From assembly GCA_040220235.1 (NCBI GenBank), contig JAVJTO010000017.1: DNA of 64,000 nt; one strand, 5' to 3'. The translations under genes were made by a program, and so were the position numbers. Of this stretch, positions 1 to 64,000 are shown piece after piece. Every line of letters starts with the position of its first letter. The stretch's first letter is position 1. The stretch is from Coleofasciculus sp. B1-GNL1-01 (GTDB lineage: Bacteria; Cyanobacteriota; Cyanobacteriia; Cyanobacteriales; Coleofasciculaceae). The notes beneath the pieces were generated by a model. It saw only the letters and a list, made by a program, of their open reading frames with translations, made no database searches and was not told the origin of the DNA.

Positions 1-375
1 AAGAGATGAAGCGATTTTCAGTTTGAGTTCGTTCGTAGTAAGGGCTTTAGCCCTAGATTGGGTTAGGTGACATACATCAACCCTGGACTATCATTAAGGG
101 GAAATTCCTTAATTTGCTCGACTCGCCCCGCTATCGTCAATGGGAAGTGTCTTAATTTTGTTGAGGAACCCGAATCTTTTGTTAATTCAGAATCAAGGAT
201 AACTTGGTGGGTTACGGCGGATAGATGATTCAATAGTTCGTTTCATCAATTGAGTACCGCCTAACCCACCCTACGGGTTAAAAGGTTTATCTATTTAGGT
301 GTGCCAAGTCACTACAAATGTAAACTTTTATAACGCTTTATCCCCTCACCCAAGCCTAGTGGTAGGATGAACAAC

Positions 376-1852
<1,477 letters not shown>

Positions 1853-1876
1853 CTTGAAATTATAACACATATAAGC

Positions 1877-1910
1877 AAAGGGTGGGTATTACCCACCTTT
1901 TTTTCTTTTT
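1877..1910 (+). terminator. Intrinsic terminator of thiC
   Basis: GGTGGGT-ATT-ACCCACC hairpin followed by a T run. Confidence 0.8.
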
Positions 1911-2198
1911 TATTAGTCGGAATTGATTCTTCTGACTTATGCATGTTTTCGCGGTTTCAGTCAAAATAGTTACCAGCACGTCATTAATGTTCATCCTTCA
2001 AGTGGTGTGGCTACCATTTAGATACATTGTGCAGTGTTTCAAAACGGTTAACCCTTGTTTAAGCCGAATCGTCAACGTAGAAGGTTAAAAAAAAATCTGA
2101 TTAGAGGAATTGTCAGTATCATCAGATGGCTGGCAAAACTCGGTAAAGGTTTGTATAACACAATAGTGTCGCATCAGCGTTCCTCTACTCAACCCCCG

Positions 2199-3752
2199 AT
2201 GCAAGCTGCACCCGTACCCCGCAACGAAGCCGAGCGGATCGAGGCTCTTCAGGGGTACAACATCCTTGATACACTACCCGAACAAGATTTTGATGACCTC
2301 ACAGCTTTAGCCTCACACATCTGTGGGACTCCCATCGCCCTGATTAGCCTGATTGATCAAAATCGCCAGTGGTTTAAATCCAAAGTTGGCATCGAGGCGC
2401 AAGAAACACCCAGAGACCAGGCATTTTGCGCTCATGCAATTCTGAATCCCGAAGATATCATGGTTGTACCCAACGCCTTAGAAGATGAGCGGTTTGCGGG
2501 GAATCCTCTAGTAACGTCTGATCCGAATATTCGATTTTATGCTGGCGCTCCCTTGGTGACAAAAGATGGTTTTCCCCTGGGAACCCTCTGTGTGATTGAC
2601 CAGATTCCTCACGATCTCACACCGCAACAGATCAACGCCCTACAAGCGCTAAGCCGTCAGGTGATTAACCAAATGGAACTACGGTTGAATTTAACTCGGT
2701 TAAATCGCCAAATTGCTAGGCGCAGAGAAGTCGAAGCCAAACAGCGATTATCAGATCAGCAAGTCGTCGAACTCCTCGAAAGCATGACTGATGGATTTTT
2801 TGCCTTGGATCGACAATGGCGGTTTACCTATATTAATCAAGTCGGCGCTCAAATTTTACAGCGCCAACCTGAAGAATTACTGCGCCAGAATTTCTGGGAT
2901 GCTTTTCCCGATGCGGTGGGTTCAAAATTTGATCGGCAATATAACAAAGCAATGGATCAACAGAGTCCTGTCACGTTTGAAGCCTTCTACCCACCGATCA
3001 GATGTTGGTTTGAAGTGCGAGCTTTTCCCTCCTATGAAGGACTCTCGGTTTTCTTTCATGACATTACCCAACGCAAGCAAACCGATGCGGCTTTAAAACG
3101 GGAAAAGCAAAAAGTTGAGAACTTGTTACTGAATATTCTGCCCCAACCCATTGCCAAGCAGTTGCAACATGAGCCAGGATTAATCGCCCAGAAACATGAG
3201 GATGTGACAATTTTATTTGCCGACTTGGTAAAGTTCACTCAACTAGCGGGTCAGATTTCTCCCCAAGAGCTAGTTAGCTTGCTCAACCGGATCGTTTCCA
3301 CGTTTGACCAACTCGCTCAAAAGCATGGTTTGGAAAAAATTAAGACCATTGGTGATGCTTATATGGTGGTTGGCGGACTTCCTACTCCTCAGCATAATCA
3401 TGCCGATGCGATCGCGCAAATGGCGCTGGAGATGCAACAGAGTCTTGCCCAAATTAACACCGCCACGGGTAAGAATTTTCGCTTGCGGATTGGGATTAAT
3501 ACCGGAGTCGTGATTGCGGGCGTCATCGGCACAACTAAGTTTAGCTATGACATTTGGGGTGACGCGGTGAATATCGCTAGTCGCATGGAATCTCGCGGTC
3601 AACCGGACAAAATTCAGGTGACTGAGACAACGTATCAGCGCTTGCGAGACAAGTATGAGTTAGTCGAACGGGGGTTTATCCGGGTTAAAGGCAAGGGTAA
3701 GATGAAAACCTATTGGTTAATGGGTAAAAAGCCGAAAATTGTGCAACAGTAA
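2199..3752 (+). CDS. GAF-PAS class III adenylate/guanylate cyclase (frame open from 2055; ATG 2199 preferred)
   Basis: GAF (RFYAGAPL), PAS ([11 protein letters not shown]), cyclase ([36 protein letters not shown]). Confidence 0.9.
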
Positions 3753-4167
3753 GAAGTAGGCGAACCACTCGCACTCCTATTCCCTTCTAGGTTCTGCCTT
3801 CTACTATAAATCGTGACCAATTTGAGGGTTAATGGATGTATCCTGAAGGGGTGACAAGCAGCTCAAAAGCTTTGCAGACAAAGCATTTCCCCCCTCAAGC
3901 CTCAAAAAGATGAGAGCTTATTGACAAGCTTACCCTCGAACAAAGAGGTGAATGAGTTGGAATTGAGGAGGGCGTGATAGTTATCTATAGGGTTCTGATT
4001 CAGGATAATATAGATAATCAGTGCCTAAATACTGCATTGGATTTTAAATCAGAGTTATAAATTGACCAAAGATTTCCTCTCAGAGTATGTTTATGAACAG
4101 AAGAAAGGGGAAAAAGTTGTTCTTGGCTGCTCCTTTCCTCTGGTAACGGCTAATCTGGAGAGGATAA

Positions 4168-4953
4168 ATGTCCGACGTTCAAGATGCATCACCCAATCAA
4201 CTGGTTTGTACAGTTTTGCCGACTTACAACGAGCAGGACAATATCAGTGCGCTGATTGAGCGCCTGCTGGCGAGTAACGCGACACCTTACCTGGTGCTTG
4301 TGGTTGATGACAACTCCCCTGATGGCACATGGGAGATTGTAGAACAGTTTGCCGATCGCTATCCTATTTCCTCTACTTCACCAGAGGATGGCAACACGGT
4401 AGGGGTTGCCTTAGTCCGACGGATTGGTGAAAAAGGGTTAACCTCGGCTATCCAGCGTGGCATTGATGAGGCGATTCACACCTATAATGCTGGAATCGTC
4501 ACTTGGATGGATTGTGACCTCTCTATGCCCCCTGAAGACGTACCCAGGCTGGTACAAGCTATCCAGAAAAACGAAGCCGATGTTGCCTTTGGTTCCCGGT
4601 GGGTTCCGGGGGGAACGGATAGAGCTCATGGTTTAATGGCTCGCACCCTGAGTTGGATTATTAATTCCTTCGCCAGAGTGATGCTATACAGCCGGATACA
4701 TGATTACACTAGCGGCTTCATCGCCGCCCGTGCCGAAGTATTGGAGCGTATCAAGCTGCGTGGGGGTTATGGTGAATACTGCATCGATTTGTTATACCGT
4801 GCCAAACGACTGAACTACCGACTCGTCGAAATCCCTTACATCTGCGTACCTCGTACCGCAGGGGAGAGCAAAACGGGTTTAAACTTGTGGGATTACTTGG
4901 TCAAAGGACGCAAATATGTGTCAACTATATGGCAGCTTTCCCGGAAAAAATGA
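4168..4953 (+). CDS. GT2 glycosyltransferase, polyprenol-phosphate-mannose synthase (DPM1)-like
   Basis: LPTYNE, VVDDNSPDGT, WMDCDLS, DYTSGF, GESK motifs. Confidence 0.88.
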   Translation: MSDVQDASPNQLVCTVLPTYNEQDNISALIERLLASNATPYLVLVVDDNSPDGTWEIVEQFADRYPISSTSPEDGNTVGVALVRRIGEKGLTSAIQRGIDEAIHTYNAGIVTWMDCDLSMPPEDVPRLVQAIQKNEADVAFGSRWVPGGTDRAHGLMARTLSWIINSFARVMLYSRIHDYTSGFIAARAEVLERIKLRGGYGEYCIDLLYRAKRLNYRLVEIPYICVPRTAGESKTGLNLWDYLVKGRKYVSTIWQLSRKK

Positions 4954-5242
4954 TTAACTTAAGGCTTGCTGTCGGGAGTGTTGTGGTAGGGGGAGGGAAT
5001 AGGGAATAGGGAACAGGCAATAGGCAATAGTTGAGGGAAGCTATGTAGGGTGGGCACTGCCCACCAACCTTAATTCAGTAACATTCAACTTAGGTGGAAT
5101 GGCACTGACTTTAGAGTTGGTAGTCAGCGCTGTCTTCGCTTCTGGCACTAAAGTGCCTACTACGAAACCAGCTTAAGTCAGTGGCATTTGGATTAGGTTA
5201 CAGTGTCTAATCCCCTAGAAACGTTAGGAGTCTGGTTCTGTA

Positions 5243-6373
5243 TTATTGCCCCGCTTCCAGTAAAATATCTTTAACGGTGGCGGCGACTCGTTCTATCTGT
5301 TCAGGGGTTAACGCCATACCACTGGGAATATAGAAGCCTCGGCGGGCTAAACGTTCAGCGACAGGGTAGGACTCCCCTTTGAACAGTCCCATCTTATGAA
5401 ATACAGGCTGTTCGTGCATGGGCCAAAAGAAGGGGCGACTGCCAATTTTCTCCTCTCTTAATCGTTTCATTGCCTCTGTCGCCTCAAAAGGCACGTCATC
5501 GGTTAAGACGACACCATACACCCAGTAAATGTTTTCCGCATAATCGGTGCGGGTAAGGGGTAACTCTAAACCTGCTACATTCCCAAGAAGTTCTGTGTAA
5601 CGTTGTCCCATCTGGCGTTTACGACTTACAAATTCATCCAACCGCTCTAATTGAGCTAGTCCGACGGCGGCTTGTAAGTTCGTCATGCGGAGGTTCCAGC
5701 CTAAGTCTTCATGGACAAAACGCTGCTGGGGTTGAAAACACAGATTTCGCAGAGAACGACAGCGTTGCGCTAGGTTGTCGTCATCGGTGACAATCATTCC
5801 CCCTTCACCGGTGGTAATGTGTTTGTTGGGATAAAAGCTAAACGTACTAATATCACCTAAGCTGCCACAAGGTTTCCCCTTATAGGTTTGACCATGCATT
5901 TCAGCCGCATCTTCAATCACCAATAAGTTATATTTTTGGGCTAACGCTTGGATGGCGTCCATCTCTACAGGTAAGCCGTAGATGTGGACAACCATAATGG
6001 CTTTGGTTTTGGGGGTAATCTTTGCTTCTACCTGCTCAACATCCATATTCCAGGTGTCAGGATTGCTGTCCACAACCACTGGAATCGCTCCCGCCCTCAC
6101 AATCGCAGTGGCACAGGAGATAATTGTGAATGTAGGCAGAATGACTTCATCCCCTGCACTAATTCCCAGAGCAACGATAGCCGCGTCTAGAGCCATGGAA
6201 CCATTACTCACAGCTATGCCATGTTTTCGTTCTACACGAGTGGCAAATTCGGCTTCAAATTGCTTGACAAATGGTCCTTCAGACGAAATCCATCCGGTGT
6301 CTATACATTCATTGAGATATTGCTTTTCTTTGCCGTCTAACAGAGGTTCATTGACCGGAATTGGTTCTCCCAT
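5243..6373 (-). CDS. DegT/DnrJ/EryC1/StrS PLP aminotransferase (perosamine synthetase-like)
   Basis: GWISSEGPFV, IEDAAE, FSFYPNKHITTGEGG. Confidence 0.92.
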   Translation of the reverse strand: MGEPIPVNEPLLDGKEKQYLNECIDTGWISSEGPFVKQFEAEFATRVERKHGIAVSNGSMALDAAIVALGISAGDEVILPTFTIISCATAIVRAGAIPVVVDSNPDTWNMDVEQVEAKITPKTKAIMVVHIYGLPVEMDAIQALAQKYNLLVIEDAAEMHGQTYKGKPCGSLGDISTFSFYPNKHITTGEGGMIVTDDDNLAQRCRSLRNLCFQPQQRFVHEDLGWNLRMTNLQAAVGLAQLERLDEFVSRKRQMGQRYTELLGNVAGLELPLTRTDYAENIYWVYGVVLTDDVPFEATEAMKRLREEKIGSRPFFWPMHEQPVFHKMGLFKGESYPVAERLARRGFYIPSGMALTPEQIERVAATVKDILLEAGQ

Positions 6374-6379
6374 AGTTGG

Positions 6380-6835
6380 TTAATCCGTTATCTTGACCTG
6401 TTTGCTCTCAACGCCGGGGAAACGAGTCTTGTCCTCATTCCCCACATAAGGACCTTGCTTGACTTCAATCATCTCTATTTCTTCTAAGACTTCAAAGCCA
6501 TGTCCTCCTTTAATCAGGAGAATGACATCCCCAGCTTCTAGGATATGACTCTCTAAATACTGTTGCTGGTCGTCATAAAAATCGACTCGCAGTTTCCCTT
6601 GTTTAATAAACAGAACTTCCTGAGTGTAAAAGACTTCTCGACGGACTTGATTGTGGATGTGAGGAGTAATCGTTTTTCCCGTCGGATGCCTCATGTAGGC
6701 TAGTTGTTGCGAAAAGCTGTCGGGGGTAAAAAAGTGAATACCCGGTTGGTTAAATTCAGTGCTAATAATAATGGCAAATACTTCTTGGTTATGAACAATT
6801 TCTTGTAGTTGTTTTTTGCGAGGTTTTATTAACAT
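6380..6835 (-). CDS. Cupin-fold protein linked to sugar-nucleotide metabolism
   Basis: PHIH...TQEVL...GGHGFE...EVKQGPY cupin motifs; stop 6 bp before the aminotransferase start. Confidence 0.75.
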   Translation of the reverse strand: MLIKPRKKQLQEIVHNQEVFAIIISTEFNQPGIHFFTPDSFSQQLAYMRHPTGKTITPHIHNQVRREVFYTQEVLFIKQGKLRVDFYDDQQQYLESHILEAGDVILLIKGGHGFEVLEEIEMIEVKQGPYVGNEDKTRFPGVESKQVKITD

Positions 6836-6916
6836 TGGGGTTCTCAAAGTAGCGTTTAATCAAGACGACATTGGCGCTATAACTAAGACTTAAAGTATAG
6901 CTCAACGATTACTCGT

Positions 6917-8725
6917 CTACAAGGGTTGCTTAATCGAGGCTTCGTAGATGGGATATTTGCCAAACTGACCTAAATTAGACAATTCAATCTGAAAGCGCTG
7001 CTCACCTTTAGTGAATTGGAGATTATCCTGACTATCTTCCGGTGGCTGGCATTTTCGATAAGGATAGCATACATAAATAAATTGATCCTGATTCTGCTCC
7101 ACTAATACTTTACTCAATTTAACTAAATCATTGCTAGTTTCAGCTTGAAAAAAGAACTTTTCGCCTCTCAGAGGGGGTTCTAGCAATTGAGCCGCATATT
7201 GATGAGACACTGCAATCACCCGTTCTGGACTTTCTGCCAAGAGTTGGGTGGCGGGAGGAATGCCTTGATGCGCCTTCTGCAACGCCACTGTGCCTAAGTA
7301 GGTGTTTTTGTGGATACCAATGGCTAAAAGGACAACGATGGTAAAAATGCTGATGTATTGGAAAAGGGGACGTGATCTGTCCTTGATGAAATTTAACTCC
7401 TCTATCGTTACCCAGGTGACTAGGGGGATAAGAGACAATAAGTATCGCGGTCCCCACTGCTTACCCCCAACCGCAATCTCGTCCGCACCAGAATCTAACA
7501 ATAAACAAGCACCAGCAGTGAACATCACACAGATTAGATAAATTACCCCTATCCTAGCATTGAATTTTACCTCGATTTTTCTGAACACATACAGCCACGC
7601 GATCGCGATGAGGATTGGCAGACTATATTGCTTAATCGCTGTCTTTAATTCAGCCGCACCTCCAGTCAGAAATAGATACCCAGCAGCGGCAATTAATAGA
7701 CCGATTATACCCAGAGTAACGATTTTTAGGTTCAGTTTAGCTTCTAGTCTCTTAAAGACACACAAGAGCAAGTAAAGTAGCGGAAAAAAGGCGATCGGGA
7801 AATACTCAAACCCGACGACACTGAGTTCCTGGAAATTGCCCCAAGCCTCAGCAAGGCGGCGAGTCCAAGAGAACTCCTCGACAATTTCTACCGCATGCAT
7901 TCCCAGAAAAAGACCGTAAACCAGTTTGTTGGCGACAAAAAATAGACTAACTGCCACAAACATACTCGCGATAAACGTTTCTTTGTTTTTGGCTAAATAA
8001 TGGATAGATTTGAAATTAAACTTGTTAAATAAATTCAAAAAATTACTCTTCGCTAAGGCAGCAATAATCACCAAAGCGGATAACGTCGCCACCATAGACA
8101 AAAACTCGGGTCTAAACCAAGCCGATAAACCGATTAAACCGCCACTGACTACAGCACTGGGTTTCGATAAACCCGATGGATATCCGAGCATTAGCAGCAT
8201 TGCCATACCTGCAAAGCAAAGCGCAACGGCAAGGCTATGCTCCCAATACATGGCACTATACAGGGTTAAGTGCGAGGCAAAGATCAGACTAATTAACGCA
8301 ATTGAGGTATGAAATGCGCTAACCTTTAAACGTTTACAGGTAAGATAGAAAGTACCCCAGATTGCCCATGTAGAAACTAACGGAACCAGATAAAGACCTC
8401 TGAAGCCAAAAAGTCCATAAAATGGTGCGGTGACTAGGGGAAACGTAAAGGGAAAGGTAATGTAATAGCGCCCCGTTACATTGTAGACAAACGGTGGTGC
8501 ATAAGGATATAATCCATCCTGCCAAAGATTTCGCACCCAGGCTTCTGAGGGTTGCCACAGATCGAAGCGCCATTCACCCGTACTTAACTGCTGGGCGAGT
8601 AAGGATTTGAGCGCAGCATCGCCGCTAAAATATGTACCTTCGGGAATTTGAAATTGTAAATAGAGTGAAAATAAAACTCCAATGACAATAATCCCTAGAG
8701 GAATCGGCTCAAGCTTGATTTTCAT
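6917..8725 (-). CDS. Polytopic membrane protein, putative GT-C-type glycosyltransferase
   Basis: Many hydrophobic segments; FSGD, WEH, RPE and QWGPRY motifs resemble GT-C/PMT-like membrane transferases. Confidence 0.55.
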   Translation of the reverse strand: MKIKLEPIPLGIIVIGVLFSLYLQFQIPEGTYFSGDAALKSLLAQQLSTGEWRFDLWQPSEAWVRNLWQDGLYPYAPPFVYNVTGRYYITFPFTFPLVTAPFYGLFGFRGLYLVPLVSTWAIWGTFYLTCKRLKVSAFHTSIALISLIFASHLTLYSAMYWEHSLAVALCFAGMAMLLMLGYPSGLSKPSAVVSGGLIGLSAWFRPEFLSMVATLSALVIIAALAKSNFLNLFNKFNFKSIHYLAKNKETFIASMFVAVSLFFVANKLVYGLFLGMHAVEIVEEFSWTRRLAEAWGNFQELSVVGFEYFPIAFFPLLYLLLCVFKRLEAKLNLKIVTLGIIGLLIAAAGYLFLTGGAAELKTAIKQYSLPILIAIAWLYVFRKIEVKFNARIGVIYLICVMFTAGACLLLDSGADEIAVGGKQWGPRYLLSLIPLVTWVTIEELNFIKDRSRPLFQYISIFTIVVLLAIGIHKNTYLGTVALQKAHQGIPPATQLLAESPERVIAVSHQYAAQLLEPPLRGEKFFFQAETSNDLVKLSKVLVEQNQDQFIYVCYPYRKCQPPEDSQDNLQFTKGEQRFQIELSNLGQFGKYPIYEASIKQPL

Positions 8726-8973
8726 GAGTGTGTATGGTGGCAATGGCTGCCCTTTATTTTACATTTATTTAAAAATCTGTGGCAACCACCGAAAATTTCG
8801 TTTATTCTAGGAAAACCATTGTTTTTGACCAATACAGCTTGACAACCCTGGTCGTCTTTAGAGGATTATATTCATATTTATTTACAAAACGTAAAATACT
8901 CCGTCACGTTGATGGCGTATCCTTCACCTAACCTTTACAATTGACGGTTGTATAATTATATAGTCTTAATTTT

Positions 8974-9918
8974 ATGTGGAAACCTTTTAAGCTCGGATCT
9001 TGGTTAATTACGGCGGGTGTTGCCTGGTCACTAGGTTACATTTATAACGTCCACCATGGCGGTGAATTAAGCTTCCTGCGAAAAATGTATGAACACAAGA
9101 TGGCAGTTGCTGAACAAGTACAAGCACCAACGAGAGTGCTGATTGTGGGGGGGTCAGGAGCGAATTATGCCACGAGTGCGGCGGCGATAGAAGCGGAACT
9201 GGGTATTCCGGTGTTCAACCTAGGATTGGATGGACCGGTGGGGCTGAATGTAATCCTGCCTAGTACGTTAGATCAAGTGCGCCCTGGAGATATTGTGCTG
9301 CTGATTCCTGAAGATTTAATTCTTTTAGATGATGATGGATTGTTAGACCGTTCGGTGCCATTTGGCATTGCCATTGGACGACCAGGTTTGGGTGATGTTC
9401 CGCCTCAGCAGCTTGCTGAAAACTTATTGTTAGTGGGAACCCCAACTCTACGAGGACTGACAAAATCGACAATAGATTTGATTGAAAAAGGCGAAATGAC
9501 GGGATATTACTCCGATCCCTTTACTGACCGAGGAGACCCCACAGTGACCAAAGTTCGCAAGGGTGAGTGGTGGAAATGGCGAATTAAGCAACCAATTTCT
9601 GATCATGCCATAGACCGAATCACTGAATTTCGGGAGCAGGTGGAAGCCAAAGGCGCTACTTTAGTTATATCTTTACCTTGGGTCTATGCGAGTACGGAGC
9701 AAGAGACGATCGCGAATATGCGAAAGATTGCGGCGGAACTGGAAAAAATTGCCCCTTTAATCGCCTATGATCAAGAAACCTTTAACCTAAAAAGCGATTC
9801 GAGTTTGTTTGCGGATACCCACCACCACCTTTTACCGGACAGTCGGAAAATTAGAGCGAGAGAATTGGCTGAAGGATTAGAACCCTTTGTTAAGAAAGAC
9901 CGCACCCAGGCGAAGTAA
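8974..9918 (+). CDS. Membrane-anchored hypothetical protein with SGNH-like motifs
   Basis: N-terminal TM helix; IVGGSG block, NLGL, C-terminal D-x-x-H (DTHH). Confidence 0.55.
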   Translation: MWKPFKLGSWLITAGVAWSLGYIYNVHHGGELSFLRKMYEHKMAVAEQVQAPTRVLIVGGSGANYATSAAAIEAELGIPVFNLGLDGPVGLNVILPSTLDQVRPGDIVLLIPEDLILLDDDGLLDRSVPFGIAIGRPGLGDVPPQQLAENLLLVGTPTLRGLTKSTIDLIEKGEMTGYYSDPFTDRGDPTVTKVRKGEWWKWRIKQPISDHAIDRITEFREQVEAKGATLVISLPWVYASTEQETIANMRKIAAELEKIAPLIAYDQETFNLKSDSSLFADTHHHLLPDSRKIRARELAEGLEPFVKKDRTQAK

Positions 9919-10056
9919 GTGAAGTCAGACCAGGGGAAGTTTTCGGAATTCATCTGGCTAAGTTTAATTGAAATGTGAATGTAGGATTTGATGTCTGTTT
10001 AAACTGTTTCAATTGCTGAACGGGTTTTCTCGATACAAAAGAAGGTTTATTTTAGT

Positions 10057-11928
10057 ATGGTTGGTGATAAAGAAAAAGCTAAACGTCCTTTAGCCGCTAA
10101 GATAGAGGAAGTATTTGGGCTTGACCTGCGATCGCTAGCAGTTTTTCGCATCGGTCTGGCGTTGATGGTGATTTGGGATTTAATCATCCGGGTTAAAGGG
10201 TTAAATGCTCATTATACGGATTCTGGGATTCTCCCGCGTAGCGCACTAATTGATGAATTCCTCAATCCCTGGTATCTGTCTATCCATGTAATTAGCGGTG
10301 AGCCTTTTGTCCAAGGGCTACTTTTTTTATTGGCGTTTTTTATCGCTTTGGCGATGTTAGTAGGATATCGCACCCGACTAGCAACAATTGCGACGTGGGC
10401 GTTAGTTATTTCCCTGCAACACCGCAATCCGGCGTTAATTTTTGCCGCCGATGATGTGCTGCGAGCGATCCTATTTTGGGCTATGTTTTTACCCTTGGGT
10501 GCGTCTTATTCGGTGGATAGTGCGCTGAATACATCGACCCAACCGTTACCGAAGCGGGTTGTCTCTGGTGCGACGTTTGCCTTGATGGTACAACTCTGCT
10601 TTATTTATATGTGGTCGGCGGCGTATAAAACCCAGAGTGAGATTTGGTGGCCCCAAGGCGATGCGGTTTATTATTCCTTAAGTTTCGATCAGTATGTATC
10701 GGGATTTGGTCTATTTTTACTGAGCTTTCCGCCACTCTTGTTAAAAGCGATTACATTCAGCGCCCTCTGGTTTGAATGGATCGGACCATTGATGATATTT
10801 ATTCCCTTCCGGAATAGCTTTTTCCGCTGTGTGGCGATTGTTTCATTTATTCTGTTACATATTGGGTTTGAGTTAAGTTTTGAACTGGGGGTTTTATCGT
10901 TTCTGAGTATGGCGACGTGGTTGGCGCTGCTTCCGAGTCCGGTTTGGGATGGACTGGCTAAGCGGTTGAATACCGATAAACGTCGGGGGTTAAGGATTTA
11001 TTATGATGCCGATTGTGGCTTTTGTAAGAAGGTTGTCCATCTGATTCGCACGGTCTTAATTTTGCCGAGAACTCCGTTACGAATGGCTCAAGATGATGCG
11101 TCGATTTGTGCGGATATGGAAGCCCAAAATTCATGGGTGGTTGTGGATTGGCAAGAAAATCGGCATTTTAAGTTTGAAGCTATCGCCTATGTGGTGAGTC
11201 TGTCGCCGTTATTTGGGTTTTTGGCTAGGGTGTTGAGATGGCGTCCAGTTATGGCGGTGGGGACGAGGTTTTATGAGACAATAGCGTCTAATCGACGCAC
11301 GGCTGGGATGTTAACTAAACCGCTCAAGTTTCGCCCGATTGAGGTACGTCCTTCACGGCTGCTGAATGCGATCGCGTTATTTTTACTGATGTTTACATTT
11401 ATTTGGAATCTTCGCAGTTTTGCTGCTCAAACCTTTACCAGACGACCGGTTGAGAAAGATGACTGGATTAGTGCGACGCATAAGTTTTTGAATCGCCGGA
11501 CATTTCAGCGCATTGATCCGGTGAGTCGTTTGACGCGATTGGATCAGTCGTGGAGTATTTTTGCGCCGTCACCGCCTCTAGATGATGGTTGGCATGTGAT
11601 TGAAGGTAAACTGAAGGATGGCAGTGAAATTGATATTCTCCAGGGTGGGGGTGCGGTGAATTGGGATAAGCCGACTCCTCAGCAGTTAAAGGCGATATAT
11701 GGGAATCAGCAATGGCGGGTTTATTTCATTAATTTAAATCGGGCGATCGGGAAAAAGCTTTATCCTTATTATGGAAAGTATCTCTGTCGGACGTGGAATG
11801 CTACCCATGACGGTGGTAAGCAATTGGAGAGTTTTGAGATGTATTTTATGGATGAGAGAACTGTACCGCCAGGTGAACCTCAAGATGTAGAGAAGGTTAA
11901 GAGGTTGGAGCAATCTTGTTCGGATTAG
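10057..11928 (+). CDS. HTTM-domain membrane protein with inserted DCC1-like thiol-disulfide domain
   Basis: DLRSLAVFRI, GYRTR, DQSWSIFAP; YYDADCGFC motif. Confidence 0.8.
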   Translation: MVGDKEKAKRPLAAKIEEVFGLDLRSLAVFRIGLALMVIWDLIIRVKGLNAHYTDSGILPRSALIDEFLNPWYLSIHVISGEPFVQGLLFLLAFFIALAMLVGYRTRLATIATWALVISLQHRNPALIFAADDVLRAILFWAMFLPLGASYSVDSALNTSTQPLPKRVVSGATFALMVQLCFIYMWSAAYKTQSEIWWPQGDAVYYSLSFDQYVSGFGLFLLSFPPLLLKAITFSALWFEWIGPLMIFIPFRNSFFRCVAIVSFILLHIGFELSFELGVLSFLSMATWLALLPSPVWDGLAKRLNTDKRRGLRIYYDADCGFCKKVVHLIRTVLILPRTPLRMAQDDASICADMEAQNSWVVVDWQENRHFKFEAIAYVVSLSPLFGFLARVLRWRPVMAVGTRFYETIASNRRTAGMLTKPLKFRPIEVRPSRLLNAIALFLLMFTFIWNLRSFAAQTFTRRPVEKDDWISATHKFLNRRTFQRIDPVSRLTRLDQSWSIFAPSPPLDDGWHVIEGKLKDGSEIDILQGGGAVNWDKPTPQQLKAIYGNQQWRVYFINLNRAIGKKLYPYYGKYLCRTWNATHDGGKQLESFEMYFMDERTVPPGEPQDVEKVKRLEQSCSD

Positions 11929-12134
11929 TTACCCTCTTTTTGCCACGGCGATTAAAATCGCTACTACACTAATGTATGCGAAGCCTTCCCGAAGGGTAGT
12001 CCGCCTACGCGGACTGAATTATAACAGGGGTGGCTAACTAGGCAGATCATTCTCAAAGAGTAACCCAATTTATCGGCTGCGTTTCCCATTCCCTGTTCCC
12101 TCCCTTCACCACAATACTGATTCAGTCAACCCTA

Positions 12135-12668
12135 ATGAGTTCAATTCTAACTACCCCACTCACTGAATTTCTGTCTCAACCTAATATTGAGTCGTCTCCA
12201 GCATGGGAATTGATCAATGGGTGTGCGATACAAAAGCCGATGCCAACCCTTTTTCACTCGCGGCTACAACGCAATTTGGTTAATTATATTAACCGTCATA
12301 CGGATAGGTTTGAAGCGGTACAAGAACTACGTTGTCTAGTTCCGCCCTATTCTCCAGTCCCAGATATTTCTATTATTAGGATTGATCGTCTGTCGGAAGA
12401 GGATGGACCTTTTGATGGCGCACCCGATTGGTTGATTGAAATTCGCTCACCTGACCAAAGTACGTTAGATTTACAGAAAAAGATTCTCCATTGTCTCAGC
12501 AATGGTACACAATTAGCTTGGTTAATTGACCCCGGAAGTGAACAGGTTTGGGTATGGCAGGGAGATAACTTACCAACCATCTGTTCAGGTTCAGAGGCTT
12601 TGCCTATTTTGGGTAATTTGCCTCAATTGACTGTTGATGCTGTCATGGGAATGACTCGCCGCTTATAA
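12135..12668 (+). CDS. Uma2 family (PD-(D/E)xK) putative endonuclease
   Basis: ELING..QKPMP..HSRLQ, VPDI, PDWLIEIRSP, WLIDP. Confidence 0.88.
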   Translation: MSSILTTPLTEFLSQPNIESSPAWELINGCAIQKPMPTLFHSRLQRNLVNYINRHTDRFEAVQELRCLVPPYSPVPDISIIRIDRLSEEDGPFDGAPDWLIEIRSPDQSTLDLQKKILHCLSNGTQLAWLIDPGSEQVWVWQGDNLPTICSGSEALPILGNLPQLTVDAVMGMTRRL

Positions 12669-12959
12669 TTGGCAAGCTGTCAGGGTGTCGGTTGGGTTGA
12701 CGTAAGGAAACTCAACCAAATCTAGCGTAAACCTGCTGGGCGCAAGCCTTGCGCCCCTACGGACGTGACACAGCTACAATGGTAATAAGTAGTCGGACAA
12801 AAGAAAACAGCACGCCCATGCTTGTTTTGTAAACAAGCCTCAAATCCTTACAAAGGACGAATGACGTAGCTTGCTTCTCGAGGGCAGCGAGTTCTCCACT
12901 GTTCACGTTAATTGTGTCCACTTATACTTATGTGTTTTCTGGGCGTGTGTCGGTGCTAT

Positions 12960-13236
12960 CTGATAATATAATTCACTCTCTGAGAATAAAGGGTGTTTGA
13001 GCCGGATTTTGCGACAAGGGGTAGGTGTTTTTTTGAGTGAACCTAAATTTTTGGCTGTAATGCCGTGGGGGTAAGGCTTTGGAGGTTTTTATCTATTCAG
13101 GAGGTTGTCGCACCTTACGCCGTAAGGGTTTCAGCGATTTTAGGACTTTGGGTTGGCTAGTCGAAGGGTTAAAATTAAGGGGTTGTCGCATTGGGGGATG
13201 CAACTTCTTTCTGGGAGAGGCTTTCAGGATGCGGCA
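12960..13236 (+). promoter_or_regulatory. Probable CRISPR leader
   Basis: Non-coding; GCGACAA and two TTGTCGCA inverted motifs plus recurring AAGG(G/C)TTT(CAG) boxes like cyanobacterial leaders; abuts repeat 1. Confidence 0.65.
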
Positions 13237-13344
13237 GTGACAATTCCCCTTCGGGGGGATTGAGGATTGAAACGATTGTCTGCCAAGCAATGGCAGCTTG
13301 CTGGGGGCGTGACAATTCCCCTTCGGGGGATTGAGGATTGAAAC
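13237..13344 (+). CRISPR. CRISPR mini-array: 2 repeats (13237-13273, 37 bp; 13309-13344, 36 bp) and one 35-bp spacer (13274-13308)
   Basis: GTGACAATTCCCCTTCGGGGG(G)ATTGAGGATTGAAAC twice; 9-bp stem with TTCG loop and 11-nt 3' tail ending ATTGAAAC; adjacent to I-C cas genes. Confidence 0.9.
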
Positions 13345-14015
13345 GGATAATTTCCCAACGCCGACTCATGACTAAACACCCATACCCCACGAGTTGCCAT
13401 CATTCCCCTGGCGGAGGAACGATCAAATTCAAAACACTTGACTAACGCTTGCCAAAATAACGCTAAATCCGCCTCCGTTACTCCAGTTTGTTTGGCAAAT
13501 TGGGGACAATAAAACCCATGCGCTTTATACAACCCGTAGGGAATAATATTTTTCCGCCCCATGGTTTTATTCTCTTTCCCCTGTTCATTGGTATCCGTTG
13601 CGGCACACCGCGTAATCGATAAATTCATCGGTAGCACCGGATCAAGGGATTCCCCAAAGGTTAATTGTACCGCACCGCGCACTTGTCCGGCATTTTTCCC
13701 CGTGGATAAAACCGCGCCAAACATACGAATGTCATAGAAATTCTCACACATCCAATCCCGTGCTGCAGCAACATCTTTGGGATTGGTTAGCCTTTTTTTC
13801 TTAGAGTCCACGGTTAACCCTTTAGCCGAAACCGCCTCATCAATTGCCTGATTTAAAATAGCGCCTTCGCTGACAAAAATCCGCTGATCTGATGCCAGGG
13901 TGACAAAGTTGCGAATCTTGCGCTTCAGACAAGCATCGGTGACTAATCCATGTCCGGTTTGTAAGTCAGTTCTGGGTGTATTGTCGGCATCTGGATCACC
14001 ATTGGGGTTTCCGCT
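13345..14015 (-). pseudogene. cas7: Type I-C Cas7 (Csd2), truncated at both ends
   Basis: Frame reads GNPNGDPDADNTPRTD...GLVTDACLKRKIRN...FYDIRMFGAV...MGRK...YGLY...FEFDRSSARG...SHESALGNYP, then runs into the CRISPR repeat. In-frame TAA at 14018-14016 and no start codon before GTG 13811. Confidence 0.88.
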
Positions 14016-15631
14016 TTAGTTTTCTTGGTATTCAACTCACTCCAAAAGCCTAAATCAAAATAAGCTTGAGCGCCAATACTAAACGTAGTAGGAATAGCTG
14101 TGGTTTGAGCCAATTCTGCGATCGCGCCATTAATCTGGGCAAGCTGGGAGACAAACCACTGGGCTAATCCACCCTCTAATACGGCTAAATGATTTTTTGC
14201 CCCCGATGCGAGGCGATGACTCATGGGAATGGGAGAAAATCCGGCTGTGGCATAACATTTAACTGCATTGGTATTAGCTAACTCGCTAGTTTGAGCCGCC
14301 CGTTGTAACTTGGCGTAGGTGGCTAAAAGTCGCCCATACTGAAACGCGATCGCTTCTTCTTCTGTCATTACCTTTTTCCCTTGTTCTTTCCTCACTTGTT
14401 TCACGCCTTCACTATACATATTTAATAGCACCGCACGGGGATAACTCACGGTTTGCTCAATTCGATTTCGCCCACAGACTCGTTGGATTAAATCCATAGG
14501 TAAGGCTTCACCATAAACAGCATTTCGCATCAATGCAGTTACAGTACGACTTTGGATTTCTTTCGCCTCCCGATACCCCGCCGCCGCCAACCGCCAGACG
14601 CCCAAATATCCGCAATTATCACGATTCCAGCCAATCACTTCTTGACGCTTTAACCATTGTTCATAGTGGTGAACAAACTCCGGTTCTTTGCCATGAATCC
14701 AATCGCGAACCACTAATCGACTGGTATAGCCGGATAACGCCAAAATATTAAACTCCCAATCGGGATTAATCTGCTGTGGTTTGTGGAAGAGATTCAGATA
14801 ATCTCGCACCGTTTCTACACTCGGCGTTTCAAATAAATGCCGCGTCATTCCCCCAGAATCTGCCCAAAAAACAAAGGTTGTACTACCGATATTAATATGA
14901 TGATTGTCGTCCCGTAATAGATAACTCAGGGCTTGGGAAAATTGTTCATCAGCTTCAGCACTAATGGGTGAAACTAATGCTCCCGATAAGCCATAAGACC
15001 AACAGGATTTATCATAGGCACTAATTAACGAAGCCCCCGCCGAATTTGTCCCCGGTACACCTTTAATCTGCAAGGAAAACTTGGTAGTTACGGGTAATTC
15101 CTCCCCCGTCACTAAACACTGCATCACCGGGCGATCGCTGGCGGTTAGTTCATCTACATGTCGCGCCCAAAATTTTTGCACGGTGGGTAAATCATGGATA
15201 TAGCCAGGAACTTGATCAATGGTAAAGGTGACGGTTTGCTTAGGTTCAAGTTCTTCGAGTTGAGGATGAGAATTGAGGAAGGTTAAGATAGCCTGAACCG
15301 CTGGTTCTTTTGTGGCTTGATAACAGCGTTGTAAGAGGGCGCGATAGGCTTTGGCTTTTTCTCCATCACCGAAAATATAGTCAACGGTATCGGTAATTAA
15401 TTTGGGCTGAATCGCATTGCGGCGAATATGGGGACAAGACAGTTTTTGACCCGGTTTTGGCTTTTTGGCTTTACCGTTGCGGTCATATTGCGGGGTATTG
15501 AGTTCGATAATCCGATTAAAACTGCCATCGGGATTGAGAATAATTTGCCAGCAAATTGTCGATTCGGCGTAGGCTTTAGCGGGAAGATTAAGGGTGTGGG
15601 AGAGTTTGACTAATTCAGTGAGTATGGTCAT
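13943..15631 (-). CDS. cas8c: Type I-C Cas8c (Csd1); C-terminal tail read from cas7 DNA out of frame
   Basis: MQCLVTGE, IKGVPG..AGASLIS, SYGL, FVFW, RLVVRDW, AFQYGRLLA, QAYFDLG; sits between cas5 and cas7. Confidence 0.9.
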   Translation of the reverse strand: MTILTELVKLSHTLNLPAKAYAESTICWQIILNPDGSFNRIIELNTPQYDRNGKAKKPKPGQKLSCPHIRRNAIQPKLITDTVDYIFGDGEKAKAYRALLQRCYQATKEPAVQAILTFLNSHPQLEELEPKQTVTFTIDQVPGYIHDLPTVQKFWARHVDELTASDRPVMQCLVTGEELPVTTKFSLQIKGVPGTNSAGASLISAYDKSCWSYGLSGALVSPISAEADEQFSQALSYLLRDDNHHINIGSTTFVFWADSGGMTRHLFETPSVETVRDYLNLFHKPQQINPDWEFNILALSGYTSRLVVRDWIHGKEPEFVHHYEQWLKRQEVIGWNRDNCGYLGVWRLAAAGYREAKEIQSRTVTALMRNAVYGEALPMDLIQRVCGRNRIEQTVSYPRAVLLNMYSEGVKQVRKEQGKKVMTEEEAIAFQYGRLLATYAKLQRAAQTSELANTNAVKCYATAGFSPIPMSHRLASGAKNHLAVLEGGLAQWFVSQLAQINGAIAELAQTTAIPTTFSIGAQAYFDLGFWSELNTKKTKAETPMVIQMPTIHPELTYKPDMD

Positions 15632-15673
15632 GGTTTTATTATAAGTAATAGTTTGTCAATGTCACTGTTCGAT

Positions 15674-15866
15674 CCCCCTAAATCCCCCTTCAAAAGGGGG
15701 ACTTTCTGAGCGAGTCTGCGTCGGCGGACTTGGTTTGTGTAGCTGCAACTTTCTTTTCAACAGAGAGTAAATATTTTATCTCCCTAAATCCCCCTTCAAA
15801 AGGGTGACTTTATAATCCAGTCCGCGCAGGCGGACTTGGTTTGTGTAGCTGCGACTTCTAGTCGCC
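15674..15866. repeat. Tandem duplication of a ~78-bp composite palindromic element between cas8c and cas5
   Basis: CCCTAAATCCCCCTTCAAAAGGG.GACTTT...GGCGGACTTGGTTTGTGTAGCTGC.ACTT at ~15674-15751 and ~15781-15857. Confidence 0.85.
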
Positions 15867-16487
15867 AGAGTAAATTACCCGACAATCCATCACACCTTTT
15901 TGAATCGAGGCGCGAAAAAATATCGGTTTTGCTCCTTCTGATGTAAACTCAATATGATGCAGCATTAATCCTAAATCGGTAGTTAAATCAATGGGCGTTT
16001 CATTCTCCGTTGGCTGACTAAAATACGCCACGAATTCTCGACAGCCTAAATAGGGTTGCTGAAAACATTGCCCCTTGGCTAATCGGCGTTTAAATATTTC
16101 CAGATATTTAGTTAAGGGATCTGTTGCATGAGACTGACGCTGCATCTGAATCGTGACTAAATAGGCGACATCGTTTAAAATAAGGGCATGTCGCTGAGTG
16201 CGATCGCTCTCAATTTCTAGGATTCCTCCACTTTGGGCGGTACGATGAGATTGACGCGATTTTAGGGTATTCCGTAGAATCGAAGCTTTCTGAATCGATT
16301 TAAGGAGACTAATCTGAATTACCTGATACTGAATTTCGGGTTTCCAGAAAATAGACTCAGCGATTCCTTTGGCGGCGGAGGGGGTAATTACATCATAAGT
16401 GACTTGTTCAGTTTTAAATTCGGGGCGGGTAAATAAAGCGCGATCGCCCCAAATTTTGAAGGTGATTTCGTTGGCTTGGCTACTCAT
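15858..16487 (-). CDS. cas5: Type I-C Cas5 (Cas5c/Cas5d)
   Basis: WGDRALFTRPEFKTE.VTYDVITPSAAKGI.ESIFWKP, RRL.KGQCFQQPYLGCREF, DLGLMLH. Confidence 0.95.
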   Translation of the reverse strand: MSSQANEITFKIWGDRALFTRPEFKTEQVTYDVITPSAAKGIAESIFWKPEIQYQVIQISLLKSIQKASILRNTLKSRQSHRTAQSGGILEIESDRTQRHALILNDVAYLVTIQMQRQSHATDPLTKYLEIFKRRLAKGQCFQQPYLGCREFVAYFSQPTENETPIDLTTDLGLMLHHIEFTSEGAKPIFFRASIQKGVMDCRVIYSGD

Positions 16488-16611
16488 CTCCGGTTCGGTT
16501 GAGGATTCGGTATGATTCCCTTTATAGCATTTATAAATGAAAACCCCCTCTCCCCCAGCCCCTCTCCCACCAGGGGAGAGGGGAGTAAGAATGAATTAGA
16601 AATACCCAACT

Positions 16612-18723
16612 ATGACTTCAGATTATCCACCAACTCATTCTATAATTCCTGATCAATCGCCTCAGTCTAACATCCGGATTTCTCGCCCTCCTCGTCAAGA
16701 TGGAACGGTTCAAACAGTTAAGCAACACTTAGAAGAAACAGGCGCGATCGCGGCTTTTGTTCACCCCCTAGCTGAAATCGCTGGAAAATGGCATGATTTA
16801 GGTAAATTTGACCCCACTTGGCAGCAGTATTTACAAGCAAGTATGGCGGGGAATAAATGTAAATCTCCTGGACATGCTATTCATGGCGCGGCGTTAGCCT
16901 GGAAAAAAGGACTTCATGGCGTAGCCTTTGCCATTTTAGGACATCATTCTGGATTACCTAATCTCGGTGGCGCAGATGGTATCCAGCAGAAGCTAAAAGG
17001 TGATCAGCATTGGCAATCCATCCAGGCGATCGCACAAAAAGAATTAGGCGATAATTTCTTTACTTGTCCTTCCCATTATCCAAAACATCCCCTCACCGAA
17101 GACTTATTAATTCGGATTATTTTCTCGGCGTTAGTTGATGCGGATCGAGAAAGTGCTGCCCGATTTCTGGGTGACTGGGATACCGTTACACCTCCAACTA
17201 TAGAGCAATTAATCCCCCAATTTGAAACCCACTATCACCATCTGATCCAAAAGGCAGCAGATACCCCTATCAACGCCATCCGCCGGGACATTTATCGCCA
17301 TTGTCAAGCCGCCGCCACCCTAAAACCGGGATTCTTTCGCCTCACCACTCCCACAGGTGGAGGTAAAACCCTAAGTGTCATGGCATTTGCCCTCCATCAT
17401 GCCCAAAACTACCAGCAAAAACGAATTATTTACTGTCCACCGTTTACCAGTATTATTGAACAAGCCGCCCAAGTTTACCGAGAGAGTTTCTCGGAAGATG
17501 CCGTATTAGAACATCATAGCGGTGTGGTATTTGATACCCATACCGATGAATTACACCATTACCAATTCGCCGCCCAACGTTGGGATTATCCGATTATTGT
17601 ATCCACAACGGTTCAACTGTTTGAAAGTCTCTTTAGTCGCCACCCCAGCCAATGCCGGAAAGTGCATCGCATTACCAATAGTGTGATTATTTTAGATGAA
17701 GTTCAGGCATTACCGACAAAGTACCTCAAACCGATCATGTCCATGTTACGGGGATTGGTGGACAAGTGGAATTGTTCTGTGGTATTCTGTTCAGCAACTC
17801 AACCCTGGTATGGAATTCTCGATCTGCCGGAAATTCGCGATATTGTACCGCTAAATCAGCGTCAAAGCCACGCCAAAACACTCCAGCGAGTCGAGTATCA
17901 CTATCAGCCACAAGCCTGGGATTGGCGCGATTTACTCCAGGATATCCGCCAACGTTCCCTGAAGAATGCCCTTGTCGTTGTTAGTGCTAAAACAGATGCC
18001 CGTCAGGGATTCAAGGTATTATCGGAACTGGGAAATACCTTTCACCTGAGTACGAATATGTACGCCGCCCACCGTCGCCGGGTACTCAACCAAGTGCGCG
18101 ATCGCTTGAACCAGGATTTGCCTGTTTATCTCATCAGCACCCAATTAATCGAAGCTGGCGTGGATATAGACTTCACGGCTGGGTATCGTGCGATCGCGGG
18201 CTTAGATTCTATCATCCAAACCGCAGGACGAGTCAACCGGAATCATAAATTCAATCACGCCATTTTTACCATATTTGAACTCAAAAATCAAGGGTTTCCG
18301 CAGCAAGACAGGGACAAAATTCAAATCACCCGCAATTTACTCAAAGCGGGTCAATCTTTACACGATGAAGCCAGTTGTCAAGACTATTTCAAAAGCTTTT
18401 TAGCCAATCCTGCGGTTAATTTAGATCAGCAGGAGATTCAAAAGCGGCGAGAAGGTTTTATGTTTAAAGATATTGATACTCACTTCCAAATGATTGAGGA
18501 TAATAAGGTTAATGTAATTATCCCCCTAGAAGACACCGCCAAACAACTGATTGAATTAGCGCAAAAGCAACAGAGATTGAGTCAAAAACAATGGCGACTC
18601 CTACTGCACTATGCTGTCGGCGTTACCCCAAAGCTAGCCGATGCTTACTCCCAAGAAATATTCCCCGGCTTACGAGTTTGGCAGGGCGACTATAATCCTA
18701 ATTTTGGTATTGTTACCGAATAG
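16612..18723 (+). CDS. cas3: Cas3 HD nuclease-helicase
   Basis: WHDLGK, GHHSGL, LVDAD (HD domain); PTGGGKT, DEVQ, SAT, STQLIEAGVDIDF, QTAGRVNR (SF2 helicase). Confidence 0.95.
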   Translation: MTSDYPPTHSIIPDQSPQSNIRISRPPRQDGTVQTVKQHLEETGAIAAFVHPLAEIAGKWHDLGKFDPTWQQYLQASMAGNKCKSPGHAIHGAALAWKKGLHGVAFAILGHHSGLPNLGGADGIQQKLKGDQHWQSIQAIAQKELGDNFFTCPSHYPKHPLTEDLLIRIIFSALVDADRESAARFLGDWDTVTPPTIEQLIPQFETHYHHLIQKAADTPINAIRRDIYRHCQAAATLKPGFFRLTTPTGGGKTLSVMAFALHHAQNYQQKRIIYCPPFTSIIEQAAQVYRESFSEDAVLEHHSGVVFDTHTDELHHYQFAAQRWDYPIIVSTTVQLFESLFSRHPSQCRKVHRITNSVIILDEVQALPTKYLKPIMSMLRGLVDKWNCSVVFCSATQPWYGILDLPEIRDIVPLNQRQSHAKTLQRVEYHYQPQAWDWRDLLQDIRQRSLKNALVVVSAKTDARQGFKVLSELGNTFHLSTNMYAAHRRRVLNQVRDRLNQDLPVYLISTQLIEAGVDIDFTAGYRAIAGLDSIIQTAGRVNRNHKFNHAIFTIFELKNQGFPQQDRDKIQITRNLLKAGQSLHDEASCQDYFKSFLANPAVNLDQQEIQKRREGFMFKDIDTHFQMIEDNKVNVIIPLEDTAKQLIELAQKQQRLSQKQWRLLLHYAVGVTPKLADAYSQEIFPGLRVWQGDYNPNFGIVTE

Positions 18724-18747
18724 GCGATCGTTTCAGTGACGGGTTGA

Positions 18748-19117
18748 GGAAGGGCGGGTTTTGTCGAAAGGTTATTGGTTTCTCGGTTAATTTTGTCCCT
18801 AAACCCGCCCCGACATTGAATTTATTGTGCCGATATCAGATTTCTAGATTAACCAGAAACTGGACAATAAAACCTAGCCGATTATTAGGCGCGATCGCCT
18901 CCCAAAGATATGGGGATAAATTGGGGATTCAGGTGTTCGGTTGGCTGAGATGGTGGGGAAGGGCGGGTTTTGTTGAAAGGTTATTGGTTTCTCGGTTAAT
19001 TTTGCCCCCAAACCCGCCCCGATATTGGATTTATTGTGTCAAGATCAGATTGATAGATTAACCGGAAACTGGGCAATAAAACCTAGCCAATTATTAGACG
19101 CGATCGCATCCCAAAGA
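18748..19117. repeat. Two diverged 161-bp direct repeats (18748-18908, 18957-19117), each starting with a GGGCGGGTTT...AAACCCGCCC unit
   Basis: Colinear by direct comparison, with scattered substitutions. Confidence 0.88.
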
Positions 19118-19250
19118 CGTAGGGGCGGGTTTAGGGATTAAAGGAGTTAACCCACCTCAAAATAAACAACGAAACCCGCCCTGATCCCAACCTAAATTTG
19201 ACGAATGATGAATGACAAATGACGAATGACAAATGACGAATAACAAATAA

Positions 19251-20339
19251 CTACGCCACCTGACTCAACGCTTCCGTCAGATAATCAGCCGTGGCTTCCA
19301 CAAGCGCGATCGCATTTTCATATAGCATACGAGTAGGTCCTAGAATTCCCACACTGCCCACAGGTAGATTATCCTGTTCGTATGTCGCACTAACTAACGT
19401 ACAGGTTTGCATCGGTTCCAAAGGGTTCTCTGTGCCAATTCGTACTTTTGCCCGCCGCTTAGAATTCAAATTATCCGGAAGTTCAAAGATTAGGGGCCAC
19501 AGTTGTTCCTGTTCTTCTTCCAACAAATGCAGCAACATTTGAACTTGTTGCAACTCAGCAAACTCCGGCTGACGCAATAACTCGGCAATCCCTCGAACTA
19601 AAATCGGCGTGGCTACCGATGTTTTCATCGGACGAGTTAATTCTGCCAATACCTTCTTCAAGAAATCAGCATACTGGGCAAATTCGCGGTCAAGTTCACT
19701 CCAATCCAAGTTAACCAGTTCACCCAGAGAACGTCCCCGAAGCTTACTACTTAAAAAATTAGATAATATCTGTAATTCTTGCTCAACAGCCGCTTCATCC
19801 GGTGGATCATCCTCTGATACCGAAGGCAATTCCATGACAATGGATTGGGTTTGATAGGCATCAGTCACCACAATCAACATCACCCGCCCTGGTGCGACAG
19901 ACACCAATTGCAAATGGCGCAATCGTGTTGTTTGAGTTTGAGGTAAAGTAATCAGGGTAATATACCCACTCAAGGTGGAGAGAATTTGCCCCGCATCCCG
20001 TAGCAACGCCTCAAAGTTGAAATCGTCTCCCTTCAAATGATCTGATAGTAATGTCTCGGCTTGACGTCCCAACGTATTAGAGGGTTTTATCAGCCGATCC
20101 ACATAAATCCGATATCCTGAATCCGAGGGAACCCGTCCTGCAGAGGTATGAGGTTGATAGAGTAAGCCAGATTTTTCTAGAACGCTCATACAAGAGCGAA
20201 TTGTAGCAGGACTAACACTCAGATCATACTCATGGGCTAAAACTTTGGAACCCACAGGTTCCGCCGTCGCAATGTAATGACGGATGGTTGCCCAGAGAAT
20301 ATGTTGTTGCCGACTATTAAGACTGACGTGTACAGACAT
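19251..20339 (-). CDS. hrcA: Heat-inducible transcription repressor HrcA
   Basis: [41 protein letters not shown]. Confidence 0.96.
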
Positions 20340-20564
20340 TTGAAAAAAAGCCGAACGTAATCAGATTTTCACCAGAATTCTTTAAAATCATGAGGGTTAT
20401 GGCAAATTTACGGAGAAATGTTTCTCCTAGATATCCCTAAAAATAGGTTAAATCGCCAACGCCGCTAAACTGACCTTGTAAGTGACAGGCTTTCCTGGTT
20501 GGATGAGTATTGATCCAAAGATAACAGAAGAAACCAAGATTCTGTAGCTTGCCATGATCGACCG

Positions 20565-20924
20565 CTAGTAGCGAGGGATGGTAGGATCGACCGTTGCGGA
20601 GTATGCATCAATTCCACCGACGACATTTTTGACATTGGTAAACCCCTGATCCGCTAACCACTGACACATTTGAGCCGAACGGATACCGTGGTGACACATC
20701 ACCAAGGTTTCAGCATCAGCTTCAAAGCGGCTGTGGATTTGGTCGGACCATTGGGCAAATTCGCTCAAGGGGAGAACATCAAACCCCTGAATATGCGCGA
20801 TCGCGACTTCCTGGGGTTCTCGCACGTCGATAAGCTGGAGTCCTTCCGGGGATTGGCTGATCCGCTGCGCGAGTTCCTCAACACTGATTTGGGGAATGGG
20901 TTGATTAAAGGATTGAGCTGACAT
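20565..20924 (-). CDS. Single-domain rhodanese-like protein
   Basis: LIDVREP.E, CHHGIRS, GGIDAYS; the ORF-track extension to 21218 runs through repeats. Confidence 0.88.
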   Translation of the reverse strand: MSAQSFNQPIPQISVEELAQRISQSPEGLQLIDVREPQEVAIAHIQGFDVLPLSEFAQWSDQIHSRFEADAETLVMCHHGIRSAQMCQWLADQGFTNVKNVVGGIDAYSATVDPTIPRY

Positions 20925-21231
20925 AACAGATGTAACGAAAATAATACATACCAGAATACCTATATCCTTAAGATTGGCAAAGGGTGTGGGGGAGCTGAGG
21001 GAGCTGAGGGAGTTGGGGAAGCTGAGGGAGCTGGGGAAGCTGAGGGAGCTGAGGGAGAGCGTGTAGGGGCGGGTTTTACCATTAACGGGAAGGTTGTTCA
21101 CCCTGATATCACTAAACCCGCCCCGATTAGAGTGCAAGTCACCTTCAACAAAGGACATAAGACGTAGCTTGCTTCTCAAGGGAAGCGAGTATGACGAATG
21201 ACATAAGACAAATGACATAAGACAAATGACA

Positions 21232-22965
21232 ATGAAACTACGCTCGTTTTTTTATGCCTTAGCAGCCAGTGTGGTAATGTTGCTGTTACTCGCTGGCGGT
21301 GGCTGGTTCTGGGTCAGCGCCCACAGTCCCCTAACTCTCTTGCAGGAACAGGAGGTCAAGACTCCCACAGCGGCGATTTTTGTGCCGAAACAAGCCCCCG
21401 CCATGATATCGTTGCTCGTGAATCCAGACCGTTTGGCAGCGTTGCGGCAAGTGTTGGTTCCACCCCAGAAGCGACGAGGTGCGATCGCGGAATTTAAGCA
21501 ACTGGAAAATAGTCTGCTGGCGAATTTGGGGCTGGATTATCAACGGGACATTCAACCCTGGATTGATGATGAACTGACCCTGGCGGTAACGTCGTTAGAT
21601 GTTGACCGGAATCCCGAAAATGCGGCACAACCGGGATATTTACTCGTTTTTACCACCAACGATCCTGAAGCCGCGCAGGAACAGGTTTATTCTCGACTCG
21701 CGATTACCGACCCAGCCGATTTAGTGGTTGAATCCTATAAAGGGGTCAACCTAATTTATCAATCCTCGAATCCCCCAGGGAAAAAGGTTGCAGAGGATAC
21801 AGACTCTCGTTCCATCCCGGATACCTTAACCAGCGCGATTGTGGGCGATCGCTTTGTCCTCTACGCCAATCAGCCTAAGGTCTTGCGGAATGCGATTAAT
21901 ACGGTACAAGTACCTGATTTGAGTTTGGCAGAAAATTTCGATTATCAACAACTGCTGCAAAGTCTGACCGAACCGCGTATTGGATTCAGCGTGGTGAATT
22001 TACCCGCCCTAGCCGCTTGGATTTCCAATCAACCGATTCCTAATCGTGAGTCATTTGAGGCGTCTAAAAGCTTGGCGATTACCTTGTCCCTCACTCGTCA
22101 GGGGTTGTTAGCACAAACGGCGATTCCTCGGTCAAAATCGAGTCCAGAATCGATTACCCCAGTCTTATCCCAGCCTGTTGATGCCCTCCAGTACATTCCC
22201 ACCCAAAGTGCGTTAGCAATTGCTGGGGTGAATTTAAACCAATTTTGGGAACAACTGTCCACCCGACTGGAAACCGATGAGAATCTCAGTAGCTTACTCG
22301 ACCAAGGAATTGCCCAGTTAGAGTCTCGTTGGGGGATTCAATTACCAGAAGAGATTTTCAGTTGGGTGGAACAAGACTATGCCTTATCCCTGTTTCCTCG
22401 ACCGGATCAACCGAATCCCGACTGGATTTTTGTGGCGCAAACGGCTAACAATGATCGGGCAATTGACGCGATTGAGCATTTGGATATCGTCGCCAAACAG
22501 CAGGGACTCAATGTGGGAGAACTCCCGTTTGGCGATCGCACGACGACGGCGTGGACGAAGTTGGTGACAGCGAAAGCGCTGAAGAATCGCCAAGATGGGT
22601 TGTTAAGTCTACAAGCCCAAGTTCGGGGGGTTCACACCACGGTGGGAGACTATGAAGTGTTTGCCACATCCATTGAGGCGATGGACGCCGCCCTTGGGGG
22701 CGTGAAGGATTCACTGGTTCAGAACCTAGACTTTCAGAACGCGATCGCGGCTTTACCGACTCGAAATGATGGGTATCTCTATCTCAACTGGTTAGAGAGC
22801 CAACCCTTAATTGAGCGTCAGCTTCCCATTTTGCGGGTGGTGGAACTCATTGGTCAACCTTTATTTAACCACCTGCGATCGCTAACCATTACCAGTTATG
22901 GTATGAATCAGGATGTTCAACAGAGTCAGTTATTTTTCCAATGGGTTGATCGTTCCTCTGGCTAA
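21232..22965 (+). CDS. DUF3352-like membrane-anchored protein
   Basis: N-terminal TM; FVPKQAP..SLLVNPDRL, DYQRDIQPW; common cyanobacterial neighbour of hrcA/rhodanese. Confidence 0.7.
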   Translation: MKLRSFFYALAASVVMLLLLAGGGWFWVSAHSPLTLLQEQEVKTPTAAIFVPKQAPAMISLLVNPDRLAALRQVLVPPQKRRGAIAEFKQLENSLLANLGLDYQRDIQPWIDDELTLAVTSLDVDRNPENAAQPGYLLVFTTNDPEAAQEQVYSRLAITDPADLVVESYKGVNLIYQSSNPPGKKVAEDTDSRSIPDTLTSAIVGDRFVLYANQPKVLRNAINTVQVPDLSLAENFDYQQLLQSLTEPRIGFSVVNLPALAAWISNQPIPNRESFEASKSLAITLSLTRQGLLAQTAIPRSKSSPESITPVLSQPVDALQYIPTQSALAIAGVNLNQFWEQLSTRLETDENLSSLLDQGIAQLESRWGIQLPEEIFSWVEQDYALSLFPRPDQPNPDWIFVAQTANNDRAIDAIEHLDIVAKQQGLNVGELPFGDRTTTAWTKLVTAKALKNRQDGLLSLQAQVRGVHTTVGDYEVFATSIEAMDAALGGVKDSLVQNLDFQNAIAALPTRNDGYLYLNWLESQPLIERQLPILRVVELIGQPLFNHLRSLTITSYGMNQDVQQSQLFFQWVDRSSG

Positions 22966-23002
22966 AACGAATTAGTCTCGGAATAGAGTTATCATCAACA
23001 AG

Positions 23003-23127
23003 GTAGGGGCGACCCGCTTAGCTTAATTAACAACGCCAGAAACAGGGCGGGTTTACATAAGTTACCAGTTTTTGCTTACATGGTATCGGTAAAACCCGCC
23101 CCTACAGACGGTCGGGTCGCCCTCTAC
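23003..23127. mobile_element. Nested REP-like palindromic elements
   Basis: GTAGGGGCGACCCG...CGGGTCGCCC enclosing a GGGCGGGTTT...AAACCCGCCCCTAC unit (23045-23105). Confidence 0.75.
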
Positions 23128-23190
23128 TAAATTGGGTCGGGTCGCCCTCTTCTCAAACCTTTATATCAGAACGTTTTTCATAGGAAGTTG

Positions 23191-23871
23191 ATGGAACCAA
23201 CAATCCGACCCAGAGTTAAAATTTGCTGCATTAGTAGCATGAACGAAGCCAATTTAGCCATTCGTTATGGCGCTGCTGCCATAGGCTTAGTATCCGAGAT
23301 GCCCAGTGGACCGGGTATGGTGTCTGAAGGCTTGATTGCCCAAGTCACCACTAAAGTCCCTCCGGGTGTCTCATCATTTCTACTCACCAGTAAATTTGAT
23401 ACCTTAGCCATTGTTGCCCAGCAACGACGCCTAGGCGTTAACACGATTCAGATTTGCGATCGCCTACAGTGGGGAAGCCATGATGATTTACGTCAGGCAT
23501 TACCTGGAATTGCCATTGTCCAAGCGATTCATATTACCAGCGAAGCCGCGATCGAGGAAGCGTTAGCCGTTGCGCCCTCTGTTTCTGCATTGATACTCGA
23601 TTCGGGGAATCCCCTGTTACCAGAAAAAGAACTGGGCAGAACCGGGCGAGTTCATGATTGGACGATTAGCCGACGCATCCGGGAATTAGTCAACGTGCCT
23701 GTTTTCTTAGCGGGTGGACTCACTCCAGATAATGTCAAGGATGCGATTCAAGCCGTTCAACCCTTTGGCGTGGATGTCTGTAGTGGGGTTCGCACGAATG
23801 GCAAATTAGATGAGGGTAAACTCTCTGAGTTCTTCAATCAAGTGTATGAAAGTTTAACGCTCTTTGAGTGA
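23191..23871 (+). CDS. trpF: Phosphoribosylanthranilate isomerase family protein
   Basis: RVKICCI, LILDSG, GRTGRVHDW, FLAGGLTPDNV, PFGVDVCSGV. Confidence 0.85.
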   Translation: MEPTIRPRVKICCISSMNEANLAIRYGAAAIGLVSEMPSGPGMVSEGLIAQVTTKVPPGVSSFLLTSKFDTLAIVAQQRRLGVNTIQICDRLQWGSHDDLRQALPGIAIVQAIHITSEAAIEEALAVAPSVSALILDSGNPLLPEKELGRTGRVHDWTISRRIRELVNVPVFLAGGLTPDNVKDAIQAVQPFGVDVCSGVRTNGKLDEGKLSEFFNQVYESLTLFE

Positions 23872-23925
23872 GGCAAAGTAAACACTTGAGGTTAGAATGG
23901 ATTGCAAAGCTTAGAGCCATTGCTT

Positions 23926-24201
23926 ATGCTGCGTACATTTCGGGCTATCCTGAAGGGCAATTTGCTGGAATGGCAGGAGGAAGTCAATCAGGGGCTTCAG
24001 GGCGATTGTCCGGTTCAGGTTCTAGTCACTTTTATCCAGGAAGAACCGCTGATTACAACCCACAGCCGTGGGCAACAAATGGCGGCAGTAGTAGAACAAT
24101 TAGCGCAGACACAGGTATTTTCAGGGATCGATCCTTTAGTATGGCAGCGCCAGAGCAGACAGGATCGTGAACGTCCAGGGGAAGTCAATGATGCTACTTG
24201 A
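23926..24201 (+). CDS. Putative antitoxin upstream of PIN fragment
   Basis: Small ORF (IDPLVWQRQ.RQDR) overlapping the start of a VapC-like N-terminus. Confidence 0.55.
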   Translation: MLRTFRAILKGNLLEWQEEVNQGLQGDCPVQVLVTFIQEEPLITTHSRGQQMAAVVEQLAQTQVFSGIDPLVWQRQSRQDRERPGEVNDAT

Positions 24202-24331
24202 TAGTAACATCATTATTTACGCGACTCGCCCCGAATATGTCTGGTTACGTGAATTCATTACTTTGTTTGTCCTGGTGATCGCGATCGCGTCTTTGAAGAG
24301 GATTTTATTGACGTCATCTTTAACTCACTAA
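24191..24331 (+). pseudogene. Truncated PIN/VapC toxin fragment
   Basis: MLLDSNIIIYA PIN start; similarity appears lost after ~23 codons; stop after 46 aa. Confidence 0.65.
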
Positions 24332-24659
24332 ACGCCAATAGCAAGCTACGTAAGGGTTTGAAGCTTGTATTTACATAAATTAACATAGTTTCATTTATTT
24401 CCATCAACCTACTTACAGTTATTTCAGCCTAAAGATAGGGTATTTTTCACCAGGCATGAGTCTAAGCTGAAGTGTATTCAACGACACGAATTTACCGAAA
24501 AACTATGCCGAGAGCCTCAGTTGAGTAATACATAAAAAAGATTACTCAAAATTATTCACATTTTAGTTTATTCGTCAACCCCTATTACTGGACTGGTGTT
24601 CTGGCAATTATACCAACCCTATATCTCTATATACGGAATAAAAAATAAGGAGCAATTTC

Positions 24660-25436
24660 ATGGCAAACGATCGAGACCAACAGAACAACGTAGAAGTTCT
24701 TGAACAAGGCAACATCTACTTCTGTTACCGACCCAAAGTCGAAGAACATTCTGTCGAAGGACTTGATGATGTGCAGCGGTTCTACATAGTTCTGAAACCT
24801 CACGGAAAGGCATCCTATCGCCTGATTGTAGTCGGACAAAAACAACTACCAGAAGTGAGCCAGCATGGGCAACAAACTTGGGGCTTTGTCGAAAGTGTCA
24901 GTAGTGACGCCAAAAAGATTGAGCAGGGTTTAAGAGAAAAGACCTATCAGACAAAAACCCGAGGCAAACGAGAGCAACCTGCTGCCCGTTCCGTTGGCGA
25001 AGGGGTCTATGATCTGGTGCTTCATAACGATCACACTCATCTTGTCTATGCCCTGGAACTTCCGGAAGAACAAGGTCAGGCGCAGCAGGAACTACGGATC
25101 GAACCGGAAGGAAGTTATATTCTTAATATCAAAAATCCCGATAAACCATCTCCGCAGGGCGCTGGCTTAGGAGAGGAGCAAAAAGTTGACTTCCCGCAAC
25201 ACCTGCAAAAACAGTTTGAAAATCATCGTTTTATTGCCGCCAACCCCCCAGATTTTCTCGATTACAGTGGCGCTGAAATGGTGTTAATTTCAGCCGCCGC
25301 CGATGTTTCTAAAGAACTCGGTATCGAACTCGATCCACAATCAGAAACCGAAAGTACGGCGGAAATTCTGAATGATCTGCGGATGCGTAAGTCACGCCAT
25401 CCCATTGAACCACTTCTAACAGGAGAATGGCGTTAA
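24660..25436 (+). CDS. Hypothetical protein
   Basis: 258-aa ORF with AAGGAG RBS; no domain recognised. Confidence 0.75.
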   Translation: MANDRDQQNNVEVLEQGNIYFCYRPKVEEHSVEGLDDVQRFYIVLKPHGKASYRLIVVGQKQLPEVSQHGQQTWGFVESVSSDAKKIEQGLREKTYQTKTRGKREQPAARSVGEGVYDLVLHNDHTHLVYALELPEEQGQAQQELRIEPEGSYILNIKNPDKPSPQGAGLGEEQKVDFPQHLQKQFENHRFIAANPPDFLDYSGAEMVLISAAADVSKELGIELDPQSETESTAEILNDLRMRKSRHPIEPLLTGEWR

Positions 25437-25635
25437 TTAGAGATGTCAAATCCTTACCGTTCCCCGTTACACACCGAGCGAAGCCGAGGTGTTCCCCGTT
25501 CCCTGTGCCCTGTGTCCTTGTCCTCCAACCCTTACATAAACGTAGCTTGCTTCTCGATGAAAGCGAGTATGACAAATGACAAATGACAAATGACGACCCC
25601 CGCCGTTAACTTTAATTTTGCCCACCTACTTAATA

Positions 25636-26430
25636 ATGACTTTATCTGAAGAAAAACTGCAACGTCAGTACACAATGGTTGATGGTTTGTCCATACACGA
25701 TCGCAGATCGGCAGAGGCGCTACCCGAAGACGCTCCAACTGTGATCCTGATCCATGGACTGGTGGTTTCCAGTCGCTATATGATGCCCACCGCTGAGTTA
25801 CTCGCACCCGTTGCTCATGTCTACGCGCCCGACTTGCCCGGTTATGGTGAAAGTGATAAGCCAGACTATATGCTGGAGTTACCTGAATTAGCCGATATTT
25901 TGTGTAAATGGATGGACGCCGTAGGAATCGAGAAGGCGACAATGCTGGGGAATTCCTTCGGCTGTCAAATTATTGTAGAGTTTGCCATCCGTCATCCTCA
26001 TCGTATCGAACGGGCGGTGCTTCAGGGACCAACAATGAATCGGCACACCCGCACCTTCGGGGAACAGTTGTGGCAATTGATTCTAGACTCACGCTATGAA
26101 GATTCCTCCCAAGCACCGATTCAACTCTACGATTATTGGCAGGCTGGTTTGCTGCGGGCTGTTTGTACGATCCAGATTGCCTTAGCCGATCGCATCGAGG
26201 CAAAGCTTCCCGACGTACAAGTCCCCACCCTGGTTGTGCGCGGTGAAAAAGACCCTCTGGTGCCACCGTATTGGGCAGAGGAAGTCGTGGAACTGTTGCC
26301 CCAAGGTCAATTAGCCGTGATTCCTGGGGGCGGACATACCCTCAATTACAGCGCTCCTGTAGAATTGAGCCGTATAACAAAAGCGTTCCTAGAGGCAACA
26401 AAATCGCATCAGTTGACACAGGAGATCTAA
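25636..26430 (+). CDS. Alpha/beta fold hydrolase
   Basis: LIHGL, APDLPGYGES, GNSFG nucleophile elbow, RGEKD, GGHT. Confidence 0.9.
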   Translation: MTLSEEKLQRQYTMVDGLSIHDRRSAEALPEDAPTVILIHGLVVSSRYMMPTAELLAPVAHVYAPDLPGYGESDKPDYMLELPELADILCKWMDAVGIEKATMLGNSFGCQIIVEFAIRHPHRIERAVLQGPTMNRHTRTFGEQLWQLILDSRYEDSSQAPIQLYDYWQAGLLRAVCTIQIALADRIEAKLPDVQVPTLVVRGEKDPLVPPYWAEEVVELLPQGQLAVIPGGGHTLNYSAPVELSRITKAFLEATKSHQLTQEI

Positions 26431-27906
26431 GTGAATATACCTTTTAACAATCGCATGTTGACTTCTATGTTGGCAATGATGCGAATAGCCCCCCCTTACA
26501 TTGCTGACTTTGACTCCGCCTCAGGGATGCTGCGGGCGACGGCGGCGTATTTACGGGGGGAAGATTTTCCCGGAGTCGGTATCGCACCACCTGTTACAGA
26601 ACCCCTCATCGCCCTAGTGAACCAGTTACCCCGTTCTCTCCAGGAATCGATTTACATTCAGGGTAGTGCAGGTGAAGCCATTGCCGCTGATCAGTTAGGG
26701 AATGTCAGTGCTGATGCTGTGGCTCAATGGATGGTGAGTGAGTATCCCCAGCGTTCCTACCCAGCCGTTGCGATCGGTTCTTCCTGTGGGGCGTTGGTTC
26801 ATCTCTACGCCGCTTTGGACATGCCATGGTTACCCCAAACCTTTCTCATCCCAGTAAAGCATCCAGGGATTGATCCAGACGAGCCAAAAAAGATTTTAGA
26901 GTGGAGTAAACAACCCGCTAGGGATCTACTAGAGGCTAATCCTGATCTCACGTTATATCAGATGCATGATCCGAGTCAGGATCGGCTGACGAGTCAGGGA
27001 ATGAGCTATTTTCGCGTCAAGCGCTTGCGCTTGGGTAAAACGTATGAGCGCTTCTTGGAGAATTCGTTACCCAGAGGCGGGACAATTTTTCTCGTCGAAT
27101 GTCAGCGCACCTTCCCGACAACTCAGATTAGCGATCGCCATATTTTCCAGTTTGGCGCATTAGGTGGTGCAACAGCAGAAGAGTTCCTCCACGGTGGCGA
27201 ACGAGTTGCTCAGTTTCTGGAGAAATACCAGTCACCTCTGCGACAATGGGACGCACCCACTCCAGATCGCGATCGCCCCGAGGCGGAGTGGGGCTTTGAG
27301 CCAAGCCTACGCGAGGATGTGGAGCGTTTTGCCCGTCAGCGAGGGTATCGGGTGCGGCGGATCACGTTTGAGCAACCGGAGGATATGAGTCCCTTTGTGG
27401 CTGAATTTTATCGGTGGTGGTACAAGCAGCGTCAGATTGTTTCCAATCGGTTATTAGTTGAATCCTTTATCCTGCAAGAACCGTTTTGGACGTTGCGAAC
27501 GGGTTCAGTACCGTTTTGGATGAAGTTTAATACGGAAGTGTCTTTCAATTGGCTAAACCAATATTTAGACAGTACAGACGCTTATGATGAGATCTACATG
27601 ATGCTCTTTTCTCATGGAACAGATTCCATCGGTTTGTCTTCGATTGAGGATTGGCGTACTGTTCTCAACCGCGCCCGTTTACGGGGTGAGTTTGTTGGCG
27701 TAGATGAGGACAAATATCCCAGGGATTTTGCCACGTTTATGCACTACTACACCGATTTACCGAAGACGATTCGGGTACGTTACCCACTCCCTGAACCCCT
27801 AGCCCTAGAGAAACTGGATCAATTTATTGGTGAAAGGGGCGATGAGTTTCCCGTGCATTGGAGTGATGATGTGTTAGGCGATGTTCAGGGAGGAAAACGT
27901 TCATAG
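26431..27906 (+). CDS. Hypothetical protein abutting the hydrolase gene
   Basis: 491-aa ORF starts immediately after the hydrolase stop. Confidence 0.75.
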   Translation: MNIPFNNRMLTSMLAMMRIAPPYIADFDSASGMLRATAAYLRGEDFPGVGIAPPVTEPLIALVNQLPRSLQESIYIQGSAGEAIAADQLGNVSADAVAQWMVSEYPQRSYPAVAIGSSCGALVHLYAALDMPWLPQTFLIPVKHPGIDPDEPKKILEWSKQPARDLLEANPDLTLYQMHDPSQDRLTSQGMSYFRVKRLRLGKTYERFLENSLPRGGTIFLVECQRTFPTTQISDRHIFQFGALGGATAEEFLHGGERVAQFLEKYQSPLRQWDAPTPDRDRPEAEWGFEPSLREDVERFARQRGYRVRRITFEQPEDMSPFVAEFYRWWYKQRQIVSNRLLVESFILQEPFWTLRTGSVPFWMKFNTEVSFNWLNQYLDSTDAYDEIYMMLFSHGTDSIGLSSIEDWRTVLNRARLRGEFVGVDEDKYPRDFATFMHYYTDLPKTIRVRYPLPEPLALEKLDQFIGERGDEFPVHWSDDVLGDVQGGKRS

Positions 27907-28147
27907 TTTGTAGTCAGGGCTTTAGCCCTTATTCCCCACGCGATCGCTTATCAGGATGAACCAACCCATCGTGCGATCGCGCAGCATCACCCCAGCCTAG
28001 AGGTGATTCAATTTATGCATATTTTCCCTCAAGTTGAGAGATAGTAGGTATAGTAAGCCAGCAATCGGTACTCTGTAACTTTCCCTTGGGCAAGTCTCCA
28101 GATCCGTTGAATGAGTCTAAATTCCAGCATAACAGGGGTGGGAAAGT

Positions 28148-28276
28148 ATAGCGGTACTAAGACAGGTTAGGACATTCTTTACTGTTACCTGTTACCTGTT
28201 ACCTGTTCCCTGTTCCCTGTTCCCTGTTCCCTCTTGGGATCAACTGATGTCCTAACATATCCTCGTAGTGCTATAA
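28148..28276. mobile_element. MITE-like element with TATAGC/GCTATA ends and internal TGTTACC/TGTTCCC STRR
   Basis: TATAGC...GTTAGGACA...TGTCCTAAC...GCTATA inverted ends. Confidence 0.6.
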
Positions 28277-28331
28277 AAATACAATCCAAAAATGTGGGTG
28301 AAGCGTCAACCCATAATCCAAAATTGTTATC

Positions 28332-30509
28332 ATGTATCACCTTTCTCGCCGTCACTTCTTACAATTTGCTGGCTCAACTTTAGCCACCTTGGGATTAAGC
28401 CAGTGGGATATTATCCAAAAAAGCCATCGCTATGCTAAAGTTCTCGCCCAAGATACTCCACGTAAGTTGGCGCTGTTAGTCGGAATTAATCAGTATCCCA
28501 ATAGCGATCGCTTCGGCAATTTAGCAGGCTGTGTCACAGATGTAGATTTGCAAGAATACCTGCTGATTCACCGTTTTGGTTTCCATCCCCATGATATTAT
28601 CAGCTTAACAAGTGATGAAACTCCGGACAAGCAACCGACTCGCCAGATAATCTTAACTGCGTTTGAAGAACATTTAATTAAACAAGCAAAACCCGGAGAT
28701 GTCGTTGTTTTCCATTTTTCCGGTCATGGTTCCCGATTATACGACCCAAATTCCCTCCAAAACTGCCCCAACCAAATTGTTAATGATGAATTGAATAGCA
28801 CGTTAGTTCCGGCGGATGACGGGCAAAATGGCATTGCACTAGATATTATGGGACGCAGTTTATTTCTGCTGATGTCGGCGTTAAATACTGAAAATGTTAC
28901 GGCAGTACTGGATAGTTGTTACTCTGGGGGTGGCACTCGTGGAAACTTTCGCGTGCGTTCTGTTTCCGGTAAAGAATTTCAACCCAGCCCGGAAGAAATT
29001 GCCTATCAAAAACGCTGGATGGAAATGTTACAACTATCTCCGGAAAAAGTTACTAATCGGCGCTGTCGGGGAGTCGCTAAAGGGATTGTTGTTGCCTCCG
29101 CGCAACGGGATCAAGAAGCTTTAGATGCTTATTTAGGTGGCTTTTATGCGGGGGCGTTTACCTACCTGATGACACAGTATCTCTGGCAGCAAACAGATAC
29201 GGTAGGAAATGCTATTGCCAAGATTGCTCACAACATAAAGTCCCTTTCTCGTCAAGTGCCGTTAGCGGATGGCGATCGCAATCGTCCTATCTACTTTTTT
29301 AACCGACAAGTGCCTCCTGCGGATGCGGTGATTACCCAAGTTAACGGTGACGAGGCAATGTTGTGGCTGGGGGGAGTTGGGAGAGAAAGTTTGGAAGCGT
29401 TTCAGCCGGGTGCTACATTTGCAATGGCAAACGATGGGGGACAGAATTCTGGCAAGGTAGAGTTGGTATCCCGTGACGGTTTGTGGGGGGAAGCGAAGTT
29501 GGTGGAAACCGATGGAGTGACTTCGCTGCAACCGGGAATGCTGCTGCAAGAATACAGTCGCGTCATTCCGGCGAATCTCACTCTCCGCCTCGGTGTCGAT
29601 CCGTCACTTTCGGGTGAGATTAATCTACTACAAAATGCGATCGCGGCTCTGCCTCGGACGGAAATTATTCCCGCACAACCGGGAAATGTTCCCTATCCTG
29701 GCGGCGTGCAATCTATCCTCAGTCGGGTGAGTGTCGATTCTTATCGGGAATTGCAACGGGATGGGGTTGCTAATCTTCCGGCGGTGGGTAGTATTGGTTT
29801 ATTTACCGAAGCCTTTGTCCCCGTACCGCGATCGTTTGGTGAGGTGGGGGAAACGGTTACGGATGCGATCGAACGTCTCGAACCCAAACTAAAATCCTTT
29901 TTAGCTACCTATATTATTAAAAAAACGCTCAATGCAGGGGCTTCTCAACTGAATGTGGAGGTGTCGATGCATTTGGTAGAAAAACCGGAACGGGTACTTG
30001 CTAGAACAACGACAGGGCGAGAGCAAGCCAGTCAAGAGTCAGTGTATCCCAACCGCTTACCCGTACAAAAGCTGTTTCAGTTTCGCGTCACGAACCGGGA
30101 AAGCGAACCCCTGTATCTGACAACGCTGTTGATTGACTCTACGGGTGGGTTAGTGGTAGTGTTTCCTTATCTTTATCCCACGTCTAAGGAAGGGATGCGC
30201 TTAGATCCAGGGCGCACTTTAACGATTGGCGATCCGAAGCAATTGAGGTTACAGGCGAGGGAAAGCGGAACGGCTGAAGCGTTGGTAATTGCTAGCCGCA
30301 CGCCGATGGAAAGGGCGGTTAAAACGTTGGTATCGTTAGCGCAGGAGTTGAATCGGAGTGAGGGGGCGTTGGCGTTGAGGGAACCTGTTGAGGTGGTTGG
30401 GGATTTGTTGGCGGATTTGAGTGAGGAACGCAGTATTGCGGCTGTGAGAGCGAGGCGTATCAGTACGGCGGAGATTGCGACGTTGTCGATTACATTTGAG
30501 GTGAGCTGA
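28332..30509 (+). CDS. Caspase-like peptidase C14 with Tat-type signal and probable C-terminal DUF4384-like domain
   Basis: SRRHFLQ; KLALLVGINQY, HFSGHGS, LDSCYSG catalytic dyad. Confidence 0.9.
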   Translation: MYHLSRRHFLQFAGSTLATLGLSQWDIIQKSHRYAKVLAQDTPRKLALLVGINQYPNSDRFGNLAGCVTDVDLQEYLLIHRFGFHPHDIISLTSDETPDKQPTRQIILTAFEEHLIKQAKPGDVVVFHFSGHGSRLYDPNSLQNCPNQIVNDELNSTLVPADDGQNGIALDIMGRSLFLLMSALNTENVTAVLDSCYSGGGTRGNFRVRSVSGKEFQPSPEEIAYQKRWMEMLQLSPEKVTNRRCRGVAKGIVVASAQRDQEALDAYLGGFYAGAFTYLMTQYLWQQTDTVGNAIAKIAHNIKSLSRQVPLADGDRNRPIYFFNRQVPPADAVITQVNGDEAMLWLGGVGRESLEAFQPGATFAMANDGGQNSGKVELVSRDGLWGEAKLVETDGVTSLQPGMLLQEYSRVIPANLTLRLGVDPSLSGEINLLQNAIAALPRTEIIPAQPGNVPYPGGVQSILSRVSVDSYRELQRDGVANLPAVGSIGLFTEAFVPVPRSFGEVGETVTDAIERLEPKLKSFLATYIIKKTLNAGASQLNVEVSMHLVEKPERVLARTTTGREQASQESVYPNRLPVQKLFQFRVTNRESEPLYLTTLLIDSTGGLVVVFPYLYPTSKEGMRLDPGRTLTIGDPKQLRLQARESGTAEALVIASRTPMERAVKTLVSLAQELNRSEGALALREPVEVVGDLLADLSEERSIAAVRARRISTAEIATLSITFEVS

Positions 30510-30701
30510 GAGGATGTTTGAGAAGTCTAAAATGTCATGCTGAACGGAGCGATAGCGTAGTGAAGCATCTCGAACCGCAACGCTACACAGAGATTCTTCG
30601 CGCTCCACGGAGTTTACCCTCGAACCCTTCACTTCGTTCAAGGGCAAGCTCCGTGAAGGGTTGCGCTTAGAATGACAAGTGACACTTTTCAAACACCCTC
30701 T
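30509..30701. mobile_element. MITE-like element with nested palindromes
   Basis: AGAGGATGTTTGAGAAGT / ACTTTTCAAACACCCTCT imperfect inverted ends; internal GTCATGCTGA...AGAATGAC arms. Confidence 0.65.
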
Positions 30702-30832
30702 GAGCGAGTGTGGAGAGTTCGCATACAACAAGCGTTCATTTCTCGATAAGTTGAGTAATTTTTTGCATAACCTTCTCCGTAGGGGAGATATGTACGAGCA
30801 GTTTGCTAACCCATTAATAGAGAAAGTTGTCT

Positions 30833-33800
30833 ATGTATCGTCATTTATACCGTCTTAGTGTTGTTACTGCCTCCTTACTCATTGGGGTGAGTTGTCCGTT
30901 ACCAGGGGTGGGGAATAGTGGGGGAAGTGGTGCTGCTTTGGCGCAGGCGCAGACAAGAGAAGAACGGAATAACGAGGCGCTGCGCCTATTAGAAGTAGGA
31001 GTTCAGCAGTATCAGCAAGGTCAGTTTGGAGAAGCTTTGGAGACGCTTCAAACTGTTTTAGTTATTGTCAGAGAAACTGGAGAGCGCCAATATGAAGGAA
31101 TAACTCTCCTCGGTATTGGGAGAGTTTACCAAAGCCTGGGACAGTACCCACAAGCGTTGGAGTCTTTTCAACAAGCTTTAGCCATTGCCCAAGACATTGG
31201 TGATCGGGCAGGAGAAGGTACAAGGCTCAGCAATATTGGGTCAGTTTACCGCAACCTGGGACAGTACCCACAAGCGTTGGAGTTTTATCAACAAGCCTTA
31301 GCCATTGTCCAAGACATTGGTGATAGGAGAGGAGAAGGTGCAACACTCAACAATATTGGGGAAGTTTATCGCAATCTGGGACAGTACCCACAAGCGTTGG
31401 AGTTTTATCAACAAGCTTTAGCCATTCGCACTGAAATTGGTGATAAGAGAGGAGAAGTTACAACACTCAACAATATTGGGTTAGTTTACGACAACTTGGG
31501 ACAGTACCCAAAAGCGCTGGAGTCTTATCAACAAGCTTTAGCCATTCTCCAAGACATTGGTGACTCTTCAGGAGAAGGTGCGATACTCAGCAATATTGGG
31601 TTAGTTTACTCCAACTTGGGACAGTACCCACAAGCGTTGGAGTCTTTTCAACAAGTCTTAGCCATTGCCCAAGATATTGGTGATAAGAGAGGAGAAGTTG
31701 TAACACTCAACAATATTGGGGTAGTTTACTTAAACTTGGGACAATACCCACAAGCGTTGGAGTCTTTTCAAAAAGTCTTAGCCATTGCCCAAGATATTGG
31801 TGACTCTTCAGGAGAAGGTAAAACGCTCAACAATATTGGGTTAGTTTACTTCAACTTGGGACAATACCCACAAGCGTTGGAGTCTTTTCAACAAGTCTTA
31901 GCCATTGCCCAAGATATTGGTGACTCTTCAGAAGAAGGTAAAACGCTCAACAATATTGGGGCAGTTTACGACAGCCTGGGACAGTACCCAAAAGCGCTGG
32001 AATATTATCAACAAGCTTTAGCCATTGCCCAAGATATTGGTGACTCTTCAGGAGAAGGTAAAACGCTCAACAATATTGGGTTAGTTTACTCCAACTTGGG
32101 ACAATACCCAAAGGCGTTGGAGTCTTATCAACAAGCCTTAGCCATTGCCACGGAAATTGGTAACCGGGCATTGGAAGGGACAACGCTCAATAATATTGGG
32201 GGAGTTTATCGCAATCTGGGACAGTACCCAAAAGCGTTGGAGAATTATCAACAAGCCTTAGCCATTCACACGGAAATTGGTGATAAGAGAAGAGAAGGTT
32301 CGACGCTCAACAGTATTGGGTTAGTTTACTCCAACTTGGGACAATACCCACAAGCGTTGGAGTACTATCAACAAGCTTTAGCCATTGCCCAAGATATTGG
32401 TGACTCTTCAGGAGAAGGTAAAACGCTCAACAATATTGGGGCAGTTTACGGCTACCTGGGAGAGTACCCACAAGCGTTGGAATATTATCAACAAGCCTTA
32501 GCCATTCACAAGGAAATTGGTAACAAGGGAGGAGAAGGGACAACGCTCAACAATATTGGGGAAGTTTATCGCAATCTGGGACAGTACCCACAAGCGTTGG
32601 AATCTTATCAAAAAGCCTTAGCCATTGCCACGGAAATTGGTAACAAGGGAGGAGAAGGGACAACGCTCAATAATATTGGGGGAGTTTACGCCGACCTAGG
32701 ACAGTACCGACAAGCGTTGGAATCTCATCAAAAAGCCTTAGCCATTGCCACGGAAATTGGTAACCGGGCAGTAGAAGGTACAACGCTCAACAATATTGGG
32801 TTGATTTACAATATACAAGGTAAGTATTCCCAAGCCGAAATCACCTTATTCGCAGCTATTGAGGTTTGGGAGTCACTGCGACAACGAAACTTAAAAGATG
32901 ACCAGAAAATCTCCATTTTTGAACGGCAAGCGACTACCTACCTTTGGCTGCAATATGCCTTAGTCGCACAGAATAAAATTGACAAAGCCTTAGAAATTGC
33001 CGAACGCAGTCGCGGACGTGCCTTGGTGGAGTTATTAGACTCAAAACTCTCACAAAACCCCAGCAATCAACTCAATATCAAACCCCCAACCCTTCAAGAA
33101 ATTAAGCAAATTGCCTCTGAACAAAACGCCACACTGGTTCAGTATTCCACAATAGGGTATGAAGCTATCTACATCTGGGTTATCAAACCCACCGGAGAAA
33201 TTGCCTTTAAACAAGTAGACCTCAAATCCCTGAACACATCCCTACAAGAACTTGTTACCACCAGCCGTGATAATATTGGTGTCAGAGGTCGCAGTCTCTT
33301 CGATGTAACCGTCGTCAATCCCCAACCCGAAAACTCAACCGAAAAATTACGGCAACTCCATAAACTACTCATCGCCCCCATTGCCGACTTGCTACCCAAA
33401 GACCCCAACGAGCGAGTCATCTTCATCCCGCAAGCCTCCCTCTTTCTCGTCCCCTTCCCCGCCCTGCAAGACGAGCAAGGCAACTATTTAGTCGAAAAAC
33501 ATACCATCCTCACCGCACCCGCCATCCAAGTTCTCGACTTAACCCGCAAGCAGAAGCCAAACACTCAAAACTCAACCGGAGATGTGCTAGTCGTCGGCAA
33601 TCCTACCATGCCCAAAATCCAATTTGGGGAATTAGTTGCCAACTTAACTCCTCTCCCTGGTGCAGAACGAGAAGCCAATCAAATTGCCGACTTCTTCAAC
33701 ACCGAAGCCCTGATAGGTAGCCAAGCCACCAAAGCAGCAGTGATGGAGAAAATGCAGCAGGCACGCATCATTCATCTAGCCACCCACGGCTTACTCCATG

Positions 33801-34204
33801 ATTTTAAAGGCTTTGGCGTACCAGGAGCGATCGCCCTTGCCCCTTCCGGTAAACCTGATGATGTAGTTGATGGTTTACTCACCGCCGGGGAAATCTTCGA
33901 CATGAAACTCTCTGCTGATTTAGTCGTCCTCAGCGCTTGCGACACCGGGCGCGGCGACATAAAAGGAGATGGTGTCATTGGCTTATCTCGCTCGTTAATA
34001 TCTGCCGGAGTTCCCAGCATTTTAGTCTCCCTCTGGGCAGTTAACGATGATTCTACCGCCTTTTTAATGACAGAATTTTACCGCAATTTACAACAAAATC
34101 CTGACAAAGCCGTTGCCCTACGTCAGGCAATGCTGACAACAATGAAACAATATCCTAATCCTAAACAATGGGCAGCATTTACCCTCATCGGTGAGGCTGA
34201 GTAA
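30833..34204 (+). CDS. TPR-repeat CHAT-domain protein with N-terminal signal-like segment
   Basis: About 15-16 40-aa TPR units; CHAT motifs IHLATHG, LSACDTG, SLWAVND, WAAF. Confidence 0.93.
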   Translation: MYRHLYRLSVVTASLLIGVSCPLPGVGNSGGSGAALAQAQTREERNNEALRLLEVGVQQYQQGQFGEALETLQTVLVIVRETGERQYEGITLLGIGRVYQSLGQYPQALESFQQALAIAQDIGDRAGEGTRLSNIGSVYRNLGQYPQALEFYQQALAIVQDIGDRRGEGATLNNIGEVYRNLGQYPQALEFYQQALAIRTEIGDKRGEVTTLNNIGLVYDNLGQYPKALESYQQALAILQDIGDSSGEGAILSNIGLVYSNLGQYPQALESFQQVLAIAQDIGDKRGEVVTLNNIGVVYLNLGQYPQALESFQKVLAIAQDIGDSSGEGKTLNNIGLVYFNLGQYPQALESFQQVLAIAQDIGDSSEEGKTLNNIGAVYDSLGQYPKALEYYQQALAIAQDIGDSSGEGKTLNNIGLVYSNLGQYPKALESYQQALAIATEIGNRALEGTTLNNIGGVYRNLGQYPKALENYQQALAIHTEIGDKRREGSTLNSIGLVYSNLGQYPQALEYYQQALAIAQDIGDSSGEGKTLNNIGAVYGYLGEYPQALEYYQQALAIHKEIGNKGGEGTTLNNIGEVYRNLGQYPQALESYQKALAIATEIGNKGGEGTTLNNIGGVYADLGQYRQALESHQKALAIATEIGNRAVEGTTLNNIGLIYNIQGKYSQAEITLFAAIEVWESLRQRNLKDDQKISIFERQATTYLWLQYALVAQNKIDKALEIAERSRGRALVELLDSKLSQNPSNQLNIKPPTLQEIKQIASEQNATLVQYSTIGYEAIYIWVIKPTGEIAFKQVDLKSLNTSLQELVTTSRDNIGVRGRSLFDVTVVNPQPENSTEKLRQLHKLLIAPIADLLPKDPNERVIFIPQASLFLVPFPALQDEQGNYLVEKHTILTAPAIQVLDLTRKQKPNTQNSTGDVLVVGNPTMPKIQFGELVANLTPLPGAEREANQIADFFNTEALIGSQATKAAVMEKMQQARIIHLATHGLLHDFKGFGVPGAIALAPSGKPDDVVDGLLTAGEIFDMKLSADLVVLSACDTGRGDIKGDGVIGLSRSLISAGVPSILVSLWAVNDDSTAFLMTEFYRNLQQNPDKAVALRQAMLTTMKQYPNPKQWAAFTLIGEAE
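31080..32830 (+). repeat. Intragenic 120-bp tandem repeats encoding TPRs
   Basis: ACA(G/A)TACCCA recurs every 120 bp from 31141 to 32581, with variants at 32461 and 32701. Confidence 0.95.
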
Positions 34205-34374
34205 TCAGCACAGAAGCGAACCCTTGGAACGAAACTCAACCCCATCGTTAGCCTGTTGGGTAACGCTTACGCTCTACCCAACCTACAAGAGCATTTTGGT
34301 AAAACTGACATGCTCCCGATAGACAGTGCGATCGCGTGTGGATTAGAACTTGGAAAAGAAAACCTGTTTTCTTA

Positions 34375-34383
34375 TGTTATAAT
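34375..34383 (+). promoter_or_regulatory. Extended -10 promoter candidate (TGTTATAAT)
   Basis: Perfect TGnTATAAT ~7 nt upstream of a structured region. Confidence 0.55.
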
Positions 34384-34389
34384 TTTATT

Positions 34390-34714
34390 CGGTCGTTGTA
34401 CCCACCTAGCTGACTAAGAGGCCACCCTTTGGGTATAAAGTATGTACTCGGCAGAGACTAGGGAATCAGAAAAGCCGCTGGATCTAAAGATGTCCATGCT
34501 GCTCTGCCCGTAAAATCGGAAAACCTTACAAGCTATCTAAGAATTTCTGCCTTGGGAATCAGGGCAGCTGCGTGGGTTCTCCCATTGAGGAGATAAAGGT
34601 TAGGTGACTAACCAGAAACGCTGAGTAAGACCAATATACTTTCGGGTATGGCGGCATCGGCGAATGAGACACGAAGCTTACATCATAATCTTCGATTTGA
34701 TGTAGGTAGTTCAC
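34390..34714 (+). ncRNA. Candidate structured ncRNA, IS200/IS605 (TnpB) right-end omegaRNA-like
   Basis: At least five clear helices; ends GAAGCTTACATCA-hairpin-GGTAGTTCAC like cyanobacterial IS605-group right ends; one frame resembles a TnpB C-terminal remnant. Confidence 0.6.
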
Positions 34715-34762
34715 ACTGTAATAGTAGAGCGATCGCTACTCTAGCCCTGAAACTATCTCCCC

Positions 34763-35485
34763 ATGACTTCCACCGTTCCCTCACCCAACTCCACTCTCCC
34801 CAACCATACCCAACTCCCCGAATCTGATGGTTCTTTTGTGAAGAATTTCCAAGAACATCCCCAAAGTATCCTATTAACGGATTCTATAGAACCTATTCTC
34901 CAAGAACGTCATCCTAACGGGCGTTATTGTATTGGTCAAGATTGCGGGATTTATTGGCGGATGACAGAACCCCCCGAACGCGGTGCAGAAGCACCCGATT
35001 GGTTCTATGTCCCGAATGTTTCGCCAACCCTCAATGGTCAAGTACGGCGTTCCTACGTCCTTTGGCAAGAGTTAATTCCTCCATTTATTGTCTTAGAATT
35101 TGCATCAGGGAACGGCGCAGAGGAAAGAGATAGAACCCCTTTATTTCCAGAAGAAGGCGGAATGCAAAAGCCAGGTAAATTCTGGATTTACGAACAAGTG
35201 ATTCGTCCAGCATTTTACGGCATTTATGAAGTCAGCCGTGCCAGTATTGAAGTCTATCACTTGATCGAAGGTCAGTATCAGGTCATTCCAGCCAACGAAC
35301 GAGGTCATTACGCGATCGCACCTTTAGGACTAGAATTGGGAATTTGGCAGGGACAGTATCAGAATATCGAATTACCGTGGCTGCGCTGGTGGGATGACCA
35401 AGGCAATCTTCTGTTAACAGGTCGTGAACGATCAGAACGGTTAGCTGCACAGTTACGAGCTGCGGGGATTGAACCTGAAGTTTAG
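34763..35485 (+). CDS. Uma2 family putative endonuclease
   Basis: LPESDG, EHPQS, IGQDCGIYW, APDWFYVP, RRSYVLWQE. Confidence 0.88.
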   Translation: MTSTVPSPNSTLPNHTQLPESDGSFVKNFQEHPQSILLTDSIEPILQERHPNGRYCIGQDCGIYWRMTEPPERGAEAPDWFYVPNVSPTLNGQVRRSYVLWQELIPPFIVLEFASGNGAEERDRTPLFPEEGGMQKPGKFWIYEQVIRPAFYGIYEVSRASIEVYHLIEGQYQVIPANERGHYAIAPLGLELGIWQGQYQNIELPWLRWWDDQGNLLLTGRERSERLAAQLRAAGIEPEV

Positions 35486-35531
35486 GAAATCGCCCAGACT
35501 CCAAGATATGCGATCGCACAGAGAAAAGAGT

Positions 35532-35891
35532 TCAAAAATTTCCATAGAAGTTTTGGATAAAAGACTCCAACAATTCTTTCACCTCAACCACACCACTGAC
35601 CAAACGATCATAGTCCGTAGCACTCAGCAATTCCAACTCATAACACAGCAGCAGATAATACTCCACCTCAATCGCCGAATCCCTCGCCAGCCGCAGGAAG
35701 CTGAGTCTGTCTTCCGCCTCCTCGCGATCGCACCCCTGAGCAATTTTAATCGGAATCGCTGCACAAGCCAGACGAATCTGTTGAGTTAACCCCAGTAATT
35801 CCTCTTCCGGAAACCCTCTAGTCACCTGATAAACCTCAACGGTTAACTCGTGGGCTTTATTCCATTCTTTCAACTTACGAAAATCCGTCAT
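35532..35891 (-). CDS. Four-helix-bundle protein (23S rRNA IVP / bAvd-like)
   Basis: DFRKL..W.KAHEL, FP.EE..GLT.QIR, IP..IAQGC. Confidence 0.85.
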   Translation of the reverse strand: MTDFRKLKEWNKAHELTVEVYQVTRGFPEEELLGLTQQIRLACAAIPIKIAQGCDREEAEDRLSFLRLARDSAIEVEYYLLLCYELELLSATDYDRLVSGVVEVKELLESFIQNFYGNF

Positions 35892-35978
35892 CCTTCAAAT
35901 TCTCCTTTGCTCATCAATTGGCTAAATTGTTCATCATTCATAGCGAAAAAAACCATGAACAATGAACAATCAACCCGT

Positions 35979-38225
35979 TTACGGCACTTGTAACCCCACC
36001 AATTTATCCTCTGGGATATAACTGCGGAACATGCCATTATCCGCAGAAACCATTACCAACTGCAGCAGATAATCCGGTTCCACCTGCAAATCTGCCCAGG
36101 GAACAGCCACTTCTAAACACTGCTTCAGCGCAACTTGGGCGCGACTTTTGCGGGGATGCCAGTGATAGTATTCTCCGGCTTCTTCTAACCACGTCGAACC
36201 CGTTAACAAATTAATCCCTAAATGGTGGTGAAATAAATAGTTTACCGGGGCAGTATCAGGAACCTCAGCTAAAGGGGCTGGACTATTGTGAACCGTGCGA
36301 TTCGGATAAAACCATAATAAATGCAATTCCGGGGGAATATCCTGACCAATTTGAATCCCGGCTTGAAAATCCAATCGCAGGTAAAAATTCAGGTGATCCA
36401 AACCATACCATAACCGCTGAATCACACTACTGCGGTGCATCGTTCCCCGTGCGCCACCTACTTCGATCCGACCCGCTTTATCCCAATCTTGCTCATCGCC
36501 AAAGCCATCAATCACTGGATGAATAAAACTCAGAGGTCGGTGATCGCCTTTCGATTCGTAGGTGTCTAGAGGTTGCTTGAGACTGGCAGGAATTGGTTCA
36601 TTTAATGCCTGATAAATCCCAGTCAAATGTTCCCGGAATAACTGGTCAAAAATAGCATCTTGGTTGGATGAATGACCCTCACCAAACCACCAAAACCAAT
36701 CTGAACCTTCCGCCGCATATAAGGCTTCCCAGACTTCCGGATTGTTGTCTGGTGTGGCTTCAGGATGATTGGCTAAGGTTTGCCGCGCTTGGGTGAGTAA
36801 ATCCCATGCCCGATTCTTCACGGGGTCACCAATCCAAGTGCTAAAACTACCATCCACCCATGATCCACTATGCAGTCGATCGGCTGGAAGTGTAGCATTA
36901 GGAGGAAACTGATCCAGAAATTCCGACACCGTAACCAATTTTATCTGCGGATGCGCCGAGAGTTTTTCATACAGTGAGGTAAGGAAAGGAATCCCGTCTT
37001 TTTGGTAAAATTCCCAGCAATTCTCTCCATCCAAGGCAATGGTTACTAGCCACGGTTGATCTAATCCAGTCCCTCCCTCTTGCTGTAGGCGTTTAATCGA
37101 ACGGGAAATCGCTTCTAAGTGGCTGACAAAATCCGTTGACGCCTGCTTGGGTTCCATTGATCCGTAGGAAAAGCCAATTAAATCCGATAAGCGGTGATCC
37201 CGAAACACAATTGCCAAATTCCCCTGGGGTGTCTCTAAGCGATAGGGGCGATAGAGTAACGTGGGTTCCATCAGGGTTCCGGTTTCATCCCGGTGGAAAA
37301 AGTGCTGCACTGTCCACCCCAATACCGCCTCATCGGAACAAATCCACTTAAATCCTGCCTCGGCGATATAGGGTAGAATGGCTGGACTCACCGACTGTTC
37401 TGAGGGCCACAAGCCGCGTGGTGTGCGTCCAAATCGTTCTTCATACATCTGCCACGCTTTTTGCAGGTGACGGGGAATATCTTCTTCCCACCGAAAACGC
37501 TGTAGGGGTAAAGTCATATCCGGAATCGCCACCCGTCCGGAATCGGTATTTGCCAGTAAGGGTAAAATCGGGTGAGTATAGGGCGTTGTTGTCACCTCCA
37601 ACTGACCCGCCTCTTGCATCTGGCGATGTTGAGGGATGATGCGCTTAAGGATATCTCGTTGTTTAGAATAAATCCGCTGGCGATCGCTTAATGTAAAGTT
37701 TCGTCCTTTTTCCAACCAAGCGGCAATTTCTGGGTCATCCCAAAATATTGGGTCAATCCACGCCAAGTTATGCCATGCCAGTAAATCGCTGAAATCCTGA
37801 TGCGTCCAATGATCTGCACACCAAGTTTTCCCTTTTTCTTGCCGCATCTCGTATAGTTCGGCATATCGAGGATGGGGGTCAATCAGGGTGCGGTGATTGG
37901 CATCAAAAAAATGCTCAACGATAAACTGTCGTTGATCCAGCTTGAGTTGGTCGGTTGGCGTCAGGGTCAACTCCAGATAGGGGTCAAAGGCTGTCCCCGC
38001 CATGTAATCTTCCAACTGCAAAATCAGCGACGGCACCAAGTTGACCGTTTGGTGTAACTTAGGATAGCGCTCTAACAATAGCACTAAATCCAAATAATCT
38101 TTCGTCCCATGCAGCCGCGCCCAAGGGAGGCGATACCGTCCATTTGAGCCGGACACGCTGTTGCGACTTTTATAGAGAGGTTGATGCTGATGCCAGATAA
38201 AGGCGACGTATAACGGATGACTCAT
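35979..38225 (-). CDS. Glycoside hydrolase family 57
   Basis: WHQHQP, HPILPL, GLWPSE, IALDGENCWE, AEGSDWFWW. Confidence 0.93.
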   Translation of the reverse strand: MSHPLYVAFIWHQHQPLYKSRNSVSGSNGRYRLPWARLHGTKDYLDLVLLLERYPKLHQTVNLVPSLILQLEDYMAGTAFDPYLELTLTPTDQLKLDQRQFIVEHFFDANHRTLIDPHPRYAELYEMRQEKGKTWCADHWTHQDFSDLLAWHNLAWIDPIFWDDPEIAAWLEKGRNFTLSDRQRIYSKQRDILKRIIPQHRQMQEAGQLEVTTTPYTHPILPLLANTDSGRVAIPDMTLPLQRFRWEEDIPRHLQKAWQMYEERFGRTPRGLWPSEQSVSPAILPYIAEAGFKWICSDEAVLGWTVQHFFHRDETGTLMEPTLLYRPYRLETPQGNLAIVFRDHRLSDLIGFSYGSMEPKQASTDFVSHLEAISRSIKRLQQEGGTGLDQPWLVTIALDGENCWEFYQKDGIPFLTSLYEKLSAHPQIKLVTVSEFLDQFPPNATLPADRLHSGSWVDGSFSTWIGDPVKNRAWDLLTQARQTLANHPEATPDNNPEVWEALYAAEGSDWFWWFGEGHSSNQDAIFDQLFREHLTGIYQALNEPIPASLKQPLDTYESKGDHRPLSFIHPVIDGFGDEQDWDKAGRIEVGGARGTMHRSSVIQRLWYGLDHLNFYLRLDFQAGIQIGQDIPPELHLLWFYPNRTVHNSPAPLAEVPDTAPVNYLFHHHLGINLLTGSTWLEEAGEYYHWHPRKSRAQVALKQCLEVAVPWADLQVEPDYLLQLVMVSADNGMFRSYIPEDKLVGLQVP

Positions 38226-38327
38226 CGTTAATAGTAAACGTTAAGGGTCTAGAGTTTAGGTGTGAAGAGGGGGTTCTCTCACTTTATAACTCTTAACCCT
38301 TAACGCCAAACTAAAAACGCAGAATAA

Positions 38328-38582
38328 TTACATGACTTGTTCAACTTCCACGATTTCCGGGATAAATTCCCGTAAGCGGCGTTCAATACCCATTTTCAGG
38401 GTCATGGCAGAACTGGGACAAGACCCACAAGCACCTTGTAGCCGCAGTTTTACAATCGGACCGTCGATTTCAACTAAATCAACGTTACCGCCATCAGCCA
38501 TCAGGTAAGGACGCAATTCATCGAGGACAGCTTCGACATTTTCCGAGGTTAATGCTAAGGGGGGAGATAGTGTTTGAGCCAT
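38328..38582 (-). CDS. NifU-domain (Nfu) Fe-S scaffold protein
   Basis: [23 protein letters not shown]. Confidence 0.92.
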
Positions 38583-38918
38583 AATTCACCGAGTTTGACA
38601 GCACAACTACGTCAATCCTAGCGTTCTTTGAGCATTTTGAATGGTTGTCATCCTATAGCCCAAGGCAGAAGGCAAAAGAGTCCTTACTGGTACCTTCTCG
38701 TTTCAGCCGTCAAGAACGTTCTCACCTGTATGGCGACAGGTATACCTTGAACTTGAATAAAATTTGGTGTATGAACCAATAGTTTGTTGGACTTATCGGG
38801 ATTGTCAGGATTATCGGGGTTGTAGGGGCGAGTCGCTGCATATCGTAGGTGGTGTGAGAATTAATCTATCTCGACTCGCCCTTTTCTAAAGGTACGCGGT
38901 GTCCGATAATTCCTGATC

Positions 38919-39042
38919 AGCCGTCATGCATTTAAATTGGGTATTAGTAGCGAGCAAGATGCAAAGCCTGCGGCATGGCTTCGCTAAACGCACTACAAGG
39001 ATTTCGTCATTATTGACATTAAGGTTTAAATGCCGAACAGTT
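38919..39042. mobile_element. MITE-like element; second copy at 44685-44787
   Basis: AGC(C/T)GTCATGCATTTAAA...TTTAAATGCCGAACAG ends and near-identical interior in both copies. Confidence 0.75.
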
Positions 39043-39214
39043 TACCTGATGCAGGGCGACCCGATAAAATTAAGGGTTGGGCGATATTAATTGTATGCGG
39101 CGGGTCGCCCCTACAATATATCCTGTAACTACCTCTGACCCAAAAAACAGCAAAATCTAACACTTCCTGTCGGCGTTCCTCAGACAAGCGATTCACGATC
39201 GCTTTCCATTTCAT
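39026..39214 (-). pseudogene. Possible DUF2281-like fragment interrupted by repeat elements
   Basis: LSEERRQEVLDFAVF then reads into a REP-like unit. Confidence 0.35.
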
Positions 39215-40239
39215 CTCACACTCAGGGACGAGTTAGGTACTTTCGCCAAGGCTTCCCGCATTACTTCAGAACCTACACCCGGAATACAAGATTTTTCGGT
39301 TAAATGTCGCTTCCAAGCACGACTTCCAGGTTGTCCAGAAAATAATTGCAGGATATGGCGGGTAATTTTATTCAACTTCAATCCTTTTGCCACCCAATGA
39401 TCAATATAATCCAACATCCCTTCCACAACCTGATGGCGAGTTGGCGCTATACCTTCCTGACCAAATATCTGACAATCAGCTTGAGCAAATAGATAAGGAT
39501 TATCGTAGGCGGCGCGTCCAATCATTACCGCATCGACAAATTTTAACTGTTCCTGTACCTGTTCTAAACTCGTAAATCCGCCGTTAATCTCAATAAATAA
39601 CTGGGGAAATTCTTGTTTTAGGCGATGCACATCACTATACCGTAAAGGCGGAACTGTGCGATTTTCCTTGGGACTTAATCCCTGTAACCACGCCTTCCGC
39701 GCATGGACACTAAAGTGTTGACATCCGGCTTCTGAGACAATACGGACAAAGTTTGCCATGTCCTCATAGCGATCGCACTCATCTATGCCAATCCGATGCT
39801 TGACGGTAACTGGTATTGTAACCGCCTGAATCATCGCTTCCACCCCCCGCGCCACCCGTTCCGGTTGCGCCATCAGACAAGCACCAAAGTTCCCATTTTG
39901 CACGCGATCGCTCGGACATCCTACGTTAAGATTAATCTGGTCATACCCCATCCCTTCAGCAATTCGGGCGCATTCGGCAAGTTCTAGGGGATTATCTCCC
40001 CCCACTTGCAGCACTAAGGGTTTCTCTTCGGGGGAAAAACCCAACAGGCGATCGCGATCGCCATGTATAATTGCTGCACTGGTTACCATCTCGGTATAGA
40101 GGAGAGTGCAGCGGGTAATCTGGCGCATAAAATACCGAAAATGGCGATCCGTGCGATCCATCATCGGTGCAATACTTAACGGATAAGTTACCGGGATGGT
40201 GTGAGGTTGAGGTAGAACGACGGTATTGGAACTGACCAT
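39211..40239 (-). CDS. dusA: tRNA-dihydrouridine synthase A
   Basis: APMMDRTDRHFR, NLNVGCPSDRVQNG.FGACLM, HARKAWLQGLSPKENR. Confidence 0.95.
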   Translation of the reverse strand: MVSSNTVVLPQPHTIPVTYPLSIAPMMDRTDRHFRYFMRQITRCTLLYTEMVTSAAIIHGDRDRLLGFSPEEKPLVLQVGGDNPLELAECARIAEGMGYDQINLNVGCPSDRVQNGNFGACLMAQPERVARGVEAMIQAVTIPVTVKHRIGIDECDRYEDMANFVRIVSEAGCQHFSVHARKAWLQGLSPKENRTVPPLRYSDVHRLKQEFPQLFIEINGGFTSLEQVQEQLKFVDAVMIGRAAYDNPYLFAQADCQIFGQEGIAPTRHQVVEGMLDYIDHWVAKGLKLNKITRHILQLFSGQPGSRAWKRHLTEKSCIPGVGSEVMREALAKVPNSSLSVR

Positions 40240-40354
40240 TGGGTTGTAGAATTTGTCTGGATGCGATCGCGGTTTGTATCAGATCCAGACTAACAACTCA
40301 GGGACTTCCCAAACATATAGCAGACAAGCTACTTAAGTGAACGACAACACCTGA

Positions 40355-40588
40355 TCACGATCGATCTTCAATCCCAATCGTTAAATCTTCTAACGCTTGT
40401 TCGACTTCACCCAATTCCTGTTCCGTGGATGGATCAAGTTCCTCTGTCGCCTCTGAGTCAGTATCGGCTTCATAGCTTTCCATCACCTCATTAACAGCAT
40501 CTTTGTTCAATGTGGGATCGTGGGTAACGCGGGTAGCATCCTGATTTTGGCGGATTGACTGTTCCTTTGTCATGGGTAATTGATTCAT
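40355..40588 (-). CDS. Small acidic hypothetical protein
   Basis: 77-aa ORF with AAGGA RBS-like sequence. Confidence 0.55.
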   Translation of the reverse strand: MNQLPMTKEQSIRQNQDATRVTHDPTLNKDAVNEVMESYEADTDSEATEELDPSTEQELGEVEQALEDLTIGIEDRS

Positions 40589-40953
40589 CTGTTCGCTTTT
40601 CCTTTATCAGGATGACTCCAATCCATGCCATAATCATCTATCTTCAGCTTGAGAGCGATCCTTCCCCCTAACGCTGGACAACTGTGGACACAGCCATTCG
40701 GTGTGACAGATTCGGTGTGACAGATATAGCAGTTCGCTCTGGTGTATTTACAACTCCCTTACCTGAAGCTGAGTCCAGATGAGATGTTCGTACAAACAAA
40801 GTGTAACTAGACCAGCGCGAAGCGCTATAGCCAGTCTGAGCTAATGTTATGTTAATGCAGCATGGCAGAAATAACTGACCCGCTAAAATCTCCCCTGTTT
40901 CCCCTGCTTCCATAGAGATGCTCAGAAACGTTTGCCTTCATGCACCATCCTCA

Positions 40954-42030
40954 TCAGTAGTCTTGATCATCCCCAGGCTCAGCATTAGCCGCCTGGAGTA
41001 GTTGAAATTGCCGCCGAATCAACCGCTGCACGGCAATGATTGCGGGATTGACTTCCACATAGCGACGCTGGGGATTTGCCAGATAGGTTCGCTGCTCACT
41101 TTCCATCATTTCAATATCTTGATTGAGAAATCGCATAAATACAAACCGTTCCAGTATGGTAGACAAGAGGGGGTCGAATAGCTTACGGAACCATGGGGGT
41201 AGGGGAACCTTGAAAAAGAATAGAGCAAAGGAGCGACTTTCCGTTAATCCGATGGGGAGGCGCATCAGGTAGAGGTTAGAGACGCCTTCTAGAGAACTGT
41301 AATAATGGGGATAGCGATACTGTACCGATATCGTGCGCCGAGTCACTTGATCCGCGCGATCGCTTAACCCTAACCATTGAGCCATACGCCCTTTATAGGA
41401 GACATCGTACTCCGCACAGACGGTATTTTCCGTTTCCTGCAACCGCTTGAGAACTGGATCAAACCATCCTTGCAGGTTTTGGTGCAAAAATCCATGAAAA
41501 ACATCCATGGAATTTTCATTACAGATAGAAAAATGAGACTTCATCCTGGCACTCACGGGAACCATAAACCAGTCCGGATGGTCAAATTCTGGCATATCTG
41601 GCGGTTGACAGGTTTTGGCTAAGGTAGGATCTCCAGGAAAGATCCAAATCAGCTTGTATTTTTCCTGAATCGGATAAGTACGGACTTGAGCGCAGGGTAG
41701 TTTCTGTTCTGGGGGAAAGTAGGGAATGCCTACACACTTTCCTGCACCATCAAACTGCCAGCCATGATAAGGACAGGCTAAATACTCATCTTGAACAATG
41801 CCTTTATGCAGTTCTACACCTTTGTGAGGACAAGCATTTTCTAACGCATGGAGTTGACCGATGGGAGTCCGGTAAACGGCGAGCGATTGTTGCCAAATCT
41901 TGACAGGTAAGATTTTACCCGGTTGGATTTGATTTGCCCAAGCCACGGGATACCAGTAGTTAGGGTTAATCCCTACTTCTCTAATCACGTTTTGCACGTT
42001 TTGGCTAGTTAGCGTTGTCGCCAGTTCCAT
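40954..42030 (-). CDS. Rieske non-heme iron oxygenase
   Basis: CPH...CPYHGW Rieske motif; ENSMDVFH..LH iron site; QD..MME. Confidence 0.9.
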   Translation of the reverse strand: MELATTLTSQNVQNVIREVGINPNYWYPVAWANQIQPGKILPVKIWQQSLAVYRTPIGQLHALENACPHKGVELHKGIVQDEYLACPYHGWQFDGAGKCVGIPYFPPEQKLPCAQVRTYPIQEKYKLIWIFPGDPTLAKTCQPPDMPEFDHPDWFMVPVSARMKSHFSICNENSMDVFHGFLHQNLQGWFDPVLKRLQETENTVCAEYDVSYKGRMAQWLGLSDRADQVTRRTISVQYRYPHYYSSLEGVSNLYLMRLPIGLTESRSFALFFFKVPLPPWFRKLFDPLLSTILERFVFMRFLNQDIEMMESEQRTYLANPQRRYVEVNPAIIAVQRLIRRQFQLLQAANAEPGDDQDY

Positions 42031-42184
42031 ATCGGAGCCTCTGTTGTCGATTGACCATATTTATCTTGTAATTTTTTAGGAGTCAATGCATTGGATCGTC
42101 ATTCGTCTTATGTCATTCGTCTTATGTCTCCCCTGGCTTGGAGCCTTCTGCTATAGTTGTCAAAATATTTAGGTATTTTAAGTT

Positions 42185-43333
42185 ATGTTACGTGATCCTC
42201 GGCTGTTAGTGCTGCTAGTCGCTGGCTCTCTCACCACCATGGCGGGGGGAGTGGTGGCACCAATTTTGCCAGAGATGATCCAGCAACTTAACCTTGATCC
42301 GGCATTAGCAGGAAATTTGGTCAGCCTGCATTGCCTAACCATTGCCCTATTTAGTCCACCGTTAGGAATCGTGGCAGATCGGATAGGGCATCTGCGGGTG
42401 CTGATCCCGTCATTAGTTCTCTACGCCTTATTTGGCGTAGCTGGTGCCTTCATGCACTCACTGATACCGTTGTTAGTTGTGCGGGGGTTATTGGGTGCTG
42501 CGAGTGGCGGAATTGCGGCGGCGGGTTTGGGCATCTTGGGGAACATGTATGAAGGCGAAGCGCGATCGCAGGCGTTGGGATACGCAACCAGTACCCTAAC
42601 TATTATGGGCATTGCTTTTCCCCTACTTGGGGGTTGGGTGGGTTCATTTCACTGGCAATGGGCATTTGGTCTGTATGGGATAGGACTACCTCTAGCAATC
42701 TTAGCCGCACAGTTCTTACCGGAAAAATCCTCCCCAAAAACCAAGGCAGACACTAAAGATGCTGGAAGTAAACTGCGCCAGGTTTTAGGACGCCCCTACA
42801 CCCTACGCCTCTTATCCACACTCTGTTTAGTATCCATTGCCATGTACGCGGTGGTCATTTATGCCCCGCAATATCTCAAACAAACCATTGACGCCACAAG
42901 CGTGGTGAATGGAATTGTTTTAGCATCACGGGCAATAGGCGCAGCCATTATATCAGCATTTGGCGCGAAAAAGCTTGCCCAGCGCTGGGGACGACCTACA
43001 ACTGTTGCGATCGGGTTAGGTCTGATGGCGTTAACTTTAAGTACGATTCCCATCCTGCACCAACTGGGTTGGATTTTGGTGACGGCTGTATTCTTTGGTA
43101 TGGGATTTGGTTTGGTACTTCCCACCCTTTACGGCACTCTGGCGAATCTAGCTCCTCCAGACCTGAAATCCAGTGTACTAGCGGCTGGGACAGGTGCGGG
43201 GTTTTTGGGACAGTTTATATCTCCTATCCTGTTAGGACCCGTGTTAGCGTCCTGCGGTTTAGAGTGGGTGTTCTATGCGGCGGCAGTTGTGGCACTATTG
43301 GCAGGATTGTTGCTATTTGCTCATAAGCCATAA
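42185..43333 (+). CDS. MFS transporter
   Basis: About 12 TM segments; GIVADRIG motif A. Confidence 0.9.
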   Translation: MLRDPRLLVLLVAGSLTTMAGGVVAPILPEMIQQLNLDPALAGNLVSLHCLTIALFSPPLGIVADRIGHLRVLIPSLVLYALFGVAGAFMHSLIPLLVVRGLLGAASGGIAAAGLGILGNMYEGEARSQALGYATSTLTIMGIAFPLLGGWVGSFHWQWAFGLYGIGLPLAILAAQFLPEKSSPKTKADTKDAGSKLRQVLGRPYTLRLLSTLCLVSIAMYAVVIYAPQYLKQTIDATSVVNGIVLASRAIGAAIISAFGAKKLAQRWGRPTTVAIGLGLMALTLSTIPILHQLGWILVTAVFFGMGFGLVLPTLYGTLANLAPPDLKSSVLAAGTGAGFLGQFISPILLGPVLASCGLEWVFYAAAVVALLAGLLLFAHKP

Positions 43334-43763
43334 ATCATTGATCCGGGAATAGGGAACACCTCGGCTTCGCTCGGTGTGTAACAGGGAACAGGGAACAGGG
43401 CATTTCACTATTATCGTTTTGTTCTCACCCTGATCTAACTAAACCAGCCCCAACGCTAAGTTGCTGCTTTACTTCCCCTTTAAACTATCTACCAATTCTT
43501 AAAGATTTGAGTAATCTAGACGTGAACATCTATCTTCCTGGTTAAAAATTGGATACGATTACATAAACACAGGAATCATAAACATTTAAGGGACAAAAAT
43601 CATCTGAGTTTAATCTCGTTAGAGTTAATTATTCCTTAGATTTTGTCCACCTAAGTATCTGCCTTATCTTTATCCAATTCCGACCAGGACTTGCCCTTAG
43701 AGGTGTATCGTGCATCAATCCCCAATTTATTTCTCAGACACCTAAACTGTTCCTTTCAATGGA

Positions 43764-44663
43764 TTGCAAGATATACCTAAAATGATGTTCATTGATGTTG
43801 TTTCTAATCCTACCGCAGGTATTGAGTTTAACTCCTTTCAAAAAGGTAATAATTACTTAAACCGTATTTGTCGTTTTATTCTTGCCAAGAAAATTGGCAA
43901 GATGAAGATAAGTGATATTCAGGCTCAATCTCAAATTTCAATTTTCCAGGATATTGATTTTACCGAGACTATTCACTCACTGAAACACAACGGAATTTAT
44001 CAAAACCTTAACCTCCCTGCACCGATTATCCAAGAAATCCGAGACTTGGCACTGACAAATACTTGCCATGACCCCAATAATCCCCAATTCAGTTTTTCAG
44101 TCTCGGAAAAAGAAGAAGTGATGAGGCAGACTGGAAAACCATTAGTTAGGGGAATTTACAACAAAAGTCTAGTGTCATGTCCAGCCATCAAAAAATTAGA
44201 AACTGATTCAACATTATTAGCAATTGCTGCTACATACCTCAACGCCGAACCCATTCACCAAGACACTCAGCTTTGGTGGAGTTTTGCCGTAGAGTCAACT
44301 CTGTATGAACGACGCCAAGAGGCTCAGCGGTTTTATCGAGCCGCGAATAACCCGCGTAGTTTGACCTTTTACTTTTATCTAACCGATGTAGATTTGTGCA
44401 GTAATCCTCATGTTTGCGTGCTGGAGAGTCACCGAAAGAAAACTCTTGCCTCTCGGTTTTTGCGTAAAGACCATTCACTCCGAGAAATTAGCCAGTATTA
44501 TGGTTATCCCAATATAACCTCTATTTGTGGTAAAGCAGGTTTTGGATTTGTAGAAGATGCCCGTTGCTTTCGCAAAAAAAGCTCTCCCAGCAGTAACGAT
44601 CGCTTAACCTTGGAACTCAAATTTACCGCTCAACCGCGACCTAAACGCAAAACATTACCTTAA
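43764..44663 (+). CDS. PhyH/2OG-Fe(II) dioxygenase-fold protein with degenerate metal ligands (start uncertain)
   Basis: LWWSF, FYFYLTDVD, PHVCV..SH, GFGFVED, DRL blocks. Confidence 0.55.
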   Translation: MQDIPKMMFIDVVSNPTAGIEFNSFQKGNNYLNRICRFILAKKIGKMKISDIQAQSQISIFQDIDFTETIHSLKHNGIYQNLNLPAPIIQEIRDLALTNTCHDPNNPQFSFSVSEKEEVMRQTGKPLVRGIYNKSLVSCPAIKKLETDSTLLAIAATYLNAEPIHQDTQLWWSFAVESTLYERRQEAQRFYRAANNPRSLTFYFYLTDVDLCSNPHVCVLESHRKKTLASRFLRKDHSLREISQYYGYPNITSICGKAGFGFVEDARCFRKKSSPSSNDRLTLELKFTAQPRPKRKTLP

Positions 44664-44684
44664 CAGAAGATTAAAACTATTGCC

Positions 44685-44787
44685 TAAGCTGTCATGCATT
44701 TAAATTGGGAATGGGTAGCGAGCAAGATGCTCGCACTACAAGGATTTCGCCATTATTGATATTAAGGTTTAAATGCCGAACAGCTTA
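44685..44787. mobile_element. MITE-like element (copy of 38919-39042 without its 26-nt insert)
   Basis: TAAGCTGT.../...ACAGCTTA inverted ends. Confidence 0.75.
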
Positions 44788-45049
44788 TTACCTATTCCCT
44801 CTCCCCACCACCAGACTTATTCAGCAAGCTCTACTTAGGGCTTGCTGCATGAGCGTGGAAGCTAGACCAGATAAGGGTTTTAAGCCATTTTTCTACCCAA
44901 CAAGTGCAAGGTTTTTACACTATAACCGTCAAAACCCTGGAATTTGTGCCTCCGCCAACGCCAAATTTTCCCTCGACAGAGGCTTGAAACCATTGCCCAT
45001 TGCCTATTCCCTATTGCCTCTCCCCACCACAAGACTTATTCAGCAACCC

Positions 45050-46411
45050 CTACTTAGACATGGACTCTCGAAACTGAGACAAAACCCGATCCAAACCCAC
45101 AGAACGTGAGGCTTTGAACAGTAAGCGATCGCCAGGTTGAACAAATTCCTGTAAATACTGCACCAAGGCGTCATCCTGGGCAAAACCTTTGCTGGGTAAC
45201 GTTGAGAGTCCCCTAGTAATGGCTTCGGCTTCCTGATCCTTAAGAGTAATCAAGACTGTATCTAAGTTGAGTTGCTGGGCTTTCTGTCCAACTTGTTGGT
45301 GCAGTCGTTCCGAATGGTTTCCTAATTCCTTCATCGAGCCCAAAATAGCAATGTGTCGCTTACCCGGCGTCTGGGCAAGGAGTTGTAACGCCGCGATCAT
45401 GGCTTCAAATCCAGCATTATAGGTTTCATCAAGAATCACGATATCATTAGGCAACTCATAGCGTTGCGATCGCCCCCCAGACATCTGAACCGATAATCCT
45501 TGACTCAAGGGTGTCCAATCAATCTGGAGATGTTTCGCCACGGCTAGGGCGGCTAAATAGTTGAGGGCATTATGTTCCCCCGGTAAGGGTAAGGGAAATG
45601 TGATACCATCCACCATTAGCCTAAACAAGTCAATGAGTTTCCCCTGAACATCACCCCCGTTTAAGCCAAACGTCAATGTTTCCCCTTGCCAAACCGTAGC
45701 CGCCGTATCCATTAAGCGTTGATTATCATGATTGAGAATCGCCAAGCTTGTATCTGGCATCTGCGCCAATAACTCACACTTTGCCTGTGCGATCGCATCC
45801 TCCGATCCTAAAAGTCCAATATGCGCCGTCCCCACATTCGTAATCACGCCGATCATCGGACGGGCAATTTGGGTCAATAGGGCAATTTGCCCAGAACCCC
45901 GCATCGCCATTTCAATCACAGCATAATCATGGTTGGAGTCTAATTCCAGCAATGTTTTTGGCACACCAATCTCATTATTGTAATTCGCCTGGGTTTTCAG
46001 GACATTACCCTGAGTAGACAAAACCGCCGCGATTAATTCCTTCGTCGTCGTTTTTCCCGCAGAACCCGTAACCGCAATTACAGGAATATCAAACTGATCG
46101 CGCCACCATCGAGCCAGTTGCTGATATGCCTGTAGAGTATCATCGACTTGAAGCTGGGGTATGCCTTGAAGATGATACCCTTGGTCACGGTTGGCAATCA
46201 CCGCGATCGCCCCTTTCTCAATCGCTACCTCAGCGTAATCATGTCCATCAAAGGTTTCTCCCCGCAGCGCTAGAAAGATTTGACCCGGTTCTAGGCTACG
46301 GGTATCGGTTGTAATACCAAAGACCTCCTGACTAGACATTGGTACTGACAGATTAACCGGAGTAGCCGCGAGAACTTCGATGAATTGGGTTAAAGAAATC
46401 TGACAAGGCAT
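45050..46411 (-). CDS. murF: UDP-MurNAc-tripeptide--D-Ala-D-Ala ligase
   Basis: DTR, FDGHDY, VTGSAGKTTTKE, NNEIGVP, DETYNA, LFKASR. Confidence 0.96.
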   Translation of the reverse strand: MPCQISLTQFIEVLAATPVNLSVPMSSQEVFGITTDTRSLEPGQIFLALRGETFDGHDYAEVAIEKGAIAVIANRDQGYHLQGIPQLQVDDTLQAYQQLARWWRDQFDIPVIAVTGSAGKTTTKELIAAVLSTQGNVLKTQANYNNEIGVPKTLLELDSNHDYAVIEMAMRGSGQIALLTQIARPMIGVITNVGTAHIGLLGSEDAIAQAKCELLAQMPDTSLAILNHDNQRLMDTAATVWQGETLTFGLNGGDVQGKLIDLFRLMVDGITFPLPLPGEHNALNYLAALAVAKHLQIDWTPLSQGLSVQMSGGRSQRYELPNDIVILDETYNAGFEAMIAALQLLAQTPGKRHIAILGSMKELGNHSERLHQQVGQKAQQLNLDTVLITLKDQEAEAITRGLSTLPSKGFAQDDALVQYLQEFVQPGDRLLFKASRSVGLDRVLSQFRESMSK

Positions 46412-46808
46412 AATTCCAGGGTGGTGAATAGGTTGTGGCTAGTTGTGGTGATGGGAGTGAGCGAGCCACACTCATCCCCTACCCAATTTCTGACTGATTC
46501 AAAAACTCAAGGATCTTTATAATCTATATAAATGAGTGTTTTATGCCATATTCACTGAATCTTTACAATTTTGCTGCATAATTTTACAGTATGATCCATA
46601 CTTAGTTTAGTATGCTTGTATATAGAGATAATATAGTTTATTAGATTTAAGCAACTCTTGACCAAGCTCGTTTAGGCGGGGTAATTCATAAAATGCATCA
46701 GGGTTTTCGGTTGTTGAGATACAGGGCAAGTCAAATTTGAGCTTAGATCTGCCAAATTTCATTCAAATCAACCAGCCCACGGCGTTTGCGCGTAGGGGGT
46801 AAACTGAA

Positions 46809-48083
46809 GTGAATACTAGTACTTGGACAGACTCTGACATCAGACAAACTAGCTCACAAGAGCAGCAACTGTACGACCATCTCCTGTATTGCGTACAGGT
46901 AGAATCTCCGACGCAGACGCTTGAACGCTTCAAACAGCTATTCATGGACGGCTCTCGATATGCAGAGCCGGAAATCTGGATGGTCTTGGAAAAGCTGGCA
47001 ATGGATAAGCAGGCTGAGCAAGATTTCAAGTTTATCCTAAATCGTTGCTGTCACATTCTGATTAACCGCTGGCAAATACAACCGCAACACCAAAGTGCCA
47101 TCCCTGAATTGGTCGCATTACTGGATAATATTCCACCCGCAACCGGGGTTTATTCTCGCGGTTCTAGGCGTCTGCGACATCTGCTACAGCTTTTTAAAGA
47201 AACCGACCAATATCTTACCCTACATCGCTTATCTCAGGTAGTCGGTGAAACATCCACCAGTTCTAAAGAAGTCGGACCTCTAATTCAGCGATACCCCTAT
47301 TTGTACGAACACTGTTTGCTGAGTGAAGACAGCAGTTATGAACATCAACAAACCGTCCGGCAAATTCAATCCCGGCTTCAGCAGCGCTTCGAGCTAGATT
47401 TGTCAAAGTACGTGACTTATCAGGTGCGATGCGCCAAAATGAAGCGACAGGACTCGAAAGACGCTTCGACTAAAATTATCCAACCTGTCAAAAATCCCAC
47501 CCTTCTAACGGATCATGAACTGGGGACTGCCCTAAAACAGTTTGTCGGCAAAGTTCAAGGCTCTCATACGTGCCGGGATCTGGCTCAAAGTTTCCTCACC
47601 CATAGCAGCCAGACTCCTTGCTACAAAGACTTTAAGGACGATTTGTATGAGTATCTGACAGCTTCCATTGATTCAGCCTATGGCAAACGCCAATTTAATA
47701 GTCGGTTGTATGAGCATCTGAACAATACCTTACCTCAAAGCGATAATCAGAAGCCCAGCGAATTTCTGATTTTGCGAACCTGTAGCCAGTTATTAAATTT
47801 TCTGGTTGTTGAGAGTTCTCAGCGACCGAAGCATTTTGTTTTTGTTGATCTGATCACGAATTTAGGCGCAACAGTTACTACCGTGTTGTTACTTAAGATT
47901 GTGCTGCTGTGTCGTAAAGTTAAGCCCTATTTAGAGAAGCGATTTTCTATTTTGTTTAACCATTACGAGTCTTCTACGAGAGACGGTGTACCCTGGTTAA
48001 TTAAGTCTCTGGAAAATTTAAATGTTGCGTTTAGTATTCATTTTGGTAGAGCTGACGTGTCCTGCCTGAATCAAATTATGTAA
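46809..48083 (+). CDS. Hypothetical protein
   Basis: Long ORF (LNRCCHILINRW, RYPYLYEHCLL); no function recognised. Confidence 0.75.
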   Translation: MNTSTWTDSDIRQTSSQEQQLYDHLLYCVQVESPTQTLERFKQLFMDGSRYAEPEIWMVLEKLAMDKQAEQDFKFILNRCCHILINRWQIQPQHQSAIPELVALLDNIPPATGVYSRGSRRLRHLLQLFKETDQYLTLHRLSQVVGETSTSSKEVGPLIQRYPYLYEHCLLSEDSSYEHQQTVRQIQSRLQQRFELDLSKYVTYQVRCAKMKRQDSKDASTKIIQPVKNPTLLTDHELGTALKQFVGKVQGSHTCRDLAQSFLTHSSQTPCYKDFKDDLYEYLTASIDSAYGKRQFNSRLYEHLNNTLPQSDNQKPSEFLILRTCSQLLNFLVVESSQRPKHFVFVDLITNLGATVTTVLLLKIVLLCRKVKPYLEKRFSILFNHYESSTRDGVPWLIKSLENLNVAFSIHFGRADVSCLNQIM

Positions 48084-48238
48084 ATTGGTCATTGGTCATT
48101 GGTCATTTGTCATTTGTCATTTGTCATTCGTTAATTCAAAACCAGGTTCCCTTGAGCGAAGTCAAGTCGGACGGGTTTAGTCACATCTGGGTGTAAAGGA
48201 AACGATAGTAGTGAAACCCGCCCCTACACACTCAACAC

Positions 48239-49687
48239 TCAATTCCGATGCCAACGAGTGACACCACCGGATTGATCAATCAGCGTAATTCCTTGGGCTT
48301 TCAGTTCATCCCGAATGCGATCGCTCATCTCAAAATCCTTCCGTTTCCGCGCCTCGGTACGTTGCTGAATCAGTGCTTCAATTTCTGCATCACTTAATCC
48401 ACTCGTCGATTCCTGACTAATGTCCTCCCCTTGCGCCTCAAGTCCAAACACCCGCGCCAGTTCTACTAAAGTATGCCATTGTGCCTCTAACTCCTGGGGC
48501 GATGTTCGGGTTTTCCCTTCATGCACCAAAATATTCCCCTCACGCCCCAATTCTTTTGCCAATTCAAATAATACAGCTAACCCTTCGGCGAAATTGAAAT
48601 CATCATCAACAGCAGTTTGAAACCGTTCTACCGCCGTCGTTTGCCGTTTATCTGAGTCTTGCCACCCCAGTTGTTCACCATACTGAACGCCAAACAGCAA
48701 TCCCTCCTTCAGCGTATGCCACCCATTCGTCGCCGCCGCCAACGCCTCATCGGTAAAATCTAAGGGCTTGCGATACTGTGCCTGGAGGACAAACAACCGT
48801 ACCGCCATCGGATCAGTGGGGCGATCGAGTAAATCCCGAATGGTGATAAAATTCCCCAAGGATTTGGACATCTTCTCCCCATTCACAATCACCATCCCTG
48901 TATGTAACCAGTAACGCGCCAAGGGTTGACCCGTCACCGCTTCTGATTGGGCAATTTCATTCTCGTGGTGGGGAAAAATTAAATCCGATCCCCCCGCATG
49001 AATATCCACCGTGTCCCCCAAATTGTCCCGAATCATCGCCGAACACTCAATATGCCAGCCCGGACGTCCCGCCCCCCACGGCGATTCCCAGGCAGGTTCT
49101 CCGGGCTTAGAACCCTTCCACAGGGCAAAATCAAAAGCGTCCTTTTTCTTAGCCGCCTCTGTATCCGCTACCTCAACTCGCCCACTCGCCCCCGCTTGCA
49201 ACTCCTCTAACTTTCGTCCCGACAACTTGCCATACTCCCCAAAACGACGCACAGCATAGTAAACATCTCCAGCGGCGGGGTAAGCGTAATTTTTCTGTTC
49301 TAAATCATAAATGAGTCGCTTAATCCCATCCAGGCAATGCGTCGCCCGAGGATAGGCATCAGCATCCTTCACATTCAGCCGCGCCATATCCTCAAAATAC
49401 GCCTGAATGAAGCGTTCCGAGACAGCCTCCATCGAGGTTCCCTCTTGTCGCGCCCGATTCAGGATTTTATCGTCAATATCGGTAAAATTCTGTACGTAGT
49501 TCACATCATAGCCACGCCATTGTAAATAACGACGGGCAGTATCCCAGATAATGCAGGTTCTAGCATGACCCAAATGGCAATAGTCATAAGCGGTGATGCC
49601 GCAGCAATACATCCGCACCTTACCCGTCTCTACAGGGGAAAACGGTTCTTTACGACGGGTGAGTGTGTTGTACAGGGTTAGGGTCAT
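48239..49687 (-). CDS. cysS: Cysteine--tRNA ligase
   Basis: HLGH, GRPGWHIECSAM, FPHHENE, KMSKS. Confidence 0.98.
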   Translation of the reverse strand: MTLTLYNTLTRRKEPFSPVETGKVRMYCCGITAYDYCHLGHARTCIIWDTARRYLQWRGYDVNYVQNFTDIDDKILNRARQEGTSMEAVSERFIQAYFEDMARLNVKDADAYPRATHCLDGIKRLIYDLEQKNYAYPAAGDVYYAVRRFGEYGKLSGRKLEELQAGASGRVEVADTEAAKKKDAFDFALWKGSKPGEPAWESPWGAGRPGWHIECSAMIRDNLGDTVDIHAGGSDLIFPHHENEIAQSEAVTGQPLARYWLHTGMVIVNGEKMSKSLGNFITIRDLLDRPTDPMAVRLFVLQAQYRKPLDFTDEALAAATNGWHTLKEGLLFGVQYGEQLGWQDSDKRQTTAVERFQTAVDDDFNFAEGLAVLFELAKELGREGNILVHEGKTRTSPQELEAQWHTLVELARVFGLEAQGEDISQESTSGLSDAEIEALIQQRTEARKRKDFEMSDRIRDELKAQGITLIDQSGGVTRWHRN

Positions 49688-49838
49688 GGCACAAGAACAG
49701 TAAACTCAGTTGGGAACAGATACGCAATAATGGGAAAGGATTGGCAGATCCAGCGTACAGGTTGATGCTTGGTTTAACCACATCTGTACGTTATCTTCCT
49801 ATATTCTGACGTTTAAATACAGTTCAACATAGCGCCTT

Positions 49839-50945
49839 ATGCAATCAGTCACAACTCAGTCTGCATCCGACCCAACCATGGACGCAGCGATACATGGCTT
49901 ACCTGTCACGATTATTACAGGATTTCTCGGCAGTGGCAAAACGACGCTGCTTAATCATATCTTGAGCAACCAAGACGGTGTCAAGACTGCCGTTTTAGTC
50001 AATGAGTTTGGCGAAATTGGCATTGATAATGAACTCATTGTCACCACCGGGGATGACATGGTGGAACTGAGTAATGGTTGTATTTGCTGCACCATTAATG
50101 AAGATTTAGTCAATGCTATTTACAAGGTACTGGAACGGGAGGATAAGGTGGATTACCTGGTGGTGGAAACCACAGGATTAGCTGATCCCCTACCCGTCGC
50201 CCTCACGTTTCTAGGAACCGAACTGCGAGACATGACGCGCCTCGATTCCATCGTTACTGTGGTAGACTGCGAGAATTTCAGTTTGGATCTATTCAATAGC
50301 GAAGCGGCATATAGTCAAATTGCTTACGGCGATATCATTCTGCTGAATAAAATCGACTTAGTTGATGAGGCAGATGTAGACGCCTTGGAGGTGAGAATTC
50401 GCGAAATTAAAGAAGGAGCGAGGATTATTCGCACCACTCAATCCCAAGTGCCATTACCATTGATTTTAAGTGTAGGATTGTTTGAGTCAGATCGGTATTT
50501 TGAGGAATCATCGGCTCATGACCATGATCATCACCATGATCATGATCATCACCATGACCACGATTGCGATCATGACCATCACGATCATGAACATCATCAC
50601 GATCATGATCACTCCCATCACTTAGAAAATGATGGATTTACCTCGATTTCCTTCCAGAGTGATAAACCCTTCAACATCCGGAAGTTTCAATATTTCTTAG
50701 ACAATCAACTGACAACGAATATTTTCCGGGCTAAGGGAATTCTCTGGTTTGATGAGAGTCCAAACCGCCACATTTTCCACCTCAGTGGTAAGCGGTTTAA
50801 TATCGAAGATGATCAGTGGAAAGGGGACAAGAGAAATCAATTGGTGCTAATTGGTCAAGATTTAGACCATGATAAGTTGTACAAGCAACTTGAGAGTTGT
50901 CTTTGTTTACCCTCGGAAAATCGAGGTAAAGGATTTGGGACTTAA
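49839..50945 (+). CDS. CobW/COG0523 metallochaperone GTPase with His-rich linker
   Basis: GFLGSGKTT, NEFG, GCICC, ETTG, NKID, (HD)n tract. Confidence 0.93.
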   Translation: MQSVTTQSASDPTMDAAIHGLPVTIITGFLGSGKTTLLNHILSNQDGVKTAVLVNEFGEIGIDNELIVTTGDDMVELSNGCICCTINEDLVNAIYKVLEREDKVDYLVVETTGLADPLPVALTFLGTELRDMTRLDSIVTVVDCENFSLDLFNSEAAYSQIAYGDIILLNKIDLVDEADVDALEVRIREIKEGARIIRTTQSQVPLPLILSVGLFESDRYFEESSAHDHDHHHDHDHHHDHDCDHDHHDHEHHHDHDHSHHLENDGFTSISFQSDKPFNIRKFQYFLDNQLTTNIFRAKGILWFDESPNRHIFHLSGKRFNIEDDQWKGDKRNQLVLIGQDLDHDKLYKQLESCLCLPSENRGKGFGT

Positions 50946-51023
50946 ACGAACTATTGTAGAGACGCCCCATGGCGCGTCTCTACGGTTCCCTGTTCCCTGT
51001 TCCCTCCCCTCACCGACTCTATA

Positions 51024-53246
51024 TTAAGGACATTCCGGATGCCGTCCCCCATGATTACAGATATATTGCAACTGATTGGTATCTAAATTTTTAGCCCGGG
51101 CAAAATTCACGCCCTCTACTCGTGCCCCCGACGCGGCGGCTGGAGGTTGGGTGATAAACTGATCTGACTGAACAGGCACGGCTGTGGCAAACATAGCGCC
51201 CAAGAAATCCGTTCCGGTTACATTTGCCCCGCGTAAATCTACCGCACTCAAATTCGTATTCTGTAGCTTGGCATTTTGTAATTGAGCCTGACTCAAATTC
51301 GCCTTAACCAATTTTGTCGAACTCAAATCCGCATCCTGTAACTTCGCCTGAGTAAAATTGGCTCCCGATAAATCAGCCCCTTGCCAATTGGATTGGGTCA
51401 AATCCGCAAAGCTGAAATCTCCGCCAACGGCACTCACTTGACTGAGACTTCCCCCATGTAAATTCACCAGAGATGCCTTTACTTCGCCTAAATTCGCCCC
51501 GGTCAAGCTAGCATTTTCTAATACGGCTCGGCTTAAATCAGCCCCAATCAGTTGAGCGCTGCTGAAGTTCGCGCCAATGAGATAGCTATCCGCTAAATTT
51601 GCCCGATTGAGAATTGCCCGGATCAAATTTGTGCGAGCCATCAAAACATTGTTTAAATTTGCCCCAGTTAAATCCGCTTCCTTGAGTTCAGCCCCGCTTA
51701 AATCTGCAATCCAATCATCAAATGTACCCCAGCGTTGATCCGCACCCGCCCCATAAAAACGGCTGTTTTGGAAACTGCCCCCCGTTAAGATGGCGGAACG
51801 GAAATTAAGTCCGGCTAGATCGAGGTTATCCAAAACTAAGGTAAATTGAACTGAACGGGTGTCCATTTGACTCAAGTCAGTGCGACTCAAATCCGCCTCG
51901 TGCAGTTCACTGCTGTAGATGGTGAGAATTTTCGCGATCGCCCGATTGGTTGCCCGTTGCCGTAATGCCACCAACTGCTGCTCTCCTGGCGTTCCCCGAC
52001 GGGCTAATGTGTCTCGGTCATTTTGCAGCGCCTGATTTAACCGTTGCAGGGGAGGTAGGGCTTCGGCACCTTTACTCACCAACGCTTGCTGCAGGGTATC
52101 AATCAGACTTGGCGTGTTTTCCTGTCCCAATAAATCCACCAGAAACGGCACAGCACGGGGATCATCCAGCCTTGCCAGCGCCAGAATTGCCGCCTGTCGT
52201 TCTTCTAGGGCGGTGGCGGAGGTAGAACTTAACTGCTTGACCAGCGCTAGAAAGACTTCGTTATTCTGTTGATTAACTTCTCGCCAATTTGCCTGACGTT
52301 GAATATACACCTGAGTCCCGACAAAAGTCCCCAAAACCGATGCCATTCCCGCAAACGAGAGAATTAGCAAGGTTGCGCCAGGATGACGGCGCATCCACCC
52401 CCACAGATGAGGGACTTGTCGAGATGAGGATTGGGAAGTGAGGACGATGGTGGTGACGGAGGGATGATGAGACTGATCATGGGTTGATGTTTCGCTCTGT
52501 TGACGCCAGCCGTTGTCAAATTCTAGGGTAACGGAGTGATCCCGATCGGTCTGCCAGCCGTTGAATGAGCCGGATGCCAATCCCTGAGACGCATTCACCA
52601 CATAAGTACCTGCCATGCGATCGTGGAAGGTGCGGCGTCGTGAGTGAATCCAGCCACTGCCATGTTCGATGAGTAGCATGACTCCCGCCAGTCCTAATAA
52701 GATGCCAAAGTCGGGAAATGCGCCCGTATACCGCCACAGCAAATAGGCTGTACCCAGAGGTAATCCCCAGCGCCCGACTGCCTCACGCCAAACTGCCCGG
52801 ATTAATCCCGGTGGTGTTCCCATTGGTGTCACCACCCGCAGCTTTAACCATTGTTTGGGCGTGGTTTGCCCTGTTTTCCCCAATTGATAAAGCTGCCAAC
52901 TGACCACCACAACAGGCATAACAATTGCCCCACACCAGAACAAATTAGTCAGGGGGGCAACCTGGCGATTTAATCGCGCTCGTGGATATGCCAGGGTTTT
53001 TGCGATCGCCTCTTCCGTTGCTGCGACGACAGGGTTGATAGGAACGGGTTCAGCGGGGGAATGGTCTTTGGCATACTCGCCGATACTGTAAGGAATGACC
53101 GCACTTGCCGTCACTAACGACACTTCCAGAACCACGGCTGCCAACCGCCGGGTCATTATCGGTAATGCCCGGTTTAGTCGCAGTGAAAATGATCGACTAA
53201 CCGTTTGATTATGGACTTGTTTTATGGTAGGGCTAGTCATGTTCAA
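51024..53246 (-). CDS. RDD + pentapeptide-repeat membrane protein (HglK-like architecture)
   Basis: RRLAA, GQT, HDRMAGT (RDD); A(D/N)LS.A repeats in the C-terminus. Confidence 0.8.
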   Translation of the reverse strand: MNMTSPTIKQVHNQTVSRSFSLRLNRALPIMTRRLAAVVLEVSLVTASAVIPYSIGEYAKDHSPAEPVPINPVVAATEEAIAKTLAYPRARLNRQVAPLTNLFWCGAIVMPVVVVSWQLYQLGKTGQTTPKQWLKLRVVTPMGTPPGLIRAVWREAVGRWGLPLGTAYLLWRYTGAFPDFGILLGLAGVMLLIEHGSGWIHSRRRTFHDRMAGTYVVNASQGLASGSFNGWQTDRDHSVTLEFDNGWRQQSETSTHDQSHHPSVTTIVLTSQSSSRQVPHLWGWMRRHPGATLLILSFAGMASVLGTFVGTQVYIQRQANWREVNQQNNEVFLALVKQLSSTSATALEERQAAILALARLDDPRAVPFLVDLLGQENTPSLIDTLQQALVSKGAEALPPLQRLNQALQNDRDTLARRGTPGEQQLVALRQRATNRAIAKILTIYSSELHEADLSRTDLSQMDTRSVQFTLVLDNLDLAGLNFRSAILTGGSFQNSRFYGAGADQRWGTFDDWIADLSGAELKEADLTGANLNNVLMARTNLIRAILNRANLADSYLIGANFSSAQLIGADLSRAVLENASLTGANLGEVKASLVNLHGGSLSQVSAVGGDFSFADLTQSNWQGADLSGANFTQAKLQDADLSSTKLVKANLSQAQLQNAKLQNTNLSAVDLRGANVTGTDFLGAMFATAVPVQSDQFITQPPAAASGARVEGVNFARAKNLDTNQLQYICNHGGRHPECP

Positions 53247-53277
53247 TTCTCACGCGACGCGGATAAAGGGTGGGCAA

Positions 53278-53565
53278 CTATTGGGGAGACTTAGGAGTAA
53301 TGAAAAATTTATACACTACATAGAGGATTATTCCCAATAGGGCAAGGCTAATTAACGAGGTAATCAGTTGGAAAACAGTCTTCAAGAGGGATAGACCCAA
53401 GCTGCCGCCAACAATCACCACAATAACTTTACCAACGGTAGGCAGGCTGTTAAACCAAGCACTGATTTGATTGAACCGTTGCTTCATCGGATAGGTGTTA
53501 TAGAAGGGCGGTTGAAAGGGATTGCCCACGGGCGTGGATTGGTCGTCGTCTCGATTCGGTTCCAT
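53278..53565 (-). CDS. Small membrane protein
   Basis: Two hydrophobic segments. Confidence 0.6.
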   Translation of the reverse strand: MEPNRDDDQSTPVGNPFQPPFYNTYPMKQRFNQISAWFNSLPTVGKVIVVIVGGSLGLSLLKTVFQLITSLISLALLGIILYVVYKFFITPKSPQ

Positions 53566-53902
53566 CTGCCAAGAGAATTAAGTTGTAGAAATCAGGTTAT
53601 ATGTTTTGATTTTATCGGTTTGAGCAAGGTTTCGGGCAATTCTTATAGGTTAAGTGCTGAGGGAGTGACAAGGGACTTGAGGGTACTACTGGGTGTCGGA
53701 TGTCGGGTTTCGGGTGTGGGAAGCTGGGGGAGCAGGGGAAGCTGGGGGAGATTAGGGAGTTCACTCAAAACTCGACCTTACTCTGTTCCCTGTTCCCTGT
53801 TCCCTATTCCCTGACAAATGACAAATGACAAATGACGAATGACGAGTGACAAATAACAAACAGGAACAGAGTCAGTTTCGGCGGGTCTATTAATGTACGA
53901 CG

Positions 53903-54370
53903 ATGAGTTTTAGAAAGACTCAAACAATAGTGGAGCCTCAGAGAATGAAACGACTGAAACAGTGGATGATTGTGCCAACCACCTTAGCGATGCTGCTAGC
54001 GAACACAGGTTTGCTCCATAGTCAGACCGTGCAAAGGTTAGCGCCAGGATTTAATGCCCTAGAACTCCAAGGCACTTCCGCTCAAGGGAACAATTGCCAA
54101 GTGGGTAATATCCAACCGCAGTATACGATCACCTTGGAACAAGACTTCGGTTCGTTGAACTTCAGCCTCCAAAGCGCTGGTCAATCGGCTTTGATCATTG
54201 AACCCTTGAATTCAGCAGGCGAACCCGTGGCAAGTGGTAGACAATGTGTGTTAGCCACTGCGCCAGGGCAAACCGTTGAAGCACCGGGATATTGGGAAGA
54301 AGGCACTTACAAGATCTATATTGTCGATAGCGCTGGAGGGCAACGTTATACCCTCTCCATTAGTCAGTAG
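53903..54370 (+). CDS. Hypothetical secreted protein
   Basis: Signal-like N-terminus; Cys pair; GYWEEGTYKIY. Confidence 0.6.
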   Translation: MSFRKTQTIVEPQRMKRLKQWMIVPTTLAMLLANTGLLHSQTVQRLAPGFNALELQGTSAQGNNCQVGNIQPQYTITLEQDFGSLNFSLQSAGQSALIIEPLNSAGEPVASGRQCVLATAPGQTVEAPGYWEEGTYKIYIVDSAGGQRYTLSISQ

Positions 54371-54549
54371 GTGGGACAAATGAAAGTTAACGGCTCTGAT
54401 CGTTATACTCGCTTCCCGAAAAGAAGCAAGCTACGTCTTATGTGAGGGTTTGAGGGACTTTACAGAAACTAATATCGTTGAGTGTATTTCCACTAACCTA
54501 CTGAGTCGCCATGGCTTGAACCCGCTAAGCCTTATATCTGACAATGGAC

Positions 54550-54930
54550 TTAATCTTCAAGCTGCTTTACTGAAACCTCTACGGCGTCTACATCAATCGT
54601 ACCCGGTGGCGTCAAGCGGTTAAACTGACCCTGTTCGACTTTCAACAATTCGCCACAGTTAGGACAGCGGCATTCGGTACGATTAAACCCAGTAAACTCG
54701 TAGGTACAGACGGGACATTTATCCTCAACCAGGTTACGCTGTAACCACCAGCGAAAGCCAATCCAGCCAATAACTGGTGCGAGGATGACTAACCCAATCA
54801 GAATTAAGAATCCGTTGACCAGCCAGCCCAAGCCAACTGTTCCCAATAAGAGAAAGGTGGCTAATAGGGTGAGCCAACAGCCCACGCCTGATAGGTTAAA
54901 CTGAGCAAGTTTAGGATCGTACTGGTTCAC
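54550..54930 (-). CDS. Membrane protein with zinc-ribbon motif
   Basis: Two TM segments; CPVC...CPNC. Confidence 0.75.
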   Translation of the reverse strand: MNQYDPKLAQFNLSGVGCWLTLLATFLLLGTVGLGWLVNGFLILIGLVILAPVIGWIGFRWWLQRNLVEDKCPVCTYEFTGFNRTECRCPNCGELLKVEQGQFNRLTPPGTIDVDAVEVSVKQLED

Positions 54931-55017
54931 GGTAGTTGTTGGAAACTGACTATCTCCATCCTAGTTCACATCCGGTCTCACCTGAGAGGGGAAAAGCTAC
55001 ACCCTACCAACAACGGT

Positions 55018-55677
55018 TTAACTGCTGATCATTTCCGCTGATGCAGATTGTCCTAAACGGGGTTCAGTTCCAGCGAATAGGCGCTGAATATTGGCTCGAT
55101 GGCGTAATATAACGTATAGCCCCGCCACAACCCCAAATAGCTGATAGGGCAATGGTTGAGCTAAGACTATCATCAAAACAGCCACCGCGATCGCCGCTGC
55201 AATCGAACCCAGAGAAACAATCCGCGAGAAACTGACGACCCCAATAAAGATTATCAATACACTCAATGCGACGAACCAAGACATAGCGAATAAGACACCT
55301 AACCCTGTAGCGGCTGATTTTCCTCCCGTAAAGTTAATCCAAATTGATTTACTGTGACCCAACATAGCCGCCAACGCGACAACAGCCACCAACCAAGGTT
55401 TCCAGGTATCCGGCATCACGGATGATCCCGTTAGGGCAAAGAAGCCATGCACTAAAGCAACAGCACCTACTCCTTTCGCCGCATCAATCAGTAAAACGAC
55501 TAAAGCTGGACCTTTTCCCAGGTTTCTCAAAACATTGGTCGCCCCCGTTGATCCCGAACCGATTTCCCGAATATCAATTCCTTTAACTAGACGTCCTGCC
55601 AAATATCCAGTTGGAATTGAGCCAAGTAAGTAAGCACTGATCAGCAGTAGCCCAATCCAACTCAACTCACGCATCAT
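55018..55677 (-). CDS. plsY: Glycerol-3-phosphate acyltransferase PlsY
   Basis: YLLGSIP, GSGSTGATNVLR, GH, FTGGKS.ATG, RHRANI.RL..GTE. Confidence 0.95.
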   Translation of the reverse strand: MMRELSWIGLLLISAYLLGSIPTGYLAGRLVKGIDIREIGSGSTGATNVLRNLGKGPALVVLLIDAAKGVGAVALVHGFFALTGSSVMPDTWKPWLVAVVALAAMLGHSKSIWINFTGGKSAATGLGVLFAMSWFVALSVLIIFIGVVSFSRIVSLGSIAAAIAVAVLMIVLAQPLPYQLFGVVAGLYVILRHRANIQRLFAGTEPRLGQSASAEMISS

Positions 55678-55907
55678 TGTTTTAAACTCTCCACAATTAA
55701 CAAGCTAGGGGAGATAATTAGACCTTTATTGGTACATCTCCCCAAGCCGATTTTATATGGGAGCGTGTGACACAGGTAAGGGTATGGCAGGAAAATCGTA
55801 ACATTTGTTACCTATATCTCCCCAGCTTCCCCTGTTCCCTGTTCTCTGTTCCCTGTTTCCTATTCCCCCATCCCAACCCTCAACTTTAATGTTGTCCGAC
55901 TACGTTA

Positions 55908-57110
55908 TTAGTAATTACTCATTTGCTGAGGATCGGGAGCAAAGGCTAACCAGAGAGGAAATTGCAGGATTGAAAGACTAATCTGGTCTTCTGTTTCATC
56001 AACAATGATTAAAGGAAGTTGCTTCTGAGTCATTAAGCGATCGGCTTTTTGCACCAGGGCGGATGCTTCCTCAAATAAAACGACCCCCCGTTCTGGACCA
56101 AAATCACTGCGGGCAATACCCAGACAATCCTGCAATCCTCTGCGCCACTCTCCCAGACGTTCAGGGGTATTAGCAAGAACCAAGGTTCGTAGTCTATCAC
56201 CGTAAAGCGTCCGCATAACAGACATCACGGCGGAGGCGACCAAAATATTTTGCAAGCGGCTACCGATAGTGCGAATCGCCCCACGCCCCCCTTGAGTAAA
56301 AAACCAATTAGACACTCGCTCGGCATGAATTGGCTCAAACGTGCGACGTAATTGCCAAGGAGGACCATAATAGTCTGGCATTTTGCGGTATTGGTCAATG
56401 ATGTCGCGAATTTGTCGGATCTGATCTTGAAACGCTTGTTCAGCAAATTTGGGTGTAGGCGAAGAGGCTGGCGGTTGGGGTTCATTCATCCTCGGTTGGG
56501 GCGATTCTGCCATCGGTTCGGCTAATTCCAACTGCTCCGCCGCCACAACCAAGTCTTGTAAACTGCCCACCAAATAGTCTTTAAAACCCTGCACCCGAAT
56601 TGCCAATTCTTGAGACACCCCAGCAAATGTGGTTCGCATTTCCGTGCGAATGCGTTCTCGGCGGCGTTCGAGTTGCTCCACAGAAATTAAAAGGGCTTGC
56701 TTGCGCTGCTCTAATTCGCTTAACCCCTCTTGGAGCATTTGTTGGATAGTGCCTTGGGTTTTGGTGAGCTGGTCAGATAAAATCTGATTTTGGCTGGCTT
56801 GTAGCTGGGCAATTTTTTGCCTCAACTGTTGTTCTTGGCGTTCAAGGTCAGCGATCGTTTGAGTTAAATTCGCTACGGTTTCCTGTTGATCTCTTGATGG
56901 CGTCATCTGATTATCATCTGGCGCAGGTAAGTCTACAGCATTTGAAGCGTCAGCTTGGGGTTGTATCACGTCAGATTGGTCAGATAAATCGGTTAACGGC
57001 TCAGAGCGTTCTGTTTCGGGTTTTGGCTCTAGAGAGTTTTCCTCAAATCCCTCCAGGATTGGTTGTTGTTCTAAATTGGATTCTTGGGTTTGTGGTTCGT
57101 CTGAATTCAT
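55908..57110 (-). CDS. DUF3086-like coiled-coil protein
   Basis: ELAIRVQGFKDYL, PDYYGPPWQLRR; synteny with plsY; ATG 57110 preferred. Confidence 0.75.
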   Translation of the reverse strand: MNSDEPQTQESNLEQQPILEGFEENSLEPKPETERSEPLTDLSDQSDVIQPQADASNAVDLPAPDDNQMTPSRDQQETVANLTQTIADLERQEQQLRQKIAQLQASQNQILSDQLTKTQGTIQQMLQEGLSELEQRKQALLISVEQLERRRERIRTEMRTTFAGVSQELAIRVQGFKDYLVGSLQDLVVAAEQLELAEPMAESPQPRMNEPQPPASSPTPKFAEQAFQDQIRQIRDIIDQYRKMPDYYGPPWQLRRTFEPIHAERVSNWFFTQGGRGAIRTIGSRLQNILVASAVMSVMRTLYGDRLRTLVLANTPERLGEWRRGLQDCLGIARSDFGPERGVVLFEEASALVQKADRLMTQKQLPLIIVDETEDQISLSILQFPLWLAFAPDPQQMSNY

Positions 57111-57261
57111 TGAATAATTAATATCTGATAATGATTTACATTCCCAACCTCTAAACGGGGGGACTATTCTCAAGGGCGAGTTACCGGGCAAGAGAGCCTT
57201 TAGTACAAGGTGTTCTCAAGCCTAAACGTTAAATTTCAGCAAGGCATATCGGAAAGTAGTT

Positions 57262-57651
57262 TCAACTCTGGGGACAGCGCTCCTCTAAGCAAAGTTTAAG
57301 CTGTTTGGGATCAAATAAAATTGGCAAAAAGTGGATGCTATTAACTTCCTTAAAATAGAAAAGGATTGGAAACGATGACCAGAAAATTCGCCAATTTGAC
57401 CAGTCTTTATAAGGAAAACGGCGAATTAAAGTCTGGGAGCGATAGACATCCAATGCGGTTTCGGTAAATTGTAGACGGATAGTTACCGCTTGAATCATTA
57501 AAAATAACCCGAAAAGAGCGAGGAGTAAACCGACCCAAATTTGGAGTAGCACAATCGGTATACTCGCCAGAACCAATACCAAAGGAATGACGTAGCTAGG
57601 GGCAAGTTCGATGGTTTGGGTTGATGAAGATGAAGAAGTAGCAGAGGTCAC
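57262..57651 (-). CDS. DUF3119-like membrane protein
   Basis: IRRFPY..W.NWRIFW...PILFYFKEV.SIHFLP. Confidence 0.75.
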   Translation of the reverse strand: MTSATSSSSSTQTIELAPSYVIPLVLVLASIPIVLLQIWVGLLLALFGLFLMIQAVTIRLQFTETALDVYRSQTLIRRFPYKDWSNWRIFWSSFPILFYFKEVNSIHFLPILFDPKQLKLCLEERCPQS

Positions 57652-57707
57652 TAGACTAAATTCCTGTTGTTTATCGACACAAATGATCTATTTTAATATA
57701 CCTCTGA

Positions 57708-58493
57708 CTACAGAACTGCACTGCCTGTGCCTTGGAACATCAGCCACGACATAAAAAAGTTAGTGATAAAAATGGCAAGTAAAGCCGTGACGACTGCCGT
57801 TGTCGTGGATTGACCGACTCCTTTGGCACCACCTGTTGTGGTTAATCCCCAGCTACAGCCAATGACGGCTATCAGCATCCCAAACACAGCGGCTTTAATC
57901 ATCGCCGTAAACAAATCCCAGATTCCCAGGAAATTCCGGGCGGAATCCAGAAAGACAGATTGAGGAATATTGTACAGATTAACAGCAATCAATACACCGC
58001 CCGTCATGCCGAGAATAATTGAGAGAATTGTCAATAACGGCAGCATTAGACAGCAGGCAATGACACGAGGGATGACCAAATAATCAATGGGATCGGTTTT
58101 AAGCATATAAAGTGCATCAATTTGTTCGGTCACGCGCATTGTGCCAATCTCAGCCGCAAATGCTGAACCCACTCGTCCGGCAATCACCACAGCCGTTAAT
58201 ACAGGCGCAAGTTCCCGGCTCAATGCCAGTGCCAAAACCCCTCCAATGGCTGTAGTTGCCCCAAAGTTAATAAATTCTCGCGTTACCTGAATGGTAAACA
58301 CGGCACCGATAAAAGTAGCCGTGATCATGGCAATGGTCAGTGAATCCGGACCAACAACTGCCATTTGCTCCAGGGTATTGCGTCGGTAGATTTTGCCTCC
58401 CAGAAGATGAACGATGACTTGACCGCCTAATAAAACGGCAGCTAGCAAGCGCTGGAGCCACAATCCTAAGCTAGAGGAGGAGGTTTCATTCAT
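57708..58493 (-). CDS. mlaE: MlaE/TGD1 family lipid ABC transporter permease
   Basis: RELAPVLTA, GRVGSAFAAEIGTMRVTEQIDAL, GGAKGVG. Confidence 0.9.
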   Translation of the reverse strand: MNETSSSSLGLWLQRLLAAVLLGGQVIVHLLGGKIYRRNTLEQMAVVGPDSLTIAMITATFIGAVFTIQVTREFINFGATTAIGGVLALALSRELAPVLTAVVIAGRVGSAFAAEIGTMRVTEQIDALYMLKTDPIDYLVIPRVIACCLMLPLLTILSIILGMTGGVLIAVNLYNIPQSVFLDSARNFLGIWDLFTAMIKAAVFGMLIAVIGCSWGLTTTGGAKGVGQSTTTAVVTALLAIFITNFFMSWLMFQGTGSAVL

Positions 58494-58668
58494 TCGTCAT
58501 TTTTGTCATTTGTCATTTGTCATTTGTCATTCGTCATTTGTCATTCGTCATTTGTCATTCGTCCTTGTTCACTGTTCACTGTTCACTGTCCACTGTTCAC
58601 TGTTCACTGTTCACTGTTCACTGTCCACTGTTCACTGTCCACTGTTCACTGTTCACTGTTCACTGTCC
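58494..58668. repeat. Back-to-back heptamer STRR arrays (TCATTTG)n then (TGTTCAC)n
   Basis: Seen directly; similar STRRs at ~19200-19250, 21190-21230, 48085-48130, 53783-53860. Confidence 0.95.
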
Positions 58669-58673
58669 AAGGA

Positions 58674-61600
58674 CTATCTGCTCTCATTTGATTCCACACG
58701 GAAACGTTCTACAGAATTGAGTAGATCTCGTGCTACACCAACTAAGTTTTGTAAGGCACTGGATACCCGTTGTGCTTCCTGAGAGGTTTCTTGGGCAGTT
58801 AGTTCAACCGATTGCATGACTTGGGCAACAGCACGGGATGTTTCGGTTTGCTCCACTGTATCCGCTTTAATTGCCCGCACCAGCGCATCAATCCGATTGG
58901 ACACTTGAATAATATCTTCCAATGCTTGTTTGGCTTGCTCTGCCCGTTTGGTTCCATCAATAACCTGCTGGGTACCTTCTTCCATCGCCGTCATCACCGA
59001 CCCAGTTTCACTTTGAATCTGCATGACGATTTGCTCAATTTCTTTGAGTGCCTTGGCTGAACGGTCTGCCAGTTGCCGTACTTCATCGGCAACGACGGCA
59101 AACCCTCGACCCGCCTCTCCCGCTCGAGCTGCCTCGATACTGGCATTGAGCGCTAACAGGTTGGTTCGGGATGCAATTGTGGAAATTACGGCAACAATTT
59201 TGGAAATTTCCTGGGAAGACTCAGCCAATCGCTTGACTTTTCGCGTAGTTTCTGCTACGGTTTCCCGAATTTGCAAGATGCCTGCCACCGTATGTTCTAC
59301 CGCGTGACCACCTCTGTGGGCGACATCCGCAGCGGTGTGGGCAACTTCCTCGGCTTCCCGTGCGGCTTCAGCGACTCGCTGAATGGAGTCGGTCATCACC
59401 TGAACGGAGTTGAGGGTAACGGCTAGTTCCTCAGCTTGGCGCAAGGCGTCATTGGATAAACTTCCGGCAAATGCCGCGCTTTCAGTCGAACCCTTGGTCA
59501 CTTTACGGGCGGCATCTTTTACTTGTTGAACGATTTCCCGTAGATTTTGAATGGTTAGGTTAAAGGAGTCAGCCACTGCCCCCAAAACGTCGGCTGTTAC
59601 TTCAGCTTGTACCGTTAAGTCCCCGCGTGCAGCTCCTTCAACATCATCTAGCAATCGAATTACCTGGCGTTGCAGGTCTTCTTTGGCTTGTTCTTGTTCT
59701 TCGGCTTTGCGGGTGGCTTCGCTGGTGGTGGTGAGGATCACTCGCGCCATCTGGTTGAACCCTGAAGCCAGTTGACCCAGTTCTCCCTCGGAGTAGATCG
59801 GGACACTGACATTAAGATTTCCCTGAGCAACGGCATCAAACTGGGTTTGTAAATCCACTGTGACTTGTTGAATCTGGCGAGTGGTGATCCGACCCAGAAA
59901 CAGTGTAATGCCAAAACTAGCCGCAAATGCTGCACCACTGGCTAAAGCATGGGCAAATTTGAGATTCGCGATCGCGGGTTGAGCTTGCCCTTCTGGTACT
60001 GAACTTCGCGCAGCAATACTTTGTGCCGAAAAACTGACTAAGGCAACGACAAAAGCGGAGGCAATCCCAGCCGCAAACGCCATAATCCACTGTTTATGAT
60101 GGAGAGAAGCATTTTCAAAGGGAGCCAGCCACCCTTGATCAACATTAACGATAGGTTCATGTCCCCCCTCTTTGGCTTGACTAAAAACTGGGAGTTGTTC
60201 AGTTGAGCTACCAATACTGAAAATTTCTTCATCACTATCAACTGAGCGATACTCTTGAGCCGATTGCTGGTGAGCCGCTACACTATCTCGATCTCGGACG
60301 GCATCGCCGTTTTCGCTAACTCCCTCACTTTCGCCACCTGCTGGTATGACTCCACTGTTACTTAAAACATCAAAATCTGATTCACTCGCGCCCGACTCAG
60401 CTAATTCATCCTGATCGTCTATGGCAAAATCGGGAAGAGAGCCTAAATCATCTTCAAATACATCGAAAGCGTCTAAAAAGTCTTTGTCCGTTTCAAGTTC
60501 TGAGAAGTTCTCAGCATCAGCCTCAGCAACTTCATCCATAGTGAATGAGTCATTGCCAAAAGCATCGTCAAAGCTCTCAAAGTCAAAGTGATCATCGGGA
60601 GCGTTAAATCCATTTTTATCGAAGTCTGATTCATCCTGAGTGTAGTCCTGGCTTTCAAATGCTTCAATCGCCTCATCCGTCTCCTCAGCCGAATAGTCAA
60701 ACTCATCGGTATCTGTTGGTAAACTTTCCCCCAACTCCCCTGAATCCATTAGTAGGGTTTCGTCTTCGTAAACGGGATGGTCTGGATATGACTCATCAAT
60801 CGATTCATCATGCCAATCCTCCATTTCCTGATCAACGTCCGATAAGTCTTCATCGAAATGGGATTCTGACTCATAAGAGGGTAAACTCTGCTCCTGAGCA
60901 TCTTCAAATTCAGGGGCGCTACCGGGAGGCATGACAAATGTTGCCGCCGTATCATCCTCAGACTCCGCTGAAAAGTCCTCAAAATTTTCCTGGTAATCTG
61001 CCTCACTAAAGGAGGTGTCATTTAAATCAAAATCACTCGCTGTTTCCTCAAAATTTTCCTGATAATCTGTCTCACTAAAGGGAGTATCATTTAAATCGAA
61101 ATCACTGGCTGTTTCCTCAAAATTCTCCTGGTAATCTGCTTCACTAAAGGGAGTGTCATTTAGATCGAAATTATTCCCTGTTTCCTCAACGTTTTCCTGG
61201 TAATCTGCCTCGCTAAAGGGGGTGTCATTTAGATCAAAATCACTCGATGACTCATAATCTTCATAGTCTACCTCAGCAAAGGGGTTGTCATTTAGATCAA
61301 AATCACTCGATGACTCATAAAGATTGTCAACATCACCATTCTCTTCGTCCAAACCGGACAAGGCAAATGGATTGGATTCATCTACAGAACTTGGCTCGTC
61401 CGTCGTCTCTGATTCAAGAGCTGAACTATCCAGGGGTTCGGCAAAGGGCGAAGATGAGGTTGATTCAAAATCATCTCCTATTCCCGCTTCATCGAAATCT
61501 AAAGCCCCTAAATCGAAATCCTCAGACTCATCAATAGACTCATCAATCGCTTCCGAGTCTTGCCAGGTTTCTAATGTAGGTATCTCATTTAAATCGTCGG

Positions 61601-61949
61601 TTTCATCAATATCGTGGAAATTGTTATCGAAGTCCTCTGTGGATGGGGGTGAATCGGCAGAATCGAATTCACTGGACAATTGATTAGCATCTTCTAGACC
61701 TTTATGGGCATATTCGATAAAATCAGGTTCAGACGTTAAATTAAGAACTTGCTCATAGTGTTCCCGTGCTTGATCGTACTGCTGTAGACCATAGCAACAG
61801 ATATGACCCTTAAGTAACAAAGCACTTGGATCATCGGGATACTCTTCAATCAACCGACTAATAAGATCGGCGGCTTCTTGGTATTTACCTTGTGCGTAAG
61901 CCGTTTGTGCTTGTGTATATTCCTGAACGTAATCTGTACTTGATGCCAT
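58674..61949 (-). CDS. pilJ: Methyl-accepting chemotaxis protein (PilJ-type): TPR, long acidic linker, 2 TM, HAMP, MA domain
   Basis: [45 protein letters not shown] before ATG 61949. Confidence 0.9.
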
Positions 61950-62026
61950 TGACCTCCTCCCTTTGCTCACCAGGAAAAAGTAACAAACAAAAGGTTGCTC
62001 TCTTTTTCCTTTCTTTTACTATTCAT

Positions 62027-62557
62027 TCATGCTGCCCACCGTGCTGCTCGTAGAATTGCCACCTGATCGAGAAGTCGTAAAAATTGATTAGATTCTGGAT
62101 CTAATAACCATTCTCCTTTTAAAAAAGGTGCCATCGTATCAGGAACATTCATTGCCATTTGTAATTGCTCCACATCTAACCAATCCATGTCCACAATTCG
62201 CTCCACTGCTAAACCGAGCATTGTATCTTGATCTTCGATGGCAATGACGGGAATTTCTGATCGGTCTGTATTGACAGGGATCGCATCTCCCAGAAATTGA
62301 CCCAGATCACCAACCCATATAACCCGACCTCGCATATTGATTGTCCCCAATAATAAGGGGGAAGCATTAGGGATGGGGGTGATCTGGTTGGGAGATGGCT
62401 CAAGCACTTCTTTGATCCCAGTCGCTGGTAAAGCAAATTCAATACCAGAAGGGACGTAAAATCGCAAGTGTAATTCACCCTCAGGACTTTCTAGTTCTTG
62501 CAATTCTGGGGCTTGATCTTGACCAGTATCTGTTAAAAAATCCGGATTTCCAACCAT
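62027..62557 (-). CDS. CheW-like coupling protein (PilI-type)
   Basis: ITPIPN..PLLLG.IN.RGRVIWV.DL. Confidence 0.9.
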   Translation of the reverse strand: MVGNPDFLTDTGQDQAPELQELESPEGELHLRFYVPSGIEFALPATGIKEVLEPSPNQITPIPNASPLLLGTINMRGRVIWVGDLGQFLGDAIPVNTDRSEIPVIAIEDQDTMLGLAVERIVDMDWLDVEQLQMAMNVPDTMAPFLKGEWLLDPESNQFLRLLDQVAILRAARWAA

Positions 62558-62582
62558 TCGCAGCTAGAGTCTTAACTATAAT

Positions 62583-62948
62583 TTATGACCTGAGTAGCTG
62601 TTTGACTGTGCCAATCAACTCGGTGGGCTGAAAGGGCTTAGCGATGTAAGCATCTGCCCCTTGCTTCATTCCCCAATATCGATCAAATTCTTCGCCTTTT
62701 GAAGAACACATGACCACGGGTACATTTTGGGTTTTGGGATCAGCCTTTAAACGACGACAGACCTCGTACCCATTCATACGAGGCATAACAATATCCAATA
62801 CCACTACATCAGGACGAGACTGCAGAATATGTTCTAAGGCTTCCACTCCATCGCTTGCCACAGAGACCGTCAACCCACTGCCTTTGAGGAGGTCTGAGAT
62901 CATCTGTCGCTGTGCCAAACTGTCTTCTACAACCAAAACTGTACTCAT
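62583..62948 (-). CDS. CheY-like response regulator (PilH-type)
   Basis: VLVVED, LDIVMPRMNGYEVC, YI.KPF. Confidence 0.92.
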   Translation of the reverse strand: MSTVLVVEDSLAQRQMISDLLKGSGLTVSVASDGVEALEHILQSRPDVVVLDIVMPRMNGYEVCRRLKADPKTQNVPVVMCSSKGEEFDRYWGMKQGADAYIAKPFQPTELIGTVKQLLRS

Positions 62949-63202
62949 AACCCCCTACCTGACTTGCCAATAAGCGCACGAATTTTGAACGTGAACTGAG
63001 CTGTATCGTTGAGCTATACCTTTAAACATAGATAGAGTAATGATTAATGTATCCTTTATGGTAGCTTCATCCTGAACTGATCCCTTTCTCTATTGTGACA
63101 GGCTTAACTGCGAAATAGAGCAGGGCGTATCGCTGTATGAGTCTATGAGGTGATTGTAGCGGAAGAATTACCTTCCTGGGTGTTACATGATGATCGCTGT
63201 GG

Positions 63203-64000
63203 TTAAGCCGATGCTGATTTAGTAATATCGGTTGCCTTGACTTCCTCCTCTAGGACTTGGCGGGAACTATCGAAACTCATTTTTTCCGGATCTCCCGGAC
63301 CTACGTATTTCTCCAATAACATTAACAGCTCACTGGCTCCAAACGGTTTAGTCAAATAGTCCGTTGAGCCTACCATGCGAGCTCTCACACGGTCAATAAA
63401 GCCATCTTTGCCCGTCAGCATAATGATTGGAGTTTGTCGAAATGTCGTCGATTGTCGCAACATGCCACACAGTTCATATCCATCGAGTTGGGGCATGACT
63501 AAATCACAGAGAATTAGAGCCGGTTTAATTTGGAAGAGTAAGCTGAGAGCTTTGAGGGGATTTTGAATTGCCGTTACTTCATATCCTTGGGCTTGCAGCA
63601 TATACTCGACGGTTTTGCCAACTGCCTTGTCATCATCAATACAGACTACAGAGGGTGCATGATCTGCCCGGGTGGATTCCCAAGGTTGTCGAACAGCGAG
63701 GGTTTGTTGAGGTACTGACGTCAGCAATTGAATCCAACCCCGCTGGATATAGGGGTAAATGGCTCGGGTGACAGTCAGGATGTCACGATTGAGATAGCGA
63801 GCCATCTGTCGCAGAGAATTCTTGCCATTTGCCCACCGTTGGAGGGTTCTAAATGCATTCTCCGGTAATGCTGACTTTAATTTAGTTTCATCCGTAATCA
63901 GTGGGCATTGATTGGGGGATTGGATATGGGGATGAAACTGCTTCCACTCCTGGACTTGCTTCATAATCTTGGTCACTAGGGGGGCAATTTCTAAGGTGGT
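63203..64000 (-). CDS. PatA/PilG-type response regulator (5' end outside window)
   Basis: C-terminal REC (CIDDD, CDLVMPQLDGY, LTKPF); frame open to the window edge. Confidence 0.88.
   Translation of the reverse strand, partial: TTLEIAPLVTKIMKQVQEWKQFHPHIQSPNQCPLITDETKLKSALPENAFRTLQRWANGKNSLRQMARYLNRDILTVTRAIYPYIQRGWIQLLTSVPQQTLAVRQPWESTRADHAPSVVCIDDDKAVGKTVEYMLQAQGYEVTAIQNPLKALSLLFQIKPALILCDLVMPQLDGYELCGMLRQSTTFRQTPIIMLTGKDGFIDRVRARMVGSTDYLTKPFGASELLMLLEKYVGPGDPEKMSFDSSRQVLEEEVKATDITKSASA

Follow-up and report, generated by a model that had tools for sequence, protein, structure and literature searches.

A CRISPR repeat joined to a truncated cas7 gene in Coleofasciculus, and other deletions at the same repeat edge

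Architecture of the Locus

The stretch of DNA analysed here (64,000 nt of the Coleofasciculus sp. B1-GNL1-01 contig JAVJTO010000017.1, hereafter the window; its genome is denoted G000) holds a complete set of type I-C effector genes, cas8c, cas5c, cas7c and cas3, all scoring above NCBIfam cut-offs, together with a short CRISPR array whose second repeat abuts cas7. The features are as follows.

12967..13236 (left edge approximate), plus strand: CRISPR leader, the last 60 nt type I-D-like
13237..13273, plus strand: repeat 1, 37 nt, forming a 9-bp hairpin and then a 3' tail of 11 nt (AGGAUUGAAAC)
13274..13308, plus strand: the single true spacer, 35 nt; the same spacer occurs in sediment run X1
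13309..13344, plus strand: repeat 2, 36 nt, its G-run short by one G (5 G), folding retained; the 1-nt loss is identical in X1
13344..13347, no strand: deletion joint, 152 bp missing relative to the intact alleles G002 and L013, microhomology CGGA
13224..13344, minus strand: incidental read-through tail of cas7 over the array, 39 residues, stop at 13224-13226
13345..14009, minus strand: remnant of cas7 (Csd2, type I-C), without its first 22 and last 43 codons
14007..14010, no strand: second deletion, 125 bp, microhomology GTT, which took out the stop of cas8c, the start of cas7 and the DNA between them
13943..15631, minus strand: cas8c (Csd1), full length, its C-terminus changed and lengthened by the 125-bp deletion; TIGR01863 above cut-off
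15858..16487, minus strand: cas5c (TIGR01876)
16612..18723, plus strand: cas3 (HD and helicase; TIGR01587/TIGR01596), divergent from cas5c and followed by hrcA

An earlier sequence-only reading of this DNA had described a leader, repeat 1, a 35-nt spacer and repeat 2 on the plus strand, with cas7 beginning immediately afterwards. The arrangement is borne out at 13237-13344, save that the G missing from repeat 2 had gone unmentioned, and translation confirms that the plus strand from 13345 onward is antisense to cas7, the minus-strand frame reading ...SHESALGNYP and then passing through both repeats to 13224. This read-through is itself uninformative, because the reverse strand of the repeat is stop-free in the frames seen (window and G002). 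The cas7 sequence that follows repeat 2 continues uninterrupted for 665 nt with no further repeat. A search of the assembly found two copies of the repeat, both at this site, and a single copy of the cas7 stretch.

Orthologous loci are present in 6 of the 61 genomes searched, all of the same genus (five of its eight other genomes), and a scan of metagenomes added one further locus, L013, an intact seventh allele. The leader is conserved in G002, G003, G006, G007 and L013, and open reading frames for all four effector genes persist in G002 and G006. In the loci that reach far enough, cas4, cas1 and cas2 were found neither between cas3 and hrcA nor beside the array. The six genomes have no spacer in common, and therefore the array took up spacers without a local cas1. 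In G002 the array is convergent with cas7, the last repeat lying 19 nt from the cas7 stop, a layout suggesting that the array faces cas7 by design. A regulatory mini-array was also considered and dropped, as relatives hold 4-7 unrelated spacers at the same place. The locus in the window is a decaying, adaptation-less type I-C system, and it is dead.

Several other features of the window may be noted. An internal ATG of cas8c lies behind a purine-rich stretch 141 codons before the end of the gene (14366-14385); we presume that it could start a small Cas11c subunit. Upstream of the leader (12135-12668) there is a putative endonuclease of the Uma2 family, found in G000, G003, G004 and G006 but missing from this position in G002. 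Short, duplicated mobile-like elements occupy the interval between cas8c and cas5c (15661-15857) and the DNA past cas3 (18722-19124), and long tandem repeats of coding type, with periods of 120 and 69 nt, occur at 30912-32891 and 60976-61318.

What the Deletions Removed

Alignment with intact G002 and L013 resolves the missing 152 bp into the 19-nt trailer and 133 nt of cas7 (the last 43 codons and the stop), with the joint falling at the proline codon of the LGNYP motif. The cas7 genes of G002, G006 and L013 are open and end 43 residues past this motif, in agreement with the earlier statement that Csd2/Cas7 normally runs tens of residues beyond LGNxP; in G002, the same 43 residues follow the proline. 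Thus the cas7 3' end has indeed been deleted, as had been proposed, and relatives do not naturally end here. The proposed loss of the rest of the array does not follow from the alignment, since the 152 bp hold no spacer. Similarly, the break had been placed exactly on the repeat/spacer boundary: the joint does lie at the 3' edge of the repeat, but the four shared nucleotides CGGA leave its exact base ambiguous relative to G002, anywhere between 1 nt within the repeat and 3 nt past it.

The other end of the gene is damaged too, which the sequence-only reading had not mentioned: the 125-bp deletion removed the first 22 codons, and the earliest usable start is a GTG at 13811, about 70 codons inside. 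Accordingly, TIGR02589 (Cas7/Csd2) matches the window over model positions 13-240 of 284, compared with 1-270 for intact G002 Cas7. With 22 N-terminal and 43 C-terminal residues gone, the Cas7 backbone subunit is not intact and the window cas7 is dead at both ends. The gene has been damaged separately in G003, by a 314-bp deletion with 0 nt of microhomology, and in G007, by a stop codon.

The Joint in Independent Reads

A junction at a CRISPR repeat raises the concern of misassembly, and the highest share of the window's words in any listed sequencing run is 0.56, so that the source reads are not among them. Four runs were mapped on the intact allele (X1, X3, X5 and X10). A contig of the sediment run X1 shows the same 152-bp skip, joining 6626 to 6779 of L008 at a depth of 8.7, with the same missing G; the window's spacer predicts precisely this pattern of gaps and these 16 mismatches, while six other spacers of the same length give 21-26. 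The X1 cas7 differs from the window at 8 sites or more, carrying at least six variants absent from the window and missing at least two that the window has. Thus joint, spacer and 5-G repeat are all shared with a differing cas7 haplotype. Moreover, the 4 nt common to the two sides of the joint are too few to cause a misjoin in the assembly graph. The junction can therefore be taken as genuine, and an assembly artefact is exceedingly improbable. The allele in X10 is intact.

These comparisons point to a joint that is inherited and present on more than one haplotype. At the cas7 5' end X1 has a 4-nt loss and not the 125-bp deletion, although this lies on a separate contig, possibly of another strain. 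Because X1 carries the joint without the larger deletion, the 3' joint probably predates the 5' damage.

Antisense RNA behind the Last Repeat

It had been suggested that the joint would let the leader transcript continue as antisense cas7 RNA behind a crRNA-like handle. Such a transcript would not be new to the joint: in the intact alleles the cas7 stop comes a mere 19 nt after the last repeat, and we found no terminator-like site in that interval. Since intact alleles would themselves make a terminal guide-like RNA after 19 nt, the joint is not its cause. Scans for promoters and terminators gave nothing exceeding shuffles. As the last repeat can still fold, a guide-like RNA running from it into antisense cas7 is possible; if made, it would have no second target and no Cas7 left to load it. 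The passages available of a study on Cas12a (PMC6610086) describe how an intact terminal repeat can give an extraneous crRNA from downstream sequence; in the window that sequence would be antisense cas7, in a type I system.

Other Deletions at the Repeat's 3' Edge

Besides the window, three of the five related genomes (G003, G004 and G007) carry deletions that begin at the 3' edge of the repeat. In G004 the last repeat is joined to cas7 with the loss of 41 bp and 1 nt of microhomology, replacing only the last seven residues. In G003 a single repeat abuts the degenerate terminal repeat with no spacer between them, and in G007 the last repeat is followed by only the last 24 nt of the degenerate terminal repeat. 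The G007-type joint recurs in runs X3 and X5, in X5 immediately after the first repeat. Microhomology at these three joints amounts to 1-2 nt, and at least a C is common to all four. One break is thus constant, at the repeat 3' edge, and the other variable in the window, G004, G003 and G007, a small sample. None of the seven assembled alleles (six genomes and L013) shows a clipped repeat or a partial spacer at the trailer end.

With breaks spread evenly over the 72-nt repeat-spacer unit and the window itself left out, the chance of edge-anchored left breaks is approximately 8e-4 for two events and 2e-5 for three, rough figures that assume independence. An extra GAAAC in G006 (a 5-nt duplication, likely slippage) and the trailer of G002/L013 (ordinary repeat recombination) were left uncounted. 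There are four events only, G003 and G007 may be nested, and the G004 joint is without read support; moreover, the spacers lost from G003 and G004 may have offered longer microhomology.

Two further observations concern repeat variants and repeat ends. The G004 array (L010:8088-8628) has a diverged leader and a variant of the repeat that begins with CTAAC; this variant, which the degenerate terminal repeat of G003 resembles, may be an older form. Separately, an ATG of cas6 is preceded, at a distance of one base, by the end of a I-D-type repeat in five genomes (G000:C59 near its start; L067, L071, L095 and L103); a homologue in G002 lacks a repeat at that point. This abutment is possibly another old repeat-edge joint, or else a conserved layout.

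Anchoring was looked for at other loci as well. A second orphan array, intact in G008, has suffered five different deletions in G000, G001, G003, G004 and G006 (G000:C84 about 80200; L112-L118), and none of the five ends on a repeat boundary. A lone repeat in G003, considered as an ectopic insertion, was rejected as such, as it proved to be an orphan array in decayed form. Among 29 I-D-type repeat ends, 15 of them without a homologue to compare, we found no clear anchored deletion. In Escherichia coli the stretch between trailer and iap is kept in 5415 of 5426 genomes; of the 11 under 80% cover two were examined, and both truncations were made by insertion sequences. Even at the present locus the deletions of 125 bp (3 nt of microhomology) and 314 bp (0 nt) are unanchored. 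Edge anchoring is thus shown at one locus only.

A I-D-like Leader on a I-C Locus

The last 60 nt of the leader, compared ungapped and in register, are identical at 27-33 of 60 positions to each of six I-D-type array leaders, a level equalled by 0-3 of 5000 shuffles, whereas against three other leaders identity is 19-21 of 60, no better than shuffles. The spacer length has its mode at 34 both in the arrays of this locus (26 spacers) and in those of I-D type (206 spacers); leader, repeat length and spacer lengths all resemble I-D arrays. A I-C effector locus hence coexists with a I-D-like leader (window 13177-13273 against L025, L026, L027, L028, L030 and L055). In G006 the cas1 adjoining one such I-D-type array is Cas1d.

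According to passages of the respective papers, leader motifs govern I-D uptake (PMC6607411), the sharing of adaptation modules is common (PMC7145637) and the I-D PAM is GTN (PMC10212523). Against this background the locus is a candidate natural hybrid, combining a I-C effector with a I-D leader and perhaps with spacers selected by a GTN PAM. The sole detectable cas1 of G000 encodes a Cas4-Cas1 fusion, and the arrays next to it differ in both repeat and leader. The I-D module must therefore have been either lost or left unassembled in G000, which counts against the integrase mechanism proposed below; a weak match beside its I-D array is a possible cas2 remnant. More broadly, the arrays of this genome contain at least five kinds of repeat for one cas1 (C26 64988-65059, C51 118142-120042). 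In the G004 I-D array, a DUF433 and DUF5615 gene pair, which we take to be a toxin-antitoxin, lies between repeats upstream of cas6 (L067:1009-1490).

Was cas7 Once a Spacer Target?

The joint could have arisen through autoimmunity. A 35-nt spacer taken from cas7 in the same orientation would have exposed the gene to attack by I-C Cascade-Cas3, and recombination between spacer and gene would then have removed the PAM together with the interval. The product would look exactly like the joint seen, and there are precedents for the individual steps: available passages of PMC5737086 record uptake hotspots around active arrays, and those of PMC8616872 cite spacer-target recombination (Varble 2019) and anti-cas spacers (Almendros 2016).

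The PAM of type I-C is TTC (given as the complement GAA in passages of 10.1101/2022.05.30.494039), and the sequence-only reading had looked to a TTC just 5' of the native cas7 site. This expectation fails: the native triplet before the joint is GTC, and sliding the joint yields AGT, TCG, CGG or GGA, so that none of the five positions allowed by the microhomology gives TTC. GTC does fit the GTN of I-D adaptation, as 5% of sites do by chance, and one of the 206 I-D-type spacers has a match at 32 of 33 positions in G000, with GTT just before the matching site. However, the native triplets at the other testable joints, GCC in G004 and CTC in G007, fit neither motif, leaving the required PAM missing in two of three.

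Spacer content speaks against self-targeting too. None of the 26 spacers of these arrays matches a cas gene (best 23 of 33), and no protospacer for them was found in G000; spacer 1 in particular reaches at best 25 of 35 positions there, with no sensible PAM. Spacer 1 gave no protospacer in viral contigs or nine genomes of the genus, and only matches of E about 4 in phage records. The same holds for the G004 array searched against 52 genomes and for the G002 array against plasmids and the genus, and the repeat itself was not found in viral contigs. In addition, a 4-nt microhomology is not predicted by spacer-gene recombination, and the Pyrococcus protospacers downstream of the first spacer, as passages of PMC5737086 present them, lie mostly on the minus strand, an orientation leading to inversion. 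Nothing is self-targeted now, because the genome contains no second target copy of the cas7 'second spacer', in front of which stands the AAC of the repeat. The idea of a fossil of escape from autoimmunity thus retains the agreement of GTC with GTN, but the missing TTC, should this Cas8c use the motif of its type, and the misfits in G004 and G007 count against it, and we regard a cas7-derived spacer as an unlikely source of the joint.

A Proposed Mechanism for Edge-Anchored Deletions

The alternative proposal of the sequence-only reading, that a cas7 DNA end was joined by Cas1-Cas2, is favoured by the three of five relatives that are broken at the repeat 3' edge. We propose that an integrase borrowed from a I-D system makes nicks or joints at the repeat/spacer edge, and that DNA downstream is then deleted during repair through 1-4 nt of microhomology, an explanation to which we attach about even confidence. 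A I-D Cas4-Cas1-Cas2 module would add spacers to the I-C array in trans, and its attack on the repeat/spacer edge would occasionally be incomplete, resulting either in a disintegration nick or in the one-ended insertion of a long chromosomal end. On the leader-repeat side the exact end would be retained, while the far side would be trimmed and rejoined through 1-4 nt of microhomology, at the cost of a spacer, the old terminal repeat, the trailer or the end of cas7. In the window the event would have cost cas7 its last 43 codons; the array probably gained one spacer later on, and the cas7 5' end would then have decayed separately. Breakage at the edge followed by microhomology repair explains why the left ends are fixed and the right ends vary, why all joints have a C in common, and why the overlap in the window is 4 nt.

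The separate steps have some support in the literature, as far as the passages at hand go. The repeat/spacer edge is the second integration site, where the prespacer's PAM end is joined (10.1101/2022.05.30.494039); the type II integrase in vitro makes frequent one-ended insertions, and water-mediated disintegration leaves a nick (PMC8390005); and bacterial end-joining over 1-9 bp has been described (PMC6990116).

CGGA lies within that same range. In a rival history, ordinary microhomology deletion or replication slippage struck an unselected locus and the coincidence with the edge made the joint visible. The intact trailer and the cas7 site both start with GGA; if the left end is fixed at the repeat, at least 4 nt are available at 18 of the 870 possible right ends, and the window uses one of these. 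Additional cas7 breaks in G000, G003 and G007 and the erosion of the second orphan array by short-homology deletions regardless of repeat edges also fit plain decay. It leaves unexplained the G003, G004 and G007 joints, whose selection did not depend on the edge and which have only 1-2 nt of microhomology; although it could explain the window's own joint, we consider ordinary decay an unlikely account.

A transposase acting on one of the short mobile repeats of the genus might also have made the cut at the repeat edge, or deleted adjoining DNA when such an element was excised. Short mobile-like repeats inserted into the terminal repeat do close several I-D arrays, yet those insertions sit within the repeat and not at its last base, and none of the four joints retains an element of this kind, which makes this a very unlikely cause. 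Truncation of I-D-type terminal repeats by short mobile-like repeats is in itself frequent (L065, L068, L069, L070, L104, L105 and L106).

Returning to the integrase, a bolder version may be put forward tentatively, at less than even confidence: the I-D enzyme, acting like a transposase, would repeatedly join the spacer edge of the leader-proximal repeat to the chromosome into cas7, and the GTC case, one base from TTC, would perhaps also record how a mismatched hybrid system escaped attacking itself.

Taken as one broken gene, the locus is an ordinary case; the small, testable signal is recurrence at the repeat edge. If the integrase mechanism is true, spacer uptake would be a built-in route of self-destruction of CRISPR loci. 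The frequent loss of CRISPR-Cas is usually explained by drift, self-targeting and recombination between repeats; edge-fixed deletions would be a further cause, a mutational one linked to the very uptake of spacers. They would also give an in vivo footprint of one-ended insertion or disintegration nicks and, if true, a warning that CRISPR recording tools can delete flanking DNA. In the literature searched, titles and abstract openings described no deletion anchored at the 3' edge of a repeat, while supplements and subscription papers may record some.

Comparison with Known Systems

In its effector part the locus belongs to type I-C. It shares all four effector genes and a hairpin repeat with an 11-nt tail, and its Cas7 aligns with that of the Desulfovibrio Cascade (PDB 7KHA) over residues 9-282 (E 1e-87). 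It departs from type I-C in being without cas4, cas1 and cas2, in its divergent cas3, in an array convergent with cas7, in the I-D-like leader and in the broken cas7. Loci that share an adaptation module in trans (PMC7145637) likewise include effector loci that have no cas1-cas2 of their own; the available passages of that study give no example of a separate site combining a I-C effector with a leader of I-D type.

The orphan I-F arrays of E. coli with anti-cas spacers (Almendros et al. 2016, as cited in passages of PMC8616872) resemble the window in that an array is tied to the loss of its own cas genes. In the I-F case, a true cas-matching spacer is flanked by a repeat on either side, and none of the cas genes is left. 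In the window, by contrast, the cas7 sequence extends over 665 nt, and none of the true spacers has a match among the cas genes.

The loss of spacers when repeats recombine or slip (PMC8047081) explains short arrays, and probably the G002/L013 trailer. However, that process makes repeat-to-repeat joints, is said to spare the trailer end, and cannot join a repeat to unrelated DNA. The Cas1-Cas2 studies (PMC8390005; 10.1101/2022.05.30.494039) were made in vitro with other subtypes, and their available passages deal with repair into full spacers and not with deletion of the neighbouring chromosome; nevertheless, the chemistry they describe gives a break or a joint exactly at the 3' edge of the repeat.
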